Below, in pieces: positions 1 through 64,000 of a stretch of DNA of 64,000 nucleotides. The stretch is from Deltaproteobacteria bacterium (GTDB lineage Bacteria; Myxococcota_A; Polyangia; Polyangiales; Houyiibacteriaceae): contig JAEPMI010000002.1 in NCBI GenBank assembly GCA_017644045.1, positions 259,026-323,025 of the forward strand. Direction: 5' to 3'. The translations under genes and the position numbers were made by a program. The notes below the pieces were generated by a model. That model ran no database searches. It saw nothing but the letters and a program-made list of their open reading frames with translations, and was not told the DNA's origin. Position 1 is the first letter of the stretch. Every line of letters begins with the position of its first letter.

Positions 1-1
1 G

Positions 2-364
2 ACCGCGCTGGCGGTGCTGACGCTCGTCGGACTGAGCGTGCTCCCGGCCCTCCACCTGATCTTCCACGATCAGCTCGAGCCACACGAGCACGGACCACGG
101 GCCGGTCACTGCCACGGCGGGGAGTGCCACGAGCACGACGAGTCGGCCGACGCCGACGGCGCGGACGAGGGTGAGACACCGGCGGACCACGGTGAGGGCA
201 GCCTCGCGCACCAGGACTTCGCGCTCGGGGTCGCCCCGCCCGCGCTTCCGCCCATCGGCGTGAGCCGCCTCGCGGTCCCCGCTGAGCTTCCCGCGCCATG
301 CCTCGTCGTCGCTCGCGAGCACGACCGACCGTCGCGAGCGCGCGGGCCGCCCCTGTCGAGCTGA
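2..364 (+). CDS. C-terminal part of a membrane protein with a His/Cys-rich acidic tail (5' end outside window)
   Basis: Frame is open from the window edge. Hydrophobic helix LAVLTLVGLSVLPALHLIF is followed by HDQLEPHEHGPRAGHCHGGECHEHDE. G/C-rich third positions. Lies 51 nt upstream of the receptor gene. Confidence 0.5.
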   Translation, partial: TALAVLTLVGLSVLPALHLIFHDQLEPHEHGPRAGHCHGGECHEHDESADADGADEGETPADHGEGSLAHQDFALGVAPPALPPIGVSRLAVPAELPAPCLVVAREHDRPSRARGPPLSS

Positions 365-415
365 CACGAACCCAACTCGAACGCTCGACCGACGGATCGC
401 TCCGTCTGCGGCCCC

Positions 416-2914
416 GTGCCGCGTTCGGCTCACTTGCTCGACTCACGATCGCTTCAGACGATCGGGTGGGTCGCGTTCGTGCTCGTGTGGAGCACGCTCG
501 CGCTCGCCCAGGTCACGCCCCCACGTCTCACCGCGGGAGCGACGACCCGACCGCCCTACCCGGCGGCGGGCGACGGCGGCGCTGCGCGCGTCGTGCTCGA
601 GCTCGTGGTGGACCCCGAAGGTGCCGTGTCGTCGGCGGAGCTGGTCAGCGTGGACCGCCCTGCGGAGACCGCCGGGCCCTTCGTCGACGCGGCGATGGGT
701 CACGCTCAGCGACTCTGGCTGGAGCCGGCGACCCGGGACGGGGTTCCCGAGTCCGCGCGGGTACAGCTGGAGCTCCTCTTCGTGCCGCGCCTCGTGGCGC
801 CGGAACTGCCTCGGCCAGTGGGACCTGAGCCGCCGGAAGCCGAGCCCACGCCGGTGGCTGCGGCCGGCGAGCCGGAGTTCGGGGCAGAAGCCGTGGTCGA
901 CGCACCCGAGGTCAGGCCGGTGCTCGCGGCCTCGGACGATCGCATCGAGACCGATCGCTTCGCGCTCGTGCCGCGGACGCGAGGCGCCGACCTCCTCACG
1001 CTCGCCCCCGGAGTCGTGCTGCAGAACCACTCCGGCGAAGGTCACGCGCCGACGATCTTCCTTCGGGGCTTCGACGCCGGCGAAGGTCAAGACCTGGCCA
1101 TCGACGTGGAAGGCGTTCCGCTCAACGAGCCGTCGAACGCCCACGGCCACGGCTACGCCGATCTCTACTTCGTCATCCCCGAGACCGTGCAGCGGGTCCG
1201 CGTCCTCGAGGGGCCCTTCGACCCGAGGCGCGGAGACTTCGCGCTGGCGGGCAGCGCGTCCTATCGGCTTGGGCCCGAGCGCCGCGGGATCGTGGCGAAG
1301 ATCGGGCTGGGCTCGTTCGGCCACCAGCGCCTGCTCCTGATGGCCGCACCGGCCCAGGTCGAGCGGGGCACGTTCGCTGCGGTGGATCTTCGGCGCGGGG
1401 ATGGCTTCGGGCCGAACCGGGCGCACCGCTCGGTCAGCGGGCTGAGTCAGGTGAGGCATCGCTTCGGGCGGACCACCCTCTCGGTGCTCGCTGGCACGAG
1501 CGCGCTCGAGATGGACGCGGTCGGGGTCGTTCGCGAAGACGCCGTGGTCGCACGGTCGCTGTCCTGCGACCCGGACCGGCACAGCCAGTTCTTCTGTTTC
1601 CACGACCCGCAGCAGGGCGGCTCGGGCAGCCGGCACTTGGCGTCGCTTCGAATCGACCGCCGATTGAACCGGGGCCGACTGAGCCAGCAGCTCTTCCTCA
1701 CCCAGCGGAAGCTGCGCATGCGCGAGAACTTCACCGGCGCGCTGCTCGACCCCCGGGGCGATGGGCTGGACGAGCACACCCGGACGACGACGGTCGGCGG
1801 CCGCGGCAGCTATCGGCGACGCTGGCGATGGCGCGGCCGAACGCAGAGCGTCGAGGTCGGCTACGACGCACGACACGACACCGGCCGGACGCGGCAATGG
1901 CGGCTTCGCCAGGACGGTGGCCAGCCCTACGCGGTGGTCTTCGACACGGACCTGCAGATCACCGCCGTGGGCGCGTACCTCGCCGCGCACGTCGAGCCGC
2001 TCGCCTGGCTCTGGCTCGACCTCGGTCTCCGCGCCGACGCCTTCGCCTTCCAGCTCGTCGACCGAGATCGCGCGAGCAGCGACCGGGAGGGCGAGCGGCT
2101 CACCGAGGAAGCGGTGGATGCCTTCGGTGTCGCGCTGCAGCCACGCGCCACGATCGGCGCCCGACTCGGCCAGGGGGTCGCGCTGCTGCTGGCCGCTGGG
2201 CGCGGGGTTCGGTCCAGCGACGCCCAGGCGCTCTCCGAAGGCGAGCGCGCGCCGTTCGCGGACGTGTTCGGCACCGAGCTGGGCTTGGTGGTCCGCCGCG
2301 AGCGCGGCGCGTGGAGCGGCGAAGCCAAGGCGATCGGCTTCTACACCTACGTGTCGAACGATCTCGTCTTCGACCCGGAGCGTGGGCGCAACGCCCCAGT
2401 GGGGAGCAGCCAGCGCTACGGCGGCTCCCTGGTCGGCCGGCTCCACGGCCCCTGGCTCGATGTCTCGCTCGCGACGACGGTGACCGAAGCGCTGCTCGGC
2501 GGCGGCGTCTTCGCCCTCGGTCGCGACGAGCGACTGCCCTTCGTTCCGCGCGCCGTCGGTCGCGCCGACGTGGCGGCGCACGACCACGTCGAGATTCGCG
2601 GGGAGCGCTTCCAGTGGGGCCTCGGACTCGGCGCGGGGCTCGTCGGGCCGAAGCCGCTTCCGCTCGGTCAGCGGAGCGCGCCCATCGTGAGTGTCGATCT
2701 GTCGGCGCGGCTCGGGTGGCGCTGGCTGGGTGTCACCTTCGCGGTCGAGAACGTGCTCGACGCACGCAACCGCGCCATCGAGCTCTACTACCCCTCGGAC
2801 TTCGGGGGCGGTTCGCTTCGAGCGGCGCGTCACTTCGCCGCCGCCGCGCCCCGCACTTTCCGGGTGACCTTCGAGGTCGCTCTCGACACCGCTGCCGCGG
2901 AGGACTCGCCATGA
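416..2914 (+). CDS. TonB-dependent outer-membrane receptor with N-terminal TonB-C-like domain
   Basis: GTG start and signal peptide ending ALA-Q. Residues ~35-125 (PPYPAAGDGGAARVVLELVVDPEGAV...FVDAAMGHAQRLWLEPATRDGVP) match the TonB C-terminal pattern. Plug motif VLQNHSGEGHAPTIFLRGFDAGEGQDLAIDVEGVPLNEP, then a long beta-barrel-like region. Confidence 0.85.
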   Translation: MPRSAHLLDSRSLQTIGWVAFVLVWSTLALAQVTPPRLTAGATTRPPYPAAGDGGAARVVLELVVDPEGAVSSAELVSVDRPAETAGPFVDAAMGHAQRLWLEPATRDGVPESARVQLELLFVPRLVAPELPRPVGPEPPEAEPTPVAAAGEPEFGAEAVVDAPEVRPVLAASDDRIETDRFALVPRTRGADLLTLAPGVVLQNHSGEGHAPTIFLRGFDAGEGQDLAIDVEGVPLNEPSNAHGHGYADLYFVIPETVQRVRVLEGPFDPRRGDFALAGSASYRLGPERRGIVAKIGLGSFGHQRLLLMAAPAQVERGTFAAVDLRRGDGFGPNRAHRSVSGLSQVRHRFGRTTLSVLAGTSALEMDAVGVVREDAVVARSLSCDPDRHSQFFCFHDPQQGGSGSRHLASLRIDRRLNRGRLSQQLFLTQRKLRMRENFTGALLDPRGDGLDEHTRTTTVGGRGSYRRRWRWRGRTQSVEVGYDARHDTGRTRQWRLRQDGGQPYAVVFDTDLQITAVGAYLAAHVEPLAWLWLDLGLRADAFAFQLVDRDRASSDREGERLTEEAVDAFGVALQPRATIGARLGQGVALLLAAGRGVRSSDAQALSEGERAPFADVFGTELGLVVRRERGAWSGEAKAIGFYTYVSNDLVFDPERGRNAPVGSSQRYGGSLVGRLHGPWLDVSLATTVTEALLGGGVFALGRDERLPFVPRAVGRADVAAHDHVEIRGERFQWGLGLGAGLVGPKPLPLGQRSAPIVSVDLSARLGWRWLGVTFAVENVLDARNRAIELYYPSDFGGGSLRAARHFAAAAPRTFRVTFEVALDTAAAEDSP

Positions 2915-3651
2915 TCCGTCTGTTCGCCCTGCTCCTCGTCGGCGCCGCGCTGCTGCCCGTCTCCTGCGCCGACACGGGAGGCTCGCTCGTCCCGATCGAA
3001 ATCACCACGCGCGGCACCGACGCGACGGAGCCCTTCGGGACGACCACCGGTTGGACGGTGACGCTCGACGAGGCCTGGGTCGCGGTGGCCGCGTTTCGCG
3101 CGTACGCCGATGAGTCGCTCGCGCAGCTGCTGGTGCCCTCGCGGGCGTACGCGCACGGCGGCACGGACCCGCTCAACGGTCGGCGGGTGCGCGCCGAGTG
3201 GTTCAGCTCGGTCGTCCTCGACGCGCTCGACCCGGCGGTGCGAGTGCTGGGCCTGGTCGATGGCGAGACCGGTGCGGTCGACGAGGTCGGCGTCAGCCTC
3301 GAGCAGCCGAGCGGCGGCGACACGCGCGGCCGGGTCGCGTGGGTGCGTGGGCAGGCCGAGCGCGACGGAGAGACCGTCGCGTTCGAGGGCGGGCTCGAGC
3401 TCGAGGACGAGCCTCTGGTCCGGCGAGTGGAGAACATCACGCTCGAGGGAGAGCTCGCGGCGAACGACCGCCTCCTCCTGACAGCCGACCCGCGGGTCTG
3501 GCTCGCCGACGCCGCGTTCGACCGCCTGCCGGAGAACGACGACGGCGAGCCCCGGACGATCACGAGCGACAGCCAGGTGCACGGCGCACTGCGGCTTGGG
3601 CTCCGAAGCACGCGCGCATGGCGCGCGACCATCGAGAGGAACGAAGAATGA
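2911..3651 (+). CDS. lipoprotein, unknown function (paralog of next gene)
   Basis: ATG overlaps the receptor stop (ATGA at 2911-2914). Lipobox LLPVSC. High GC3. Confidence 0.8.
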   Translation: MIRLFALLLVGAALLPVSCADTGGSLVPIEITTRGTDATEPFGTTTGWTVTLDEAWVAVAAFRAYADESLAQLLVPSRAYAHGGTDPLNGRRVRAEWFSSVVLDALDPAVRVLGLVDGETGAVDEVGVSLEQPSGGDTRGRVAWVRGQAERDGETVAFEGGLELEDEPLVRRVENITLEGELAANDRLLLTADPRVWLADAAFDRLPENDDGEPRTITSDSQVHGALRLGLRSTRAWRATIERNEE

Positions 3652-4538
3652 AGAGCTTGACGACGACGATGCTGTGGCTGTCCCTGGCGTGGGCGCTCGC
3701 CTGCGGCGACACCGGGAGCACCGGCACCCTGGAGGTCCGGCTCAGCGGCGAGGAGGCCTCGCGGGAGGGCTTCCCGGTGGGCACGGGCGACGACGTGATC
3801 GCCTTCGCCGACGGCTACACACTCTCCTTCGATCGGGTGCTGGTGTCGATCACCGGGCTCGAGCTGCGCGATGGCTCGGAGACCGCCGGGCTGGGAGCCG
3901 ACCCGATCGTGGCGGACCTGCACCTCGGCGAGCCCATCGCGTGGACCTTCGACGGAGTGCCGGCTCAGCGCTGGCCGGACGTCCGCTACACGTACGGCGC
4001 GCCGCCGAGCGATGCGCGCCTGCTCGAGGGAGTCGAGGCGAGCGACGTGGACGCCATGCGCGCCGCCGGAGCCTCCCTCCTCGTGAGCGGAGAGGCTCGA
4101 AGCACCGACGACGAGGCCTACCCCTTCGAGCTCTTGCTCGACATCGAGGTGCTCAACGCCCGATGCCAGAGCGGCATCGACGAGACGGACGGGGTGGTGA
4201 TCCCCGACGGCGCAGCGGTCCGGGCAGAGCTGACGATCCACCTCGACCACCTCTTCTTCGACACCTACGCCAGCGAGGACGCGGAGCTGCGCTTCGAGCC
4301 CTGGGCCGCGGTGGATCCAGGCGACCGACCGATCACGTTGGCGGACTTGGCGAGCCAGCCCATCGCCGATCTCCGCGACCGCGCCGGCGATCCGCTCCGC
4401 GACGACGGGGAGCTGGTGCTCTACGACCCCGGGCCGCTGGAGCTGGAACGAAACGATCTGGGCGCCTACGTACGCGCCGCCGCGACCACCACCGGTCACT
4501 TCCAGGGTGAGGGGCACTGCGACTACGAGCTGCCGTGA
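3648..4538 (+). CDS. lipoprotein, unknown function (paralog of previous gene)
   Basis: ATGA overlap with the previous stop. Lipobox LAWALAC. N-terminal pattern resembles the previous gene (TLEVRLSG...YTLSFDRVLVSITGLELR versus LVPIEITT...WTVTLDEAWVAVAAFR). Confidence 0.8.
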   Translation: MKSLTTTMLWLSLAWALACGDTGSTGTLEVRLSGEEASREGFPVGTGDDVIAFADGYTLSFDRVLVSITGLELRDGSETAGLGADPIVADLHLGEPIAWTFDGVPAQRWPDVRYTYGAPPSDARLLEGVEASDVDAMRAAGASLLVSGEARSTDDEAYPFELLLDIEVLNARCQSGIDETDGVVIPDGAAVRAELTIHLDHLFFDTYASEDAELRFEPWAAVDPGDRPITLADLASQPIADLRDRAGDPLRDDGELVLYDPGPLELERNDLGAYVRAAATTTGHFQGEGHCDYELP

Positions 4539-4556
4539 GGGTGGTAACCTGACGCC

Positions 4557-6977
4557 GTGCGGGGGTTGGCGCTGGGGGTGCTTCTGGTGGGGGTGGTGAT
4601 CGCCATCGTCCGTCTGACGCCGACCCCGCGGGCCGGGAGTCGAGGGGCGGGGCGCCCCGTGGCGCCGCCTCCGGCGGGCCCGATCGAGCCGGTGGGTGAA
4701 GCCCTCATCTATCGGGCGCTGCTGATGCGCGAGCGCGGCGACGTCTACGGGGCGTACGCGCTGGGGCGAGCGGTGGCCTCGGGTGCCGCGGGTGAGGTCG
4801 CGGCCGAGCGCGCCCGCACCGAGCTCCTCTCGGAGCCGCCGCCGATGACGATCGAGCTCCCGCTCGACGGACGCTACGCGGAGGTTCGCTTCGACGCCGA
4901 GGGACGGGTGGAGGCGCTCGGCGACGACCAGCGCACGCTCTTCGATCTCGCGACCGGCGAGACGGTGCGCCACGTCGAGCGGCGGGCGCGAGAACCGGAG
5001 CGAACGAAGCGGGAGCCAGGACGCTCCCTCAAAGTGCGAACGAGCGAGGAGTGGCGCGCGCTACAGCAGCGCGACCGCGAGCGCGAGGGGCGCGACCTCC
5101 GCCTGATGGGGGACCGCGTACTGGTGTACGAGGGCAACGAGCGGGTCGCGACGATCGAGAGCCCCGACGAGACTCGCCTCACCGAAGCCGCGCTCTCCGC
5201 GGACGGGACCGTGATCTGCATGGGGAACCAGCAGGGCCAGGTGATCGTCCGGGACGTCGAAGGCGGCGACGCGCTCGTCGGCAAGCTGGGCGGAGCGATC
5301 ACCGCGGTCGTGGCCGCGCCGGCCAACGAAGAGGGCGAAGACGACGAAGGTCCCGCGTTCCTGGTGGGGACGTCCCGCGGAGAGGTGGCGCGCGTCACCC
5401 GTGGTCCCGAACGAACCCGCTGGGGCGAGCTGGTCGAAGGCGGGGGCGTGGTGGTCAGCCTTCGGATGCTCGCCCACGATGGGCCTCCGATCGTCTGGCT
5501 GGGCGCCGACGTCTCCCGCGCCATCGTGGCCGTCGACGCGAGGGGGGTGCTCCGCTGGGGGATGGAGGAGCGGCTCGGTGGACCGATGATCGACTCGTTC
5601 CTCGTGGCCCGCCGCGTGCTCGAATGGAAGCCCTCGATGCACCGCATCGGAGTGGCGCTCGATCCCGAGGGTGGCCGAGTCGCCGTGCTGAGAGACGACA
5701 CCCTCCGCGTGGTCGCGCTCGAGCCGGGGCTGCCCGTGTGCGCCGCACCGCCAGGCGATCGACGTGCCGTCGGCCGCGCGCGCGATGGCACGCGAGTGGT
5801 GGTCCGCGGAGACGAGGAGGTCGTGGTCTGCGACCTCGAGCGTCCGGGACGAGCGATCGCGACGTTCCCGACTCGCGAGCGACAGCGGCCGTTCGGCGGC
5901 CGCACCGAGCTCAGCGCCGACGGACGGCGGCTGGCGATCTCGCAGGACGCACGACTCCGGGTCTTCGACGTCGACTCGGGCGATCGCGTCGGCGACATCT
6001 CGGCCGAGTGGGGCGCGAAGCTCTCCGCCGACGGCGCCGTCGCGTTGGTCGACCACGACCTGGTGGCGGTCGAGAGCGGCCTGGCCATTCGACCCGGGTG
6101 CCTCGACGGAGACGCAGGACTCCGCGCGCTGTACGGCACGGACCTGATGGCTGCGTTCGAGGACGATCGGGTCGTCGTCTGCGAGCTGGACGAAGACGGG
6201 GACGAAGTCTTCCGAAGCGAGGCGTTCGACGGGCTCGACTCCATGGGCACCTCGGACGACGGGTCGCATCTGTGGGTGGGGAGCGAGGACGGCAAGGTTC
6301 GACTCTTCACCCTCCCGGGAGGAACGCTCGTGCGGACCCTCCATGCGGGGGAGAGTGGAGGACCGAGCGCGATCGTCGCGAACGGTGGTGGCTACGTCAT
6401 GACCGTGAGCGCAGAGGGCCGGCGACGACTCTTCGCGACCGAGACCGGCGAACGGGTCGTCGAGCGGGAGGCGCCGCCGGGGATGACGGACGGGCCGGGG
6501 ACATCGCCGGAGACGTTCACCGGGGACGGCGCGTACTACCTACGCATCGGCGGTGTCCGCGACCGAGCGCAGGAGCTCTGGGTGAGCGCGACCGGCGAGA
6601 AGGTCGAGCTCGAGGTGCCCGACGAGATCTACACGGAGGTCGAGGTCCGCGGCCACGCGGGTCCGCTCGGCGCCGGACCGGACGCCTGGGGGACGTCGGG
6701 ACATGGGACCGCGTTCTTCCGCGCGGATGCCGATGGGGTGCGAACGCTGGCTCGGGTGCGCCCGGGCCCGACGGCGATCGTGGGCGACGGACGCTTCCTG
6801 GTGTGGGTCGGGGACATGGTCCGCGTGGTGCCCGTCGGCACGAGCGGGCCCGACGCAGCGGAGCTCACCGCCCCGCTGACCAACCACCGCGTGTGCCGGG
6901 AGAGCTTCGATCCGGTCGTGGTGAAGCCGGCGGAGATCGACGATCCGATCTGGGCGCCTGACGCTTACTGCGACTGA
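4557..6977 (+). CDS. membrane-anchored WD40/beta-propeller repeat protein
   Basis: GTG start and N-terminal TM LALGVLLVGVVIAIV. Repeated WD40-like blades: SADGRRLAISQDARLRVFDVDSGD, SDDGSHLWVGSEDGKVRLFTLPGG, SADGTVICMGNQQGQVIVRDVEGG. Confidence 0.8.
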   Translation: MRGLALGVLLVGVVIAIVRLTPTPRAGSRGAGRPVAPPPAGPIEPVGEALIYRALLMRERGDVYGAYALGRAVASGAAGEVAAERARTELLSEPPPMTIELPLDGRYAEVRFDAEGRVEALGDDQRTLFDLATGETVRHVERRAREPERTKREPGRSLKVRTSEEWRALQQRDREREGRDLRLMGDRVLVYEGNERVATIESPDETRLTEAALSADGTVICMGNQQGQVIVRDVEGGDALVGKLGGAITAVVAAPANEEGEDDEGPAFLVGTSRGEVARVTRGPERTRWGELVEGGGVVVSLRMLAHDGPPIVWLGADVSRAIVAVDARGVLRWGMEERLGGPMIDSFLVARRVLEWKPSMHRIGVALDPEGGRVAVLRDDTLRVVALEPGLPVCAAPPGDRRAVGRARDGTRVVVRGDEEVVVCDLERPGRAIATFPTRERQRPFGGRTELSADGRRLAISQDARLRVFDVDSGDRVGDISAEWGAKLSADGAVALVDHDLVAVESGLAIRPGCLDGDAGLRALYGTDLMAAFEDDRVVVCELDEDGDEVFRSEAFDGLDSMGTSDDGSHLWVGSEDGKVRLFTLPGGTLVRTLHAGESGGPSAIVANGGGYVMTVSAEGRRRLFATETGERVVEREAPPGMTDGPGTSPETFTGDGAYYLRIGGVRDRAQELWVSATGEKVELEVPDEIYTEVEVRGHAGPLGAGPDAWGTSGHGTAFFRADADGVRTLARVRPGPTAIVGDGRFLVWVGDMVRVVPVGTSGPDAAELTAPLTNHRVCRESFDPVVVKPAEIDDPIWAPDAYCD

Positions 6978-6982
6978 GCCCT

Positions 6983-8077
6983 CTACACCGGAACCGAGCG
7001 GTCGAGCAGGCGGCCGAGCGCTTCGAGGGTCCGGATGTCCTCGGGCGACTCGGCGACGGCGAGGGCCGGAGCCTCGGGGTCGAAGGAGTCACGGAAGCGC
7101 GCCGCGGACTCGAGCGCGGCGCGCTGCGTGTCCGCGATGTGCTCGCGGAGCACACGAAGCTCCTCGGCCGCCGGTTGGAGCTCGCCCTCGGGGAGCTCCG
7201 GGCTGGCGCCGGCGAGCGGCGTGCTCGCACCGGGCTCCGAGAGGTAGGCGCGGTTGAAGAGGAAGAGGCTCGGCGTGCGGTGCCGCTCCGCGAGCTCGGA
7301 CGCCAGCGCGCGCGCATCGGCCAGCGCGGTGGTCGACGTGCTCGCGACGAGCGCGTAGCCGGTGGCCGGGTCGCGGAGGGTGGCGGCGGTGCTCTGGGCG
7401 CGTTCGAGGAAGCCCTCGCGCTGGTCGGCGAGGAGGTGGAAGAAGCCGAGGAGCTCGGCGGTGACCTCTTCGCCCGCGAGCTTGCCGAGCAGCTTCATCG
7501 CGGCGCGACCGCCAGCGCTGGCGAGCGACGCGAGCGAGCCCATGATCGAGTCGTCGGGCTCGAGGAAGAAGCGCAGCACTCCGTCGTCGAGGAAACGAGC
7601 GAGCTGATGTGGCGCGTCGAGGATCTCGAGCGCGGAGCGCGTGGGCGGGGTGTCGAGGACGACCAGATCGTGGTCGCCTTTGTCGAGCACGTCGTAGAGG
7701 CGCTCGGCCGCGACGTAGGCGTGGCTGCGCGCCAGGGTCTTGCTGAAAGCCTGGTAGACGCGGTTGCCGAGAATCGTCTCGCGCGCGTCCGGCTCGGCGA
7801 TGCGGCCCATGAGCGCGTCGTAGCTCGCCTTGGTGTCGAGCATCGCGGCCGAGAGGTTGGGCTCGTCGTCCACGACACGGATGGTGTCGTCGAGCCCGTC
7901 GAGGCCGAGTGCGTCCGCGAGCCTTCGCGCGGGGTCGATGGTGAGCACGAGCGCACGCCGCCCCTGACGGGCCGCGCGGAGCGCGAGGGCGGCCGCCGAG
8001 GTGGTCTTGCCGACGCCGCCGGGGCCGACACAGACCACCAGCCGGCGGTCGAGGAGCGCGTCGAGATGCACGCTCAC
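6983..8077 (-). CDS. ArsA/Get3-family ATPase (single NBD), second of tandem pair
   Basis: GTG at 8077 overlaps the upstream stop (GTGA). P-loop VCVGPGGVGKTT. LTIDPA and VVLDTPPT motifs typical of ArsA/Get3. The ORF-track N-terminal extension is Arg/Pro-rich and lies inside the upstream gene. Confidence 0.8.
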   Translation of the reverse strand: MSVHLDALLDRRLVVCVGPGGVGKTTSAAALALRAARQGRRALVLTIDPARRLADALGLDGLDDTIRVVDDEPNLSAAMLDTKASYDALMGRIAEPDARETILGNRVYQAFSKTLARSHAYVAAERLYDVLDKGDHDLVVLDTPPTRSALEILDAPHQLARFLDDGVLRFFLEPDDSIMGSLASLASAGGRAAMKLLGKLAGEEVTAELLGFFHLLADQREGFLERAQSTAATLRDPATGYALVASTSTTALADARALASELAERHRTPSLFLFNRAYLSEPGASTPLAGASPELPEGELQPAAEELRVLREHIADTQRAALESAARFRDSFDPEAPALAVAESPEDIRTLEALGRLLDRSVPV

Positions 8078-8970
8078 GACGCGCCTCCGAGGTGGGTCGC
8101 GAGCTGATGGAGATCGAAGGGCTCGAGCACCGGCAGTCGGAGGGTCGGGAGCTCCAGCTCCCTCTCCAAGCGATCCGCGATGGCGGTGGCACGCTCGTGG
8201 ACCGACTCGAGCCGGCGCGCTAGGGCGACCTCGGCATCCCAGCCCGCGCGCTCGAGCTCGGCGTAGCGCGCCCGCGTTGGCTCCGAGACCGGCGGCGCCG
8301 GGACGCGATTGATGAAGAGGCGCCCGAGCGGGACCGAGCCCTTCGCGCGAAGCGCGGCGTGGAGCTCTCGCGTCTCCTGGGCCGGCAGCTCGTCGGGGAG
8401 CGTCACGAGGTTCAGCGCCGTGCGCTCGTGGTCCGAGAGCAACGCGGTGAACCCTCGCAGCAGGCGGGCGAGCGGCCCGCGGGTGGCGAGGTCCGCGAAG
8501 ACCTCCGGCAGCGAGAGGAACATGAGCGCGTGACCGGTCGCGTCCAGGTCGACGAGCACCGGGTCCCAACGCGACTCGCCGCGCACGGTCGCCTCTTCGA
8601 GCCGCTCGAGCATTCGGAGGGTGACGACCTCGGACACGGCGGGTGCCGCGTGGAAGAAGCGACGAAGCGCATCGCCGCGAACGATGCGGCGCGCGAGCGC
8701 TCGCACCTTCGCGTGCTCCGCCACGTAGTCGACGAGCGCCTCGTCGAAGTCGATGTTCGCGGCGTGGACGCCGGGCGCGACCTCGGTCGGCTCATGGCCG
8801 ATGGCGGGCGCCTCGAAGACCGTGGCCATCGTGGCCCGATGACCGAGCTCCACCACCAGCGGACGCCGACCGGCGCGAGCCGCCGCGAGCGCGGAGGCGG
8901 CCACGACCGACGATTTGCCCACCCCACCCTTGCCGGTGAAGAGCTGGAGTCGTCGGGTCTCGGAAGTCAC
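8074..8970 (-). CDS. ArsA/Get3-family ATPase (single NBD), first of tandem pair
   Basis: GTG start. P-loop FTGKGGVGKSS. LVDLDATGHAL resembles the ArsA DTAPTGH signature. Confidence 0.8.
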   Translation of the reverse strand: MTSETRRLQLFTGKGGVGKSSVVAASALAAARAGRRPLVVELGHRATMATVFEAPAIGHEPTEVAPGVHAANIDFDEALVDYVAEHAKVRALARRIVRGDALRRFFHAAPAVSEVVTLRMLERLEEATVRGESRWDPVLVDLDATGHALMFLSLPEVFADLATRGPLARLLRGFTALLSDHERTALNLVTLPDELPAQETRELHAALRAKGSVPLGRLFINRVPAPPVSEPTRARYAELERAGWDAEVALARRLESVHERATAIADRLERELELPTLRLPVLEPFDLHQLATHLGGAS

Positions 8971-9013
8971 GCCCGGATGACCATGGCGCCAACTGCCCCG
9001 GCAGTCGAGCGCC

Positions 9014-9874
9014 TCAGAGCCAGACGAGGAACGCGGCCCAGCCGAGAATGCCGAACTGCGCGGCGGCCCCCTGGAGCAGGATGAAGCGCACGATGGCGGC
9101 GCGACCCCGGCCGAGACGGAAGGTGGCGATCACCGGGAGGGTGCCGAGCGCCGCGGCGAGCGGGTGCCCGAAGGCGCTCACGGCGCCGAGACCGGCGACG
9201 GTCAGCGCCAGGCAGTACCAGCGGCTGCTGTTCGGACCGAAACGAACCGGCCAGGTGCGCTTCTTCGCGCGCCGGTCGACGCCGACGTCGGGAAGCGCGG
9301 TGGCGACGTTGCCCGCGAAGCCGAAGAGGTAGGTGGCGAGCAGCGCGGGCCAGGGAAACGAGGCGAGCTCGCCCGCCTGGACCGCGAAGCCGAGGAGCGG
9401 GAGCACGACACCAACGCCGAGCGCCTGCAGGTGCTCGCCTCCGCCGCGGTAGGAGAGGCGCACGGGCGGGAAGCTGTACGCCCAGAGGAGCAAGCCCGCG
9501 GCGAGGGTCAGCGGCAGCACCCAGAACGAGCGCAGCACGCTCAGCACGACTCCCAGCGCGAGAAGCAACGCGTAGGCAGCGAGGGCGGCCCGCTTCAGCG
9601 CGGCCGGCCGGATCTTGCCCTCTTGAATGACGCCCGAGCCACCGCTGAACGGCGTCTTGGCGGAGCCACCGACGTCGTCGTCACGATCCGCGTAGTCGTT
9701 GCCCCAGACGATCACCAGCTGGTCGAGCACGGTCCAGGCGAAGAGCGCCACCAGCCAGGGCCAGCCGAAGCGCCCCGTGCGGTCGAAGGCGAGCGCCTGC
9801 CCGAGGAGCACGGGGCCGGCGAGGTTCGCCTGCGCCAGCGGGCGACTGGCCTGGATCCAGGAGCGGAGACTCAT
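9014..9874 (-). CDS. UbiA-family aromatic/polyprenyl prenyltransferase
   Basis: ATG at 9874. Polytopic membrane protein with two Asp-rich motifs (WGNDYADRDDD and LPDVGVDRRAKK). Lies 43 nt upstream of the ATPase pair on the same strand. Confidence 0.8.
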   Translation of the reverse strand: MSLRSWIQASRPLAQANLAGPVLLGQALAFDRTGRFGWPWLVALFAWTVLDQLVIVWGNDYADRDDDVGGSAKTPFSGGSGVIQEGKIRPAALKRAALAAYALLLALGVVLSVLRSFWVLPLTLAAGLLLWAYSFPPVRLSYRGGGEHLQALGVGVVLPLLGFAVQAGELASFPWPALLATYLFGFAGNVATALPDVGVDRRAKKRTWPVRFGPNSSRWYCLALTVAGLGAVSAFGHPLAAALGTLPVIATFRLGRGRAAIVRFILLQGAAAQFGILGWAAFLVWL

Positions 9875-9942
9875 GCGAGGGGGAGCATATCGCCGTCGAA
9901 CGGAAGGTCGACAAGGGCGAGGGCCGATGGGATAGCGGTCGG

Positions 9943-10566
9943 GTGGCGCGCTGGCTCGCATTCCTGGCTTCGGCGGTGCTCGGCGCCCGCGCCGTGGTCG
10001 ACGGGCTGCGCCTCCGCGGCGAGCTCCGCTACCATGCGCTCTTCGAGCGGAGCTTTCACCAGCCGCACCGTGTCGCGCGCGGCATGGCCGCGGTAGAGCA
10101 CGAGCTCGGGACCCTCGAGACGATCGCCGACGGGCTCCTGCTCGGCGCGGCGCTGACCTTCGGGGCGTGGCTCTTCCTGCGCTATCGAACGCTCGACGAG
10201 CGACGACGCGCACCGAGCTGGGCGCTCTGGTCCTGGCTCGTCCCCGGGCTGAACCTGGTCGAGCCATACCGGATCGTGCGCGAGGTCCACGCGGGGGGGC
10301 CGAGCGGCGCGACCGCACGCGCGCCGTGGCTGGTCTTCGGGTGGTGGAGCGGCTGGCTGCTCTACCTGGTGCTCCTGATCGGCGTGATCGCCGCCGAGGG
10401 TCGCGCGAGCGGCTACCTGAGCGCGGGCGAGCCGCTGAAGGCCTTCGAGCAGAGCGTGCTGGTCGCGCGGCTCGGCGTGGCTGTGGCGGCGGCGAGCCTG
10501 AGCGCGGCGGTGCTGGGGCTCGCGGTGGTCCTGACCACCGAGCGGCGCATCAGCGCGCGAGGTTGA
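9943..10566 (+). CDS. DUF4328-like membrane protein
   Basis: GTG start. WSWLVPGLNLVEPYRIVREV motif followed by W-rich TM segments, as in DUF4328 proteins. Confidence 0.6.
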   Translation: MARWLAFLASAVLGARAVVDGLRLRGELRYHALFERSFHQPHRVARGMAAVEHELGTLETIADGLLLGAALTFGAWLFLRYRTLDERRRAPSWALWSWLVPGLNLVEPYRIVREVHAGGPSGATARAPWLVFGWWSGWLLYLVLLIGVIAAEGRASGYLSAGEPLKAFEQSVLVARLGVAVAAASLSAAVLGLAVVLTTERRISARG

Positions 10567-11950
10567 GGTTCACGTACTCGTCCTCGCCCGTGACGTCGCG
10601 GACCAGGTGCGGCGCCATCCACGTCGGAATCGGAGGCCGGACGTCGGGGCTCGGGAGCTCCACCTCGGCCAGCACGAGCTCCCGGTCGAGGAACTCGTCC
10701 ACCACCCAGACCAGCGCGCCGTCGGGCACCGAGTAGCGACGCTTGTGAACCCGGCACCCTTCGGTCAGTGGCCACATCTGATCGAAGACCTCGGCGCTCG
10801 CCTCCTCTTCGACCTCGATCCGCTGGAGCCCCGATCCGCCCTTGATGGTGCGGAGTCGAGTGACGGTCCTTCCCTTGCGGACCTCACGGAGCCGCTCCCG
10901 GACCTTGTCGCCGGGGAGGTAGCCCTGCCGGAGCTCCTTCGAGGAGACCTTCGCGCCGCTGCCCGGGACCGGTTCCCCCTTGGCGAGAAAGGGCGGCAGC
11001 TGCTCGAGCAGGTACTTGCGCTCCGTCTCCGTCTGTCGCGCTCCGTCGAGAGCGCGCGCGAACCACTCGATCGAGTCGACGAGCGCGTCGAGCTGCTCGC
11101 CGAGGAACTCCGCTTCGAGCTCGCCGAACGCCCGCTCGAGCTCCGCGTCGGTGCCCTCCTGCAACGCGAGCACACCCGGGAGATGCGCGGGCTTCGCCTC
11201 GGCCGCCGCGGCCTTCAGGGTGGCCTGGAAGACGTGCATGTCCTGGATGTGGCCAAGGACGTCCTGCAGCCGCTTGCATCGCTTCACGATCGCGATCGCA
11301 CGCGCGTCGGACACCCGCGCGGGCTCGACCAGGTAGCGCAAACGCTTGGTGGCGATGCGCGCGGTGTGCAGCGGCTCCTGGTCGTCCACGCTGCGCGCGG
11401 CGGCGAGCAGGTCCGCGAGTGTAGCGACGTGTTCCCGGGCGAGGCCGGCGAGGACCGCACCATAGGTCGCGTCCTCGGTCACCAGCGACACGGTCGCGTG
11501 ACCCAGCGGGTCGCGCAGCTTCTGATCGAGCCTGGCGAAGCGCTTGCGCGCCTTCTTCACACCTCTCGTGCTCGCCGCGGCGAGCGTGGCTTCGAGGGAC
11601 TCGCGGAGCGAGTCGATGCCTGCCTTGGCGTCGACGCTGGCGATCGGCTTCGCGAGCCTCTCGAGGTGCTCGATCTGCACTTCGGTATCGCGCGCACCAC
11701 CGGTCCACTTCTGCAGCTCCTTGAACTGATCGCGCCGCTTCTTCTCGATCGCGTCACCCAGGTGCCGCTCGTGTGCGCGGGCCAGGCTGCGGAGCCGACG
11801 CACCGCCACGCGGAAGTCGTGCAGTGCTTCTTCGTCGCTCGGGTCGTCCATCCGAGCGCTGGCGGCGTTGGCCTCGTCGAGCAGGGAGAGCGCGATGCGC
11901 CGAGTGGCCTCGACCGCGGGTCGGAGGAGGAGGTCGTCGGGGAGTCCCAT
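10550..11950 (-). CDS. CHAD domain + CYTH (triphosphate tunnel metalloenzyme) domain protein
   Basis: N-terminal CHAD pattern (EALHDFRVAVRRLRS...TKRLRYLVE). C-terminal CYTH starts ERKYLLEQLP and ends LAEVELPS. ATG at 11950 preferred; an alternative GTG lies at 11977. Confidence 0.8.
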   Translation of the reverse strand: MGLPDDLLLRPAVEATRRIALSLLDEANAASARMDDPSDEEALHDFRVAVRRLRSLARAHERHLGDAIEKKRRDQFKELQKWTGGARDTEVQIEHLERLAKPIASVDAKAGIDSLRESLEATLAAASTRGVKKARKRFARLDQKLRDPLGHATVSLVTEDATYGAVLAGLAREHVATLADLLAAARSVDDQEPLHTARIATKRLRYLVEPARVSDARAIAIVKRCKRLQDVLGHIQDMHVFQATLKAAAAEAKPAHLPGVLALQEGTDAELERAFGELEAEFLGEQLDALVDSIEWFARALDGARQTETERKYLLEQLPPFLAKGEPVPGSGAKVSSKELRQGYLPGDKVRERLREVRKGRTVTRLRTIKGGSGLQRIEVEEEASAEVFDQMWPLTEGCRVHKRRYSVPDGALVWVVDEFLDRELVLAEVELPSPDVRPPIPTWMAPHLVRDVTGEDEYVNLNLAR

Positions 11951-12031
11951 CGTGCGGATGGTCCCCGTGACGACCACGCGTCACAAGCATTCGAATGTGA
12001 CAATTCCCGAGGCGCGGGAACGCAGAACCGA

Positions 12032-12883
12032 TCAGCGAGTCGCGTCGGCCGCAGCCGCCTCGGCGCTCAGCTCTCCCTCGAGCACTCTGCGCACGCGAGG
12101 GTCGTCGACCGCACGCATGTGGGTCGCGGCGCGGCCACGGCGAAGAGCGATGAGCTCCGCCACGACACTCACGCCGATCTCCGCCGGAGACACCGCCCCG
12201 AGGTCGAGACCGACGGGCGCGTAGACCCCGTCGAGCGGAGGGAGCCGGTCCTTCGCCTGCAGTCGCTGGAGGATGCGGAAGACCTTCCGCTTGCTCCCGA
12301 TCATCCCGACGTAGCGATGCGGACGAGCGCCGAACGCGGCCAGCGCCTCTTCGTCGACGTGATGGTCGTGGGTGACGATCAGCACCCAATCGGCGTCGGT
12401 GGGCTCGAGCGCCTCGGCCGCTTCCGCGGGCTCCATCCGGAGCAACGCGCAGCCGCCGAAGCGTTCTTCGGTCAGCAGCTCCTCGCGGTCGTCCACGACC
12501 GTCACCGCGAACCCGGCTTGCCGCGCGATGGCCGCCGTGGGCATCGCCACGTGACCAGCGCCGCAGATGATGAGCCGCGGCTCCCCTTCGATCGCTTCCA
12601 CCAGCACCTCCATCCCACCGCCACAGCACATGCCATGGTCGCGACCCAGGTCCCGCTCGAGGACTCGGGAGCGTCCGTCGCGAAGGCAGCGGGCGAGCGC
12701 CTCGAGGACGAACTGCTCGATGGCCCCGCCGCCGACCGTACCCACCTGCGAGCCGTCTGGCCGCAGGAGCATCCGCGCGCCCACCCGCTGCGGGGCGCTC
12801 CCGCGCGTTCGGATCACCGTGGCGAGCGCACCTCGGCCACCACTGCGCAGCAGCGCGAGCATGGCTTCGGTCACCTCGAGCAT
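12032..12883 (-). CDS. XdhC/CoxI-family accessory protein
   Basis: N-terminal XdhC pattern (ALATVIRTRGSAPQRVGARMLLRPDGSQVGTVGGGAIE) and a Rossmann-like RLIICGAGHVAMPTAAIA. Confidence 0.85.
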   Translation of the reverse strand: MLEVTEAMLALLRSGGRGALATVIRTRGSAPQRVGARMLLRPDGSQVGTVGGGAIEQFVLEALARCLRDGRSRVLERDLGRDHGMCCGGGMEVLVEAIEGEPRLIICGAGHVAMPTAAIARQAGFAVTVVDDREELLTEERFGGCALLRMEPAEAAEALEPTDADWVLIVTHDHHVDEEALAAFGARPHRYVGMIGSKRKVFRILQRLQAKDRLPPLDGVYAPVGLDLGAVSPAEIGVSVVAELIALRRGRAATHMRAVDDPRVRRVLEGELSAEAAAADATR

Positions 12884-12963
12884 CCGGTCACTCTAGCAGG
12901 GCGCCAGTCGGGCCCACCTGTCGATTCTTGGACCGATGGATCCCGGCGAACGATGCTCATCCC

Positions 12964-13161
12964 ATGGACCGCCGCCGCCAGATCACCAAGCACGTCACCG
13001 CCCGTGCCCGCAAGGAAGCCACCGCCACCTGGAAGATGGCCAGCTTCGAGGAGCCCGAGACCATCCCGGGCACCCTCGCCTGCCCCGTCGCCGAGGCGCC
13101 CACCAAGCCACCGAAGATCCGCAAGGAGCGCCGCTGGCTCGCCGCGCTCCGTCGCTTCTGA
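12964..13161 (+). CDS. small basic hypothetical protein (65 aa)
   Basis: ATG at 12964 (MDRRRQITKHV...). Nearly every codon ends in G/C. No recognisable domain. Confidence 0.5.
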   Translation: MDRRRQITKHVTARARKEATATWKMASFEEPETIPGTLACPVAEAPTKPPKIRKERRWLAALRRF

Positions 13162-13168
13162 GGCGCTT

Positions 13169-13936
13169 CTAGAACGCGGAGCGCGCACCCTCGAGGCCGA
13201 AGCCGAGGAGCTCCACGGTGTGGCCGCCGGCCTTGTCCCGGAACTTCACCATGCCCGTCACGGGCACGGCGGGGTGGTGCCAGACGTCGGCCTCGATCTG
13301 CTGGCCCGCGAACTCGAGGGTGGTCTCCGAACGGCGTGCGTCGGGGAAAGTGCCCGCCCTGACGGTCACCTCTTCGGGCTCGCCGCTCAGCGGTCCGGGA
13401 AAGAGCATCTGCAGCCACTGCGCGAGCACCGGCTGGTAGTTGGGCAGGAGCCGCTCCTGCACGTCTTCGCGAGGCTGCCCCTGCCGATGGAACGAGAGCG
13501 CGAGGAGCTCGACGTCATCGCCATTCGGTCGGACCTGCATGCGGACGTGGTTCTGGCGGTTGCCGCGGCGGTCGGTGACCTCGAACCACCAGGTGTCGTT
13601 CTGCCGGTCGACGAAGCGGTACTCGGTGGTTGACCGGGCGCCTTCGCGCCAGGTCACGCCGTAGCGAACCCACTGACCGATGGCGGGCGCGATCATCTCG
13701 GCGCCGTCTTCGGCGGGGTCGAAGAGGCGGCCCGGTTCTTCTGGTTCCGACTCCGACTCGGACGCCGACTCCGACTCGGACGCCGACTCCGACTCGGACG
13801 CCGACTCGGACGCCGACTCGGACGCCGACGCCGACGCCGACTCCGACTCCGACTCCGACGCCGACTCTTGGGCCGACTCCGACTCGCCGGAGCAGGCCAC
13901 GAGCAGCATCAGGATCCACGGCAGCGGCGCACGCAT
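13169..13936 (-). CDS. lipoprotein with (SE/SA)n linker, unknown function
   Basis: ATG at 13936. Lipobox LLVAC. About 40 aa of S-E/S-A repeats, then a globular domain. Confidence 0.75.
13747..13886. repeat. CCGACT/CCGACG/CGGACG hexanucleotide microsatellite (coding, in frame)
   Basis: Tandem hexamers are visible directly. They encode the SE/SA linker of the lipoprotein on the minus strand. Confidence 0.9.
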
Positions 13937-14005
13937 CGTCCACGCCCTACCACGCGATTCGCCGAAGCGCTTGCTGTGGCCGGGCGAGCATGACAGCAAT
14001 CGACC

Positions 14006-14950
14006 GTGGCATCGCTGAAGCACTTGGTGCGTGATTCATTGGCCTGGGGCCTCGAACGCACGGGTCTGACCGGGGCGAAGAAGCGAGCGTTGACCATCGC
14101 CACCTTTCACCGGGTCCTCCCGGCCGAGCTCCGCGCGACCTATCCCTTCCCCGGGTTGGCCGTCACTCCCGAGGAGCTGGACTTCTTCCTCACGTTCTTT
14201 CGGGCTCGCTACACGTGCGGGACCCTCGCCGAGAGCTGGGACCGCTTCCGCCGCGGCGACCGCCCGGAGCGACCGCTGCTCGCGCTGACCTTCGACGACG
14301 GTCAGCAGGACAACGTCGACCATGCGCTTCCGGTGCTCCGACGACACGGTCTGAAGGCGAGCTTCTACCTGCCGACCGACCTGATCGAAGAGCGGACGCT
14401 CATCTGGCACGACCGCGTCGGCTTTGCGCTGCGAGCGATGGGCGAGTCACCCGACGCGATCGCCGAGCGCACCGAGGCGCTCAAGCCGCTCGACCCCGAG
14501 CACCGCGAGGCGGAGGTCGACGCGCTCGAACGCATCGCGGGCGCGACGCCGCCCGAGTGGGCGCGGCTGATGACGTGGGAGGGCGCCGAGCAGCTCCTCA
14601 CCGAGGGCCACGAGATCGGCTCCCACTCACTGCGCCACCCACTGCTTCCGACCTGCAGCGACACCCGCCTGCGCGCCGAGCTCGTCGAGTCGAAGGCCGC
14701 GATCGAAAAGCGTCTCGGCATCCGGGTGCAGACTTTCTGCTACCCCAACGGCGACGCCGACGAGCGAGTCGCCGCTGCGACCGCGGCCGCCGGCTACGAG
14801 TGCGCGGTCACGACGACCTGGGGGACCAACCACCCCTCCGCGCCGCCCTTCCTGCTCCGCCGCTGCGACATGCACCCGTTCCATACGCGCGACCGCCACG
14901 GCATCCTGAGCTCGGCGCAGCTGCAGTTCCGGCTCTCCAGGCAGCTCTGA
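14006..14950 (+). CDS. polysaccharide deacetylase (NodB-homology) family protein
   Basis: [28 protein letters not shown] and HSLRHP motifs. Confidence 0.85.
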
Positions 14951-15185
14951 CCCAGGCTTCCATGGTCCCGTTGTGCCCTTGTTCTCGCACAAAGGCACGG
15001 GGAGCACGGAGTTTCACAAAGGGGTCGAATGGAGGTGGTTCGAGTCAGCGCTGACCGGGTCGACGACGACGCAGCGTTTCACATCACACCCGGCGCGATT
15101 CCACCCCTTCTTCCCTTCGTGTGACTTCGTGTTCTTCGTGCCTTTGTGCGAGAACAAGAGTCCAACGGGCACCGTGAAGCCTGGG
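14951..15185. repeat. 235-bp long imperfect palindrome (MITE-like element or bidirectional terminator)
   Basis: The 49-nt termini are inverted repeats: 14951-14999 versus the reverse complement of 15137-15185, 41/49 identical by hand alignment, including a perfect 21-mer TTGTTCTCGCACAAAGGCACG. The arms keep pairing further inward. The interior is less GC-rich than the flanks. Confidence 0.75.
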
Positions 15186-15200
15186 CAGCCTGGGGCAGCG

Positions 15201-16379
15201 TCAGCGAAGGGCAGCAAGGTGCGAGACCCGACGGTCGAAGCTCTTCTCGTAGGTGTGCTCGCGCGCGAAGCGGAGCGCCTCACGCGTCCGCTCGGCGAGG
15301 ATCGAGCGCTGGTGATGCGCTTCCTCGACGCGGGCTGCGAGAGCGTCGACGTCGCCGAGCGGCGCGCGCCAGCCCGCGGCGACGCGGTCGAGGATGCCGG
15401 CCCAGGCCTCGTTGGCGAAGCCGGCGATGGGGACCCCCGCGGCCATCGTCTCGAGGTAGGTGCAGCTCGGATCACCCTGCAGGTGCGGGCAGACGAAGAG
15501 GTCGACCTGCTCCTTCACGAAGGGCACGAGCTCGCTCTGGAAGTCGAGCACGCCGAGCATCTTCACCTGGCCCTCGAGGCCGCGCTCGGCGATCTCGGCG
15601 CGCATCTGCTCGGCGTCGCGCCCGTCGCCGCAGATGCTCATCTCGAAGGGCACGCCGCGGTCGCGCAGCGCCGACCCGAGGGCCGGCAGGTGCCGGGCGC
15701 CCTTCATCGGGTCGAGGCGGCCGGTGAACGCGAGCTTCAGCGGCTCTCCCGCGGCCACGCGCTTCAGCCGTGCCTCGAGCGCTGCGTCTCCGAGCACGTC
15801 CCGGTCGCGGGTTCGGGTATCGAAGAAGAGCAGCGTGTTCGGGTTCTCGGGCGCGTAGGCCTCGTAGGTCGGCGTGCCATTGCACTGCACGCCCGCCGCC
15901 GCGCGCACGGTGCGGAGGTTGGCTCGCTCCTGGCCCGCCTCCCACTGCTTCCGGCGCACGCTCTTGAGCCAGCCCACCGGACCCGGCTCACGATCGGCCT
16001 CCGCAATTTGGTAGCGCGTGGTGAGCGTGTACTCGCTGGTGGTCGCGAAGGGGACGCCGAGCTCGCGCGCCTTCTCGGCCAAGCCGTTCTGGCGATGACC
16101 GAGGCCGCCGAGGATCACGCCGGCGTCCGCCATGCGCCGATCGAAGGCCGCGCCCTCGAAGGGCAGCACCTCGAGCCCCCAAGCGAGCTCGCGGGGATCG
16201 ACGAGGGTGTCGTCGAGGTTCTCGGTGCCGCCCGCGCGTGGCTCCATGATCACGCGAACCGTTCCCTCCCAGCGCGAGGCGAACGCCTCGACCCCCGTGT
16301 GGAACTTCCCGGTCACGTTGATGGTCCCGTCCGCACGCTGCTCGGCGTTCAGCGAAGGCAGGAGCAACAGCTCGCTCAT
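15201..16379 (-). CDS. glycosyltransferase, GT4-like
   Basis: ATG at 16379 overlaps the rmlD stop (ATGA). C-terminal GT-B pattern LKLAFTGRLDPMKG...DLFVCPHLQGDPSCTYLETMAAGVPIAG. Confidence 0.8.
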   Translation of the reverse strand: MSELLLLPSLNAEQRADGTINVTGKFHTGVEAFASRWEGTVRVIMEPRAGGTENLDDTLVDPRELAWGLEVLPFEGAAFDRRMADAGVILGGLGHRQNGLAEKARELGVPFATTSEYTLTTRYQIAEADREPGPVGWLKSVRRKQWEAGQERANLRTVRAAAGVQCNGTPTYEAYAPENPNTLLFFDTRTRDRDVLGDAALEARLKRVAAGEPLKLAFTGRLDPMKGARHLPALGSALRDRGVPFEMSICGDGRDAEQMRAEIAERGLEGQVKMLGVLDFQSELVPFVKEQVDLFVCPHLQGDPSCTYLETMAAGVPIAGFANEAWAGILDRVAAGWRAPLGDVDALAARVEEAHHQRSILAERTREALRFAREHTYEKSFDRRVSHLAALR

Positions 16380-17236
16380 ACGGGCTCCAGCCGCGCCATC
16401 ACGTCGGCGACGTTGCGCCGCCAGTCCGTCATCGACCCGACGATGGCCTCCGCGCCGCTCAGGTCGAGCACGCTGTAAGGCGGCCGCTTCGCGGGGCGCG
16501 GGAACTCGTCGGTGGTGCACTTGGCGATGGCGCACTCCGCGCCCTGCGCGTCGCGCACCGCTTCGGCGAGCCCGTGCCAGGTGCACTCGCCGCCGTCGGT
16601 CACGTGGAAGGTGCCGCGGGCGCCCTTCTGGTAGAGCGCCCAGCTGGTGCGCGCGAGGTGCTCGGCGCTCGTCGGTCGACCGCGTTGGTCGTCGACGACC
16701 TTCAGCTCGTCGCGCTCGGCGGTGAGCTTGGCCATCGTGCGCACGAAGTTCTGACCCCAGGGCGCGTAGACCCAGCTGGTCCTGACGAGCAGGTGGTCGG
16801 CCCCCGACTCGCGCAGCGCCGCCTCACCTACAGCCTTGCTGCGCCCGTAGGCGTTGACCGGCGCGATCGGCGCGTCGACCGGGTACGGCTCGGGCTCCGC
16901 GTCACCGAAGCCGCTGCCGTCGAAGACGTAGTCGGTCGAGAAGTGGATCAGGGTCGCACCGGCCTCGGCGCACCGCTTGCCGATGACGCCCACGGCCTCA
17001 CCGTTGATCTGGGTCGCGAGCGTCTCGTTCTCTTCGGCGCCGTCCACGTTGGTGTAGGCGGCGCAGCAAACCACGACGTCGGCGCCGGCCGCGGTGAAGC
17101 GAGCGAGCGAGTCGGGGTCGGCGAGATCGAGGGTGTCCATACCCACCGCCGTCACCTTCACGCCCTCGTTCTCGAAGAGCTTGGTGAAGGCCGTGCCGAC
17201 CATCCCGTCGTGACCGATGAGGATCGCGTGGGTCAT
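16376..17236 (-). CDS. rmlD: dTDP-4-dehydrorhamnose reductase
   Basis: ILIGHDGMVGTAF...CAAYTNVDGAE...STDYVFDG, typical of RmlD. Confidence 0.9.
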   Translation of the reverse strand: MTHAILIGHDGMVGTAFTKLFENEGVKVTAVGMDTLDLADPDSLARFTAAGADVVVCCAAYTNVDGAEENETLATQINGEAVGVIGKRCAEAGATLIHFSTDYVFDGSGFGDAEPEPYPVDAPIAPVNAYGRSKAVGEAALRESGADHLLVRTSWVYAPWGQNFVRTMAKLTAERDELKVVDDQRGRPTSAEHLARTSWALYQKGARGTFHVTDGGECTWHGLAEAVRDAQGAECAIAKCTTDEFPRPAKRPPYSVLDLSGAEAIVGSMTDWRRNVADVMARLEPV

Positions 17237-17239
17237 CGC

Positions 17240-17821
17240 TCAGCCCACGTACTTCGGAAGCCGGGCCTCGTCGATGTCGGCCAGCTTCGGGTTCGCCAGA
17301 TCCTTGTCGCTGAGCACCGGGGTCACGGCCAGCGGCCACTCGATGCCGACGTCGGGATCGTCCCACGCCACGCCGAGCTCGGTCTCCGGGTGATAGAGGT
17401 CGGTGCACTTGTACGCGAAGATCGCCGACTCGCTGAGCACCTGATAGCCGTGCGCGAACCCCGGCGGTACCCAGAGCTGTCGATGGCTCACGGCGTCGAG
17501 CCGCGCCCCGACCCACGTTCCGAAGGAGGGCGAGCCGACGCGAACGTCGATGGCCACATCGAAGACCTCCCCCTCCACGCAGCTCACGAGCTTCCCCTGC
17601 CCGTGCGGCTCCTGCAGGTGCATCCCGCGGAGGATCCCCTGGCTCGACTTCGCCATGTTGTCCTGGACGAACTCGAGCGGCGAGCCATCCGGCGCCACAC
17701 CAACGCCCGCCTCGCGGTACCGCTCGACCTGGAAGGTCTCGACGAAGAAGCCGCGGTGGTCGCCGAAGACCTTCGGCTCCACGAGGATGACCTCCGGGAT
17801 GGCGAGCCGCTCGACCTTCAT
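17240..17821 (-). CDS. rmlC: dTDP-4-dehydrorhamnose 3,5-epimerase
   Basis: [12 protein letters not shown]...RGMHLQ...[10 protein letters not shown] motifs. ATGA overlap with the rmlA stop. Confidence 0.95.
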
Positions 17822-18693
17822 CCGTGCTCCGCGATCTCGAGCAGGTACTGGCCGTAGCGCGTCTTGTGCAGCTCCTGGCCGCGCGCCCGAAGCACGTCCG
17901 CACCGATCCATCCCTTGCGGAAGGCGATCTCCTCGGGACACGCGATCTGCAGCCCCTGCCGGTCCTGGACCGTCTGCACGAAGCTCGACGCCTGGAGCAG
18001 GTTCTCGGGCGTACCGGTGTCGAGCCACGCGACGCCGCGACCGAGCTTCTCGAGCCGGAGCTGCTGCTTCTCGAGGTAGAGTCGGTTCAGGTCCGTGATC
18101 TCCAACTCGCCGCGCGCGGAGGGTTTCAGCGCCTTCGCGAGCTCCACGACCTGGTTGTCGTAGAAGTAGAGCCCGGCCACCGCGTAGTTGCTCTTGGGCT
18201 TCGCCGGCTTCTCCTCGAGGCCGATCACGAGGCCGCTCTCGTCGAACTCCGCCACGCCGTACGCCGTCGGGTTCTGCACGTGGTAGCCGAAGACGGTCGC
18301 GCCCTCGTCGCGCTTCGCGGCGTCGACGAGCAGGCCCTGCAGGCCATGGCCGTAGAAGATGTTGTCGCCGAGCACGAGCGCGCAGGCGTCGCCGCCGATG
18401 AACTCCTCGCCGATGACGAACGCCTGGGCGAGTCCGTCGGGGCTGGGCTGCACGGCGTAGGAGATGTCCATCCCCCACTGCGAGCCGTCGCCGAGCAGCT
18501 TCTGGAAGAGCTCCGACTCGTGCGGCGTGTTGATGACCAACACCTCGCGGATGCCCGCCAGCATCAGCGTGCTGAGCGGGTAATAGACCATCGGCTTGTC
18601 GTAGATGCTCAGCAGCTGCTTGCTGACCGCGATGGTCAAGGGGTGCAGCCGGGTGCCGGAGCCGCCCGCGAGGATGATGCCCTTCTCGATCAC
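17818..18693 (-). CDS. rmlA: glucose-1-phosphate thymidylyltransferase
   Basis: [17 protein letters not shown]...[28 protein letters not shown] at 18693 overlaps the rmlB stop (GTGA). Confidence 0.95.
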
Positions 18694-19751
18694 TTCTCTC
18701 CCCCACGGTCGCCGTAGTTGGCTTCGATCCACTTCTTGTAGTCACCGCTGCGCACGTCCTGCACCCAGCCGTCGTTGTCGAGGTACCAGCGCACGGTCTT
18801 GCGCATGCCGGTCTCGAAAGTCTCCTTCGGCGTCCAGCCGAGGTCCTTCTCGATCTTCGACGCGTCGATGGCGTAGCGCATGTCGTGACCGGGGCGGTCC
18901 TTCACGAACTTCTTGAGCGCCAGGAGCGCCTCGGCGTCGCCGCCGGTCTCCTCGGCGACGAGCCGGCAGAGCGCGTCGACGACCTCGATGTTGGTCTTCT
19001 CGTTGTGCCCGCCGATGTTGTAGGTCTCGCCGACCTTCCCCTCGAGCACGACCTTCCAGATCGCCTCGCAGTGGTCGGTCACGTAGAGCCAGTCGCGCAC
19101 GTTGAGGCCCTCGCCGTAGATCGGCAGCGGCTTCTTCTCGTGGGCGTTGAGGATCATCAGCGGGATGAGCTTCTCGGGGAACTGCAGCGGACCGTAGTTG
19201 TTCGAGCAGTTCGTGATCTTCACCGGCAGCCCGTAGGTGCGGTGCCAGGCGCGGACCAGGTGGTCGCTCGCGGCCTTGCTCGCCGAGTACGGCGACGAAG
19301 GGTCGTAGGCGGTGGTCTCGTAGAAGAAGCCCTCCGCGCCGAGCGAACCGTAGACCTCGTCGGTGCTGACGTGGTGGAAGAGCTTGCCCTCGGTGTTCTC
19401 GCCCCAGAGCCCGCGGCACGCCTCGAGGAGGTTGAAGGTGCCCTCGAAATTCGTCCGCAGAAACTGCTTCGGCCCGAGGATGCTCCGGTCGACGTGGCTC
19501 TCCGCGGCGAAGTGCACGACCATGTCCGGCTCGTGCTTCGCGAAGGCGGCGGTGACCGCGTCGGCGTCGGTGATGTCGACCCGCTCGAAGGCGTAGTTGG
19601 GGGCGTCCTCGATGGGCGCCAGCGACTTCGGATTGGCCGCGTAGGTCAACGCGTCGATGTTCACGAAGCGATGCTCCGCGTGCCGAGGGACGAGCAGCCG
19701 GAGGAAGTTCGCGCCGATGAAACCCGCGCCGCCCGTGACGAGTACGTTCAT
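18690..19751 (-). CDS. rmlB: dTDP-glucose 4,6-dehydratase
   Basis: [16 protein letters not shown]...[15 protein letters not shown], a typical SDR dehydratase. Confidence 0.95.
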
Positions 19752-19849
19752 GTCGGGTGTCCTTCTACACTTGGACTGGTCTCACGCAAGGCAGCAATCG
19801 TTCATTCGGGGCACGGGACCCGCACCCAAACTCTGGTAGCTTGCTCCCC

Positions 19850-21892
19850 ATGAGGCGCTCCTTGGCCCTACTCCTGCTCCTCGCCGTGGCGTGCGGCGAC
19901 GACGACGGCGACGATCCCACCGAGGACGCGGGCACGGACATGGGCGAGGTGGTGCCCCCAGACATGGGGCCCGTCGTCCTCGAGCGGCCAGAGACCCGCG
20001 AGGCATGCGCCGACCGGAACCCCCTTCGCAACCCGTACTTCGGGGACCTGCACGTCCACACCCGCTACAGCTTCGACGCCGCGAGCTACGGCGTTCGGAC
20101 GGGGCCCGACGACGCCTACCGCTTCGCCAAGGGCGAGGCCATCGGGCTGCCGCCCTACGACGGCGACGGGAACCCGACCCGCATGGTCCAGCTCGACCGC
20201 CCGCTCGATTTCGCGGCGGTCACCGACCACGCGGAGCTGATCGCGGCGACCTCGATCTGCACCGACCCGACCAGCCCGGGCTACGACTCCTCGACCTGCG
20301 TCAGCTACCGCGAGGGCGACGGCGCCCAGGCCGACTTCGGCGAGTTCATCAGCGCCATCGGCCTCTCTCGACCGCTCCCGCCGACCATGTGCCGCCGCGA
20401 CCCCGATCTCTGCGCCGGCGAGCTCGCGGACGTCTGGGCGCTGACCGTCGATGCCGCAGAGACCCATGACGACCGGACCAGCGCGTGCGAGTTCAGCACC
20501 CTCATCGGCTACGAGTGGACCGGCGGCGCCGGCGGCGGCCGCAACCTGCACCGCAACATCTTCTTCCGCAGCTCGACCTACCTCGCGCGCCCGATCAGCT
20601 TCGTGGACGCCAACACCGCGGACGCGCTCTGGGACGGGCTCGAGGCGAATTGTCTGAACAGCGGCACCGACTGCGACCTGCTGGCCATCCCGCACAACTC
20701 GAACATCTCGACCGGCGACATGTTCTCGCCGCTCACCGAGGACGGCGATCCCTACGACGCGGCGTTCGCCGCACGGCGAGCGGCCCTCGAACCGCTGGTG
20801 GAGATCTACCAGCACAAGGGCGCGAGCGAGTGCGTCAGCGGCATCGACAACCCACTCGCCAGCGAAGACGAGCTCTGCGACTTCGAGTCGGTCTTCGAGG
20901 TCTACTGCGACGAGTCCGACGTCGAAGGCTGCGTCGAGCGCTGCGAGGCCGACGGCGCGGGTGGCTTCGTCGGAGCGGGCTGTGTGGCGGCCGGCGACAT
21001 GGTCCGCGGCGCGCTGAAGGTCGGGCTGCAAGAGATGCTGCGCACCGGCGCGAACCCCTTCCAGATGGGCTTCATCGCCAGCACCGACACCCACAACACG
21101 ACCGCGGGCGAGGTGCGCGAGGACGGTTGGCCCGGTCACACCGGTGACTCGGACGACGAAGCCGAAGAGGCCCTCGAGCCGCCGGTCGGCATCACGATCA
21201 GCGTGCGGACCTCGTCGCCCGGTGGGCTCGCGGTGGTCTGGGCCGAGGAGAACTCCCGGCCGGCGATCTTCGACGCCATGCGCCGCCGCGAGACCTATGG
21301 CACCAGCGGCACGCGCATCATCGCGCGCTTCTTCGGCGGCTGGGACTACGCCGCGGACCTCTGCGACGAAGCCGACGCGATCGAGACCGCCGATGGCAGC
21401 GGCGTCCCGATGGGCGGCGACATCGGCGCGCCCCCGACGGCGGGCGCGGCGCCGACCTTCCTCGTGAGCGCGCTGGCGGACGCCATGAGCGTGCCGCTTC
21501 AGCGCATCCAGATCATCAAGGGCTGGGTCGACCCGGTCACCGGCGAGCCCGGCGAGATGGTCTACGAGGTCGCCGGCGACCCCGAGAACGGCGCCGACGT
21601 CGACACGGCCACCTGCGAACCGACGGCGGGCAGCGACGCGGCGGGCTTCGGCTCGCTCTGCAACACCTGGACGGATCCCGACTTCGACCCGACCCACCCG
21701 GCCTTCTACTACGCACGCGTCGTGGAGAACCCCACCTGCCGCTGGAGCCAGCGGATGTGCGTCGACCTGGCGGTCGATTGTGGGACGATCGACCCGACCA
21801 CGAACATCGCAGCGGCGTGCTGCGACGGCGCGGTCCCGGCGAAGATCCAGGAGCGCGCCTGGACCAGTCCCATCTGGTACGTGCCGGAGTAG
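19850..21892 (+). CDS. DUF3604-like (PHP-type metal-dependent) lipoprotein
   Basis: ATG at 19850. Lipobox LAVAC. NPYFGDLHVHTRYSFDA signature. Confidence 0.75.
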   Translation: MRRSLALLLLLAVACGDDDGDDPTEDAGTDMGEVVPPDMGPVVLERPETREACADRNPLRNPYFGDLHVHTRYSFDAASYGVRTGPDDAYRFAKGEAIGLPPYDGDGNPTRMVQLDRPLDFAAVTDHAELIAATSICTDPTSPGYDSSTCVSYREGDGAQADFGEFISAIGLSRPLPPTMCRRDPDLCAGELADVWALTVDAAETHDDRTSACEFSTLIGYEWTGGAGGGRNLHRNIFFRSSTYLARPISFVDANTADALWDGLEANCLNSGTDCDLLAIPHNSNISTGDMFSPLTEDGDPYDAAFAARRAALEPLVEIYQHKGASECVSGIDNPLASEDELCDFESVFEVYCDESDVEGCVERCEADGAGGFVGAGCVAAGDMVRGALKVGLQEMLRTGANPFQMGFIASTDTHNTTAGEVREDGWPGHTGDSDDEAEEALEPPVGITISVRTSSPGGLAVVWAEENSRPAIFDAMRRRETYGTSGTRIIARFFGGWDYAADLCDEADAIETADGSGVPMGGDIGAPPTAGAAPTFLVSALADAMSVPLQRIQIIKGWVDPVTGEPGEMVYEVAGDPENGADVDTATCEPTAGSDAAGFGSLCNTWTDPDFDPTHPAFYYARVVENPTCRWSQRMCVDLAVDCGTIDPTTNIAAACCDGAVPAKIQERAWTSPIWYVPE

Positions 21893-21913
21893 GGAAGCCC
21901 GATCGGCGCCCGT

Positions 21914-22351
21914 TCAGGCGACGCGCTGCGAGTCGGACCCGGTGTCGAGGGCTTGGAGTGCCCCCTCGATGTCGAACGCCAGCCGCGCGTGCAGCCAGCG
22001 AAGCGCACGCTCCGGCTCACGGCTCACCTGCACCGGAAACGGTCGGGGCGAGAGGGCGAGGAAGGCTCGCGTGATGCCGCTGCCGAACGCGCCGTTCACC
22101 AGGAAGACCTGCGCCCGCATCCGATGGAAGTGGGGCTCGACGTCTCGGACCAGCCGAGCGGAGAGCTGGCGGCGTGACCGACTGAACGAGTGCAGGCCGA
22201 TGGACCTCGCGTCGACCAGCCCGACCAATGGCCCGGTCGTCTCCTCCAGCCTCGCTCGGAGCGTCGCATAGTGAGCGCGGAGCGCCCCTTCGCTGGCCTT
22301 CCCCTCGAGGACTGCCATCAGGAGCGGCCAATGGTGGGCGTCGACGCGCAC
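21914..22351 (-). CDS. hypothetical protein, STAS/SpoIIAA-like fold suspected
   Basis: High-GC3 frame. Pattern VRVDAHHWPLLMAVLEGKAS...VGLVDAR...QVFLVNGAFGSGITRAF...ALRWL. Start is uncertain (GTG 22351 chosen). Confidence 0.5.
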   Translation of the reverse strand: MRVDAHHWPLLMAVLEGKASEGALRAHYATLRARLEETTGPLVGLVDARSIGLHSFSRSRRQLSARLVRDVEPHFHRMRAQVFLVNGAFGSGITRAFLALSPRPFPVQVSREPERALRWLHARLAFDIEGALQALDTGSDSQRVA

Positions 22352-22644
22352 GGCTTCGGCCAACGTATCACGGGAGAATGGTCCCGAGCCCCTGGGGCAC
22401 CAGCTGCCCGCGCCTGCGCGACGTAACGCAGCAGTCGCTGCTCGCGCCTGGATGCGGGCCTCTCGGACGAAGCGCCCACGCCGCACCTCGTCCGTGGTCT
22501 TCTTTCGTCGAAGCACCTCGAGCGCGACGTCGCGCCCGACCCGCTCGTCGTGGCACGGGCGATGACGCCCATGCCCCCTTCGCCGAGCTCGTCCCGTAGC
22601 TGGTAGCGCCCTTCGAGCTCGGGCGTGATGGATGTGGCCCCCAT
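22352..22644 (-). pseudogene. relic of a Hanks-type Ser/Thr kinase N-lobe (frameshifted, truncated)
   Basis: From ATG 22644: MGATSITPELEGRYQLRDELGEGGMGVIARA. After an apparent 1-nt loss near 22552 the next frame reads HDERVGRDVALEVLRRKKTTDEVRRGRFVREARI. The catalytic Lys is replaced (VALE instead of VAxK). No HRD or DFG follows. Confidence 0.65.
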
Positions 22645-22699
22645 GGCGGGGAAGCTACCGCAGGTGACGCGCCCCGAGTCGATCGCTATGCTCCGCACC

Positions 22700-22924
22700 A
22701 TGAAGCCCGCGAAGCTCTTCCACGCCATCGTCGTCGCCGGAGCCGCGCTCACCGCCTGCGGTGACGACGACCGCACCACCGGGGACGACCTGGTCGCCGA
22801 CGGGGGACGCTTCGACGCCGGCGGAGCCATGGATGCCGGCTCGGACGACGCCGGCGCGGCCGTCGACGCAGGCATGAGTGACGACGCGGGAAGCGAAGAG
22901 GACGCCTTCGTCGCGATCCTCTGA
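22700..22924 (+). CDS. small Asp/Gly/Ala-rich lipoprotein (74 aa)
   Basis: MKPAKLFHAIVVAGAALTAC lipobox (alternative ATG at 22688). High GC3. Stop lies 1 nt before the next gene's start. Confidence 0.65.
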   Translation: MKPAKLFHAIVVAGAALTACGDDDRTTGDDLVADGGRFDAGGAMDAGSDDAGAAVDAGMSDDAGSEEDAFVAIL

Positions 22925-22925
22925 G

Positions 22926-23621
22926 GTGGCCGTGGCCGACCTGCCCGACCACGACCCGGCCATCGACGCGCTCGACGACGAGACCCGCCGCCGGCTCGGC
23001 GAGCTCTGGCGAGAGCGTGCCGTGACCGAGATGGGCGCCGGCTGGGCCTTCGCGCAAGTCGTCACCGAGCTCTACGCGCTCGGGGCGGACGGCGAGGTAC
23101 TGGCGCTCGCGACCCGAGGCGCCCACGACGAGGTTCGGCACGCACGGCTCTGTGCCCACCTCGCTTCCGTCTACCTGGGGGAGCCGGTCGAAGCGCGGCC
23201 GCCCAAGTCCATCGCGATGCCCGCGCACGAAGGCGCGAACGAGCGCACCCGGATGCAGCTGCACGTGGTCGGCCTCGCGGTCAGCGAGACGCTGGCCGCG
23301 GGATTCCTCCAGGCGTGTCTGGCCGTGTGCGAGGCGGAGCTCCCGACGCGGATCGCCCGCTCGCACCTGGAGGACGACATCGCTCACGCCCGGGTCGGCT
23401 GGGCACACATGGCGTCGAAGGCGTTCGCGCCCGATCGGGCGGCGGTGAAGCCCTGGGTGCCGAAGCTGATCGAAGCCAACCTCCGCCACTGGCGCTCTCG
23501 GATCGCCGAGCTCCCCGTGGTTCCGGCCCACGGCTACCCGGAGCACGACGCGCTCACGAGCGCGCTCGAAGAGACCGCGCGCGACGTACTGGTCCCGGGC
23601 TTCCGCCACGTCGGTCTCTGA
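22926..23621 (+). CDS. ferritin-like di-iron carboxylate family protein
   Basis: GTG start. Ligand pattern E...ExxH...E...ExxH (TEMG, DEVRHA, SETL, EDDIAHA) on predicted helices. Confidence 0.6.
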   Translation: MAVADLPDHDPAIDALDDETRRRLGELWRERAVTEMGAGWAFAQVVTELYALGADGEVLALATRGAHDEVRHARLCAHLASVYLGEPVEARPPKSIAMPAHEGANERTRMQLHVVGLAVSETLAAGFLQACLAVCEAELPTRIARSHLEDDIAHARVGWAHMASKAFAPDRAAVKPWVPKLIEANLRHWRSRIAELPVVPAHGYPEHDALTSALEETARDVLVPGFRHVGL

Positions 23622-23637
23622 CTGCTACGCTCTCTGC

Positions 23638-24027
23638 GTGCTCGGCCGAAGCCCCTATGGACGTGACGACCACCCCGCGGGTCCCCCGCTGCCGGAGGCC
23701 GAGGAGCGGGTGGAGACCTCGTTCGTCCGCGGCACCGGGCCCTACGCGCGGAAGATGTGGCGATCGCTCGGTTCGCTCTCGACGCTGATGATGCTGACGA
23801 TCACCGCGGCGGCCGGGTTCGGCTCGGAGACCGCCGGCGTCGTCTTCGCGCACTTCACGGCGGGTGTGGTCGGCTTCTTCGTCGGCGGCTACTTCGGCGT
23901 GATTCGAGCCCAGCGGGCCGGTCCTCGCGTGGGCCGCCCGCTGCCGATCGTCGGCGCGGTGCTCGGTGCGGCCATCTCCCTGGCGATGGCCGCCACGTTC
24001 TTCGTGGTGATCTGGCCCTCGCTCTGA
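23638..24027 (+). CDS. small integral membrane protein
   Basis: High GC3. Three hydrophobic segments (LMMLTITAAAGF, VVGFFVGGYFGVI, IVGAVLGAAISLAMAATFFVVIW). Start is uncertain (GTG 23638 or ATG 23755). Confidence 0.6.
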   Translation: MLGRSPYGRDDHPAGPPLPEAEERVETSFVRGTGPYARKMWRSLGSLSTLMMLTITAAAGFGSETAGVVFAHFTAGVVGFFVGGYFGVIRAQRAGPRVGRPLPIVGAVLGAAISLAMAATFFVVIWPSL

Positions 24028-24123
24028 CCGACGGCACCAGCAACGAAGCTCGCTGCCGTCGACCTCAGCAGAGATCAGCACGACTTCGTGGGCTCGCCGG
24101 CACCCTTCGCTAGGGTCCGGACG

Positions 24124-25800
24124 ATGATGGCGCATTGGATTGGCAGACTGTGTTGCGCGGTCCTCGCCGGTGGTCTGCTCGCATGTGAGAGCTCGCCCAC
24201 GACGGACGACGGCGACAGCGGGATTTCGGCGGACGCCGCGGCGCCCGAGGACGGGGCGACGCCCGGCGACCAGGGGCTGCCCCCCGGCCCCGGGGAGTGG
24301 CAGCTCCCGGAGGGGTACTTCGAGCCAGCGCGGATGCCCATGACCCTCGTCCATCCGCGCGATGACGACGCGCCCACCTGGGCCTACTCGAAGAACGCCC
24401 ACCCCGGCATCCGCTGGGAGATCCCCATCGTGGTCCAGGGCGGTGCATGGCCCTTCCGCTACGAGATCGTAGACGATGGCGGCGCGAGTGGGCTCGCCAT
24501 CGGCGCCGAGCTCCATCGCAGCGAGGTCGATGGCTTCATCGTGCACGAGGTGACCGAGGCATACGGTCTGCTCTGGTGGGACGCGCCGGTCGCGGGCGAC
24601 TACGCGATCGAGCTACGGGTGACCGACCAGGAGGGGTCCGAGGTTGTGGTCCCGGTCTCGCTTCGCGTCGGGACCGAAGGCTGGGTCTTCGTCGACGCCG
24701 AGGGTGGCGACGACGGCAACGACGGAAGCCGCGACGCGCCCTTCGCGACCCTCGGCGCGCTCTACGGGCCCGACGGTGCGGAGAGTCCCTACACTCAGCA
24801 CCGGGTCTACCTCTCGGGGGTCGTGCCGATGGAAGGCAACCGCCCGAACGGCAACCTCCGCATCGCCGCCAACCCGGCGCCGGACCCGAACCTCTCGCCG
24901 CGCATCTTCGTCGGGATGCCGGGCGCCGGCGCCGTCCTCGAGGCGTACGAGGGCCGCATCGTGCTCGACGCGCCCGGCTTCTACCTGGCGAACCTCGAGC
25001 ACCGGCACCGCGAGGACTACGCGCCCTCCGGCACCTACATCCACATGGTCACCGCCTACCAGCGGACCGAGCGCTTCACGCTGCACGACGTGACCTTCAG
25101 CCGCTTCCAGGGGGATCCGGAGAACGTCGACCTCGGCAACTCCTCGATCGTCATGTTCACCCGAGGCGCCGAGCGCCCCTTCGTCGCCGTCGTCGGCTGC
25201 ACCCTCACGGGGCCGAGCGGCATCTTCACCAGCACCTACTCGCTGCGGCACGCGGTCTTCGAGAAGAACCGGGTGGTCGACGCGGCCCTCGACCTGGCCG
25301 ATGGCTCGGTCTGGGCGCTGATCTATCTCAAGGGCGACAACGAATGGGTCAGCGTGCGCGCCAACGAGCTCTGGGAGGGCAACACCTGGAACGGGCCGGC
25401 CTCGGCGCTCGGGCTGCTCGAGGTGAGGAACGTGGAGCTGGCGCACAACGTGATCGACACCCCCTTCGACTCGGGGCGCCGCGGCGCGATGAAGCTCTGG
25501 ACCAACAGCCCGCAGGCCGGCTTCGAGTGGACCGCCGACACGCCCGTGTGGATCCACCGCAACACGCTTCGCCGGCGCATGCACTGGGGCGGCGGCTCGC
25601 TCGCCAACATGCCGGACGGCACCGTGCGCATCTCGCGGAACGTGAGCGAGCCGGGGTCGATCCCGGAGCACTCGCGGATCGTCAGCGAGGACAACCTCAC
25701 CGGCGAGGGGCTGCTCGACGCGAGCCTCGCGCTCACCGGCGACGCCCGCAGCGAGAACCTCGGGCGCCGAGGCGCGCAGATCGCCGTACCGGTGGACTGA
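24124..25800 (+). CDS. lipoprotein with Ig-like domain and right-handed beta-helix (pectate-lyase-fold) region
   Basis: Lipobox GGLLAC. WPFRYEIVDDG...DYAIELRVTD (Ig-like). Repeated short strands with Asn/Gly ladders in the C-terminal half. Confidence 0.65.
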   Translation: MMAHWIGRLCCAVLAGGLLACESSPTTDDGDSGISADAAAPEDGATPGDQGLPPGPGEWQLPEGYFEPARMPMTLVHPRDDDAPTWAYSKNAHPGIRWEIPIVVQGGAWPFRYEIVDDGGASGLAIGAELHRSEVDGFIVHEVTEAYGLLWWDAPVAGDYAIELRVTDQEGSEVVVPVSLRVGTEGWVFVDAEGGDDGNDGSRDAPFATLGALYGPDGAESPYTQHRVYLSGVVPMEGNRPNGNLRIAANPAPDPNLSPRIFVGMPGAGAVLEAYEGRIVLDAPGFYLANLEHRHREDYAPSGTYIHMVTAYQRTERFTLHDVTFSRFQGDPENVDLGNSSIVMFTRGAERPFVAVVGCTLTGPSGIFTSTYSLRHAVFEKNRVVDAALDLADGSVWALIYLKGDNEWVSVRANELWEGNTWNGPASALGLLEVRNVELAHNVIDTPFDSGRRGAMKLWTNSPQAGFEWTADTPVWIHRNTLRRRMHWGGGSLANMPDGTVRISRNVSEPGSIPEHSRIVSEDNLTGEGLLDASLALTGDARSENLGRRGAQIAVPVD

Positions 25801-25952
25801 ACGCGACCTGCTCGAAGACCGGGGGCACCGAGCTCGCCGCGTCTCTGTCATCGAACCCGGACAAACCGTGGCGACCGGATGTGTGACGAGAAAACGAGAG
25901 AGTTCGAGACAGGCGGAAAGCTCAACGCTCTCGCGCTCTTCGGCCACTCGGG

Positions 25953-26747
25953 TCAGGGGATGCCGAGCTGCGCGAGGGCCCGCTTCGCGGTCTCGTTTCC
26001 ACACGCCGCGAGATCGACGAGACTCGCTCGCTCGCGACGGAGGACGTCGCGCACATCGGCGGCTCGCGCTTCGCCTAGTGCGTCGCGTGCTTCGAAACCG
26101 TCTGGAAAGAGCAGCGCCCGCACAGCTGGCGTCATCGCTTCGACCTCGGCGCGAACCGCTGCGCGCTCTGCTTCCGTTGGCTCGTGGAGGGCCGCGTCTA
26201 CGGCGACGGCGAACCACGGCTCCAGCACCGAATGGCAGGCCAGCTCAGGCTCGCATAGAAGCCGCAGCACGAACGGGAGGGCGACCGAGGTCGCGGGGTA
26301 GAGCGTCGTCTGGTGGGCGATCCATTCGCCGACGAGCTCCGCGCTGTCCTTGGCCAGCGCTTCATCTTCGGAAGCGCATCGGCGAAGCGCGGCGCCCAGC
26401 TCGCTCGCCGGACCGAACGCGCCTTCGATCTCCCACCACCGAACCTCCTCGAGTCCCTCCAGCCGCAGCTTGCGGCCCGGCTCATCGCTGGCGGGGACAT
26501 CCTCCACGGGGATGAGCTCCGCGGAGCGCCTCGTCTCGACCGCGGGAAGGTCATCGATGTCCACGCTCCCGGCGGTGAAGAGTTCGAAGCGGGAGTAGCC
26601 GAGAAACTCGCGTCCGAAACGGCGCTCGATGCCTTCTCGCTTCGAACGCGAGAGCGCTTCGGCTCGGTCGGCGGTCTCGACCGCCCACGGCTCGTGTACG
26701 AAGCTCTGATCGCCGGCCCGGAACACCAGAGTGACGTCGAATCGCAC
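25953..26747 (-). CDS. hypothetical protein
   Basis: 264-aa ORF with GTG start and high GC3. No domain recognised. Confidence 0.6.
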   Translation of the reverse strand: MRFDVTLVFRAGDQSFVHEPWAVETADRAEALSRSKREGIERRFGREFLGYSRFELFTAGSVDIDDLPAVETRRSAELIPVEDVPASDEPGRKLRLEGLEEVRWWEIEGAFGPASELGAALRRCASEDEALAKDSAELVGEWIAHQTTLYPATSVALPFVLRLLCEPELACHSVLEPWFAVAVDAALHEPTEAERAAVRAEVEAMTPAVRALLFPDGFEARDALGEARAADVRDVLRRERASLVDLAACGNETAKRALAQLGIP

Positions 26748-26801
26748 GCGCGGAGCCTGTCGTCGCCGAGGACGCGATGCAAGGACACGGGTCTGCGAGC
26801 G

Positions 26802-26954
26802 CTACGGCGCTGGGATGCCGTTGGCGGTGATGGACTCCACCACCTGCTTCACCTTCTCCACGTTCCCGGCCACACGACCGAAGTAGAGGGTGGCCAACAT
26901 GCCCAACGTGCCGGCCGCGTAGCCGGCGACCAAACCGATGACGAGATCGCTCAC
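26802..26954 (-). CDS. small single-TM protein (50 aa), unannotated-size ORF
   Basis: GTG at 26954. VSDLVIGLVAGYAAGTLGMLATLYFGRVAGNVEKVKQVVESITANGIPAP. About 45 of 50 codons end in G/C. Only the tail of a 412-aa ORF-track entry is credible. Confidence 0.5.
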   Translation of the reverse strand: MSDLVIGLVAGYAAGTLGMLATLYFGRVAGNVEKVKQVVESITANGIPAP

Positions 26955-26988
26955 ACACCCATCTTCGGGGAGTCGAGCGATCGGGTCC

Positions 26989-27011
26989 AAAAAAGCGGCG
27001 CTCAGTGCCGC
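26989..27011 (-). terminator. weak hairpin + T6 run overlapping the wecG-like stop
   Basis: Minus strand reads GCGGC-ACTGAGC-GCCGC-TTTTTT. A T6 run is rare in this GC context, but the stem is only 5 bp. Confidence 0.3.
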
Positions 27012-27766
27012 AGACGCTTGGCTACCGAGCTGCCGAAGAGGACCGCCGCGAAGGGCAGGTCCTCGATCAGGTAGCGACGGACGAGGCGCCCGGGCTCCTG
27101 CACCATCCGGTGCACCCACTCGACGCCCGCCTTCTGCATCCACTCCGGCGCGCGCGAGACCTCGCCGGCGACGAAGCTGAACGTGATGCCCACGCCCATG
27201 AGCCACGCGTTCGGGAAGCGCTGCTTGAGCTTCTGGATGAGGTGCTCCTGCTTGGGCGACCCCAGGCCGACCAGGATGATGTCCGGGTCGCCCTCGATGC
27301 TCTCGGCGATCGCTTCGGCCTCGCACCAGGGAGTCGGCGCGGAGACCATCGGCGACGAGGTCCCCGTGATCCGGAGCCCGGGGAAGCGCTCTTCGAGAAC
27401 CGCCCGACATCCCTCCGCGGCGCCAGGCGCGCCCCCCAACAAGTACATCGAACGGCCTTCGCGCGCGGCCCGCTCGGCGAGGGCGACGCTGAGAGTCGAG
27501 CCCGCCACCCGCTCCGGAAGGGGTGAACCTGCGATCTGAGATGCCCAGACCAGCGGCATTCCGTCCGCGACGCGTAGGTCCGCGGCGTCGTAGAGGGCCC
27601 GCGCATCGGAATCGAGCGCGTATCGCCTCAGGATGTCGAGGTTGGCGGTGACGATCCACCCACCACGGCCCGCGGCGAGCTCCGCGAAGACGTGGTCCAG
27701 CAGTCCGTGGGAGTCGACGTCGGCGACCCGCATGCCGAGGAGGTTCACCTGCCGAAAGGGAGCCAT
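27002..27766 (-). CDS. WecB/TagA/CpsF-family (GT26) glycosyltransferase
   Basis: ATG at 27766. VTANLDILR...ADGMPLVWAS...YLLGGAPG...ILVGLGSPKQE pattern. Confidence 0.85.
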   Translation of the reverse strand: MAPFRQVNLLGMRVADVDSHGLLDHVFAELAAGRGGWIVTANLDILRRYALDSDARALYDAADLRVADGMPLVWASQIAGSPLPERVAGSTLSVALAERAAREGRSMYLLGGAPGAAEGCRAVLEERFPGLRITGTSSPMVSAPTPWCEAEAIAESIEGDPDIILVGLGSPKQEHLIQKLKQRFPNAWLMGVGITFSFVAGEVSRAPEWMQKAGVEWVHRMVQEPGRLVRRYLIEDLPFAAVLFGSSVAKRLRH

Positions 27767-27842
27767 GGCGCTCGCTACTCCGCACCGGACCGCCTGGCAA
27801 GGGGCCGAACCTCGCTGGTGGTGAGTCCGCGGCGCTCGTGTC

Positions 27843-29105
27843 ATGGTCGGCGCCGCCATGGGGACTCGGACTGCGCGACGGATCGCGATCTCGCTCGCTG
27901 GGCTCTCGCTCATCGTGGGCGCGAGCCTCGTGGGCTACGCCGCCGTCACCGACACGCCGATGCCCGAAGCCCCCGAGGTCGATTGGGACGCCGAGGCCGC
28001 CGGGCCGGCCGACGACCTCGCGGTCTACTGGGTCGGTCACTCACTCTTCAACCACCAGGACGTGACGCTCGAGGACGCTCCACACCTGATGGACGAGGTC
28101 GGCCGCCTCGCCGACGAAGGCGGGCTCGAATACCGCGGCTACGACAACACCCTCTTCGGCATCACGCTCTCGCTCGCGGTGCGCGGCAAGCCCCACTCGT
28201 ACACGCGCAGTGAGCCCGAGCTCGCCGCCAAGCTGGACGAGCTCTACGCGCACGCCGCCGACTACGACGCGCTCGTGATGACCGATGGCATCCCCATCCG
28301 GAACGCCGAAGAGCCCGAGCACTCCGCGTTCTACGCGATGGACCTCTACTGCACGCTCAAGCAGTCGAACCCCGACGCCCGGGTGTACCTGTACGAAGGC
28401 CCGGTGCATCTGCAGGCGAGCGACCCGGACGGTGGCTTCGGCCCGCGCGACGAGTTCGGCTGGGCCTCCTGGACCGAGGAAGACCGTTCCGCCTGGGAGC
28501 GCATCGCCGATCGCGCCTCGACCGGAGACGTGCCCACCCCCGGGCTCGGCCCGCGCATCCGGGCGATCCTGGGCAAGGAGCGTGAGGACGGCTGCGAGTC
28601 TCACGGGCCGATCTTCCTCATCCCGACCGCGACCGTGTACGTGCACCTCGCAGAACGGCTGGCCGAGCCGGACGACGGCGACGTCTTCGAGCTCGCCGAC
28701 GGCGAGCGGCTGACGATCGAGCACCTCTTCCAGAACCCGTACGTCGACTGGCCCGAGGACTGGCCGCTGCCGCCGCACGAAGGACCGGACGTCGACGAGG
28801 ACGCGATCATCGATGGGCTGACGAAGCTCCACGCCGACGCCGAGTACGACGACGTCCACCCGAGCCGCATCGGCAACTTCGTGTCGGGGCTGGTCGCCTA
28901 CTCCGTGCTCTACCGGCGGTCCCCCGTGCTCGACGAGCCCATCCCGAGCCAGGATCCCGACGCGAGCGTCGCGGACGATCCGGGCACCGCCGTCGTGGAA
29001 GCCGACGCCGCCGCGACGGGGCTCACGGCCGCCACGGTGCGAACGCTCCGGCGCCTGGTCTGGGACGTGGTGCGGAGCGACCCGCGCACCGGCATCGACG
29101 GATGA
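27843..29105 (+). CDS. SGNH/GDSL-like hydrolase-fold protein (paralog of 34085-35293)
   Basis: N-terminal TM/signal. VYWVGHSLFNH (block I-like) and DDVHPSRIGNF (block V-like). C-terminus WDVVRSDPRTGIDG matches the paralog. Confidence 0.6.
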   Translation: MVGAAMGTRTARRIAISLAGLSLIVGASLVGYAAVTDTPMPEAPEVDWDAEAAGPADDLAVYWVGHSLFNHQDVTLEDAPHLMDEVGRLADEGGLEYRGYDNTLFGITLSLAVRGKPHSYTRSEPELAAKLDELYAHAADYDALVMTDGIPIRNAEEPEHSAFYAMDLYCTLKQSNPDARVYLYEGPVHLQASDPDGGFGPRDEFGWASWTEEDRSAWERIADRASTGDVPTPGLGPRIRAILGKEREDGCESHGPIFLIPTATVYVHLAERLAEPDDGDVFELADGERLTIEHLFQNPYVDWPEDWPLPPHEGPDVDEDAIIDGLTKLHADAEYDDVHPSRIGNFVSGLVAYSVLYRRSPVLDEPIPSQDPDASVADDPGTAVVEADAAATGLTAATVRTLRRLVWDVVRSDPRTGIDG

Positions 29106-30478
29106 GCGCGAGCAGCGAGCCCCCCGAGCCCGCCGACGAAGCGCTCGCGGGCGACGAGCCCTCTCTCGAGAAGCGTGCCGTCAAGGGCTCCATCCTCGAG
29201 ATGGGGTTCTACGGCGCAGCTCAAGTCCTCCGACTCGGGTCCAACCTGATCCTGACCCGGCTCCTCTTCCCCGAGGCCTTCGGGCTCATGACCACGCTCG
29301 CGGTGTTCAACACCGGGCTGATCATGCTCTCCGACGTCGGCATCGAGCAGTCGGTGATCCAGAACGAGAAGGGCGACGAGAAGGATTTCCTGAACACCGC
29401 CTGGACCGTGCAGGTGCTCCGCGGTTGGGGCCTCTACGTGGTCGCGCTCGCGCTGACCTATCCGATGGCGATCCTCGAGAAGCAGGACGCCCTACTCTGG
29501 CTGATCCCCATCGGCTCGCTCTCGGTGCCGATCGCGTCGCTCGGCAGCACTTCCGAGTTCACGCTCCGGCGCCGGGTGCAGCCGGGTCGCATCCTGATGC
29601 TCGACTTCGCGTCACAGGTGGTCGGCGTGGGCGTCATGGTCCTCTGGGCGTGGATCGAGCCGTCGATCTGGGCGCTCGTCGGCGGCAACATCGTGCGGGA
29701 GACGTTCCGGAGCATCGGTACGCATCTGGTGCTCCCGGCCGGCTACAAGAACCGCTTCCGGATGCACGAGCCCTCGCGGAAGGCGATCGCGAAATTCGGT
29801 CGCTGGATCCTCGGCTCGTCGGCGGTCTTCTACCTCGCTGGCTTCGCCGACCGGCTCCTGCTCCTGCCCTACCTCGGCGCGGAGCGGCTGGGCATCTACT
29901 CGATCGCCGCGCTCCTCAGCGAGGCCGCCTTCACCGTGATCGGCAAGGTCATTCACGGCGTGGTCTTCCCGGTCTTCAGCCGCGTCGGCGAGGAGGGGCG
30001 CGACCAGCTGCGGACCTTCTACTACCGAGCGCGACTGCGCCTCGACGCGCTCACGATGACCGCGGTGGGCCTGCTCGCGACGCTGGGGCCCTTCTTCGTC
30101 CACTTGCTGTGGGACGATCGCTACGCCGACGCCGGTTGGATGCTCCAGATCCTCGCGCTCAAAGCCGGCACCCGGACCGTCTTCGTCCCCGCCGACTACT
30201 GCCTGATGTCGATCGGGCTGGTCCGCTACGGCTTCTTCAACAACGTCGCCCGGGCGGTCTTCATCTTCGCCGGCATCCCGATCGGCTACTCGGTCGCTGG
30301 CGAGGTCGGCGTCTTCTGGGCGGTGGCGCTCTCGGACCTGCCGAGCGTGTTCATCCTCTGGCCGATCCTCGCGCGCGAGAAGCTCCTCCGACTCGACCGC
30401 GAGCTCCTCTCCTGGGCCTTCGCCGGCGTCGGCGCGGGAGTCGGCTGGCTCATCGCCCGCGGTTTGGAGATGATCTAG
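29102..30478 (+). CDS. polysaccharide flippase (MOP/Wzx family)
   Basis: ATGA overlap with the previous gene. About 12 TM segments. N-terminal SILEMGFYGAAQVLRLGSNLILTRLLFPEAFGL, typical of Wzx-like proteins. Confidence 0.8.
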   Translation: MSASSEPPEPADEALAGDEPSLEKRAVKGSILEMGFYGAAQVLRLGSNLILTRLLFPEAFGLMTTLAVFNTGLIMLSDVGIEQSVIQNEKGDEKDFLNTAWTVQVLRGWGLYVVALALTYPMAILEKQDALLWLIPIGSLSVPIASLGSTSEFTLRRRVQPGRILMLDFASQVVGVGVMVLWAWIEPSIWALVGGNIVRETFRSIGTHLVLPAGYKNRFRMHEPSRKAIAKFGRWILGSSAVFYLAGFADRLLLLPYLGAERLGIYSIAALLSEAAFTVIGKVIHGVVFPVFSRVGEEGRDQLRTFYYRARLRLDALTMTAVGLLATLGPFFVHLLWDDRYADAGWMLQILALKAGTRTVFVPADYCLMSIGLVRYGFFNNVARAVFIFAGIPIGYSVAGEVGVFWAVALSDLPSVFILWPILAREKLLRLDRELLSWAFAGVGAGVGWLIARGLEMI

Positions 30479-30482
30479 CGTC

Positions 30483-31868
30483 GTGACGACCGGGACTCCG
30501 ATGGCGCTCCTGGCGCTGTTCAGCCTGATCCCGCTGACGGCGTACGTCTTCTGGACGAAGCGGCCACAGATGGCGGTGCTGATCGTCGCGTTCTTCGCGG
30601 CGCTCTTCGGGCCCGAGGGCGCGTTCATCAAGCTCCCGCTCGTCCCTCCGCTCGACAAGCTGTCGCTGCCCTACATCTTCCTCTTCGGCTTTGCGATGGT
30701 GAAGGCGCGGAGCCGCATGAAGCGCGCGAAGCCGATGCGCGGGATCGACCTGCTCATCGCGATGGCGTTCATCGCCGGCTTCGTCACCTTCTCGAACAAC
30801 GGCGACGCCCTGACCTATGGCTCGTGGAAGTCGGTCACCCTCCCCGCGCTCGCCATCAACGACGGACTGCAGATCGGCTTTCACGAGCTGCTGGTCGCCG
30901 GGCTCCCCTTCATGCTCGGCCGCGCGCTCTTCCGCAGCCCCCGCGACCTGCGCGACCTGCTCCACTTCATGGTGGTCGCCGGTCTGATCCAGACCGCCTT
31001 CATCTGGGTCGAGCTTCGGCTGAGCCCGCAGTTCCACACCTGGGTCTACGGCTACGGCGCGCACTCCGACTTCCTGCAGACCATCCGCTGGGGCGGCTAC
31101 CGCCCGATGGTCTTCACCGCCCACGGCCTCGCGCTCGCGCTCTTCATGCTCGTCGCCTTCCTCTCCTGCCTGGTCCTCGTGAAGGCCGGAGAGACCAAGA
31201 TCCGGAAGTGGCGCATCGGCCGCGTCGCCCTCTACCTCGGCATCGTCCTGGTCCTCTGCAAGAGCACCGGCGCCATCCTCTACGCGCTCATCCTGGTCCC
31301 GCTGATCATGCGTGCCACCCCGGGGCGGCAGATGAAGGTCGCGACCTTCCTGGGCGTGCTGGTCTTGGCCTACCCCGTCCTTCGTGCGTCGGACTGGGTC
31401 CCGACCGAAGGGCTCGTGGAGCAGGCGAAGTCCATCAGCCCGGAGCGCGCGCAGTCGCTCGAGTTCCGCTTCGACAACGAGGAGCTCCTCCTCGAGAAGG
31501 CGCGTGAGCGGATCTGGTTCGGCTGGGGCGGCCACGGCCGGCGAAGCGTCTACGACGACGAAATCGGCAAGGAGCTCGCCGTGGCCGATGGCCACTGGAT
31601 CATCATCCTGGGCGGCCGGGGCATCATCGGTTTCCTCGAAGCCTTCGGCCTGCTCGTGCTCCCGATCCTCTTCGCGCGACGGCGCTTCAAGAAGCTCACC
31701 GACGAGACGGAGAAGAAGGCCTTCGCCGGGTTCACGTTGATCGTGGCCATCTGCGCCTTCGACCTACTCCCGAACGGACTCTTCTCGAACTACATCTACC
31801 TGCTCGCCGGCGCCCTGATGGGCATGGCACAGCAAACTCGCAGCGGCACCGACTGGGGCACCAAGTAG
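30483..31868 (+). CDS. O-antigen ligase/polymerase (Wzy-like) membrane protein
   Basis: Polytopic membrane protein following the flippase after a 4-nt gap. Large loop near the C-terminus. The assignment rests on context and topology. Confidence 0.6.
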   Translation: MTTGTPMALLALFSLIPLTAYVFWTKRPQMAVLIVAFFAALFGPEGAFIKLPLVPPLDKLSLPYIFLFGFAMVKARSRMKRAKPMRGIDLLIAMAFIAGFVTFSNNGDALTYGSWKSVTLPALAINDGLQIGFHELLVAGLPFMLGRALFRSPRDLRDLLHFMVVAGLIQTAFIWVELRLSPQFHTWVYGYGAHSDFLQTIRWGGYRPMVFTAHGLALALFMLVAFLSCLVLVKAGETKIRKWRIGRVALYLGIVLVLCKSTGAILYALILVPLIMRATPGRQMKVATFLGVLVLAYPVLRASDWVPTEGLVEQAKSISPERAQSLEFRFDNEELLLEKARERIWFGWGGHGRRSVYDDEIGKELAVADGHWIIILGGRGIIGFLEAFGLLVLPILFARRRFKKLTDETEKKAFAGFTLIVAICAFDLLPNGLFSNYIYLLAGALMGMAQQTRSGTDWGTK

Positions 31869-31904
31869 CGGTCGCGAAGCCGAGTCCCTTCGGTCGAGCT
31901 CGAG

Positions 31905-32531
31905 TCAGTCCTCGACGCAGTAGCCGCCGCTGCAGCTGAAGCCCGCAGGGCAGCCCGAGCCACACGTCGGTCGCTCGCAGCCGACGGCGCCACACACGTA
32001 GGGCGGCGGGCAAACGGTGGAGTCACAGGACGAATCGATCACGCAGCCGCTGCTACCGCAGCGGAAGCCAGGAGCGCAGTCGGCCGCGGTCGTGCAGTCA
32101 CGGACGCAGGCACCGAAGGCGTTGCAGTCGGTCCCCGTCGGGCACGACGAGTCGTTGCATCCGATGCAGATGCCGCCCGGCGCCGAGAGGTTGCAGCTGC
32201 CGACCCCGCCGCAGTCGGCATCCGAGCGACACTGCACCGGCACGGGATCCGTCGTGGTCCCACCGTCGACCTCGGCGAACATGTCCGGCTCACGGAACAT
32301 GTCCGCTTCTTCGCCGCCGAGATCGGACTCGGTTCCGAGATCGGACTCGGTTCCCAGGTCGGACTCGGTTCCCAGATCGAGCTCGGTTCCGAGGTCCTGT
32401 CTCTCACCGCCGAGATCGACGTCCATCGACATGTCGCTCGCGGTGGCCATGTCCAACGGCTCGCGGCCGTCGTCGCCACAACCGAGAACGACGAGGAGAA
32501 GCAGAGTCAGCCAAGCTCGCATCCGTCGCAT
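31905..32531 (-). CDS. lipoprotein with DLGTES repeats and Cys-rich (myxobacterial-type) repeats
   Basis: ATG at 32531. Lipobox VVLGC. Four DLGTE(S/L) units, then CxxxxDCxxGxxC-type repeats. Confidence 0.75.
   Translation of the reverse strand: MRRMRAWLTLLLLVVLGCGDDGREPLDMATASDMSMDVDLGGERQDLGTELDLGTESDLGTESDLGTESDLGGEEADMFREPDMFAEVDGGTTTDPVPVQCRSDADCGGVGSCNLSAPGGICIGCNDSSCPTGTDCNAFGACVRDCTTAADCAPGFRCGSSGCVIDSSCDSTVCPPPYVCGAVGCERPTCGSGCPAGFSCSGGYCVED
32319..32396. repeat. 18-nt tandem repeat x4 (coding)
   Basis: GAGATCGGACTCGGTTCC twice, then CAGGTCGGACTCGGTTCC and CAGATCGAGCTCGGTTCC. Confidence 0.9.
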
Positions 32532-32565
32532 GCTTCGCCGCGGTCCGAGCACGCGCAAGTCGGCG

Positions 32566-32709
32566 TCAACGGCCGTCGCGCTGCTCGTCGTCCGGCGGGC
32601 CGAGCGGATCGATGCCGATCCGCTTCAGGTATCCGAGCGTCATCGCGACCAGCGCGAAGATGCCGAAGACCAACAGGATCCGCTTCCGGTGACGGCGAGC
32701 CCACCGCAT
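32566..32709 (-). CDS. small single-TM protein (47 aa), translationally coupled to the upstream glycosyltransferase
   Basis: ATG 32709..32707 shares one base with the GT stop (TGATG). MRWARRHRKRILLVFGIFALVAMTLGYLKRIGIDPLGPPDDEQRDGR. High GC3. Confidence 0.55.
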   Translation of the reverse strand: MRWARRHRKRILLVFGIFALVAMTLGYLKRIGIDPLGPPDDEQRDGR

Positions 32710-33959
32710 CAGGGGCGGGGCGCAGCGGTCGCGGCTGCGGCGGTCGGGCGTGGCGCGCCGAAGCGCTCCAGGAGCGGCCGGACGGCGCGATGGATGTCGA
32801 ACTCCGCCTCGACCCGTCGCTTGCCCTCGGTGGCGAGGCGGCGACGCAGGTCGGCGTCGCCGAGCAAGCGCTCGAGACGCTCGGTGAGCTCCTTCCAATG
32901 GCCCGGCGCGAAGAGCAAGCCGCTCGCGTCGTCCTCCACGAGCTCCGGGATGCCCGCCACCCTCGGCGCGATGACGGGGACCTCCATCGCCAACGCTTCC
33001 ATCAGCACGACGGGCAACCCTTCCATGAACGACGCCATCGCGAACGCGTCCGCATAGAGGAGCTCCGCGATGACGCCGGACGACGGCAGCCGACCGACGA
33101 AGACCACGCGGTCCGCGAGACCGAGCGAGACCGCCTTCGCTTCGAGCGCGTCGCGCTCTGGACCATCGCCGATGATGCGCAGCTCGGCGTCGGCGTCGAC
33201 GGCGGCGAACGCCTCGAGCAAGCCCGCGAGGCCCTTCTCGGGCGAGAGACGTCCCACCGTCACCAGTCGCAGCGCGCGCTTCTTCGGCGGCACCGGCGTG
33301 CTGGTCGCCCCCTGCTCGAGCGCGCCGAGGTCGAGGCCACAACGCGCGACGAAGAGCTTCTCCCAGTGCTCCGGGTCGACCATGCGCATGGCCTGCGCGC
33401 GACCGAAGTGCGTCACGCAGGCGACGAACGCGGCGCTCGTGATCTTCTCGGCGAGCAGCGGACCCGCCGGGTAGTCGAACTCGCTGATGCCGTGGAGGGT
33501 CAGGCTCCAGTCGATCCCGAGAAAGCGAGTCGCGAGGAAGCCGACGTTCGCGCCGCTGTTCGCGAAGTGGTTGTGCAGATGGTCGACCCCACGCGCGTCG
33601 AGCTCGTCCGCGAGGGCGATGGCCTCGGCGAAGTGGAAGAGCGACCACGCGGCGGCCTTCGCGCCCGGAACGCGATGGCGAGTCGCGTCGCGCAAGGTGC
33701 GCAGATACGCGCCCGGCCGCTTGCGGAGCGCGCTCGCGTGCGCCTTGAGGATGCGACCGATCTTCGGCGGCAACACGTAGTGGGTCTTCTCGTACTCCCG
33801 GCGATCGACCCCTGCCTGCCGCTCGGCCTCCGAAGGCGGGCGAATGCTGAAGGTGTCGACCGACACGCCCGCCTCGCGGAGCGCTTGGACCTCGCGACGG
33901 ATGAACGTGTGCGAGGTAGCCGGGTACTGACTGACGAGGTAGGCGAGCTTGCGCGGCAC
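32709..33959 (-). CDS. glycosyltransferase, GT4 (WcaL-like)
   Basis: KLAYLVSQYPATSHTFIRREV N-terminus and VGRLSPEKG...EGLPVVLMEALAMEVPVIA C-terminal GT-B motifs. GTG 33959 chosen by N-terminal analogy; the ORF is open to 34031. Confidence 0.85.
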   Translation of the reverse strand: MPRKLAYLVSQYPATSHTFIRREVQALREAGVSVDTFSIRPPSEAERQAGVDRREYEKTHYVLPPKIGRILKAHASALRKRPGAYLRTLRDATRHRVPGAKAAAWSLFHFAEAIALADELDARGVDHLHNHFANSGANVGFLATRFLGIDWSLTLHGISEFDYPAGPLLAEKITSAAFVACVTHFGRAQAMRMVDPEHWEKLFVARCGLDLGALEQGATSTPVPPKKRALRLVTVGRLSPEKGLAGLLEAFAAVDADAELRIIGDGPERDALEAKAVSLGLADRVVFVGRLPSSGVIAELLYADAFAMASFMEGLPVVLMEALAMEVPVIAPRVAGIPELVEDDASGLLFAPGHWKELTERLERLLGDADLRRRLATEGKRRVEAEFDIHRAVRPLLERFGAPRPTAAAATAAPRP

Positions 33960-34084
33960 GAGGGCGAGCTTACGACGCCGCGACCCGTGCGCACCTCCTT
34001 TCCTCCGTACGTGGGAAATCGGCACGCCCACGCGGCGTTTCGCCCGGTTGGCGCACCCGCGCGCGTTTGCTAGACCGGCCGGCC

Positions 34085-35293
34085 ATGTCTTGCAGGGGGA
34101 TCCTTCTTTCGCTGGCCGTGCTCGCGCTCGGCGGCTGTGTTCCGGGTGAGCTGAGCCACCGCACCGCGACGCCGACCGACGATGCCCCGCCGACCGACGC
34201 GCCCGACATCGACTCGGGCACCCCCAGCGGGGTGGACGGCGGTGGCAGCCCGATCGACGGCGGAGGAACCCCCACGACGGACGGTGGCCCGCGCCCGCGA
34301 GTCGACGCGGGACCGCTCCCTCCGGTCGGAAGCGATCCGCGCTCGAGCGCGAACGTCTACTGGGTCGGCCACAGCCTGATCAGCCACCGCGACGTCTACG
34401 ACAGCAGCGCCCGCACCATCTTCGAGCTCGTCGGCGACTTCGCGCGAGCGCAGGGTCACTCCTACGACTTCTTCCGCCACACCACGCCGGGCGCGCCGCT
34501 CAGCTGGAACTGGAACGAGGTCCCGAACCTCCGAAGCGAGCTGACCGGCAACGGCGGCGCCTACGACGTCATGGTGATCACCGAGGGCATCTCGCTCTCC
34601 GAGACGATCCGCTGGCACTTCTCGCCGTTCTACTCGCGCCGCTTCCAGTGCGCGTTCCAGAACACGAGCCCCAGCGGCGAGGCGTACGTCTACGAGTCCT
34701 GGCACCACCTCTACGCATCGGACCCGGACCTGAACTACCCCGCCCCGCACGTCTGGGACTGGCGCGCGCGCCTCGACGAGGATCGCCCCCGCTGGGAGCA
34801 GCTCTCCGACCAGGCGTACGACGGCAGCGCGACCACGCCGGACCACAGCTACTACTCGGGCGCAGGGAGCTGCACTCCCGCGAACCGGATGCGGCTGATT
34901 CCCGTCGGGACCGCGCTCGCGGCGCTTTACGATCGGATGGAGTCGCCACGGGCCGGCGACGACTTCGAGGGCTTCACGATCCACCACTTCGTGCAGAACG
35001 GCTTCAGCAACTGGCCCGCCGAGTGGCCGGTCTCGGCCAGCGAAGCCGGGAGCGTCGACTGGCGGAGCCGCTGGTCGAGCCTGAGCACGATGCGGGGTGG
35101 CCAGCTCGACGACATCCACCCGAGCGCGCGCGGCGCCTACTTCGCGGCGCTCGTGCACTACGCGACGATCTACCGGCGCAGCCCGATCGGCCTGCCGCTC
35201 GCGAACGGGGTCGGTCCGGGCCTCGGTCGCATCATGCAGGAGACGGCCTGGGAGGTCGTCTCGCGCGACCCGCGCACCGGCGTGGGCGGCTGA
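34085..35293 (+). CDS. SGNH/GDSL-like hydrolase-fold lipoprotein (paralog of 27843-29105)
   Basis: ATG 34085. Lipobox LALGGC. VYWVGHSLISH, DDIHPSARGAYF, C-terminus WEVVSRDPRTGVGG. Confidence 0.6.
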   Translation: MSCRGILLSLAVLALGGCVPGELSHRTATPTDDAPPTDAPDIDSGTPSGVDGGGSPIDGGGTPTTDGGPRPRVDAGPLPPVGSDPRSSANVYWVGHSLISHRDVYDSSARTIFELVGDFARAQGHSYDFFRHTTPGAPLSWNWNEVPNLRSELTGNGGAYDVMVITEGISLSETIRWHFSPFYSRRFQCAFQNTSPSGEAYVYESWHHLYASDPDLNYPAPHVWDWRARLDEDRPRWEQLSDQAYDGSATTPDHSYYSGAGSCTPANRMRLIPVGTALAALYDRMESPRAGDDFEGFTIHHFVQNGFSNWPAEWPVSASEAGSVDWRSRWSSLSTMRGGQLDDIHPSARGAYFAALVHYATIYRRSPIGLPLANGVGPGLGRIMQETAWEVVSRDPRTGVGG

Positions 35294-35311
35294 CTCCAGC
35301 ACGCCGATGAC

Positions 35312-35350
35312 GGGCGACCCTCACGTATGGGTCGCCCCTACCGCTTTCTG
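35312..35350 (+). terminator. hairpin terminator candidate
   Basis: Perfect 9-bp stem GGGCGACCC / GGGTCGCCC with an 8-nt loop, followed by CTACCGCTTTCT. Confidence 0.5.
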
Positions 35351-35364
35351 ATAGGGTCCGATCG

Positions 35365-36018
35365 ATGATCGAGGGCAATTTCATCGTGCTCGAAGGCGTC
35401 GACGGCGCCGGGACGACCACCCACACCCGCATCCTGCAGGAAGCGCTCTCGGCGCGTGGTCTACCGGTTCGCGCGACTCGGGAGCCGAGCGACGGACCGG
35501 TCGGCGTCCTGATTCGACAGATCCTGACCGGCCGCTGCGTCGTGCCCGGGATCCACGGATCGCGCCCACCGAGCTGGACCACCATGGCCCTGCTCTTCGC
35601 TGCGGACCGCGTGGATCACATCGAGGCCGAGATCGTTCCGAACATGATGGACGGGGTCACGATCATCTCGGACCGCTACGACTACTCGTCGGTCGCCTAC
35701 CAGTCGCTCAGCGCCGGGGACGACGCCGTGGTCCAGTGGGTGAAGACGCTCAACGAGCACGCCCGGCGCCCGGACCTGACCATCGTCCTCGACATCCCGC
35801 CGGAGGTGGCCGAGCGCCGCCGCATCGAGCGCCGGCGCGGCCGCGAGCTCTACGACGACGAGGAGCTGCAGAAGCGGCTCGCCAGCTTCTACGACACCAT
35901 CGAGTCCCACTTCCCGGGCGACACGATCGTCCACGTCGACGCGAACCGAGCCATCGACGAGGTCGCCGCCGACGTGATGAAGGCGGTCCGCGAGCTGCGA
36001 GGCGAGACCGAAACTTGA
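35365..36018 (+). CDS. tmk: thymidylate kinase
   Basis: FIVLEGVDGAGTTT P-loop and TREPSDGPVG. Typical length. Confidence 0.9.
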   Translation: MIEGNFIVLEGVDGAGTTTHTRILQEALSARGLPVRATREPSDGPVGVLIRQILTGRCVVPGIHGSRPPSWTTMALLFAADRVDHIEAEIVPNMMDGVTIISDRYDYSSVAYQSLSAGDDAVVQWVKTLNEHARRPDLTIVLDIPPEVAERRRIERRRGRELYDDEELQKRLASFYDTIESHFPGDTIVHVDANRAIDEVAADVMKAVRELRGETET

Positions 36019-36048
36019 CCGATCGGAGCCGGCGGCGATGCTGGCTCC

Positions 36049-36501
36049 ATGCGCGCACTCCTGGCCATCGCTCTCGTCCTCGGCTGCGGCGGCACCAGCG
36101 CCGACTCCGAGCCGACCACCCCCGCCCCCGCGACCACGGAGGCCGAACCGGTGCCGGTCTACGAGCCGCCGGTCACCAGCGGGACGATCCTGCGCGCCGA
36201 GCTCGCCCCGGTGCTCGACGCCGGTCTCGGTCGCTTCCTGCAGGGAGTCGTGACCGAGCCCCATCTGGAAGGCGGCGACTTCGTCGGCTTCCAGATCGTC
36301 AGCCTCTACCCCGACGATCCGCGCTTCGCCCGCCTCGACCTGCAGCCGGGCGACGTGGTGACCCGGGTCAACGGCCAGAGCATCGAACGACCGGAGCACG
36401 CCCTCGCCGTCTGGAGCAGTCTCCGCGTGGCGAGTCAGCTCCTCGTCGAGTACCGCCACGAAGGCGAGCCCAAAGAGCTCCGCTTCGAGATCGTCGACTG
36501 A
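36049..36501 (+). CDS. PDZ-domain lipoprotein (GspC-like)
   Basis: Lipobox LVLGC. C-terminal PDZ-like GFQIVSLYPDDPRFARLDLQPGDVVTRVNGQSI. Confidence 0.6.
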   Translation: MRALLAIALVLGCGGTSADSEPTTPAPATTEAEPVPVYEPPVTSGTILRAELAPVLDAGLGRFLQGVVTEPHLEGGDFVGFQIVSLYPDDPRFARLDLQPGDVVTRVNGQSIERPEHALAVWSSLRVASQLLVEYRHEGEPKELRFEIVD

Positions 36502-36512
36502 TGCGCTGACCG

Positions 36513-37613
36513 TCAGCCGAGCTCGAGCAGCCGAACGCCGACCTCGCCCTCGACCTCGACGAGCTCGCCGGTCGCGACGATCTTCGTGCCCACCCGCAGC
36601 CGAACGGCCTCGCCGATCGGCACGCCGGACGCGACCACCTCTCCCGGTCGCAGCGCAGCCAGCTCGTCCAGGCTGAGCTCGAAGCTCGCCAGCTCCAGGC
36701 TCAGCGTGACCGGCGCGTCGCCGACCACATCGAGCGCGCCCTCGGTCTGGGTCTCGGTCATGTCGTCGCTCATCCTTCGTCCCTCCGCGGTCGGGCTCTC
36801 GAGCCCCTTCACTTGATCCTCGATCGCCAGACCGTTCGACGACGGCCGGCACCACCATGATGTCCGGGTCGCCCCCGCGGCGACGATCCGGAGCTGGCCG
36901 CCCCCCCACCAGTAGCGATCCGGAACCAGCACGTCGCCCTCTTGGAGCGAGCGAAGCACCGACCCCTCCAGGACGGCCTCGCCGGCGTCGACACACAATC
37001 GAAGCGCCACGGGCGGTCGTCGCGACGGCCGTGGGGGCAACCCGTCCAGGATCGCGGTGGGGATCCACAGGCGAAGGGTCCGGGCCCCGAGCCCGGGTGC
37101 GCTCACCTGGATGGACCAGACCGCCGACCCGACATCGCCGATCGCCGCCACGAACGCATCGGCCGTGGTCAGGACCGGGCCCACCCGCCAGGGCAGCGCC
37201 GCGGTCGTCGCCACCTTCGCCGCGGCGTAGGCCAGCGCTCCGCGACGCACGTCGCCGAGCGGTGCCGCGGCGTCGATGTGCCCGTCGCCGCCCAGCAGTC
37301 GGTCGGCCAGCCACGCAGCCAACGCCGGGTCCGCCTCCAGGATCGCGAAGCGACCGGGCGCCGCGCCACTCGGCGCGAGCGCGACCCCGACGAGCGGCTC
37401 GAGCAGGGACGCGCGAAGCGTGCCCGGATCGCACACGTGCAGGACCTCGCCCGCGGCGCCGACCTCCGCACCGACCAGCTCCGAGAGCGCCGCGAGGGCC
37501 GATCGTCCGTCGAGCGGGAGCGCGTGCCGCGCCGCCCGTCGTCGCAGCTCGACCTCCGCACGGGGGACCTTCGGAACCCGCTCGTAGGGGTAGGCCTTCA
37601 CGCCTCTCGCCAT
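36513..37613 (-). CDS. SctQ/YscQ-FliN family protein (SpoA domain)
   Basis: ATG at 37613. C-terminal SpoA pattern PVTLSLELASFELSLDELAALRPGEVVASGVPIGEAVRLRVGTKIVATGELVEVEGEVGVRLLEL. Confidence 0.75.
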   Translation of the reverse strand: MARGVKAYPYERVPKVPRAEVELRRRAARHALPLDGRSALAALSELVGAEVGAAGEVLHVCDPGTLRASLLEPLVGVALAPSGAAPGRFAILEADPALAAWLADRLLGGDGHIDAAAPLGDVRRGALAYAAAKVATTAALPWRVGPVLTTADAFVAAIGDVGSAVWSIQVSAPGLGARTLRLWIPTAILDGLPPRPSRRPPVALRLCVDAGEAVLEGSVLRSLQEGDVLVPDRYWWGGGQLRIVAAGATRTSWWCRPSSNGLAIEDQVKGLESPTAEGRRMSDDMTETQTEGALDVVGDAPVTLSLELASFELSLDELAALRPGEVVASGVPIGEAVRLRVGTKIVATGELVEVEGEVGVRLLELG

Positions 37614-37660
37614 ACCACACCCCCTCGGCGAGGCGCTCCGGTTCGGGATACGCTGCGCCG

Positions 37661-38245
37661 ATGATGCGCGCGCTGCCCCTCCTCGTGCTCGCCCTCGCCT
37701 GTGGCGGTGGCGACCCCGACGGCGAACCGGTGACCTACGCGAACGAGGGCTCGGAGACGGAGACGAACGCGCCGTCCGGCGAGGCATCGGCCGAACCGGC
37801 GGCCTCCCTCGCGCCCGAGATGGCCGCCGTCCTCGACGCCCACAACCAGGCCCGCGCCGAGCACTGCGCGCCACCGCTCGAATGGTCGGCCGAGCTCGAG
37901 GCCGCCGCCAGCGCATGGGCCGACGAGCTCGTGGCGCGCGGCTGCACGCTCGAGCACAGCCAGGGCTCGCTCGGCGAGAACCTCTATGCCGCGACCGCGG
38001 GGGCCACCACCCCGGCCGACGCCGTCCAGGCCTGGGTGCGCGAGCGCGACGCCTACGACTTCGACCGCGGCGGCTTCTCCATGCAGACCGGCCACTTCAC
38101 GCAGGTCGCGTGGAAGGGAACGAGTCGGCTCGGCTGCGCCACCCTCGAGTGCAACGGCCTCGACCTCTGGGTCTGCAACTACGACCCCGCCGGGAACGTG
38201 CAGGGCGGCTACCAGGCGAACGTGAGCGCACAGGGCTGCGACTGA
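37661..38245 (+). CDS. CAP/SCP/PR-1 domain lipoprotein
   Basis: Lipobox LALAC. HNQARAEH...GENLY...TGHFTQVAWKGTSRLGCA...WVCNYDPAGN. Confidence 0.9.
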   Translation: MMRALPLLVLALACGGGDPDGEPVTYANEGSETETNAPSGEASAEPAASLAPEMAAVLDAHNQARAEHCAPPLEWSAELEAAASAWADELVARGCTLEHSQGSLGENLYAATAGATTPADAVQAWVRERDAYDFDRGGFSMQTGHFTQVAWKGTSRLGCATLECNGLDLWVCNYDPAGNVQGGYQANVSAQGCD

Positions 38246-38296
38246 CCCGACCCTGCCCTTGCCTGCGGGTCGCACTCGCATCACACCCCCGGAGCG

Positions 38297-39265
38297 ATGT
38301 CCTCGGGCTCCCGCGACCGCTACGCCACCGCCGCCTGGGCCTTTCTCGGCTACACGGTGCTCGTCGTCCTCTGGGGCGCGCTCGTCCGAGCGACGCTCTC
38401 CGGTGACGGCTGCGGCGATCACTGGCCGCTCTGCAACGGCGAGGTCGTCCCGGTCGAGCCGAGCTCGAAGACGCTCATCGAGCTGACCCACCGCATCACG
38501 AGCGGCTTCGCCTGGATCGGTGCACTCGCCTTCGCGATCCTCGCGCGTCGACGATTCCCCAAGGGGCACGCCGCCCGCCGCGGTGCCTTCTGGGGCTTCT
38601 TCTTCATGACGACGGAGGCACTCGTCGGCGCCGGGCTGGTCATCTTCCGGATGGTCGCCGACAACCCGGACCACGCGCGCGGGTACTGGGCCGTCGCCCA
38701 CCTCTGCAACACCTTCCTCTTGCTCGCGGCGCTGACGCTCCACGCCCGCTGGGCCTCTCGCCCCGGGCGACTCTCGTTCCGTGGCGCGCGCGGGGCCATG
38801 GTCGGCGCCGGGATGCTCGCCATCCTGACCGTGGGCGCGACCGGGGCCATCGCCGCGCTCGGCGACACCCTCTTCCCGGTCAACAGCCTCGCCGAGGGCT
38901 TCGCTCAGGATCTCGATCCGGCGAGCCACCTCTTCCTCCAGCTCCGCGGGCTCCACCCCCTCGTCGCGATCGCGGCGGCCGCCTACCTGGCGGCGCTCGG
39001 CGGCGCGCTCGCCTCGCGCGGAGAGGCGAAGGGACCGGCGCTCGCGGTCGCCGGCATCGCGCTGCTCCAGGTGCCGCTCGGCTTCCTCAACGTGGTGCTC
39101 CTGGCGCCCGTGTGGCTCCAGCTCGTTCACCTCTTGGTCGCCGATGCGCTCTGGATCGCCCTGACGCTGCTCGGCACCGCGCTCGCCACCCGCTCAGCGG
39201 AGGATCGCGATCGGATCGAAGTCGAGGCCCGCCCGGGAGAGCTCCGCGTCGAGGCGCGAGGCTAG
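38297..39265 (+). CDS. ctaA: heme A synthase (COX15/CtaA family)
   Basis: GALVRATLSGDGCGDHWPLCNG...IELTHRITSG and eight TM segments. Confidence 0.85.
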   Translation: MSSGSRDRYATAAWAFLGYTVLVVLWGALVRATLSGDGCGDHWPLCNGEVVPVEPSSKTLIELTHRITSGFAWIGALAFAILARRRFPKGHAARRGAFWGFFFMTTEALVGAGLVIFRMVADNPDHARGYWAVAHLCNTFLLLAALTLHARWASRPGRLSFRGARGAMVGAGMLAILTVGATGAIAALGDTLFPVNSLAEGFAQDLDPASHLFLQLRGLHPLVAIAAAAYLAALGGALASRGEAKGPALAVAGIALLQVPLGFLNVVLLAPVWLQLVHLLVADALWIALTLLGTALATRSAEDRDRIEVEARPGELRVEARG

Positions 39266-39820
39266 CCGCTCGGCCTCCGCCAGATCGGCGCTCGTGGCTC
39301 CTTCTCGCAGGTGGAGCTCGGGCACGAGCGAGTCGCCCTGCTGCCGGAGTCGGACCTCGAGCGCCGCTCCGGCGAGGGTCAGGCGGACCTCGTGACCGCC
39401 GTCGACCTGACCCACGCGAACGGAATGGAGCAGCCGCTCCGCCATCGCTGCCGCCTGGGCTCGCTCGAGCCCGGAGCCGGGAGCGGGCGCGGCCGACTCG
39501 GGGAGCGGCTGGAGCACGGGCATCGCTCGGAAGGGCTCGAGACCGGCGTTCTCGAGCGCCGATCCGTCCGACGACCGACGGCTGTGGGCTCTCTCACGGG
39601 GAATCTCGGGCGCGACCGCGCGGCCCTCGTCCTCCGCTCTCGGCCGGCGGGTCGGTCCTGCCGACGCCTCGGTCGCGGTGGGTGACAGACGCTTCAGCGT
39701 GTCGGCAAAGGGGTGGCCAGCGCGATGCTGACCCTTCGGGCTCGACCGATGATGCGAGGGCCCCCGAACGGGGCCCCTCGGGGTGCGGTGAGCGACTCGG
39801 ACGCCTCGGGGATTCGCCAT
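39194..39820 (-). CDS. hypothetical protein; C-terminus weakly FliK/YscP (hook-length control)-like
   Basis: 208-aa ORF with codon bias best in the C-terminal half (VRVGQVDGGHEVRLTLAGAALEVRLRQQGD...). Its 3' end overlaps the ctaA 3' end by 72 nt. Confidence 0.45.
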   Translation of the reverse strand: MANPRGVRVAHRTPRGPVRGPSHHRSSPKGQHRAGHPFADTLKRLSPTATEASAGPTRRPRAEDEGRAVAPEIPRERAHSRRSSDGSALENAGLEPFRAMPVLQPLPESAAPAPGSGLERAQAAAMAERLLHSVRVGQVDGGHEVRLTLAGAALEVRLRQQGDSLVPELHLREGATSADLAEAERLASRLDAELSRAGLDFDPIAILR

Positions 39821-39878
39821 GGCCCCTTCTTCGCGCCAGAAACCGCGCAGTTGCGTCCCATTCGTGTAAGCTCGCTCC

Positions 39879-41000
<1,122 letters not shown>

Positions 41001-41122
41001 GGCCTCCTCGCCGGAGCGATCCGGACCCAGGCTCTCGCACAGCGCTCGCCGCGACTCCATCTGCGCCCTCGCCTTGACGGCACCGGCTCCGATCGGCCAT
41101 ATCCCGCGCGAGCTTCAGCGCC

Positions 41123-42022
41123 ATGACCAGCCGTTCCGTTCCTCAGAGCGCCCCCGTCGCGACCCTTCGTGACCTCGCCTCCCTCGCCAAGCCCCGCATC
41201 ACCCTGATGGTGGTCATCACGGCGGCAGGTGGGATGTTCCTGGCCCCAGGGGCGATCCCCCTGACGACGGCCCTGGTGATGCTGCTCACCACAGCGACCG
41301 TGGTGGCCGGCGCGAACTCGCTGAACTGCTGGCTCGAGCGCGACTCCGACCGCTTCATGCAGCGGACGATGGATCGCCCGCTGCCCGCCGGGCGGATGGA
41401 GCCGAAGGTCGCGATGGTCTTCGGTGCCTCGCTCGGCCTCCTCTCGGTGCCGGCGTTGACGCTTCTGGTGAACCCGACCACCGGTGCCCTCGGGGCGCTG
41501 GCGCTGGTCTCCTACGTCGCCGTCTACACGCCGATGAAGCAGCGCTCGTCGGTGGCGCTCCTGGTCGGTGCGATTCCGGGAGCTCTGCCCCCGCTGATGG
41601 GCTGGACCGCGACCACCGGCTCGATCGACGCGCCCGGCCTGGTCCTCTTCGGCATCCTCTTCTTCTGGCAGGTCCCGCACTTCCTCGCGATCTCGATCTA
41701 CCGCCAGAGCGAGTACGAGAAGGCTGGCCTCAAGACCCTCCCGGCAGAGCGCGGTCTGGGTGCCGCGAAGGCCCAGGCCTTCCTCTACACGGGCGCGCTC
41801 GTCGTCTGCACCGTGCTCCTCGCCTTCTTCCGCACCGCCGGCGTCATCTACCTCGCCGCGGCCGTCATCCTCGGCGCGCACTTCCTCTTCGTGGCCGCCC
41901 AGGGCTTCCGCATCGAAGAGCGCCCTGCCGTCGACAAGTGGGCCAGGAAGCTCTTCATCACGTCGCTCATCTACCTGACCGCGCTCTTCGCGGCGCTGAT
42001 GGTCGACGCCATCGTCCTCTGA
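41123..42022 (+). CDS. ctaB: protoheme IX farnesyltransferase (heme O synthase)
   Basis: UbiA-fold protein with NCWLERDSDRFMQRTMDRPLPAGR and YTPMKQRS motifs typical of CyoE/CtaB. Confidence 0.9.
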   Translation: MTSRSVPQSAPVATLRDLASLAKPRITLMVVITAAGGMFLAPGAIPLTTALVMLLTTATVVAGANSLNCWLERDSDRFMQRTMDRPLPAGRMEPKVAMVFGASLGLLSVPALTLLVNPTTGALGALALVSYVAVYTPMKQRSSVALLVGAIPGALPPLMGWTATTGSIDAPGLVLFGILFFWQVPHFLAISIYRQSEYEKAGLKTLPAERGLGAAKAQAFLYTGALVVCTVLLAFFRTAGVIYLAAAVILGAHFLFVAAQGFRIEERPAVDKWARKLFITSLIYLTALFAALMVDAIVL

Positions 42023-42024
42023 CG

Positions 42025-42579
42025 ATGCGCTGGCTCGCGCTGGTCTCGATCGCGCTGCTCGGCTGCTCGGAGCCGGAGCCGCCGCCGACCCTGCTGGAGG
42101 TGCCGGCGTTCGAGCTGACCAGCCAGGCGGGCGACGCCTTCGGCAGCGAGCAGCTCCAGGGCGAGGTGTGGATCGCCAACTTCATCTTCACCCGCTGCCC
42201 GACCATCTGTCCGCTGCTCACCAGCCAGATGAAGGGGCTCACGGACTCGCTCGCCGACACCCCCGTTCGCTTCGTCTCGTTCAGCGTGGACCCGGCGAAC
42301 GACACACCCGCGGTCCTGACCGAGTACGCCGAGCGCCACGGCGCGGACACCGCGCGCTGGACCTTTCTGACCGGCGACAACCACGCGCTCCAGGACGTCG
42401 TGGTCGAAGGCCTGCGCGTCCGCATGGGCAACGAACCGGACGAGACCGGCAACATCCTGCACGGCAGCCACTTCGTGCTGGTCGACGGGACCGGGACGAT
42501 CCGCGGCTACTACCAGTCGAACGTCGAAGGGCTCCGCGACATCGCGACGGACGCCCGGACGCTCACCGACTCGCACTGA
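42025..42579 (+). CDS. SCO1/SenC copper chaperone lipoprotein
   Basis: Lipobox ALLGC. FIFTRCPTICP CxxxC motif and the conserved H in GSHFVLVD. Confidence 0.9.
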   Translation: MRWLALVSIALLGCSEPEPPPTLLEVPAFELTSQAGDAFGSEQLQGEVWIANFIFTRCPTICPLLTSQMKGLTDSLADTPVRFVSFSVDPANDTPAVLTEYAERHGADTARWTFLTGDNHALQDVVVEGLRVRMGNEPDETGNILHGSHFVLVDGTGTIRGYYQSNVEGLRDIATDARTLTDSH

Positions 42580-42586
42580 GTCAGCA

Positions 42587-42893
42587 CCGAGCCGAACGCC
42601 GAACGTCGAGCGCCGCGTCGACGGAGTCGGTCAGGAGTCGGCCGTCGGGGCTCGGAGTCGGCCGTCGGAGTTCGGAGTCGGCCGTCGGAGTTCGGAGTCG
42701 GCCGTCGGAGTTCGGAGTCGGCCGTCGGAGTTCGGAGTCGGCCGTCGGAGTCGGCGTCGGCGTCGGCGTCGGAGTTCGGAGTCGGAGTTCGGAGTTCGGA
42801 GTCGGCCGTCGGCCGTCGGAGTCGGCCGTCGGAGTTCGGAGTTCGGAGTTCGGAGTTCGGGGTCGGAGTCGGAGTTCGGCGTTCGGCGTTCGG
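42587..42893. repeat. array A: ~40 tandem 6-7-nt units ending in TCGG (non-coding)
   Basis: Hand parse from 42621: spacers AG, CCG, AGT, CG or CGT, each followed by TCGG. The 20-mer GGAGTCGGCCGTCGGAGTTC is perfect four times at 42654-42733, with near copies on each side. Three opposite-sense CCGA units at 42587-42605 precede a short palindrome. Confidence 0.95.
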
Positions 42894-43130
42894 CTCTGGT
42901 CCGTTCAACCACTGGGGATCTGGTCTTTCGTCGTGGCCGCAACAGTCGGAGGTTCCCAATGACGATCGATTCTCTCTCGCTCGACGCTGTTTCGGCGGTC
43001 CATGAAGACGTCATGCCGATGCTTTCGCGGGTTTACTTACCCCGACCCCCGGGGCAGCCTCAGATCAGCAGGACGAGCCAGCCCCTTCACCCCTTGCCGG
43101 AGGCAAGCCGATGCGAAGCGAGGCGACACA
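42894..43130. other. unique, less GC-rich core between the two arrays
   Basis: No tandem units. Contains GGAGG-N6-ATG (42959), the palindrome CCCCGGGG (43047-43054) and the hairpin CTTGCC-GGA-GGCAAG (43093-43107). Confidence 0.8.
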
Positions 43131-43374
43131 CCGAAGTCCGACACCGACTGCCGACTGCCGAACGCCGACTGCCGAGCGCCGACGCCGAACGCCGAACGCC
43201 GACTGCCGAACTCCGACGCCGAACGCCGACGCCGAACGCCGAACGCCGACTGCCGAACTCCGACGCCGAACGCCGACTACCGAACGCCGAGACCCGACGC
43301 CGAACGCCGACGCCGAACGCCGAGACCCGACGCCGAACACCGACTACCGAACGCCGACCACCGAGAGCCGACTA
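43131..43374. repeat. array B: 36 tandem 6-7-nt units beginning with CCGA (mirror image of array A, non-coding)
   Basis: Hand parse: CCGAACG, CCGACG, CCGACTG, CCGAACT, CCGAGAC and others. There is an exact 47-nt higher-order duplication (43179-43225 = 43226-43272). The array ends at the cpoB stop codon. Confidence 0.95.
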
Positions 43375-44220
43375 AGACGTGCAGGCGCTGCGCGGCGCCT
43401 GGTTGATCTGCCGCAGCTTCCGCCGCGCATCGTCCCGCAGCGGCGATCGCCGATGCCCGCGGATCAATGCCTCCAGCGCCGCCTTCGCGTCCGTGCATGC
43501 ATGGAGCTGGAAGAACGCGTCGGCCATGTCGAAGAGCGCCTCGTCGACGGCGTCACCGCTCGCGTAGTTGGTGATCACCCGGCGGAACTCCCCGAGCGCG
43601 TTCGCCGGCCGGCGCTCGAGCAGGTAGGCCTTGCCCACCCAGTACTGCGCGTCGTCGGTCTGGTCGTCCTCGGGGTAGCGGCGGATGAACTCGCGGAAGA
43701 GCGCGCGCGCCTGAGAGTGCTCGCCGGCTTCGATCGCACGGCGCGCCGCGGCGAAGTGCTCGTCCTTCCCGTCGGGGATCTGCGAGTCGTCGACCGCCAT
43801 GTCCACGCCGGCCTTCTGAGCGAAGCGGCGGATCTGGGCGTCGAAGGCCTGCTGCTGCTCGCCCATCTGGCGCTGGGTGTTCGCGAGCTCGTTCTGCAGC
43901 TCGGCGAGGCTGCCCTCGACCGCCTGCAGCTGCTCACGCAGCTGGATCACCTCGGTGCCGAGGTCCGCGCTGTTGCGCGTGACCACGGCGGTCGCCTGCT
44001 CGAGCACTTCTTGGAGCTCGGCGACCTTGGTCTCGGCGGTCTCGAGCGCCGCGTCCATGCGCTGGCGGGTCTCGGCGATGCCGGTCTCCAGGGCTTCCAG
44101 CCGCGCGTTCTGCTCGGCCAGCTTCTCCTCGAGCGCGTCCCCCTTGGCCTTTGGGTAGCAACCGCCGAGCGCGAGCGCGGCGGTCAACCCCAGGATCCAG
44201 TGCTGCGGGCGGGCGGTCAT
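43372..44220 (-). CDS. cpoB: Tol-Pal system protein CpoB/YbgF (coiled coil + TPR)
   Basis: ATG 44220 overlaps the pal stop (ATGA). Lipobox-like ALGGC, a long coiled coil, and a C-terminal TPR-like AQYWVGKAYLL...DEALFDMADAFFQL. Confidence 0.8.
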   Translation of the reverse strand: MTARPQHWILGLTAALALGGCYPKAKGDALEEKLAEQNARLEALETGIAETRQRMDAALETAETKVAELQEVLEQATAVVTRNSADLGTEVIQLREQLQAVEGSLAELQNELANTQRQMGEQQQAFDAQIRRFAQKAGVDMAVDDSQIPDGKDEHFAAARRAIEAGEHSQARALFREFIRRYPEDDQTDDAQYWVGKAYLLERRPANALGEFRRVITNYASGDAVDEALFDMADAFFQLHACTDAKAALEALIRGHRRSPLRDDARRKLRQINQAPRSACTS

Positions 44221-44873
44221 CGCTGAGTGAACGTGACCTTGCGGTCCTGCGCCCAGCCGGACTCGTTCTCGCCCGTGGCCATCTCCTCGCCGACCGAAGA
44301 GGCGGTGAGGTTGGCGCCGTCGACCCCGAGGGAGGTCATGAACTGCTTCACCGAGCGGGCGCGGCGGTCGCCGAGCGCGAGGTTGTACTCCTCGGTGCCC
44401 TGCGGGTCGGTGTAGCCGGTGAGGTGCATGCGGGTGATGTTCTGCTCGCGCATGCAGTTCACGTTCGACTGGATCTGGTCCCGGGTGGACGACGAGAGGT
44501 CGTCGCTGTCGAACCCGAAGTAGACCGTGTCGATGGTGCAGCCCTGTGCCGCGGGCTCGTCGGGCGGCGGCAGGTCGGTCGACTGCATCGCCACGCACTG
44601 GTTGTTCTGGCACTCCTGACCATCCGGGCAGTCCCCGGAGCCGGTGCAGTAGCCCTCGATCGGATCACACCGACCGCCGCGGCACTGCTGCCCAGCGGGG
44701 CAATCGCTGTCCTCGCGGCACTGCTGGCACTGTCCATTCACGCAGAATTCCCCTGCGTGACAGTCCTCGTCATCGTTGCAGTTAGGGTACTCCGGCCCAC
44801 ACGCGACGAGCGCGACAGCCGAGAGCATCCCGAGGCCCAACCAGAGATTTCGGGGTTCCATGTTCATCCTCAA
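44217..44873 (-). CDS. pal: peptidoglycan-associated lipoprotein (OmpA-like) with N-terminal Cys-rich repeats
   Basis: Lipobox ALVAC. Three DCxxGxxCxxGxC repeats. OmpA-like VYFGFDSDDL...LTGYTDPQGTEEYNLALGDRRARSV. Confidence 0.85.
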   Translation of the reverse strand: MRMNMEPRNLWLGLGMLSAVALVACGPEYPNCNDDEDCHAGEFCVNGQCQQCREDSDCPAGQQCRGGRCDPIEGYCTGSGDCPDGQECQNNQCVAMQSTDLPPPDEPAAQGCTIDTVYFGFDSDDLSSSTRDQIQSNVNCMREQNITRMHLTGYTDPQGTEEYNLALGDRRARSVKQFMTSLGVDGANLTASSVGEEMATGENESGWAQDRKVTFTQR

Positions 44874-44979
44874 CCGTGGCGCTACCCGTGCGCGATCCGG
44901 TTGTCAATGCGTGGGGCACCTGCCGGCATTTCGCCAGGGGTATGACCCGATCCGTTCTCATCGTGCCTCTTACAGTGGG

Positions 44980-47304
44980 ATGAGCCCCCACACACCCCAA
45001 TGTGCTACCCTCGTCCCTCCTCCCCCGATGAGCAGATTCGACGCAGGTCCCGACGGTCCGGTCACCGGGGACACCGAGATCTGCGCGTTTCACGCCCTCG
45101 AATCGGTGATCGCGATGCTGGCGAATACCCGCCGGCTCCTCGCTCTCGAGGTGGGCGCGTTGGTGGGGATGGAGCTCTGCGAGCGAGCCCTCGAGGGGAA
45201 CGCCATCGGCACCCACGCGGTCCAGATCGACGTGATCGGCCATCTCCGGGTGACCCGGGCCATCCGGCCCGACGACGGAGGCCTGCTCGAGACGCTGAAC
45301 GCGTGGGAACGGGCCATCCACCCCCGCGGTCGGGAGCAGTTCCGGCGAGCGCTCCGGGACACCCCGGCCTCGCTCCAGGGCCAGGACCTGATGCTCTTCC
45401 TCCGGGACCGCTTCGCGGGCCTCCTCTACCCCATCGACCGGGTCTCGGCGCGGACCAGCCTGGCGGGGGCCATCGAGCTCGCCTCGCGGGAGGCAGCGCT
45501 CCTCGACACCGGTAAGCGCGAGCGCGTCGACCCGGACGCTCCGGACTTCGACGACCTCTCCACCAGCCGCGGCATCGGTCCGGCGAGCGTGGAGCACATC
45601 CTCTCCGGCCTCGACGACTCGGTCTTCATGAACGCCGAGACCCGTCTGCGGGTCGAGGCCTATGGAGGTCCTGGCGCCCCGGACTTCGCCGACCTCACCA
45701 CCGACGAAGTCACCAGCGAGGAGCCGCACTCGCTCGAGGTCGCGCTGCTGGGGCCCTCGCCGAGCGAGGCACCGGTCCGGCAGGTCGGCCAGTTCGAGAT
45801 CTTCGGTCGCCTCGGCGAGGGAGGCATGGCGGAAGCCCTCCTCGCGCGCCACGTCGACGGGGGCGCCCCCTTCGTGCTCAAGCGCCTCCTTCCGGAGGCC
45901 GCGGCGGACCCCAGCCTCCTGCGGATGTTCGAGGACGAAGCGCGCCTCGGTCTCTTCCTGGACCACGAGCACATCGCCCGGGTGCTCGAGTACGTCCCGG
46001 GACCGCAGCCCCTGATGAAGATGGAGTGGGCGCCCGGTCTCACGCTGGCGAAGCTGATGAAGCGCTCGCGCGAGGCGAGCACCCCCATCCCACTCGACGT
46101 GATCCTGCGGGTCGGTGACGCGGTCAGCTCTGCCCTCGCCTACGCCCATGGCGCGCGAGGGATGGACGGGCGCCCACTGCGCGTCGTCCACCGCGACGTG
46201 AGCCCGCAGAACGTGGTCCTCCAGTGGGACGGCCACATCAAGCTGCTCGACTTCGGCGTCGCCCGGAGCGCGGTTCAGGCCGAGCACTCGGAGGCCGGCG
46301 TCATCAAGGGCAAGTTCGCCTACATGGCGCCCGAGCAGTCGCTCGGCATGCCGCTCGACGACCGCGCCGACGTCTTCTGCGTGGGCATCTGCCTCTACGA
46401 GGCGCTGAGCGGCAAGCGCCTCTTCGACAGCGACGAGCGGTTGGCGGCGGTTCGCGCGCTGGCCGAGGGCCCGATCCCCGACATCCGCCGGCACCGGCCG
46501 GAAGTCAGCGAGGAGCTCGCGACCCTGGTGCGCCGCTGCCTGGCCTCCGACCCGAAGAACCGTCCGCACATGGACGAGCTCCACGACGAGCTCCAGGCCC
46601 TCCGCCGCCGGCACCGCGCCCGTCGTCAGTCCGTGGTCGACATCGTCCGGACCTACGAGCCCGGCTGGGAGGACTGGCGCCGCGCGCTCTCGCCCACCGA
46701 CCGGCCGACGATGGCGCCGCCCGGCCCGGCACGGGAGCGGGGCAAACGAACGGAAGAGGGCCTCCGCCCGATCCAGCCGCGGGGCCCGAGTCTCTGGACC
46801 CGCATGTGGCCCGCGCTGCTGCTGATCGCGTCGTTCGTAGTCGGTGCCGCCACCTATGCGCTCATCCGCAGCGCGACCGCCCCCGACCCGGTTCCGGATG
46901 TGCCGGCGCCGGTCGAGAGCAGCCCGGTATCGATGCCGGCGTCCGTAACCGACTCCGACTCCGACTCCGACGACCGAGAGCCGACCGCCGAAGCCGACTC
47001 CGAAAGTCGAGCGCCGACTGCCGACCACCGAGAGCCGACCGCCGAAGCCGATTCCGAGAGCCGAGCGCCGACCGCCGAGGCCGAGGACGCCACGGGCACC
47101 CTCCTCATCCGCACCCACCCCCGCGGCGCGCGCGTCACGCTGGACGGAGTCCGACTCCGCGGCCGAACCCCCGAGCGCTGGACGATCCCTGCCGGGCCGC
47201 ACCGCGTTCAGATCTTCCGCGTGGGACACCGGCCGGAGACCCGTCACATCGTGACGGAGCCCGACAGCGGGGGGATGCTCGACATCCGGCTCCGTCGGCG
47301 TTGA
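44980..47304 (+). CDS. Ser/Thr protein kinase with TM segment, acidic repeat linker and C-terminal PEGA domain
   Basis: GEGGMAEALLA, VLKRL, HRDVSPQNVV, DFGVAR and APEQ. TM LWTRMWPALLLIASFVVGAATYALI. PEGA-like GTLLIRTHPRGARVTLDG...GPHRVQIFRVGH. Start is uncertain (ATG 44980 or 45028); the ORF-track start overlaps pal. Confidence 0.85.
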   Translation: MSPHTPQCATLVPPPPMSRFDAGPDGPVTGDTEICAFHALESVIAMLANTRRLLALEVGALVGMELCERALEGNAIGTHAVQIDVIGHLRVTRAIRPDDGGLLETLNAWERAIHPRGREQFRRALRDTPASLQGQDLMLFLRDRFAGLLYPIDRVSARTSLAGAIELASREAALLDTGKRERVDPDAPDFDDLSTSRGIGPASVEHILSGLDDSVFMNAETRLRVEAYGGPGAPDFADLTTDEVTSEEPHSLEVALLGPSPSEAPVRQVGQFEIFGRLGEGGMAEALLARHVDGGAPFVLKRLLPEAAADPSLLRMFEDEARLGLFLDHEHIARVLEYVPGPQPLMKMEWAPGLTLAKLMKRSREASTPIPLDVILRVGDAVSSALAYAHGARGMDGRPLRVVHRDVSPQNVVLQWDGHIKLLDFGVARSAVQAEHSEAGVIKGKFAYMAPEQSLGMPLDDRADVFCVGICLYEALSGKRLFDSDERLAAVRALAEGPIPDIRRHRPEVSEELATLVRRCLASDPKNRPHMDELHDELQALRRRHRARRQSVVDIVRTYEPGWEDWRRALSPTDRPTMAPPGPARERGKRTEEGLRPIQPRGPSLWTRMWPALLLIASFVVGAATYALIRSATAPDPVPDVPAPVESSPVSMPASVTDSDSDSDDREPTAEADSESRAPTADHREPTAEADSESRAPTAEAEDATGTLLIRTHPRGARVTLDGVRLRGRTPERWTIPAGPHRVQIFRVGHRPETRHIVTEPDSGGMLDIRLRRR
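46949..47088. repeat. CCGAC-type microsatellite plus 54-nt duplication (coding)
   Basis: CCGACT x3, then two copies encoding REPTAEADSESRAPTA. Contains the 20-mer GCCGACCACCGAGAGCCGAC (47020-47039), identical to 43353-43372. Confidence 0.85.
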
Positions 47305-47307
47305 GCA

Positions 47308-47338
47308 TCGGGCGCGCCAGCGGAGCCGGCGCGCCCGA
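47308..47338. terminator. GC-clamp hairpin between convergent genes (bidirectional terminator candidate)
   Basis: Perfect 11-bp stem TCGGGCGCGCC / GGCGCGCCCGA with a 9-nt loop. No U-tract on either side. Confidence 0.5.
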
Positions 47339-47343
47339 GAGCC

Positions 47344-47856
47344 TCACGCGGCGGCGCGCTCGGTGGCCTTGAGCACGGTCTTGCGCCCCTTGTTCGCCGC
47401 CTCGTAGGCAGCGACGGCCTCGACCGCGCTCGGCTCGAGCTCGGCGATGAGGCTCACGATGGCCTTGGCCGACATGTCGTCGTAGCCGTCGATGGGTGCG
47501 TCGTCACTCGAGGCGGGCTTCTCCTCGAGGCGGGACTGCAGCTTGGCGTCCACGCGGGAGATCATGTCCCGGAGGCCGACGAGGAGGCGGCGCTCGAGCG
47601 CGTCCACCTCCACCGTCGAGAGCTTCTTCGGCGCCGCCGTGGGGTTGCTGGCCGGGAGGAGCTTGCCGGTCTGGGCCGTGATCAGCTTGCTCCAGGCCTC
47701 GGCCTCGCCCTTGAACGCCTCGGCCAGCTCGACGGAGGCGCCCCGCGTCTCCTCGGCGAAGGCCAGGCCCGCCTGGCGGGTCCGGTCGGTGAAGAGGACG
47801 AGCTGCTCACGCAGGGTGCGGCGGCTGGTCTCGATTCGGTCGGCGACTGTTTCCAT
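47344..47856 (-). CDS. hypothetical protein, phasin-like helical N-terminus and HeH/Rho-N-like C-terminal motif
   Basis: ATG 47856 is preceded by AGGAGGA. The C-terminus IDGYDDMSAKAIVSLIAELEPSAVEAVAAYEAANKGRKTVL resembles helix-extended-helix tails. Confidence 0.7.
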   Translation of the reverse strand: METVADRIETSRRTLREQLVLFTDRTRQAGLAFAEETRGASVELAEAFKGEAEAWSKLITAQTGKLLPASNPTAAPKKLSTVEVDALERRLLVGLRDMISRVDAKLQSRLEEKPASSDDAPIDGYDDMSAKAIVSLIAELEPSAVEAVAAYEAANKGRKTVLKATERAAA

Positions 47857-48034
47857 CGTTTCCTCCTGTGGCCGTGACGCGGCGCACCAGCCACGTGTAA
47901 CGCAACGCGTTATGGGCATCAAGCGGCCCCCAACAGAAAAGTCCGCTCGAGGTCTCATCCCTGCATTTGTTACATTCCAGACATTGACGCGGCGCGTCAC
48001 GAGGCCAACGCTAGGGGTTGGAGGTAGCAATACC

Positions 48035-48295
48035 ATGCAGTTCCACCCATCCACTGACACCCCAGCCGACAGCCCCCTGAGTGGGCATAATGGCGCGATT
48101 CGCGACCGCATCGACGGCGCTCTCGACGCAGCGCGTCGAGGGCTCCTCGAGCGTGCCCGCGGCATCGGTACGGCGCTTCGGCGCCACATCCGGGCCAACT
48201 CCTTGGTCCGGATCCACGACAACCGGATCTCGGTCGGCATCGAGGTCGGGGACATCGGCCTCGGCCGCCTCGAGCCCGCCGACATCGGAGCATGA
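48035..48295 (+). CDS. hypothetical protein (86 aa)
   Basis: ATG with GGAGG 9 nt upstream. About 80% GC3 by hand count. No domain recognised. Confidence 0.55.
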   Translation: MQFHPSTDTPADSPLSGHNGAIRDRIDGALDAARRGLLERARGIGTALRRHIRANSLVRIHDNRISVGIEVGDIGLGRLEPADIGA

Positions 48296-48444
48296 CCATG
48301 TTCGAGAGTGAGCTCCTGATCTTCGCCTGGGGCCTCGCCCTCGTCGGCGCCGTCGCGGCCAGTCTGGTCGTTCGCGCCGTCGACGGCGTCGTCCACGGCT
48401 TCTTCGGCCGCGAAGCGGGCGACCGCCGCCTGAAGGGGGACTGA
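48292..48444 (+). CDS. small single-TM protein (50 aa), below ORF-track cutoff
   Basis: ATGA overlap with the previous stop. MTMFESELLIFAWGLALVGAVAASLVVRAV... Confidence 0.5.
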   Translation: MTMFESELLIFAWGLALVGAVAASLVVRAVDGVVHGFFGREAGDRRLKGD

Positions 48445-48546
48445 TCGTTCGGCGAGCCTCGCCGGGGTCGTCCCCTTGACCCTGAGCGAGCGCTCGTGCT
48501 TCAACCCGGTCGCCCCTTTCCGCAGTCAGGAGGGGGCCGACCACTC

Positions 48547-49296
48547 ATGAACGACGTCATTCACGCGACCTTGCTCAACCTGCAGACCTCCGCCGGAGCG
48601 TCCGCGGGTGAGTCCCTCGACCCCTGGAAGCTCATCGCCGACGCCTCGTTCGTCGTGAAACTGGTGATGATCGTCCTCGCCCTGATGGCGGTCGGCTCCT
48701 GGTTCATCATGGGCGCCAAGGCGGTCCGGCTGGCCCAGGCGCGCGGCCGGAGCCGTCGCTTCCTCGACGCCTTCTGGAGCAAGACGGAGGGCGAGTCCTG
48801 GACCACCGAGCGCATCGAGGCGCTCTACGCGAGCGTGAAGAGCTACGAGGGCTCGCCCATCGCGGCCGTCTTCCGCGCCGGCTACGTCGAGCTCGCCCGG
48901 GTGATGAGCGGCCCCTCGGCGAACGCCGGTGACGTCGACAACGTCGACCGCGCGCTCGACCGGGCGGCCACGAGCGAGATGACCGCCATCGAGACGATGC
49001 TGCCCTTCTTGGCAACCACCGGATCGACCGCGCCCTTCATCGGTCTCTTCGGGACCGTCTGGGGCATCATGAATGCGTTCATGAACATCTCGCAGCAGGC
49101 CAGCGCGAGCCTCGACGTGGTCGCGCCCGGCATCGCCGAGGCGCTCATCGCGACCGCCATCGGCCTAGCCGCGGCCATCCCGGCCGTCATGGCCTACAAC
49201 TTCTTCATCCGCCGAATCCAGGTCCTCGAGTCCGAGGTCCACGCTTTCGAGCGCGATTTCCTCAACATCGTCCGCCGCCACTTCCTCCGAGGTTGA
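48547..49296 (+). CDS. tolQ: TolQ (MotA/TolQ/ExbB proton channel)
   Basis: ATG preceded by [29 protein letters not shown] and [20 protein letters not shown] motifs. Confidence 0.9.
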
Positions 49297-49303
49297 TTCA
49301 CCG

Positions 49304-49759
49304 ATGGGAATGAGCGGCGGCGGTGGAGGCAAGCGTGGGCGCACGCCCATGGGGGAGATCAACGTCACCCCCTTGGTCGACGTCATGCTCGTGCTCCTGA
49401 TCATCTTCATGGTCGCGGCCCCGATGATGAGCACCGGGGTCGAGGTGGACCTGCCGCAGACGCGCGCGCCGCGAATGGAGATGGACGAGGAGAAGCTGAT
49501 CCTCTCCATCGACATCGACCAGAAGGTCTACCTCGGCGAGACCGAGGTGCCGGCGGACCGGCTCGAGGAGGCGCTTCTCAACAACGCTCGGATCCAGCAG
49601 GACGACGAGATCTACGTCCGCGCCGACGCGAACGTGCCCTACGGGTTCGTTTTGCGGGTCTTCACGATCATTCGCCAAGCTGGGGTCGAGAAGCTGGGTC
49701 TGGTGACGGACCCGGCCGGCGGCGCCGCGCGAGTGCCCGGCGAAGCGCCGCCCGAGTGA
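49304..49759 (+). CDS. tolR: TolR (ExbD/TolR)
   Basis: [19 protein letters not shown] with the conserved Asp. Typical size. Confidence 0.9.
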
Positions 49760-49766
49760 TCCCGCG

Positions 49767-50570
49767 ATGACCGAACCCTCCGCCCACCAACCTCGCCGAG
49801 CGATCTACCGCCCGCCGTCGCTGCTCACGCAGGAGATGCCGAGCGTCCCGGAGATCATCGGCGGCCTGGTGAGCGCGGGGGTCATCGGCGGCGGCATCCT
49901 CTTCATGGTGATCCTCTTCCGCGCGGGCGCGCTGGCGATCGATCTGAGCACCGAGCCGGACCCGATCGACGAGGCCGAGGTCATCCCCGCGCAGTTCGTC
50001 CAGCTCGGACGGGACTTCCAGGAGGAGCTGCCGAACCGCGACGTGCCGGTGCAGAACACCGCCCCCGACGACCGCACCGCCATCAGCGAGAACCCGCAGG
50101 ACCACGAGCCTCCGCCGGACGCCGGCGTCCGGCCGCCGGACCCGATGGACGACCCGATGCAGCGGCTGGTCGACCGCGCGGATCTCTTCGCCGAAATCGC
50201 CGAGCAGCAGGAGATGGAGGGCGACCCCGACGGCATCGAGGGCGGCACCACCAACCAGGAGGGCGACCGCTACGCCGGTCAGCTCTACGCGTTCTTCCGG
50301 CGCGGCTGGAGCGTGCCCACCACCATCGACGCCGACGAGCAGCGCGAGCTCCGGGTCGAGGTGTCGATCGACGTGAGCGAGGACCTCGAGCTCGTCGACT
50401 TCCGCCTCCGGGGCTCCAGCAGCAACCCGGACTTCGACCAGTCCGTCATCGCCCAGCTCGAGCGGCTCCGCGCCGCGAACGCCACCATCCCCGAGCCGCC
50501 CATCGCCATGCGGCCGCAATACATCGACCAGTGGTTCACCCTGCGTTTCCGCGGTCGGGACGCCCGCTGA
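49767..50570 (+). CDS. tolA: TolA-like protein (TM + acidic/Pro linker + TolA/TonB-C-like domain)
   Basis: Position after tolQR. One TM, a low-complexity linker and a C-terminal domain. Confidence 0.7.
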   Translation: MTEPSAHQPRRAIYRPPSLLTQEMPSVPEIIGGLVSAGVIGGGILFMVILFRAGALAIDLSTEPDPIDEAEVIPAQFVQLGRDFQEELPNRDVPVQNTAPDDRTAISENPQDHEPPPDAGVRPPDPMDDPMQRLVDRADLFAEIAEQQEMEGDPDGIEGGTTNQEGDRYAGQLYAFFRRGWSVPTTIDADEQRELRVEVSIDVSEDLELVDFRLRGSSSNPDFDQSVIAQLERLRAANATIPEPPIAMRPQYIDQWFTLRFRGRDAR

Positions 50571-50676
50571 CCGAGAATTGAAGCGCTGGGCCTCCTGGCC
50601 CGTCGAATTCGAAGCACGAGCAACGAACTCCACCTCGGAGTACTCTCAGGGCTCGCGCCCGCACGCAAAGCACAGG

Positions 50677-51966
50677 ATGTTCATGGATCGACGCCTCTCC
50701 GCACTCATCATCGCCGCCGTCGCGCTCAGCGCGCTCGCCGTCGTCGCGATGCCCGCGAGCTCGCAGCGAGATGAAGAAGAGCCGCTGCCCGAACGAGGGA
50801 CGATCATCGAGATCGACTCGCCGGAACGCTCTCTCTACAAGATCGCCGTCCCGAACCTCCGTGGCTCGAGCCTCGGCGGACCGGGCGCCGAGGTGCTCCG
50901 CAACGACTTCCGCCTGGTGTCGCTCTTCCAGGTGCTCGACTCCCGATCGTTCGTTGCGAACCTCGAGCAGGAGGGCCTCGGCATCAACCCGCCGTCGTGG
51001 AGCGCCGTCGGCGCGCAGGGCGTGATCAAGGGCGAGATCGAGCAGAACGGGAACGACATCGTCGTCCAGATGCGCCTCTTCGAGCTCTCGAGTGGCTCGA
51101 GCGCGACGCTGAGCGAGACCTATCGCGGCAACCGCGGCGAGCTCCGCGGCTTCATGCACGACTTCGCGAACAAGGTGCTCCTCCGCCTCACCGGCAAGGC
51201 AGGTGCGTTCAACAGCCGCATCACCTTCGGTCGACGCGTCGGACCGGGTCGCAAGGACGTCTACGTCGCATCGTGGGACGGCGACCGCGTGGGTCGCGTC
51301 TCGAGCGGTGAAGGCGTCAGCATGCTCCCGAGCTTCGGACCGGGCGGCGTGTGGTTCAGCCGGCTCACCGAGACCGGCATGTTCATCACTCACTCGAACG
51401 CGCGAAACCGACGCATCATCGACGGCGATGGGCTCAACATGGGCCCCACGATCTGCAACGGGAAGGTCTACTTCACGAGCACCCGCGACGGGAACAGCGA
51501 GATCTACGCGGCCGACCTCGACGGCTCGAATGCGCGACGGATCACCCGCCACCCGGCGATCGACGTGAGCCCCTCGTGCGGACCGGGCGGACGCCTCGCG
51601 TTCGTCTCGACCCGCCATGGCAGTCCGCAGGTCTTCGTGATGAACGGCAACGGCTCCGGCGTCCGCCGGGTGACGTTCCGCGGCAGCCACAACCAGACCC
51701 CGAGCTGGTGCATGAACGGCGACGCTCCGCTCCTCGCGTTCACCGGGCGGAGCGGCGGCATGGACGTGTTCACCGTGAACATCGCCACGCAGCAGTACCG
51801 ACGGATCACGCAGGCGCAGGGAACCAACAAGGACCCCGCGTTCTCACCGGACTGCCGGATGATCGCGTTCTACTCGTCGCGCGGAGGCATCTTCGTGTCG
51901 AACCCCGAGGGCGCGAACCAGAACCGCGTCATCGCCGGTCACGCCGAGACCTTGCGCTGGCGCTGA
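50677..51966 (+). CDS. tolB: TolB periplasmic beta-propeller protein
   Basis: Signal peptide. N-terminal TolB domain (VIKGEIEQNGNDIVVQMRLFEL). Repeated propeller blades (FTSTRDGNSEIY, FVSTRHGSPQVF). Confidence 0.9.
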   Translation: MFMDRRLSALIIAAVALSALAVVAMPASSQRDEEEPLPERGTIIEIDSPERSLYKIAVPNLRGSSLGGPGAEVLRNDFRLVSLFQVLDSRSFVANLEQEGLGINPPSWSAVGAQGVIKGEIEQNGNDIVVQMRLFELSSGSSATLSETYRGNRGELRGFMHDFANKVLLRLTGKAGAFNSRITFGRRVGPGRKDVYVASWDGDRVGRVSSGEGVSMLPSFGPGGVWFSRLTETGMFITHSNARNRRIIDGDGLNMGPTICNGKVYFTSTRDGNSEIYAADLDGSNARRITRHPAIDVSPSCGPGGRLAFVSTRHGSPQVFVMNGNGSGVRRVTFRGSHNQTPSWCMNGDAPLLAFTGRSGGMDVFTVNIATQQYRRITQAQGTNKDPAFSPDCRMIAFYSSRGGIFVSNPEGANQNRVIAGHAETLRWR

Positions 51967-51982
51967 CTCCCGGCGAACGCCC

Positions 51983-52588
51983 GTGAGCGAGGAAGAGGAT
52001 CCCTGGCGCGAGCGTGGTCGAGCCGCGCTCGTCGGGCTCATCCTCGCGTTCGGTGTGGTCGCGATGGTGCTCCTCCAGCGTCGCAACGAGTCGCCCGCCG
52101 ACGAGTGGCCAGCCGTCGCGGGTCTCTACGAGGTCATCGCCGAATGTCGTGGGTGCGGATGCGAGCTCGCCGACGCGGAAGGTCTCGCTGCGATCCATCC
52201 CGGCCTGCCCTCGGGCAACCCCGTACCCACACTCTGCGAGAGTCCCGATGGATGCGTCGCGATCATGGAGCGTCGGGCTCCACCGAACGTGCGGGCGCCG
52301 GTCGTGCTCGAGAGCGACTCGGACCCGGAGCTGGTGGCGCGCGAGCTCCAACACGGGCCGCCCCTCGGCCGCGAAGGCGAGGGCTTCGGTGCGGGCGTGA
52401 CGCGCGAGCGACGAACGGCTTCCGATTGTGTTCGGGTCCGCCGAAGCCGCGAGCTCACCCCCCTCCCCGACGGCGGATGGCACTGGATCGAGCGGTACGA
52501 CTCTGGAGAGGGCTCAGAGTGTCCCCCAGAGGGGGCACTGTCTTGCATTGGGTCCGTGTACCGCCGAATCGCACCACTGGGGCGGTGA
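51983..52588 (+). CDS. membrane-anchored hypothetical protein with conserved Cys pairs
   Basis: GTG start, TM ALVGLILAFGVVAMVLL, high GC3. No domain recognised. Confidence 0.55.
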   Translation: MSEEEDPWRERGRAALVGLILAFGVVAMVLLQRRNESPADEWPAVAGLYEVIAECRGCGCELADAEGLAAIHPGLPSGNPVPTLCESPDGCVAIMERRAPPNVRAPVVLESDSDPELVARELQHGPPLGREGEGFGAGVTRERRTASDCVRVRRSRELTPLPDGGWHWIERYDSGEGSECPPEGALSCIGSVYRRIAPLGR

Positions 52589-52619
52589 TCCATGTTCATG
52601 GAGGGGGTAGAGTCCTGGC

Positions 52620-54161
52620 ATGGCGAAGGCCACGCGCACCCTGGTGGTGGAGGACTCCCGCTCGATGCGGAAGCTCCTCGAGCACCTCTTGCAGGAGCGC
52701 GGCCACGTCGTACAGACCGTTCCATCCGCGGAGGAGGCCCTCGCGCTCTTCGACGAGAGCCCCTTCGACCTGATGATCGTCGACTGGACGCTCCCCGGCC
52801 AGAACGGCGTGGAGCTCACACGGGCGGTGCGGGCGCGGCCGGGCGGTCAGGTGCCCTTCATCCTCATGCTCACCGGACGCAGCGGCGTCGACGAGCTCGT
52901 GGCGGTCCTGGACGCGGGGGCGTCCGACTTCGTGGCCAAGCCGCTGAGCTCCCGCCTGCTCGAGACACGGCTGGCGATCGCCGAACGGTCCATCGCGGTG
53001 GAGCAGAGTCGGCGACGCATGCGCGAGCACCTCTTGCTCACGGACCGGTTGGCGTCCGTTGGAACGCTCGCCGCGGGCATAGCCCACGAGCTGAACAACC
53101 CCCTGGCATCCGTGCTCTCGAACCTCGAGCTCTCGAAGGAGGAGCTCGGCCGGCCGCTACCGCTCGGCGAGGAACAGATCGCGCAGCTCCAGGAACAGCT
53201 CGGCGACGCGCTCGATGGCGCAGAGCGGATGGCGCGCATCGTCCACGACCTCCACGCCTTCTCGTCCGGGGTCAACGCGCCCGCCGACGTGGTCGCGCCG
53301 CAGGAAGCGGTGACGGCCGCGGTCCGGCTCTGCTGGAACGAGCTCCGGCACCGGGTTCAGCTCGAGCAGACCCTCGGGCCAGTGCCCGACGTGTGTGCGC
53401 CGCAAGGAGTCATCGCCCAGGTGGTGCTGAAGCTCCTGCTCCACTCCATCGCGTCGCTCGGAGACGAGGCCGACGAGCGCAAACTCTTCGTCGTGACGGG
53501 CACCAGCCCGGACGGCCGCGCGCTGATCTCCGTGGGACACGACGGCCCGCTCATCTCCCCCGAGCGCATGGAGACGCTCTTCGATCCCTACCTGACCGCG
53601 CCCGAGTCGACCGAGTCGTCCGGTCTCGGGCTCGCGATCTCGAAGAACCTCGTCGAGCGCATCGGAGGCACGCTCGAGGCCGAGAGCTCGGAGGTGCGCG
53701 GAACGCACTTCCACGTCAGCCTCCCTGCAGCCGGGCAAGTGCGATCGTCCGCACCCCCGAGAGCGAACGACCCGGCGGAGGAGCCGCGCAGGGCCCGCGT
53801 CGTGATCATCGATGACGAGCCGATGCTCGGGCGTTCGCTCCGAAGGGTGCTCAAGAAGCACGACGTCACGGTGTTCGAGTCTGGCCGCGACGCGTTGACC
53901 CACCTCGCCGAGGCGGACGCGCCCGACCTGATCCTCTGCGACCTGATGATGCCTGAGATGAACGGCATCCAGTTCTTCGAAGCCCTGCGCGCGGAGCAAC
54001 CGACCCTGGTGGATCGGGTGACGTTCATGACTGGCGGCGCCTTCACCCCGAAGACGGCGGACTTCGTTCGACAGAGCGGGCGACCCGTCCTCGCGAAGCC
54101 CTTCGACATGAGCGAGATCCGCCGACTGGTGCGGGCGACCGTCGCCTCCGATGGGCGCTGA
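52620..54161 (+). CDS. hybrid sensor kinase, REC-HisKA-HATPase-REC
   Basis: N-terminal receiver (LVVEDS...DLMIVDWTLPGQNG...KP), H-box GIAHELNNPL, G2 box SSGLGLAISK, C-terminal receiver (VIIDDEP...DLILCDLMMPEMNG...AKP). Confidence 0.9.
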   Translation: MAKATRTLVVEDSRSMRKLLEHLLQERGHVVQTVPSAEEALALFDESPFDLMIVDWTLPGQNGVELTRAVRARPGGQVPFILMLTGRSGVDELVAVLDAGASDFVAKPLSSRLLETRLAIAERSIAVEQSRRRMREHLLLTDRLASVGTLAAGIAHELNNPLASVLSNLELSKEELGRPLPLGEEQIAQLQEQLGDALDGAERMARIVHDLHAFSSGVNAPADVVAPQEAVTAAVRLCWNELRHRVQLEQTLGPVPDVCAPQGVIAQVVLKLLLHSIASLGDEADERKLFVVTGTSPDGRALISVGHDGPLISPERMETLFDPYLTAPESTESSGLGLAISKNLVERIGGTLEAESSEVRGTHFHVSLPAAGQVRSSAPPRANDPAEEPRRARVVIIDDEPMLGRSLRRVLKKHDVTVFESGRDALTHLAEADAPDLILCDLMMPEMNGIQFFEALRAEQPTLVDRVTFMTGGAFTPKTADFVRQSGRPVLAKPFDMSEIRRLVRATVASDGR

Positions 54162-54205
54162 ATCGCGCCCGTGACCACCCCCCCGAACGAAGACGAAGGG
54201 AGCCG

Positions 54206-54233
54206 TTGACAGAGGGCCGGCCCCACTTATACT
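54206..54233 (+). promoter_or_regulatory. sigma-70-type promoter for the tRNA gene
   Basis: TTGACA (54206-54211), a 16-nt spacer, then TATACT (54228-54233). It ends 11 nt before the tRNA 5' end. Confidence 0.6.
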
Positions 54234-54244
54234 CCGCGCTCTTC

Positions 54245-54318
54245 GGCGATGTAGCTCAGGTGGCTAGAGCGGGCGTTTCATACGCGCTAGGTCGCTGGTT
54301 CGACTCCAGCCATCGCCA
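54245..54318 (+). tRNA. tRNA-Met (anticodon CAU), elongator-type (or Ile2 if lysidine-modified)
   Basis: 74-nt cloverleaf folded by hand: acceptor GGCGATG/CATCGCC, D arm GCTC-AGGTGGCTA-GAGC, anticodon loop TTCATAC, T arm GCTGG-TTCGACT-CCAGC. The G1-C72 pair argues against an initiator. Confidence 0.9.
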
Positions 54319-54327
54319 CCCGAAGAC

Positions 54328-54363
54328 GAGCCTCTGGCCCCTGGCCCGAGGCTCTTTTCTTTC
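54328..54363 (+). terminator. Rho-independent terminator
   Basis: GAGCCTCTGGCC-CCT-GGCCCGAGGCTC hairpin (one mismatch) followed by TTTTCTTT. Confidence 0.8.
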
Positions 54364-54374
54364 CGTCCTGGGGT

Positions 54375-54950
54375 TCAGGCCTTGGGCAGGTCGCGAGTGA
54401 CGAGCCAGGCCGGGTCGATGCCGGCGGCGCGGAAGGCGCAGTCCCAGCGGTCGGCCACGGGGACGTCGTAGACGATGGAGGGATCGACGTCGGTGGGGAT
54501 CCAGGACCCCTCCTTCATCTCGCTCTCGAGCTGGCCGGGCGCCCAGCCGCTGTAGCCCAGGCTCATGATCACCCGCCGAGGTCCGTCGCCGACGGCGATG
54601 CGCTCGAGCATGTCCACCGAGGAGGTGAGCGCGAGTGACCCGCCGATCGGGAGCGCCTCCCCGGGCCGAATGCCGCCCTCTTCCGGGTCGAAGACCAACC
54701 ACCCGGTGTCGGGCGAGACGGGGCCGCCCACGTGCACCGGAAGCTCGGGCGGGTTCGGCACCTCGATGGGCACTCGGAGGTCCCCGAGCACATCGCGGAA
54801 GCGTACGGGTGCGGTCTTGTTCACCACGATCCCGAACGACCCGTCACTGCCGTGATCGATGAGCAGCACGACCGTGTGATTGAAGAAGGGGCACGCCAGC
54901 GAGGGGGCGGCGACCAGGAACCCGGGCGCGAACTCGGTGGAGTGGTCCAC
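54375..54950 (-). CDS. YqgE/AlgH-family (UPF0301) protein
   Basis: APGFLVAAPSLACPFFNHTVVLLIDHGSDGSFGIVVNK and LGYSGWAPGQLESE motifs. GTG 54950 chosen; the upstream part of the 400-aa ORF is Arg/Ser-rich junk overlapping plsC antisense. Confidence 0.8.
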   Translation of the reverse strand: MDHSTEFAPGFLVAAPSLACPFFNHTVVLLIDHGSDGSFGIVVNKTAPVRFRDVLGDLRVPIEVPNPPELPVHVGGPVSPDTGWLVFDPEEGGIRPGEALPIGGSLALTSSVDMLERIAVGDGPRRVIMSLGYSGWAPGQLESEMKEGSWIPTDVDPSIVYDVPVADRWDCAFRAAGIDPAWLVTRDLPKA

Positions 54951-55020
54951 CCACCAAGAGTGCCACCGCTTCGGAGCGCTTGCGAGCACGCCCGGCGCGG
55001 ACCCGTGGTAGAGCGCTCCA

Positions 55021-55794
55021 GTGACCCGAGCATCGTCTCCGACCGACTTGCGGGCCCGCGCACGGAGCGCCGTTCGCGTGGCGCGCTTCGGCGGTCTGTT
55101 GACCGCGACCCTGGCCCGCTGGGAGCTCGAGAAGCGGCGGATGTCCGACGAGCGGCAGGAGCTTCGCAAAGAGGAGCTCCGCCACTCGGTGAGTGGCCGC
55201 ATCCTGGACATCTTCGGGGTCGAGCTGCGGCGCAATCGCCCCGCCCCCGTGAGCGAGCGACCCAAGCTCGTGGTGGCGAACCACCGCGCGGCGCTCGACA
55301 TCGGGATCCTGTTGCGAGAGCTCGGCGGCACGTTCCTGAGCCGCGCGGACCTCGCGGAATGGCCGGTGGTGGGGCGCCTCGCTCGAGAGGCCGACACGAT
55401 CTTCGTCGACCGCGAGGATCGCGGGAGCGGCGCGGCGGCCATCCGCTCGATGCGCCGGAGCCTCAAGGCCGGCAAGAGCGTGATGATCTTCCCCGAGGGC
55501 GCGACCTTTCGGGGCGACCTGGTGCAACCCTTCCAACCAGGAGCCTTCATCGCCGCGCGGGGGCTCGAGGTCGACATCGTCCCAGTGGGGCTCGCCTACC
55601 CACCCGGCGTGGAATACGTCGACATCACCTTCGTGGAGCACGTGGAGGGGCTGGCCAGGCGCCCCCACACCCGCGTGGGGGTGGCTTTCGGGGACCCCTT
55701 CCATGCCGAGGGGCGCGCGGACGCGCTGGCGGAAAGGTGCCATGGAGTCGTACAGTCCCTCGTGAGAGAGGCGCGGGTGCTCGCGGACCGATGA
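55021..55794 (+). CDS. plsC: 1-acyl-sn-glycerol-3-phosphate acyltransferase
   Basis: VVANHRAALD (HX4D), FVDRED and MIFPEGATFRG motifs. Start is uncertain. Confidence 0.8.
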   Translation: MTRASSPTDLRARARSAVRVARFGGLLTATLARWELEKRRMSDERQELRKEELRHSVSGRILDIFGVELRRNRPAPVSERPKLVVANHRAALDIGILLRELGGTFLSRADLAEWPVVGRLAREADTIFVDREDRGSGAAAIRSMRRSLKAGKSVMIFPEGATFRGDLVQPFQPGAFIAARGLEVDIVPVGLAYPPGVEYVDITFVEHVEGLARRPHTRVGVAFGDPFHAEGRADALAERCHGVVQSLVREARVLADR

Positions 55795-55907
55795 CCGAGG
55801 CGAAGGCCTCCGAGTGAATAGCGACACCATCCGACCCATCCAAGGACCGACTCGGCGCCAAGGTCCGTCACGGGCCGACGCGCACCCCACGAGACGAAAG
55901 AAATCCA

Positions 55908-57245
55908 GTGAGACGACCCATGCGATTCCGACCCCACAACCTGGTCCCGTACCTCGCGGTGGTCGCCATGCTCGGCGGCTGCACGATTCACCACGTCCGC
56001 ACCACCGGCACGGTACGCGCCAGCGGCAGCGTACGTGTGACCACCCCCACCTACGTCACGGTCGCCGACGCACCGCCGCCCCTGAAGCCCGCCGTCCAGA
56101 CCCGACCGGCGGCGAGCGGGTCCGTGTGGATCGAAGGCCACTGGTCGTGGAACGGCGGCTGGGTCTGGGCCGATGGCCACTGGGATACTCCTCCGCAGCC
56201 CGGCTACGTGTGGGAGCCCCCCGTGTGCGTCGCCGTCGCGGACGGCGGCTACCAGTTCCACCGCGGGTACTGGCGACCGCAGAACCAGGAGCCGCCTGCG
56301 ATCTACCGGACCGACGGAACGATCCGAGTGCATGTCCGCCCCGCCGACGAGCCGGCTCGCGCCAACCGCGTGGTCGTGACCGCCCGTGAGCCTGCGCCGC
56401 GGGGTACCGTCGTCGTCACGTCCCGCGCGCCCGAGGGCAACTCCTCCTCCGTGACCGTCACGAGCCGCCCCGCCAACGGCAGCGCCACGGTCACCACCCG
56501 CCCCGCCAACGGTAGCGCCACGGTCACGACGCGGCCGGCGAACGGTGGCGCGACCGTCACCACGCGCCCGTCCAACGGTGGCGCGACCGTCACCACGCGC
56601 CCGTCCAACGGTGGCGCGACCGTCACCACGCGCCCGTCCAACAACGGCGGCGCCACGGTCCGCACCCGGCCCGGCGACAACACCGCGACCGCGACCACCA
56701 CCGTGCGACCCGCGTCCACCGCGCGTGGCAACAACGCCAGCGCCAACACCACCGTGCGACCCGCGTCCACCGCGCGTGGCAACAACGCCAGCGCCAACAC
56801 CACCGTGCGGCCCGCGTCCACCGCGCAGGGCAACAACGCCAGCGCCAACACCACCGTGCGACCCGCGTCCACCGCCCGCGGCAACAACGCCAGCGCCAAC
56901 ACCGCGGTCCGCCCTGCGTCGACGGCGCGCGGCTACAACGCCAGCGCCAACACCACCGTGCGGACCCCCGCCCCGAACGACAACCCGGGCATGCAGACCG
57001 GCGGCCCGCGCAGCTGCAGCCTCGCGGTCGCCGTCCTTCCGCGCAATGGTGTGCTGGTCATCCGCGGCTCGGGCCTCGCGGCCGCGACCGGCGTGATGAT
57101 CGGCTCGCAGCGGGTGCCCCTCCTCGACAAGCGAGACGACCGCGTCCGTGCGCGCGTTCAGGGCCGCAACCACGGCGGCAGTGTCCGCGTGCTCTTCGGC
57201 AACGACCGCGAGGAGTGCGGCTCGCTCCGCATCACCGGTCGCTGA
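55908..57245 (+). CDS. lipoprotein with YXWGXW-type motif, two tandem-repeat families and an IPT/TIG-like C-terminal domain
   Basis: Lipobox MLGGC. WIEGHWSWNGGWVWADGHW. Six 11-aa and five 17-aa repeats. Confidence 0.8.
   Translation: MRRPMRFRPHNLVPYLAVVAMLGGCTIHHVRTTGTVRASGSVRVTTPTYVTVADAPPPLKPAVQTRPAASGSVWIEGHWSWNGGWVWADGHWDTPPQPGYVWEPPVCVAVADGGYQFHRGYWRPQNQEPPAIYRTDGTIRVHVRPADEPARANRVVVTAREPAPRGTVVVTSRAPEGNSSSVTVTSRPANGSATVTTRPANGSATVTTRPANGGATVTTRPSNGGATVTTRPSNGGATVTTRPSNNGGATVRTRPGDNTATATTTVRPASTARGNNASANTTVRPASTARGNNASANTTVRPASTAQGNNASANTTVRPASTARGNNASANTAVRPASTARGYNASANTTVRTPAPNDNPGMQTGGPRSCSLAVAVLPRNGVLVIRGSGLAAATGVMIGSQRVPLLDKRDDRVRARVQGRNHGGSVRVLFGNDREECGSLRITGR
56451..56651. repeat. 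33-nt tandem repeat x6 (coding, TVTTRP[AS]NG[SG]A)
   Basis: Units 56550-56582 and 56583-56615 are identical. Earlier units differ mostly at synonymous sites. Confidence 0.9.
56697..56951. repeat. 51-nt tandem repeat x5 (coding, TTVRPASTARGNNASAN)
   Basis: Units 56697-56747 and 56748-56798 are identical. Later units diverge. Confidence 0.9.
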
Positions 57246-57296
57246 TCGCTCGACCACTTTCTTGGTCGTCGCGATCGCTCGCGGCAGAAAGGAGCC

Positions 57297-57917
57297 ATGC
57301 GGGTCGCGTGGCTCCTTTCGTCATTCTTGGTGGTCGCACTCACCCCGGCCTGGGCCGCGGCGCAGCGCGACGGGACGCCCCACTTCTGGCCGGCGGACGC
57401 CTCGCCCGGCACGCGCGGTCCCACGCCGGAAGAGCTCCTCGGCTTCCGCTTCGGCGCGAGCCGACGGTCCATCGAGCGCGCCTGTCACCGCGCGGGCCAC
57501 GACTCCAAGTCCGTTCGCGATGGCGGGCTGCTCTGCAACGGGACCGCCGCGCCCCGAGACCTGCCGGCACAGGTCCACCTCCGCTTCTGCGACGGCCGAC
57601 TCTGCGAAGCGCGCGCGTCCATCCACGCGTCGGACGCGCGGGTCGCCACCTACGCGCGAGCGCTCCGATCCCTGCGGGGAGCGTTCGGCGCACCGCCCCA
57701 GCGACGCTTGAGGGTCGATCACCAGTGCCTCGCCGAGCTGGTCTCGGGGCGCTCGGACGCTTGCCTGATCGCGGAGGGCTCGGGCGTGCGCCACTGGTGG
57801 GAGGTCGGCGGTACGGAGATCTTCCTGGCGCTCGAGCACCGTCCCGATGGCCGCCGGCTCGAGGTGGCGTACCGCACCGCGGAGCGTCTGCGCGCCATGT
57901 CGCGCACCTCCGATTGA
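57297..57917 (+). CDS. secreted hypothetical protein
   Basis: AAAGGAG Shine-Dalgarno. Signal peptide LLSSFLVVALTPAWAAAQ. Conserved Cys pairs. Confidence 0.7.
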   Translation: MRVAWLLSSFLVVALTPAWAAAQRDGTPHFWPADASPGTRGPTPEELLGFRFGASRRSIERACHRAGHDSKSVRDGGLLCNGTAAPRDLPAQVHLRFCDGRLCEARASIHASDARVATYARALRSLRGAFGAPPQRRLRVDHQCLAELVSGRSDACLIAEGSGVRHWWEVGGTEIFLALEHRPDGRRLEVAYRTAERLRAMSRTSD

Positions 57918-57957
57918 GGAGGCTCCGTGCGGTGTCCGAGGCGCGTATACTCGTGTC

Positions 57958-59139
57958 GTGACGCCCGAAGTGGACGATTCGAAGCGGGACATCTGGGTCC
58001 TCGGCTTCCGTGACTCCGACGAGCGACCGGAGAAGGCGCTCGGAAGGGTGTTCGGGATCGATTCGGTCCGCGCTCGACGGCTGATCGCCAGCATGCCCGC
58101 CGTCGTGAAGCGCGAGGTGACGGCGGCGCAGGCGGAACCGATCATCGCCGCGCTTCGCAAGATCGGTGCGCGGGTGGCGCTGGTTCCCGCGGGCGCGTCT
58201 CGCTTCCCGGGGAAGCCGGCGAGCGACCCGCCGAAGCCCGCCGCGACTGCCACCCCCGAACCCGAACCCGAGGCGGACGGGCTCGGAGACATCGAGAGCT
58301 TGGGCATCGACTTCGGACCCGGAGGGCCCCCGGTCTCCGGAAGTCACCCGAGCTATCGGGAGTCGCTCCCCCACCCGCGCGTCTCCGGCGTGCCCACCGA
58401 GCCGGCGAGGGTCTCGGTCGCGCCGCCGGAGCCAGAGCCCACGCCTGCTCCGCCGAAGCCGGTAACCTTTCTCGAGCCTCGCTCGATACCGGAAGAGCCG
58501 GAGCCGGCACCCGAACGGAGCGTCGTCGGCGCGCAGCTCTTCGGAGTGGTGGCGAGCGGCGCGGGAGCGGCGGCGCTCTTCTTCGCGAGCACGCTCGAAG
58601 GGAGCGCGTTCGGGGAGACGCCCGACGTGGTGGGCGCCGCATCGGCAGCCGGGGCGATCGCGCTCCTGCTCCTCGGAGTCCAGGCGCTCGTCGCCGCGTT
58701 CGCGTTCGACGTCGCCCTCCCCAAGGGTGGTGCGATCGGGTTGGCGCTGCTCCTCGGCGCGGCGGTCGGTGCCACCAGCTTCCTCGTGCACCGCGTCGAC
58801 CCCTCCGAGCAGGCGCGGCGGGAAAGGGCGGCGACGCTGGAAGCCATTCGGCAAGGCCGAATGCCGGAAGCGCGAACCTTCCTGACCGGTCCGAGAGCCG
58901 GACTCACCGGCATGGAGAGACGAGCTGCTGTCGCCTGGGTCGAAGCGCTCTACACCGCTGGGGCGCGGCAGGTCTACGTGGTGGTCGACTACGAAGCCGC
59001 CCCCGACGAGGGGACAGGGGTGGCGATCAGCCTACCGTTGACTCAGAGCCGACGCAGGGCCGTCGCGGCCGCCGTCCACCAGCAGGTCCGGAACGCTCCT
59101 GCCGATGACGGAGAGTGGTGGCTGATCCCCTTCGAATGA
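57958..59139 (+). CDS. membrane protein, tandem paralog A (N-terminal L7/L12-CTD-like domain, Pro-rich linker, TM block, C-terminal domain)
   Basis: GTG start. DIWVLGF...RVFGIDSVRARRLIASMPAVVKREV...ALRKIGARV. TM-rich middle. C-terminus WWLIPFE. Confidence 0.7.
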   Translation: MTPEVDDSKRDIWVLGFRDSDERPEKALGRVFGIDSVRARRLIASMPAVVKREVTAAQAEPIIAALRKIGARVALVPAGASRFPGKPASDPPKPAATATPEPEPEADGLGDIESLGIDFGPGGPPVSGSHPSYRESLPHPRVSGVPTEPARVSVAPPEPEPTPAPPKPVTFLEPRSIPEEPEPAPERSVVGAQLFGVVASGAGAAALFFASTLEGSAFGETPDVVGAASAAGAIALLLLGVQALVAAFAFDVALPKGGAIGLALLLGAAVGATSFLVHRVDPSEQARRERAATLEAIRQGRMPEARTFLTGPRAGLTGMERRAAVAWVEALYTAGARQVYVVVDYEAAPDEGTGVAISLPLTQSRRRAVAAAVHQQVRNAPADDGEWWLIPFE

Positions 59140-59179
59140 CCCTCATGATCGACCCACCCAAACGAGGGACAGGGCTGGT

Positions 59180-60625
59180 ATGCTCCCGCATCCTGCAGAT
59201 GCAGAGGTCTCGCTGGTGAGTCGTGTCGATATTTGGGTCCTGGGGTTCGATCCGGGCTGGTCCGAATCACCCTCCGATGGGCTGCGACGGGTGTTCGGGA
59301 TCGACACGCAGGAGGCGCTGACGCTCGAGCTCACCGTGCCCACACCGGTGAAGCGAGTGCAGCCGATGGACGCCGCCAAGTGGATGGTGGCGCTCCGGTC
59401 GATCGGGGCCGAGTGCGAAGAGCGCCCGGAAGACTCCAGCGCACCGCCGGCCTTCGATCTCCCGGAGCCGAAAGTGTCGGTGCCGAAGCCGGCCGGTGGA
59501 GGCGACGTGCCCCCAGGCGTCGTGATGCCCAGCGGCAAGGCGCAAGCGAGGGCAAAGGCGAAGGCCGAGATCGCGGCGCTCTCCTCGAAGAAGAAACCGC
59601 CGCCGCCTCCGCCCAAGCCCAAAGGCGCCGGCGCCGTGAAGGAAGAGGTGCACCGGGTCATTCGCACCCCATCCATGCCTCAGGACCGACGCCCGCCGCC
59701 ACAGCGGAAGGCCAGCACGCCCGCCATTCTCCTCGACGAGGAAGAGATCCAGGCGGCGAAAGCCGCGGCCCAGCCGAGCAAGGTCGACGCCGCCGCGGAC
59801 GAGTTCGGCGAGCTCGACCTGGGAGATGTGCGCGCGAGGGCCGCCGAGCGAAAGGTCGAGGAGGAGCGCAGGGCGAAGGCGCGCAAGGACGCGTCGGAGC
59901 CGCAGCTCGAGCTGGCCGACGTGGCGCCACCACGGCACCGCAAGGAACCCGAAAGCCGTGCGGCGCAGGCCGACCAGGTCGCCAAGCCGGTGGTCGAGGG
60001 CCCGTCGAAGGGCAAGGACCTGGCGATCGGCGGTGGCCTCGTCGTGCTCGGACTCGGGGCCCTCTACTTCGGGATCATGCGTTTCGAGAGCGCCTTCCTC
60101 GGAACCGGCTCCTATCCGACCTGGGCCCTCGAGGGCGTGGGCATCGGCGCACTGCTCTTCGGGCTCTTGCACCTCGTCCTCACCCTCGCCGGACGCGAGC
60201 CCGAGCTCGCCGTGGGCAAGCTCGTCGGCGCGGCGGTCGTCGGCTTCGGCATCGCGTACGGGGTCGCGTTCGTGCAAGGCGCAAACGCCGACGTCCTGCG
60301 CTCATTGCAGAGCGGCACCGCCGAGACGCGTGCCGTCCGCGACGTGCTCAACGACCCGAAGGCACGCCTCGTGGGCTCGACGGAAGCGGAAGGCCAGGCG
60401 ATCGTCGACGCAGCGCTCGAAGGTGGCGCGATCTCGGTGGAGGTCGGGCACGAGAAGTCCCTCCTCGGCCGCACCGTGGCCCACGTGCTGGTGATCGAGA
60501 TGCCGGCCTCCGGCGGCGCCCGCGCGCACATGGCGGCGCTCATTCGTCGTGCGCTCGGTGCCGATCGGGCGGCGCTCGCCGCAGACGTCCCGAGCGGCGA
60601 ACGCTGGGCCATCCCCCTACGCTGA
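59180..60625 (+). CDS. membrane protein, tandem paralog B
   Basis: DIWVLGF...RVFGIDTQEALTLELTVPTPVKRV...ALRSIGAEC. Lys/Pro-rich linker, TM block, C-terminus RWAIPLR. Confidence 0.7.
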   Translation: MLPHPADAEVSLVSRVDIWVLGFDPGWSESPSDGLRRVFGIDTQEALTLELTVPTPVKRVQPMDAAKWMVALRSIGAECEERPEDSSAPPAFDLPEPKVSVPKPAGGGDVPPGVVMPSGKAQARAKAKAEIAALSSKKKPPPPPPKPKGAGAVKEEVHRVIRTPSMPQDRRPPPQRKASTPAILLDEEEIQAAKAAAQPSKVDAAADEFGELDLGDVRARAAERKVEEERRAKARKDASEPQLELADVAPPRHRKEPESRAAQADQVAKPVVEGPSKGKDLAIGGGLVVLGLGALYFGIMRFESAFLGTGSYPTWALEGVGIGALLFGLLHLVLTLAGREPELAVGKLVGAAVVGFGIAYGVAFVQGANADVLRSLQSGTAETRAVRDVLNDPKARLVGSTEAEGQAIVDAALEGGAISVEVGHEKSLLGRTVAHVLVIEMPASGGARAHMAALIRRALGADRAALAADVPSGERWAIPLR

Positions 60626-60629
60626 CCCG

Positions 60630-61415
60630 GTGCCCGAAGGCGACACCATCCACCGTGCCGCGCGGCGGATGCACCGCGCGCTCGCGGGCAAGCGAATCGA
60701 CCACGCGGAGTCGCGGGCGCCCAAGGTGTCGTCCGCGCGGCTGGTCGGCGCGACCATCGAACGCGTCCAGGCCCGTGGGAAGCACCTGCTGATCGTGCTC
60801 GACGACGGTCGGATCCTGCGCACGCACATGCAGATGACCGGCTCGTGGCATCTGTACCGCACGAGCGATCGCTGGCGCCGCCCGCGCCATCGGATGGTGC
60901 TGCTGATCGAGACCGATCCCTGGCACGCCGTCGCCTTCGACCTGCCGCAGGCCGAGCTCCTCCGAAGCGAAGGTCAGTCGGCGCAGCTCCGCCGCCTCGG
61001 GCCCGATCTCCTCGACCCCGAGTGCGATCTGGACGAGGCGCTCCGGCGACTCACGGCGGCCGCCGAGCTACCGCTGGGAGTGGCGCTGATGCGTCAGGAC
61101 CTCGTGGCCGGGATCGGCAACGTCTACAAGAGCGAAGTCCTCTTCCTCGAACGTCTCGACCCCTTCGCCCCGGTCGGCAGCGTGGACGTCGAGCGGCTCC
61201 GAGCGGCGCTCGACCGAGCACGGAAGCTGATGCGCAGAAACCTGCGCGGACGACGTCGGAACACCACCGGACGCGCCGACATGGTTCAGTACGTCTATGG
61301 GCGCTCCGGCGAACGCTGCCCGGAGTGCGGCACCACCATCCGGATGAAGCGGCAGGGCGACGCGGGACGATCGACCTACTGGTGTCCGAGCTGCCAGCCG
61401 GCAGCGACTCAGTAG
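60630..61415 (+). CDS. nei: Fpg/Nei-family DNA glycosylase (endonuclease VIII-like)
   Basis: GTG followed by PEGDT (catalytic N-terminal Pro after Met removal). H2TH GIGNVYKSEVLF. C-terminal zinc finger CPECG...CPSC. Confidence 0.85.
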   Translation: MPEGDTIHRAARRMHRALAGKRIDHAESRAPKVSSARLVGATIERVQARGKHLLIVLDDGRILRTHMQMTGSWHLYRTSDRWRRPRHRMVLLIETDPWHAVAFDLPQAELLRSEGQSAQLRRLGPDLLDPECDLDEALRRLTAAAELPLGVALMRQDLVAGIGNVYKSEVLFLERLDPFAPVGSVDVERLRAALDRARKLMRRNLRGRRRNTTGRADMVQYVYGRSGERCPECGTTIRMKRQGDAGRSTYWCPSCQPAATQ

Positions 61416-62815
61416 GCGTTCTTGCGGACCTTGGAGCCGAAGACGGTCAAGAAGATGATCTTGATGTCCCAGAGAAGGCCCCAGTTGCGGATGTACTCGA
61501 GGTCGTGCTCGATCCGCTTCTCCATCTTCTCGAGGGTATCGGTCTCACCACGCCAGCCGTTCACCTGAGCCCAGCCGGTGATGCCGGGCTTCACTTTGTG
61601 GCGGAGCATGTAGCCCTGGATCCGCTTCCGGTACGCCTCGTTGTGCGCGACGGCGTGAGGCCGTGGACCGACGATGCTCATGTGACCGGTGATCACGTGG
61701 ATGAACTGCGGCAGCTCGTCCAGGCTGGTACGCCGGATGAACGCGCCGAAGGGTGTGATCCGGCTGTCGTTCTTGGTCGCCTGTTTCACCTCGGCTCCGT
61801 CTTCCATGACCTTCATGGAGCGGAACTTGAGGACATGGATGACCTCGCCGTTGAGACCGTAGCGACGCTGCCGGAAGAAGACCGGCCCCTTCGAGCTGAG
61901 CTTCACGCCGATCGCGATGAAGAGCATCGGGATGCTGATGAGCATCATGATCAGCGTGCCGACGACGATGTCCTCGGCCCGCTTGAGCCAGCCGTCGACG
62001 CCGTAGAAGGGCGTCTCGTGAATGCTCACGACCGGCACGTCACCGAGGGAGCCCCAGCGCGCGTGGAGGAGGTCGAAGGCGTCGAAGTCCGCCGCCATGT
62101 AGACGCTCGCGGTGGTGTCCGCGAGCTTCCGGACGAGCTGATTGATGCGCGGTTCCGCGCGGAGCGGGAGCGCGATGTAGATGATGTCGACCTCGCCGTT
62201 GCGCGCGCGCTCGACGAGCTTGTCGAGCTTTCCCTTGTAGGGGCCGAGATCCTCGGGGATCGGGTGGCAGCGCTGAGGGATCCGGTCGTCGTAGAACCCG
62301 ACGATGCGCATGCCGAGCTCGGGCTCTTCGTGAACGGTCCGACCGACGCGCTCGGCGAGCTCCGTCAGCCCGGCGATCGCGACCGAGCGCGTGTTCCGCC
62401 CGCGCCGACGGAGCTCACGCAACGCGAGACGCAGGCACGCTCGCCATATCGAGATGGCGACCGCGGCCCCGCCGAACCAGGTGAGTGAGATCGCGCGTGA
62501 GTAGTTCTCCGAGACCTTCGAGACGAAGGCCAACATGAGCAGGACCGCCCAGGTGATCATCCACGCGAGGAACACACGCGCCGTCTCGGGCGTGATCGCT
62601 CGACCGCGCCACGCGGAGTAGAGACCGAGCCACTGCGCGACCAGGTGCATGATCACGACCGCGAGCACCGTCGCGGTCGTGTGCATGTCTCGCCACGTCT
62701 CGTGGTGAATGAAGATCGCGAGGAAGTGGGTAGCCGCGATCAGCCCTGCGTCGACGAGACGCATGACCAGGTTCAGCGCCGGGCTATAAGGTTTTACCAA
62801 CCCCTGGGAACCCAC
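61409..62815 (-). CDS. polyprenyl-phosphate hexose-1-phosphate transferase (WcaJ/EpsZ-like priming sugar transferase)
   Basis: Four to five N-terminal TM segments. C-terminal SLDELPQFIHVITGHMSIVGPRP...PGITGWAQVNG. Confidence 0.9.
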   Translation of the reverse strand: MGSQGLVKPYSPALNLVMRLVDAGLIAATHFLAIFIHHETWRDMHTTATVLAVVIMHLVAQWLGLYSAWRGRAITPETARVFLAWMITWAVLLMLAFVSKVSENYSRAISLTWFGGAAVAISIWRACLRLALRELRRRGRNTRSVAIAGLTELAERVGRTVHEEPELGMRIVGFYDDRIPQRCHPIPEDLGPYKGKLDKLVERARNGEVDIIYIALPLRAEPRINQLVRKLADTTASVYMAADFDAFDLLHARWGSLGDVPVVSIHETPFYGVDGWLKRAEDIVVGTLIMMLISIPMLFIAIGVKLSSKGPVFFRQRRYGLNGEVIHVLKFRSMKVMEDGAEVKQATKNDSRITPFGAFIRRTSLDELPQFIHVITGHMSIVGPRPHAVAHNEAYRKRIQGYMLRHKVKPGITGWAQVNGWRGETDTLEKMEKRIEHDLEYIRNWGLLWDIKIIFLTVFGSKVRKNAY

Positions 62816-63047
62816 GATTTCTTACTCGCCTCTGCTTTACTCGGGGGAGGGTGACGTGATCCGCACAGCAACAGCGGACTTTTTGGTCCGCCATCAGAAT
62901 CGGTTCGGTCTTACCCTCGCTGATCCTCGTATGCAAGTGTGCGTATGGGTACGCCCTCGTGGTCGAGCACCTTCCCCCGAGGGGGTGATCTCGCCCAGCG
63001 CGAGAAGCCCTTGAAGCGAACGCGCTCGCGGGCTACGAGCGAGCCTC

Positions 63048-64000
63048 ATGGGGAGGCTGATCACCATCGCGCTCGCGCTCGTCACCGTCGCGGGATGCCA
63101 TCGCTACGACGACCCGCCGATCTACCCACATCAGGATCCGGCGTTCACTCAGACGCAGCCGCCGGAGCCCGCGGGTATCGACGATGACCCCGCGGAGGCG
63201 ATGAAGGTCCTCCCGGGCGACGTGATCCTCCTTCGCACCTTCAGCGCGGAGAACACCGAGTACGGCGGCCTCGTCGTGGACGAGCAGGGAACGCTCCACG
63301 TCCCGCTCGGGGGCGACGTGCAGGTCGGTGGCCTGACGCTGACCGAAGCGGAAGAGCGAGTCCAGACCGCCCTCCGTCGACTGGACACCGTCGTGCGCGT
63401 CGGCCTCGCGATCATCGAGCCCAGGGGCCACATGGGCTCCGTCGTCGGCGCGGTGGGCGAGCCCGGTCGCTACATCGTCTACCCGGGGATGCGCCTCGCG
63501 GATCTGCTCGCAGCCGCCGGCGGCCCGCGAACCACGGTCGAGAGCGTGGGCGACGCCGGCCCGATCGCCGACATCGCCGGCGCCCGTCTCGTGCGGAACG
63601 GCCAGACCCTCGACGTCAGCGTCCGCCGAGCCCTCGAGGGCGACCCGCGGCACAACGTCCGCGTTCGCGCGGGCGATCACCTCTATGTGCCGATGGCGCG
63701 CGAGAACCTCGTGATCGTGCTCGGCGCGGTCGACTCGGCGGGCGTGTTCGCGCATCGGCAGGGGCTCCGGCTCACGGAGGTCCTCGCGCGTTCCGGTGGG
63801 CTCAACGAGCGCGGCGACCGCACGCACATCAACATCGTGCGCGGCTCGCTCGAGGCGCCGCAGGTCTACACCGCGAGCCTTCGCGCCATCAGCCGCGGGA
63901 GCTCGCCCGACGTCTACCTGGCGGCCGGCGACATCATCTACGTGACCGAAGAGTGGACCGCGCACGTCGGCGAGGTGCTCACGCGCCTCGGGCCGCTCTT
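63048..64000 (+). CDS. polysaccharide export lipoprotein (Wza-like), 3' end outside window
   Basis: Not in the ORF track because no stop lies within the window. My translation: MGRLITIALALVTVAGC lipobox, LPGDVILLRTF...VDEQGTLHVPLGGDVQVGGLTLTEAE (Poly_export-like), then SLBB-like RAGDHLYVP and AAGDIIYV. Confidence 0.75.
   Translation, partial: MGRLITIALALVTVAGCHRYDDPPIYPHQDPAFTQTQPPEPAGIDDDPAEAMKVLPGDVILLRTFSAENTEYGGLVVDEQGTLHVPLGGDVQVGGLTLTEAEERVQTALRRLDTVVRVGLAIIEPRGHMGSVVGAVGEPGRYIVYPGMRLADLLAAAGGPRTTVESVGDAGPIADIAGARLVRNGQTLDVSVRRALEGDPRHNVRVRAGDHLYVPMARENLVIVLGAVDSAGVFAHRQGLRLTEVLARSGGLNERGDRTHINIVRGSLEAPQVYTASLRAISRGSSPDVYLAAGDIIYVTEEWTAHVGEVLTRLGPL

Follow-up and report, generated by a model that had tools for sequence, protein, structure and literature searches.

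Paired, oppositely oriented 6/7-nt microsatellite arrays fill the convergent SCO1–cpoB gap of an uncultured myxobacterium

In an uncultured myxobacterium the whole of the 0.8-kb gap between the convergent SCO1 and cpoB genes is taken up by a repeat structure, in which two very long and fast-changing microsatellite arrays of 6- and 7-nt units lie in opposite orientation around a non-coding spacer. With about 250 bp per arm, the arrays are an extreme example of bacterial heptamer-class repeats, which are poorly understood, and a large case of a repeat type known elsewhere rather than a new kind of element. They probably represent a pair of hypervariable compound microsatellites whose expansion was confined to this species lineage and took place at a convergent junction that ancestrally measured 0–13 bp. 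An initial annotation of this DNA had listed four possible roles, namely a protein-binding platform, a giant cruciform or transcription barrier, a structured RNA and a hyper-expanded microsatellite, and the last is the only one that we find to fit the comparative data. On this reading no conserved function attaches to the structure, whose effects on transcripts are by-products, and the 0.8 kb is to be annotated as a hypervariable repeat and not as a conserved regulatory or segregation site. All coordinates refer to the window, the whole 64-kb stretch of DNA that was analysed.

Organization of the SCO1–cpoB gap

The left border of the gap is a gene for a SCO1/SenC-family lipoprotein (42025–42579, forward strand; Pfam PF02630, E = 1.4e-28), called with 184 residues in public assemblies and ending in a stop codon at 42577–42579. 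Its right border is a cpoB/ybgF-like TPR lipoprotein gene (43372–44220, reverse strand; Pfam TPR_6, TPR_16 and YfiO) that forms the end of a pal–cpoB unit; the exact CpoB protein is present in public assemblies, and some of its homologues (n = 169) carry the label TolA-binding protein. The neighbouring genes are ctaA, a kinase, ctaB, SCO1, cpoB, pal, a kinase and genes of exbB/exbD/tonB type.

A CCGAC unit already lies inside the last SCO1 codons (ACC GAC TCG CAC), and a short CCGA-oriented stretch, CCGAGCCGAACGCCGAACGTCGA, is found beyond the stop at 42587–42610 (forward strand). This stretch has the polarity of the right-hand array, is detected by Tandem Repeats Finder (TRF) with period 7 at 42591–42615, and is complementary at 17 of 17 positions to the right end of the left-hand array (42880–42896). 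An inverted repeat located here (I21) is 89% complementary, and in the predicted RNA fold the stretch closes a hairpin around the left-hand array. Degenerate units (TCGA, TCAGG) at 42611–42637 separate it from array A proper, 39 TCGG units at 42638–42893 (forward strand), delimited by unit spacing and TRF, whose G/T-rich strand is the SCO1 sense strand. A unique core of 237 bp follows (42894–43130, not assigned to a strand), marked by its GC profile (about 0.60) and non-coding by codon bias. Array B, delimited in the same way as array A, comprises 36 CCGA units at 43131–43371 as read on the forward strand, its reverse complement (TCGG) being the cpoB sense strand, and its last unit touches the cpoB stop codon at 43372–43374. 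The layout proposed initially, two arrays around a lower-GC core that fill the space between the convergent gene ends, is borne out by these coordinates and unit counts: some 40 units had been placed at 42621–42893, where 39 perfect TCGG cores are found from 42638 onward, the 36 units claimed for array B correspond to 36 perfect CCGA cores, and the core, put at about 235 bp and less GC-rich, measures 237 bp with a GC content of 0.57–0.64 against 0.70 for the window.

Repeat units and the relation between the two arms

Units in both arrays are spaced by 6 or 7 nt and by no other distance. The tetramer core is perfect in all 75 units, while the 2–3-nt spacer gives 16 distinct unit types, three of which (CCGAACG, CCGACG and CCGAACT) are common to arrays A and B. 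TRF reports for array A a period of 20 nt with 12.1 copies and 84% matches (unit GGAGTCGGCCGTCGGAGTTC, score 326), and for array B a period of 47 nt with 4.4 copies and 89% matches (score 307) along with periods of 34 and 81 nt, reproducing the dominant periods of 20 and 47 nt named in the initial annotation. The pattern CCGAN3CCGAN3CCGA occurs 38 times in the window, compared with 0.06 matches expected from shuffles, and every one of these matches falls within array A, array B or a third array at 46949–47084. Both arrays are head-to-tail tandem arrays of the kind known as long simple sequence repeats (6–9-nt units), and as a pair they place the same unit family on opposite strands of one intergenic region, as TCGG in the one and CCGA in the other.

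The description of the arrays as mirror images holds for the polarity and composition of their units, but does not extend to a specific inverted duplication. Compared without gaps over 100 nt, B and the reverse complement of A reach an identity of 0.77 at most; shuffling the units yields 0.73 ± 0.04, and the observed value is reached in 18% of shuffles. Copying of one arm from the other is rejected on this ground, the arms being no more alike than unit-shuffled arrays. Neither is the suggested giant cruciform favoured, as arms that are only 71–78% complementary and 237 bp or more apart would be poorly suited to forming one.

Assembly support and copy number

The lengths of the arrays cannot be relied upon in this metagenome-assembled genome. 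In the scaffold as deposited at ENA, array A contains 100 N, at window position 42655/42656, where the window sequence has one 20-nt unit, so that the gap was silently closed with a single unit in this version. An independent Logan contig agrees with array B over its first 148 nt and breaks off there, and elsewhere Logan contigs run out about 100 nt beyond the SCO1 stop codon. Since assemblies fail in both arrays and a 100-N gap lies in A, the copy numbers of the arrays are not established.

It is nevertheless extremely improbable that the arrays, or their mirrored arrangement, were made by an assembler. The scaffold gap in array A and the short-read contigs that stop inside both arrays would accord with such an artefact, as would a mirrored case among public genomes (L110) in the form of a perfect palindrome, typical of fold-back artefacts; this case is probably an assembly fold-back and was therefore left out as evidence. 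Against it, three independent assemblies and a second sample enter the arrays from the unique flanks with the same sequence, and the two arms are imperfect and unlike each other, contrary to what fold-back produces. In addition, the adjacency of SCO1 and cpoB is kept in all relatives, and related arrays occupy the same site in relatives that come from other projects.

Coding potential

The claim that the gap holds no credible gene is upheld by low GC3 values and by the lack of gene calls, Pfam matches and true homologues. ORFs of 127–371 residues do run on through the arrays, since the units are free of stop codons, and the assertion that mixed units break every reading frame is to that extent imprecise; what stands is the lack of a coding signature. 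The gap ORFs have a GC3 of 0.60–0.72, compared with 0.94–0.96 in SCO1 and cpoB, the core has 0.54–0.72 over all six frames, and the intergenic arrays have 0.66–0.68. Gene callers in public assemblies place no gene in the gap, the core ORFs find no match in Pfam, and the sole match of a core ORF among 1.84 billion representative proteins is a eukaryote-like repeat protein judged to be spurious.

A real or decayed low-complexity protein rich in Arg, Pro and Thr, encoded at 42959–43375 (forward strand) or 43014–42631 (reverse strand), would be in keeping with the frames that run unbroken through both arrays, with a Shine-Dalgarno-like GGAGG 6 nt 5' of the ATG at 42959, with similar units that code for real linkers elsewhere in the window, and with the gene found at the same position in the closest relative. 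It is contradicted by the GC3 values, the search results and the gene calls given above, and by periods of 47 and 20 nt that are not multiples of 3, so that a coding reading of the gap is close to refuted. The initial annotation had held that an intact gene at the orthologous site would mark the arrays as the debris of a low-complexity gene. Such a gene does exist in the closest relative, where it encodes a DUF2330 protein, but neither the arrays nor the core shows any similarity to it; searches of the window with DUF2330 (tblastn) and with that relative's flanks (blastn) returned nothing significant in the region. As the DUF2330 gene does not resemble the arrays or the core, and no gene is present here in more distant relatives, the arrays are not a decayed gene. 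An 18-nt match adjoining the cpoB stop in L003, GGCGACACACCGRAG, was treated as chance because of its E value of 0.11 and its wrong orientation.

The junction in relatives and in a second sample

SCO1 and cpoB lie side by side in every relative, and the repeat region between them is not a conserved element. In the closest relative (96% cpoB identity) there is no array and the unrelated DUF2330 gene occupies the junction. In the relative at 90%, about 22 CTCGG units, all of one orientation, make up an array of 165 bp, and in that at 84% a TCGG array follows directly upon the cpoB stop. The two genes overlap at 69%, and are parted by 12–13 bp in three relatives at 65%, in each case with no array. 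In a second sample (L249), with flanks that are 99.3% identical, the units of array A follow one another in a different order. The region therefore varies between close relatives, as seen in L249 and in the 90%, 84% and 96% relatives, all of them short-read assemblies, and the locus would suit strain typing as a VNTR marker in this lineage. An array with a TCGG core is present at this same site in three lineages (84%, 90% and 100% cpoB identity), and it could be that persistence under selection, rather than repeated origin, underlies this recurrence.

Comparison with repeats of other bacteria

Heptamers are over-represented among bacterial simple sequence repeats, with units such as GGGAATC in Xanthomonas and GGGGAYT in Nostoc/Anabaena (Rehm et al. 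2015, PMC4692102). Of the Xanthomonas heptamer arrays, 89–93% are intergenic, at an average of 28 nt from the neighbouring ORF; their G-rich strand is preferentially found downstream on the coding strand, their length and sequence differ between close species, and 70–75 cases per genome consist of two nearby arrays in convergent (inverted) orientation (PMC4692102). Paired repeats of the Xanthomonas type are characterised by G3–4 tracts in each unit that can form G-quadruplexes, and by a family of about 100–200 loci in the host genome (PMC4692102). The statement that no element with this layout had been described is consequently superseded, paired inverted heptamer arrays being already on record for Xanthomonas (PMC4692102). 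The gap arrays resemble those of Xanthomonas and Nostoc in their tandem 7-nt units, their G-rich strand, their intergenic position and their closeness to an ORF end, and resemble those of Xanthomonas also in that some lie between convergent ORFs, that inverted pairs occur and that close relatives differ. They are, however, far longer, at 39 and 36 units; the longest arrays have 14 units in Xanthomonas and 26 in Anabaena (PMC4692102). Further differences from the Xanthomonas arrays are the mixed 6/7-nt units with an invariant 4-nt core and free spacers, the higher-order periods of 20 and 47 nt, GG runs in place of the G3–4 tracts of a quadruplex former, the 237-bp unique core that parts the arms, and the host, an uncultured Myxococcota bacterium.

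Short tandemly repeated repetitive (STRR) heptanucleotides are known from heterocystous cyanobacteria such as Calothrix PCC 7601 (cited in PMC4692102). They share with the gap arrays a build of tandem heptamers, a dispersal over non-coding regions and a restriction to particular lineages. Their arrays, reportedly described by Mazel and colleagues in 1990 as homogeneous, short and part of a family with many loci per genome, differ from the gap arrays in being homogeneous and short, and their unit sequences are unrelated. Direct heptamer repeats of the type TAACTGA occur in Beggiatoaceae, cyanobacteria and Bacteroidetes, reaching up to 43 copies in some genomes, and have been suggested to bind a post-transcriptional regulator (MacGregor 2015, PMC4679880). 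These, too, are intergenic tandem heptamers, but they stand just upstream of start codons and almost always in direct sets (169, as opposed to one indirect repeat; PMC4679880), whereas the gap arrays come after stop codons and are mirrored. In the study of Borg elements (Schoelmerich et al. 2023, PMC9879509), tandem repeats are depicted as recently formed, of independent origins and fast-evolving, and as lying both between genes and in frame within genes, where they make disordered linkers. The kinase and lipoprotein linkers of the window behave in the same way, and the Borg repeats differ from the gap arrays in belonging to archaeal extrachromosomal elements, in their longer units and in having no mirrored architecture.

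Heptamer and compound 6/7-nt arrays with a TCGG/CCGA core are found in at least 120 stretches of public genomes and in 117 metagenome stretches. Occurrence at hundreds of loci with no positional preference had been named at the outset as the mark of ordinary microsatellites, and arrays built in this way are indeed present at more than 230 loci, from many phyla and in every gene-orientation context (among the matches listed). About 85% of the public arrays listed are intergenic. Within the same set of listed matches, 23 of 58 lie within 30 nt of a stop codon and 7 of 52 within 30 nt of a start, and their polarity relative to the adjacent stop codon is unbiased (16 versus 12); flanking genes were classed here with an ORF caller relying on GC3, which had been validated against the window but is crude, especially as regards start codons. 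Mirrored array pairs recur (e.g., L028, L109, L168, L201 and L205), and in L109 mirrored heptamer arrays are situated in frame inside a helicase ORF.

RNA folding and transcription

No structured RNA of a known family is apparent in the region. A search of 42000–44000 against Rfam at a permissive E-value gave only chance-level matches, all outside the arrays and none reaching even half of any family's gathering score, and a tRNA/tmRNA scan found none in the region. The core folds no better than shuffles (z = +1.7 and +0.8 on the two strands), and the structured-RNA role offered initially was dropped on account of this result and that of the Rfam search. Motif scans of the core and the gap found no sigma-70 promoter, no sigma-54 motif and no intrinsic terminator. 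The only G runs in the units are GG, so that no three-layer G-quadruplex is possible, and ViennaRNA with G-quadruplex energies placed none in the minimum-energy fold of either strand. A CsrA sponge, considered for the GGA motifs of array A, was set aside, array B being without GGA and no csrA context having been seen.

The array transcripts themselves are predicted to fold with strong strand asymmetry. The UCGG-sense RNA of array A self-folds with z = -5.4 relative to shuffles and the corresponding cpoB-sense RNA of array B with z = -4.7, the arrays folding well only because of the self-complementarity of their repeats. The CCGA-sense RNA of array B is less structured than 200 of 200 shuffles (z = +5.26) and contains 44% C, 27% G and 4% U, with YC dimers at a density of 17 per 100 nt; for array A, the lack of structure in the CCGA sense is not out of the ordinary (z = +1.3). 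Each of the convergent mRNAs would accordingly gain a G/U-rich, strongly self-pairing 3' tail, and a transcript that reads through past the core would meet a C-rich, structure-free tract of the kind that Rho prefers. According to these folding models, the tails and the C-rich tract may contribute to separating the two transcription units.

It is rather unlikely that the region has been selected for such an effect, as a bidirectional insulator or 3'-UTR module in which a G/U hairpin array would pause polymerase or block 3' exonucleases, and Rho, loading on the C-rich, unstructured sense of the opposite array, would stop read-through before it runs antisense into the other gene. The fold statistics of the UCGG senses and of the CCGA sense of array B are what such a module should display, the polarity is symmetric for both genes, a canonical intrinsic terminator was not found, public arrays tend to adjoin stop codons (among the matches listed), and the strand preference seen in Xanthomonas (Rehm et al. 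2015, PMC4692102) is of the same sense. Yet the region lacks conservation: a junction of 0–13 bp, or an overlap of the genes, is enough in relatives, the 90% relative has a single orientation only, and the closest relative has a gene there instead. The listed public arrays show no polarity bias at the adjacent stop codon, the CCGA sense of array A does not share the exceptional looseness of array B, and any repeat that is G/U-rich on one strand and C/A-rich on the other automatically gives a folding asymmetry, which also weighs against selection for insulation. The nearest functional analogy for an insulator would be the REP/BIME elements of enterobacteria. These stand at gene 3' ends and convergent junctions in alternating orientation, and their RNA hairpins shield upstream mRNA and can contribute to termination. 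REP sequences are imperfect palindromes of 20–40 nt that form a conserved family mobilised by a RAYT transposase, unlike the tandem 6–7-nt units of the gap arrays, in which no REP-type traits were seen within the sequences covered.

Protein binding

The initial annotation also compared the locus to an iteron cluster or to the parC centromere of plasmid R1. In parC, the promoter of the neighbouring parMR genes lies between two groups of five direct repeats, each 11 bp long and all in one orientation. Two repeat clusters around a central core are common to both, but the gap arrays have units of 6–7 bp and inverted polarity, are chromosomal and not conserved, and have no par genes beside them: no par or rep domain (parMR, parAB, rep) was found among the neighbour genes. 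A binding platform for a centromere, iteron or nucleoid protein that reads the TCGG tetramer is very improbable. The tetramer is, it is true, invariant in 75 units while the spacers vary, the 20-nt period of array A comes near two helical turns, and same-site arrays in relatives keep the (C)TCGG core. Partition and replication genes are nonetheless missing from a neighbourhood of housekeeping operons, the region is absent from the closest relative and from all more distant ones, a spacing of 6–7 bp sets successive sites on different faces of the helix, no similarity to plasmids exists, and the same unit type is used inside coding linkers.

Proposed origin of the paired arrays

In the favoured reading, that of a pair of lineage-specific microsatellites, the arrays would change in length and in unit order through slipped-strand mispairing in the course of replication or repair, as suggested by the variation between assemblies and samples; part of this variation, from which slippage itself is deduced, could be assembly error. 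Uniform neutral mutation would spare no core, and the invariant tetramer consequently calls for either a microhomology argument or selection. The former is preferred here, TCGG/CCGA being the probable microhomology at which a slipped strand re-anneals. Selection that keeps the tetramer with free spacers, making of the arrays a slippage-tunable module that serves as an insulator or as a landing pad for a TCGG-binding protein, is decidedly unlikely. A single rearrangement, insertion or inversion, most likely accounts for the opposite polarity of the arms and for the 237-bp core; it would have taken place inside an originally single array like that still present in the 90% relative. In both arms the G-rich strand runs 5' to 3' in the direction of the core, as it would if ends grown by templated, core-anchored repeat addition had been fused head to head, a scheme that finds no support. 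The invariant 4-nt core with its free spacers and the strand asymmetry of RNA folding could make the locus usable for testing how such repeats grow and whether they affect transcription at convergent junctions.

It is also conceivable, though quite improbable, that the core is foreign, either the remnant of a mobile element with inverted arrays at its ends or DNA captured in the repair of a break. Its GC content lies below that of the window, and nothing in any relative is similar to it; insertion has recurred at this junction, as the DUF2330 gene of the 96% relative illustrates; the arrays have inverted polarity at the two ends; and the mirrored arrays of L109 were inserted in frame in the helicase ORF. 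On the other side, the core is single-copy in the window, the related loci and the plasmid and phage collections, and matches neither the rest of the window nor any plasmid or phage; there is no transposase or integrase nearby and no definable target-site duplication, the two arms show no specific relationship, and relatives have arrays alone at this site.

Related arrays elsewhere in the window

The third array (46949–47084, forward strand) consists of 20 CCGA units of mixed 6/7-nt length and is the same repeat phenomenon outside the intergenic structure. It lies in frame in a Ser/Thr kinase, in the linker joining a membrane helix and a PEGA domain. The same unit type is found in frame in two coding linkers of the window, that of the kinase and that of a lipoprotein, so that the arrays here are either non-coding, as in the gap, or in frame. 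Array loci number three in the 64-kb window of the source genome. The orthologous kinase linker in L003 is a regular 21-nt repeat encoding EEPTAEA.

Anatomy of the intergenic region

The window (G+C 70%), whose protein homologues carry the labels Myxococcota or Polyangiaceae, is also represented by scaffold_12 (679 kb) of the ENA metagenome assembly ERZ23500317. Two convergent genes border the repeat region, a SCO1/SenC lipoprotein gene on the left (42025–42579, + strand; Pfam E = 1.4e-28) that closes a ctaA-kinase-ctaB-SCO1 series, and a cpoB/ybgF-like TPR lipoprotein gene on the right (43372–44220, − strand) that is the last member of a pal-cpoB unit, with an exbB/exbD/tonB-type cluster farther out on the cpoB side. 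The 792 bp from the SCO1 stop to the cpoB stop fall into five parts: a short CCGA-oriented stretch next to the SCO1 stop (42587–42610), sharing the polarity of array B; a few degenerate units (42611–42637); array A (42638–42893), with 39 perfect TCGG cores spaced 6 or 7 nt apart and resolved by TRF into 12 copies of a period-20 unit, GGAGTCGGCCGTCGGAGTTC; a 237-bp core (42894–43130; GC 0.57–0.64); and array B (43131–43371), with 36 perfect CCGA cores and periods of 47, 34 and 81 nt, the last unit of which touches the cpoB stop codon. A three-unit heptamer pattern is matched 38 times in the window versus 0.06 expected, exclusively within arrays A and B and a third array in a kinase gene. Together with the core counts, this confirms the initial annotation as to two arrays of opposite polarity filling a convergent gap. 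Its description of them as mirror images holds for polarity and unit family, the arms sharing the unit types CCGAACG, CCGACG and CCGAACT, but does not extend to a specific inverted duplication. The latter is ruled out, since the best 100-nt ungapped identity between reverse-complemented A and B (0.77) compares with 0.73 ± 0.04 for unit-shuffled arrays and is equalled or exceeded by 18% of the shuffles.

The tetramer core is perfect in 75 of 75 units of the two arrays, the spacers generating 16 unit types, and in the array of a close relative (L004, 2280–2440) a 5-nt CTCGG is likewise invariant in every unit while its spacer of 1–3 nt varies freely. If a microsatellite changed by simple neutral point mutation, an invariant core with free spacers would not be expected.

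Assembly support

Unit counts for both arrays are as assembled in the window and do not fix copy number. In ENA the scaffold has identical flanks (over 4129 and 5849 nt) and carries 100 N inside array A, where the window (42655/42656) holds exactly one 20-nt unit, so that in the window array A has been either gap-closed or collapsed. Contigs that Logan re-assembled from the same run end 148 nt into array B and ~100 nt beyond the SCO1 stop. The existence of the arrays is nonetheless secure, because several assemblies run from unique flanking DNA into the arrays and give the same sequence. Metagenome assemblies often break at short-unit arrays of this kind: among the public-scan matches listed, 61 of the 133 CCGA/TCGG arrays found in high-GC contigs have a contig end no more than 150 nt away.

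The junction in relatives

Decisive for the nature of the region was a comparison of orthologous cpoB–SCO1 junctions, fetched from relatives and ranked by cpoB identity. At 65% (L127, L128, L129) the two stop codons are 12–13 bp apart, and at 69% (L006) the genes overlap. At 84% (L005) a TCGG array begins 10 nt past the cpoB stop, after which the contig ends, and at 90% (L004) the junction consists of 165 bp, or ~22 CTCGG-core units in a single orientation. The 96% relative (L003, GCA_964462035.1) is without an array, and the gap is filled by a 555-aa DUF2330 gene (6962–8629 of contig CAYXAP010000007.1) encoding a signal peptide and a C-terminal membrane anchor. In a second sample of the window's own species (L249, DRR378781; flanking DNA 99.3% identical) the region starts alike, with a different unit order in array A, before the contig ends. 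A decayed gene is ruled out, as the DUF2330 gene resembles neither the arrays nor the core and the distant junctions are overlapping or 12–13 bp long; a conserved element is ruled out by the same comparison. The 0.8-kb structure is instead a recent, lineage-specific and fast-changing expansion of a junction whose ancestral length was near zero. Both insertions and repeat expansion have a hotspot at this junction in the genus-level clade.

Coding, RNA and signal content

The mixed unit lengths had been thought to break every reading frame, yet ORFs of 127–371 aa stay open across the arrays, since stop codons are absent from the units. The accompanying claim that no credible gene is present stands: these ORFs have a GC3 of 0.60–0.72 versus 0.94–0.96 in SCO1 and cpoB, match no Pfam family and are not called as genes in public assemblies, and a search of 1.84 billion representative proteins with the first 60 residues of the best candidate yielded nothing beyond a spurious repeat protein. 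A structured RNA, also suggested initially, is disfavoured, since Rfam families gave only chance-level matches (far under gathering scores, none within the arrays) and the core folds no better than shuffled sequence (z = +1.7 and +0.8). Searches of the region found no tRNA or tmRNA, sigma-70 promoter, intrinsic terminator or sigma-54 motif, no plasmid or phage similarity, and no G-quadruplex in the minimum-energy fold.

Similar arrays in other genomes

A five-unit CCGA-heptamer pattern is found in at least 120 stretches of species-representative genomes from many phyla, most of the arrays among the matches listed being homogeneous with 5–15 copies, and a compound 7-6-7-7-6 TCGG pattern is found in 117 stretches of JGI metagenomes, where some arrays reach 62 units. 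Classed with a crude GC3-based gene caller checked on the window, ~85% of listed arrays away from contig edges are intergenic, in tandem, convergent and divergent contexts. Among these matches array polarity shows no preference with respect to the neighbouring stop codon (16 vs 12), and the arrays are closer to stop codons than to start codons (23 of 58 vs 7 of 52 within 30 nt). Mirrored pairs recur, for example at L028, L109, L168, L201 and L205. One of these, in a Thermoanaerobaculia MAG (L028, DATISF010000020.1, 4184–4387), combines the mirrored layout with nearly the window's units in an unrelated phylum (GTTCGGA x5, a 57-nt spacer, CCGAACN x17), directly upstream of where a 184-aa − strand ORF starts. 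In a species-representative genome (L109, 7774–7869), a 96-nt stretch consists of mirrored (GGGGTCG)n and (CGACYCC)n arrays; it seems to be an in-frame insertion in a helicase-like ORF, which gains a ...ASGVGSRGSGVGAESKPATAASSDSRPPTPDSRS... segment. At a further locus (L110, 3294–3641), CCGACAT/ATGTCGG arrays lie within a perfect palindrome of several hundred bp around a GC-rich hairpin, which probably results from fold-back during assembly and is a caution for automated mirrored-repeat searches.

A study of Xanthomonas and Nostoc (Rehm et al. 2015, PMC4692102) reports an excess of heptamers among the simple sequence repeats of bacteria. Xanthomonas GGGAATC arrays are 89–93% intergenic, on average 28 nt from the neighbouring ORF, and 16% lie between convergent ORFs; their length and sequence differ between close species, the G-rich strand is preferentially downstream on the coding strand, two nearby arrays in convergent orientation occur 70–75 times per genome, and no function was found (PMC4692102). 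Intergenic TAACTGA arrays of up to 43 copies have also been reported (MacGregor 2015, PMC4679880). The belief that no element with this layout had been described is therefore superseded; the present pair belongs to a known kind, although it is unusual in size, mixed 6/7-nt units and host.

Origin and possible consequences

The region is a hyper-expanded, hypervariable compound microsatellite pair, striking yet ordinary. This reading, one of several offered initially, is upheld by the tandem higher-order structure, the hypervariability between strains and species, and the lack of coding or RNA-family signal and of conservation. The arrays probably lengthen and shorten through slipped-strand mispairing, with the invariant tetramer providing the microhomology at which a slipped 3' end would re-anneal. 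The two polarities and the core are most likely the trace of one insertion or inversion inside an array that was originally single, as in the 90% relative, and the short stretch of array B polarity beside the SCO1 stop fits this.

The UCGG-sense RNA of each array forms the 3' tail of the adjacent gene and folds far more stably than shuffled sequence (z = −5.4 for A, −4.7 for B). The CCGA sense of array B (C 44%, G 27%, U 4%) is less structured than 200 of 200 shuffles (z = +5.26; MFE −28 versus −48.8 ± 4 kcal/mol for dinucleotide shuffles, + strand, 43125–43371), a strong strand asymmetry. A read-through transcript would hence meet a structured tail, the core and then a C-rich unstructured tract that, on these predictions, would resemble a Rho loading site, and the two convergent units could in this way be insulated from each other. 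Yet base composition by itself accounts for the asymmetry, the CCGA sense of array A is unremarkable (z = +1.3), and relatives lack the region, so that insulation is possibly a by-product of the microsatellite pair rather than the reason for its existence. RNA spanning the whole region is predicted to form a giant imperfect hairpin (z = −8). Extrusion of the giant DNA cruciform once envisaged is unlikely, because the arms are 71–78% complementary and 237 bp or more apart.

Related repeats within the window

The third array, 20 in-frame CCGA units of mixed 6/7 nt (46949–47084; Ser/Thr kinase gene 45028–47304, + strand), encodes the linker between a membrane helix and a PEGA domain (PTAEADSES...; peptide ...DREPTAEADSESRAPTADHREPTAEADSESRAPTAEAE...). 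The 96% relative is instead built from a regular 21-nt EEPTAEA repeat at this position, a difference indicating ongoing remodelling of a coding linker by this type of repeat. An in-frame TCGG/GCCGAC hexamer array (13746–13886) in a predicted lipoprotein gene (13169–13936, − strand) encodes a low-complexity (SE/SA)n linker right after the lipobox cysteine. Other tandem repeats lie at 32317–32393 (period 18 nt) and 56454–56967 (periods 33/66/99 and 51 nt), part of the latter being covered by a candidate − strand ORF from the crude gene caller, with an odd-looking peptide.
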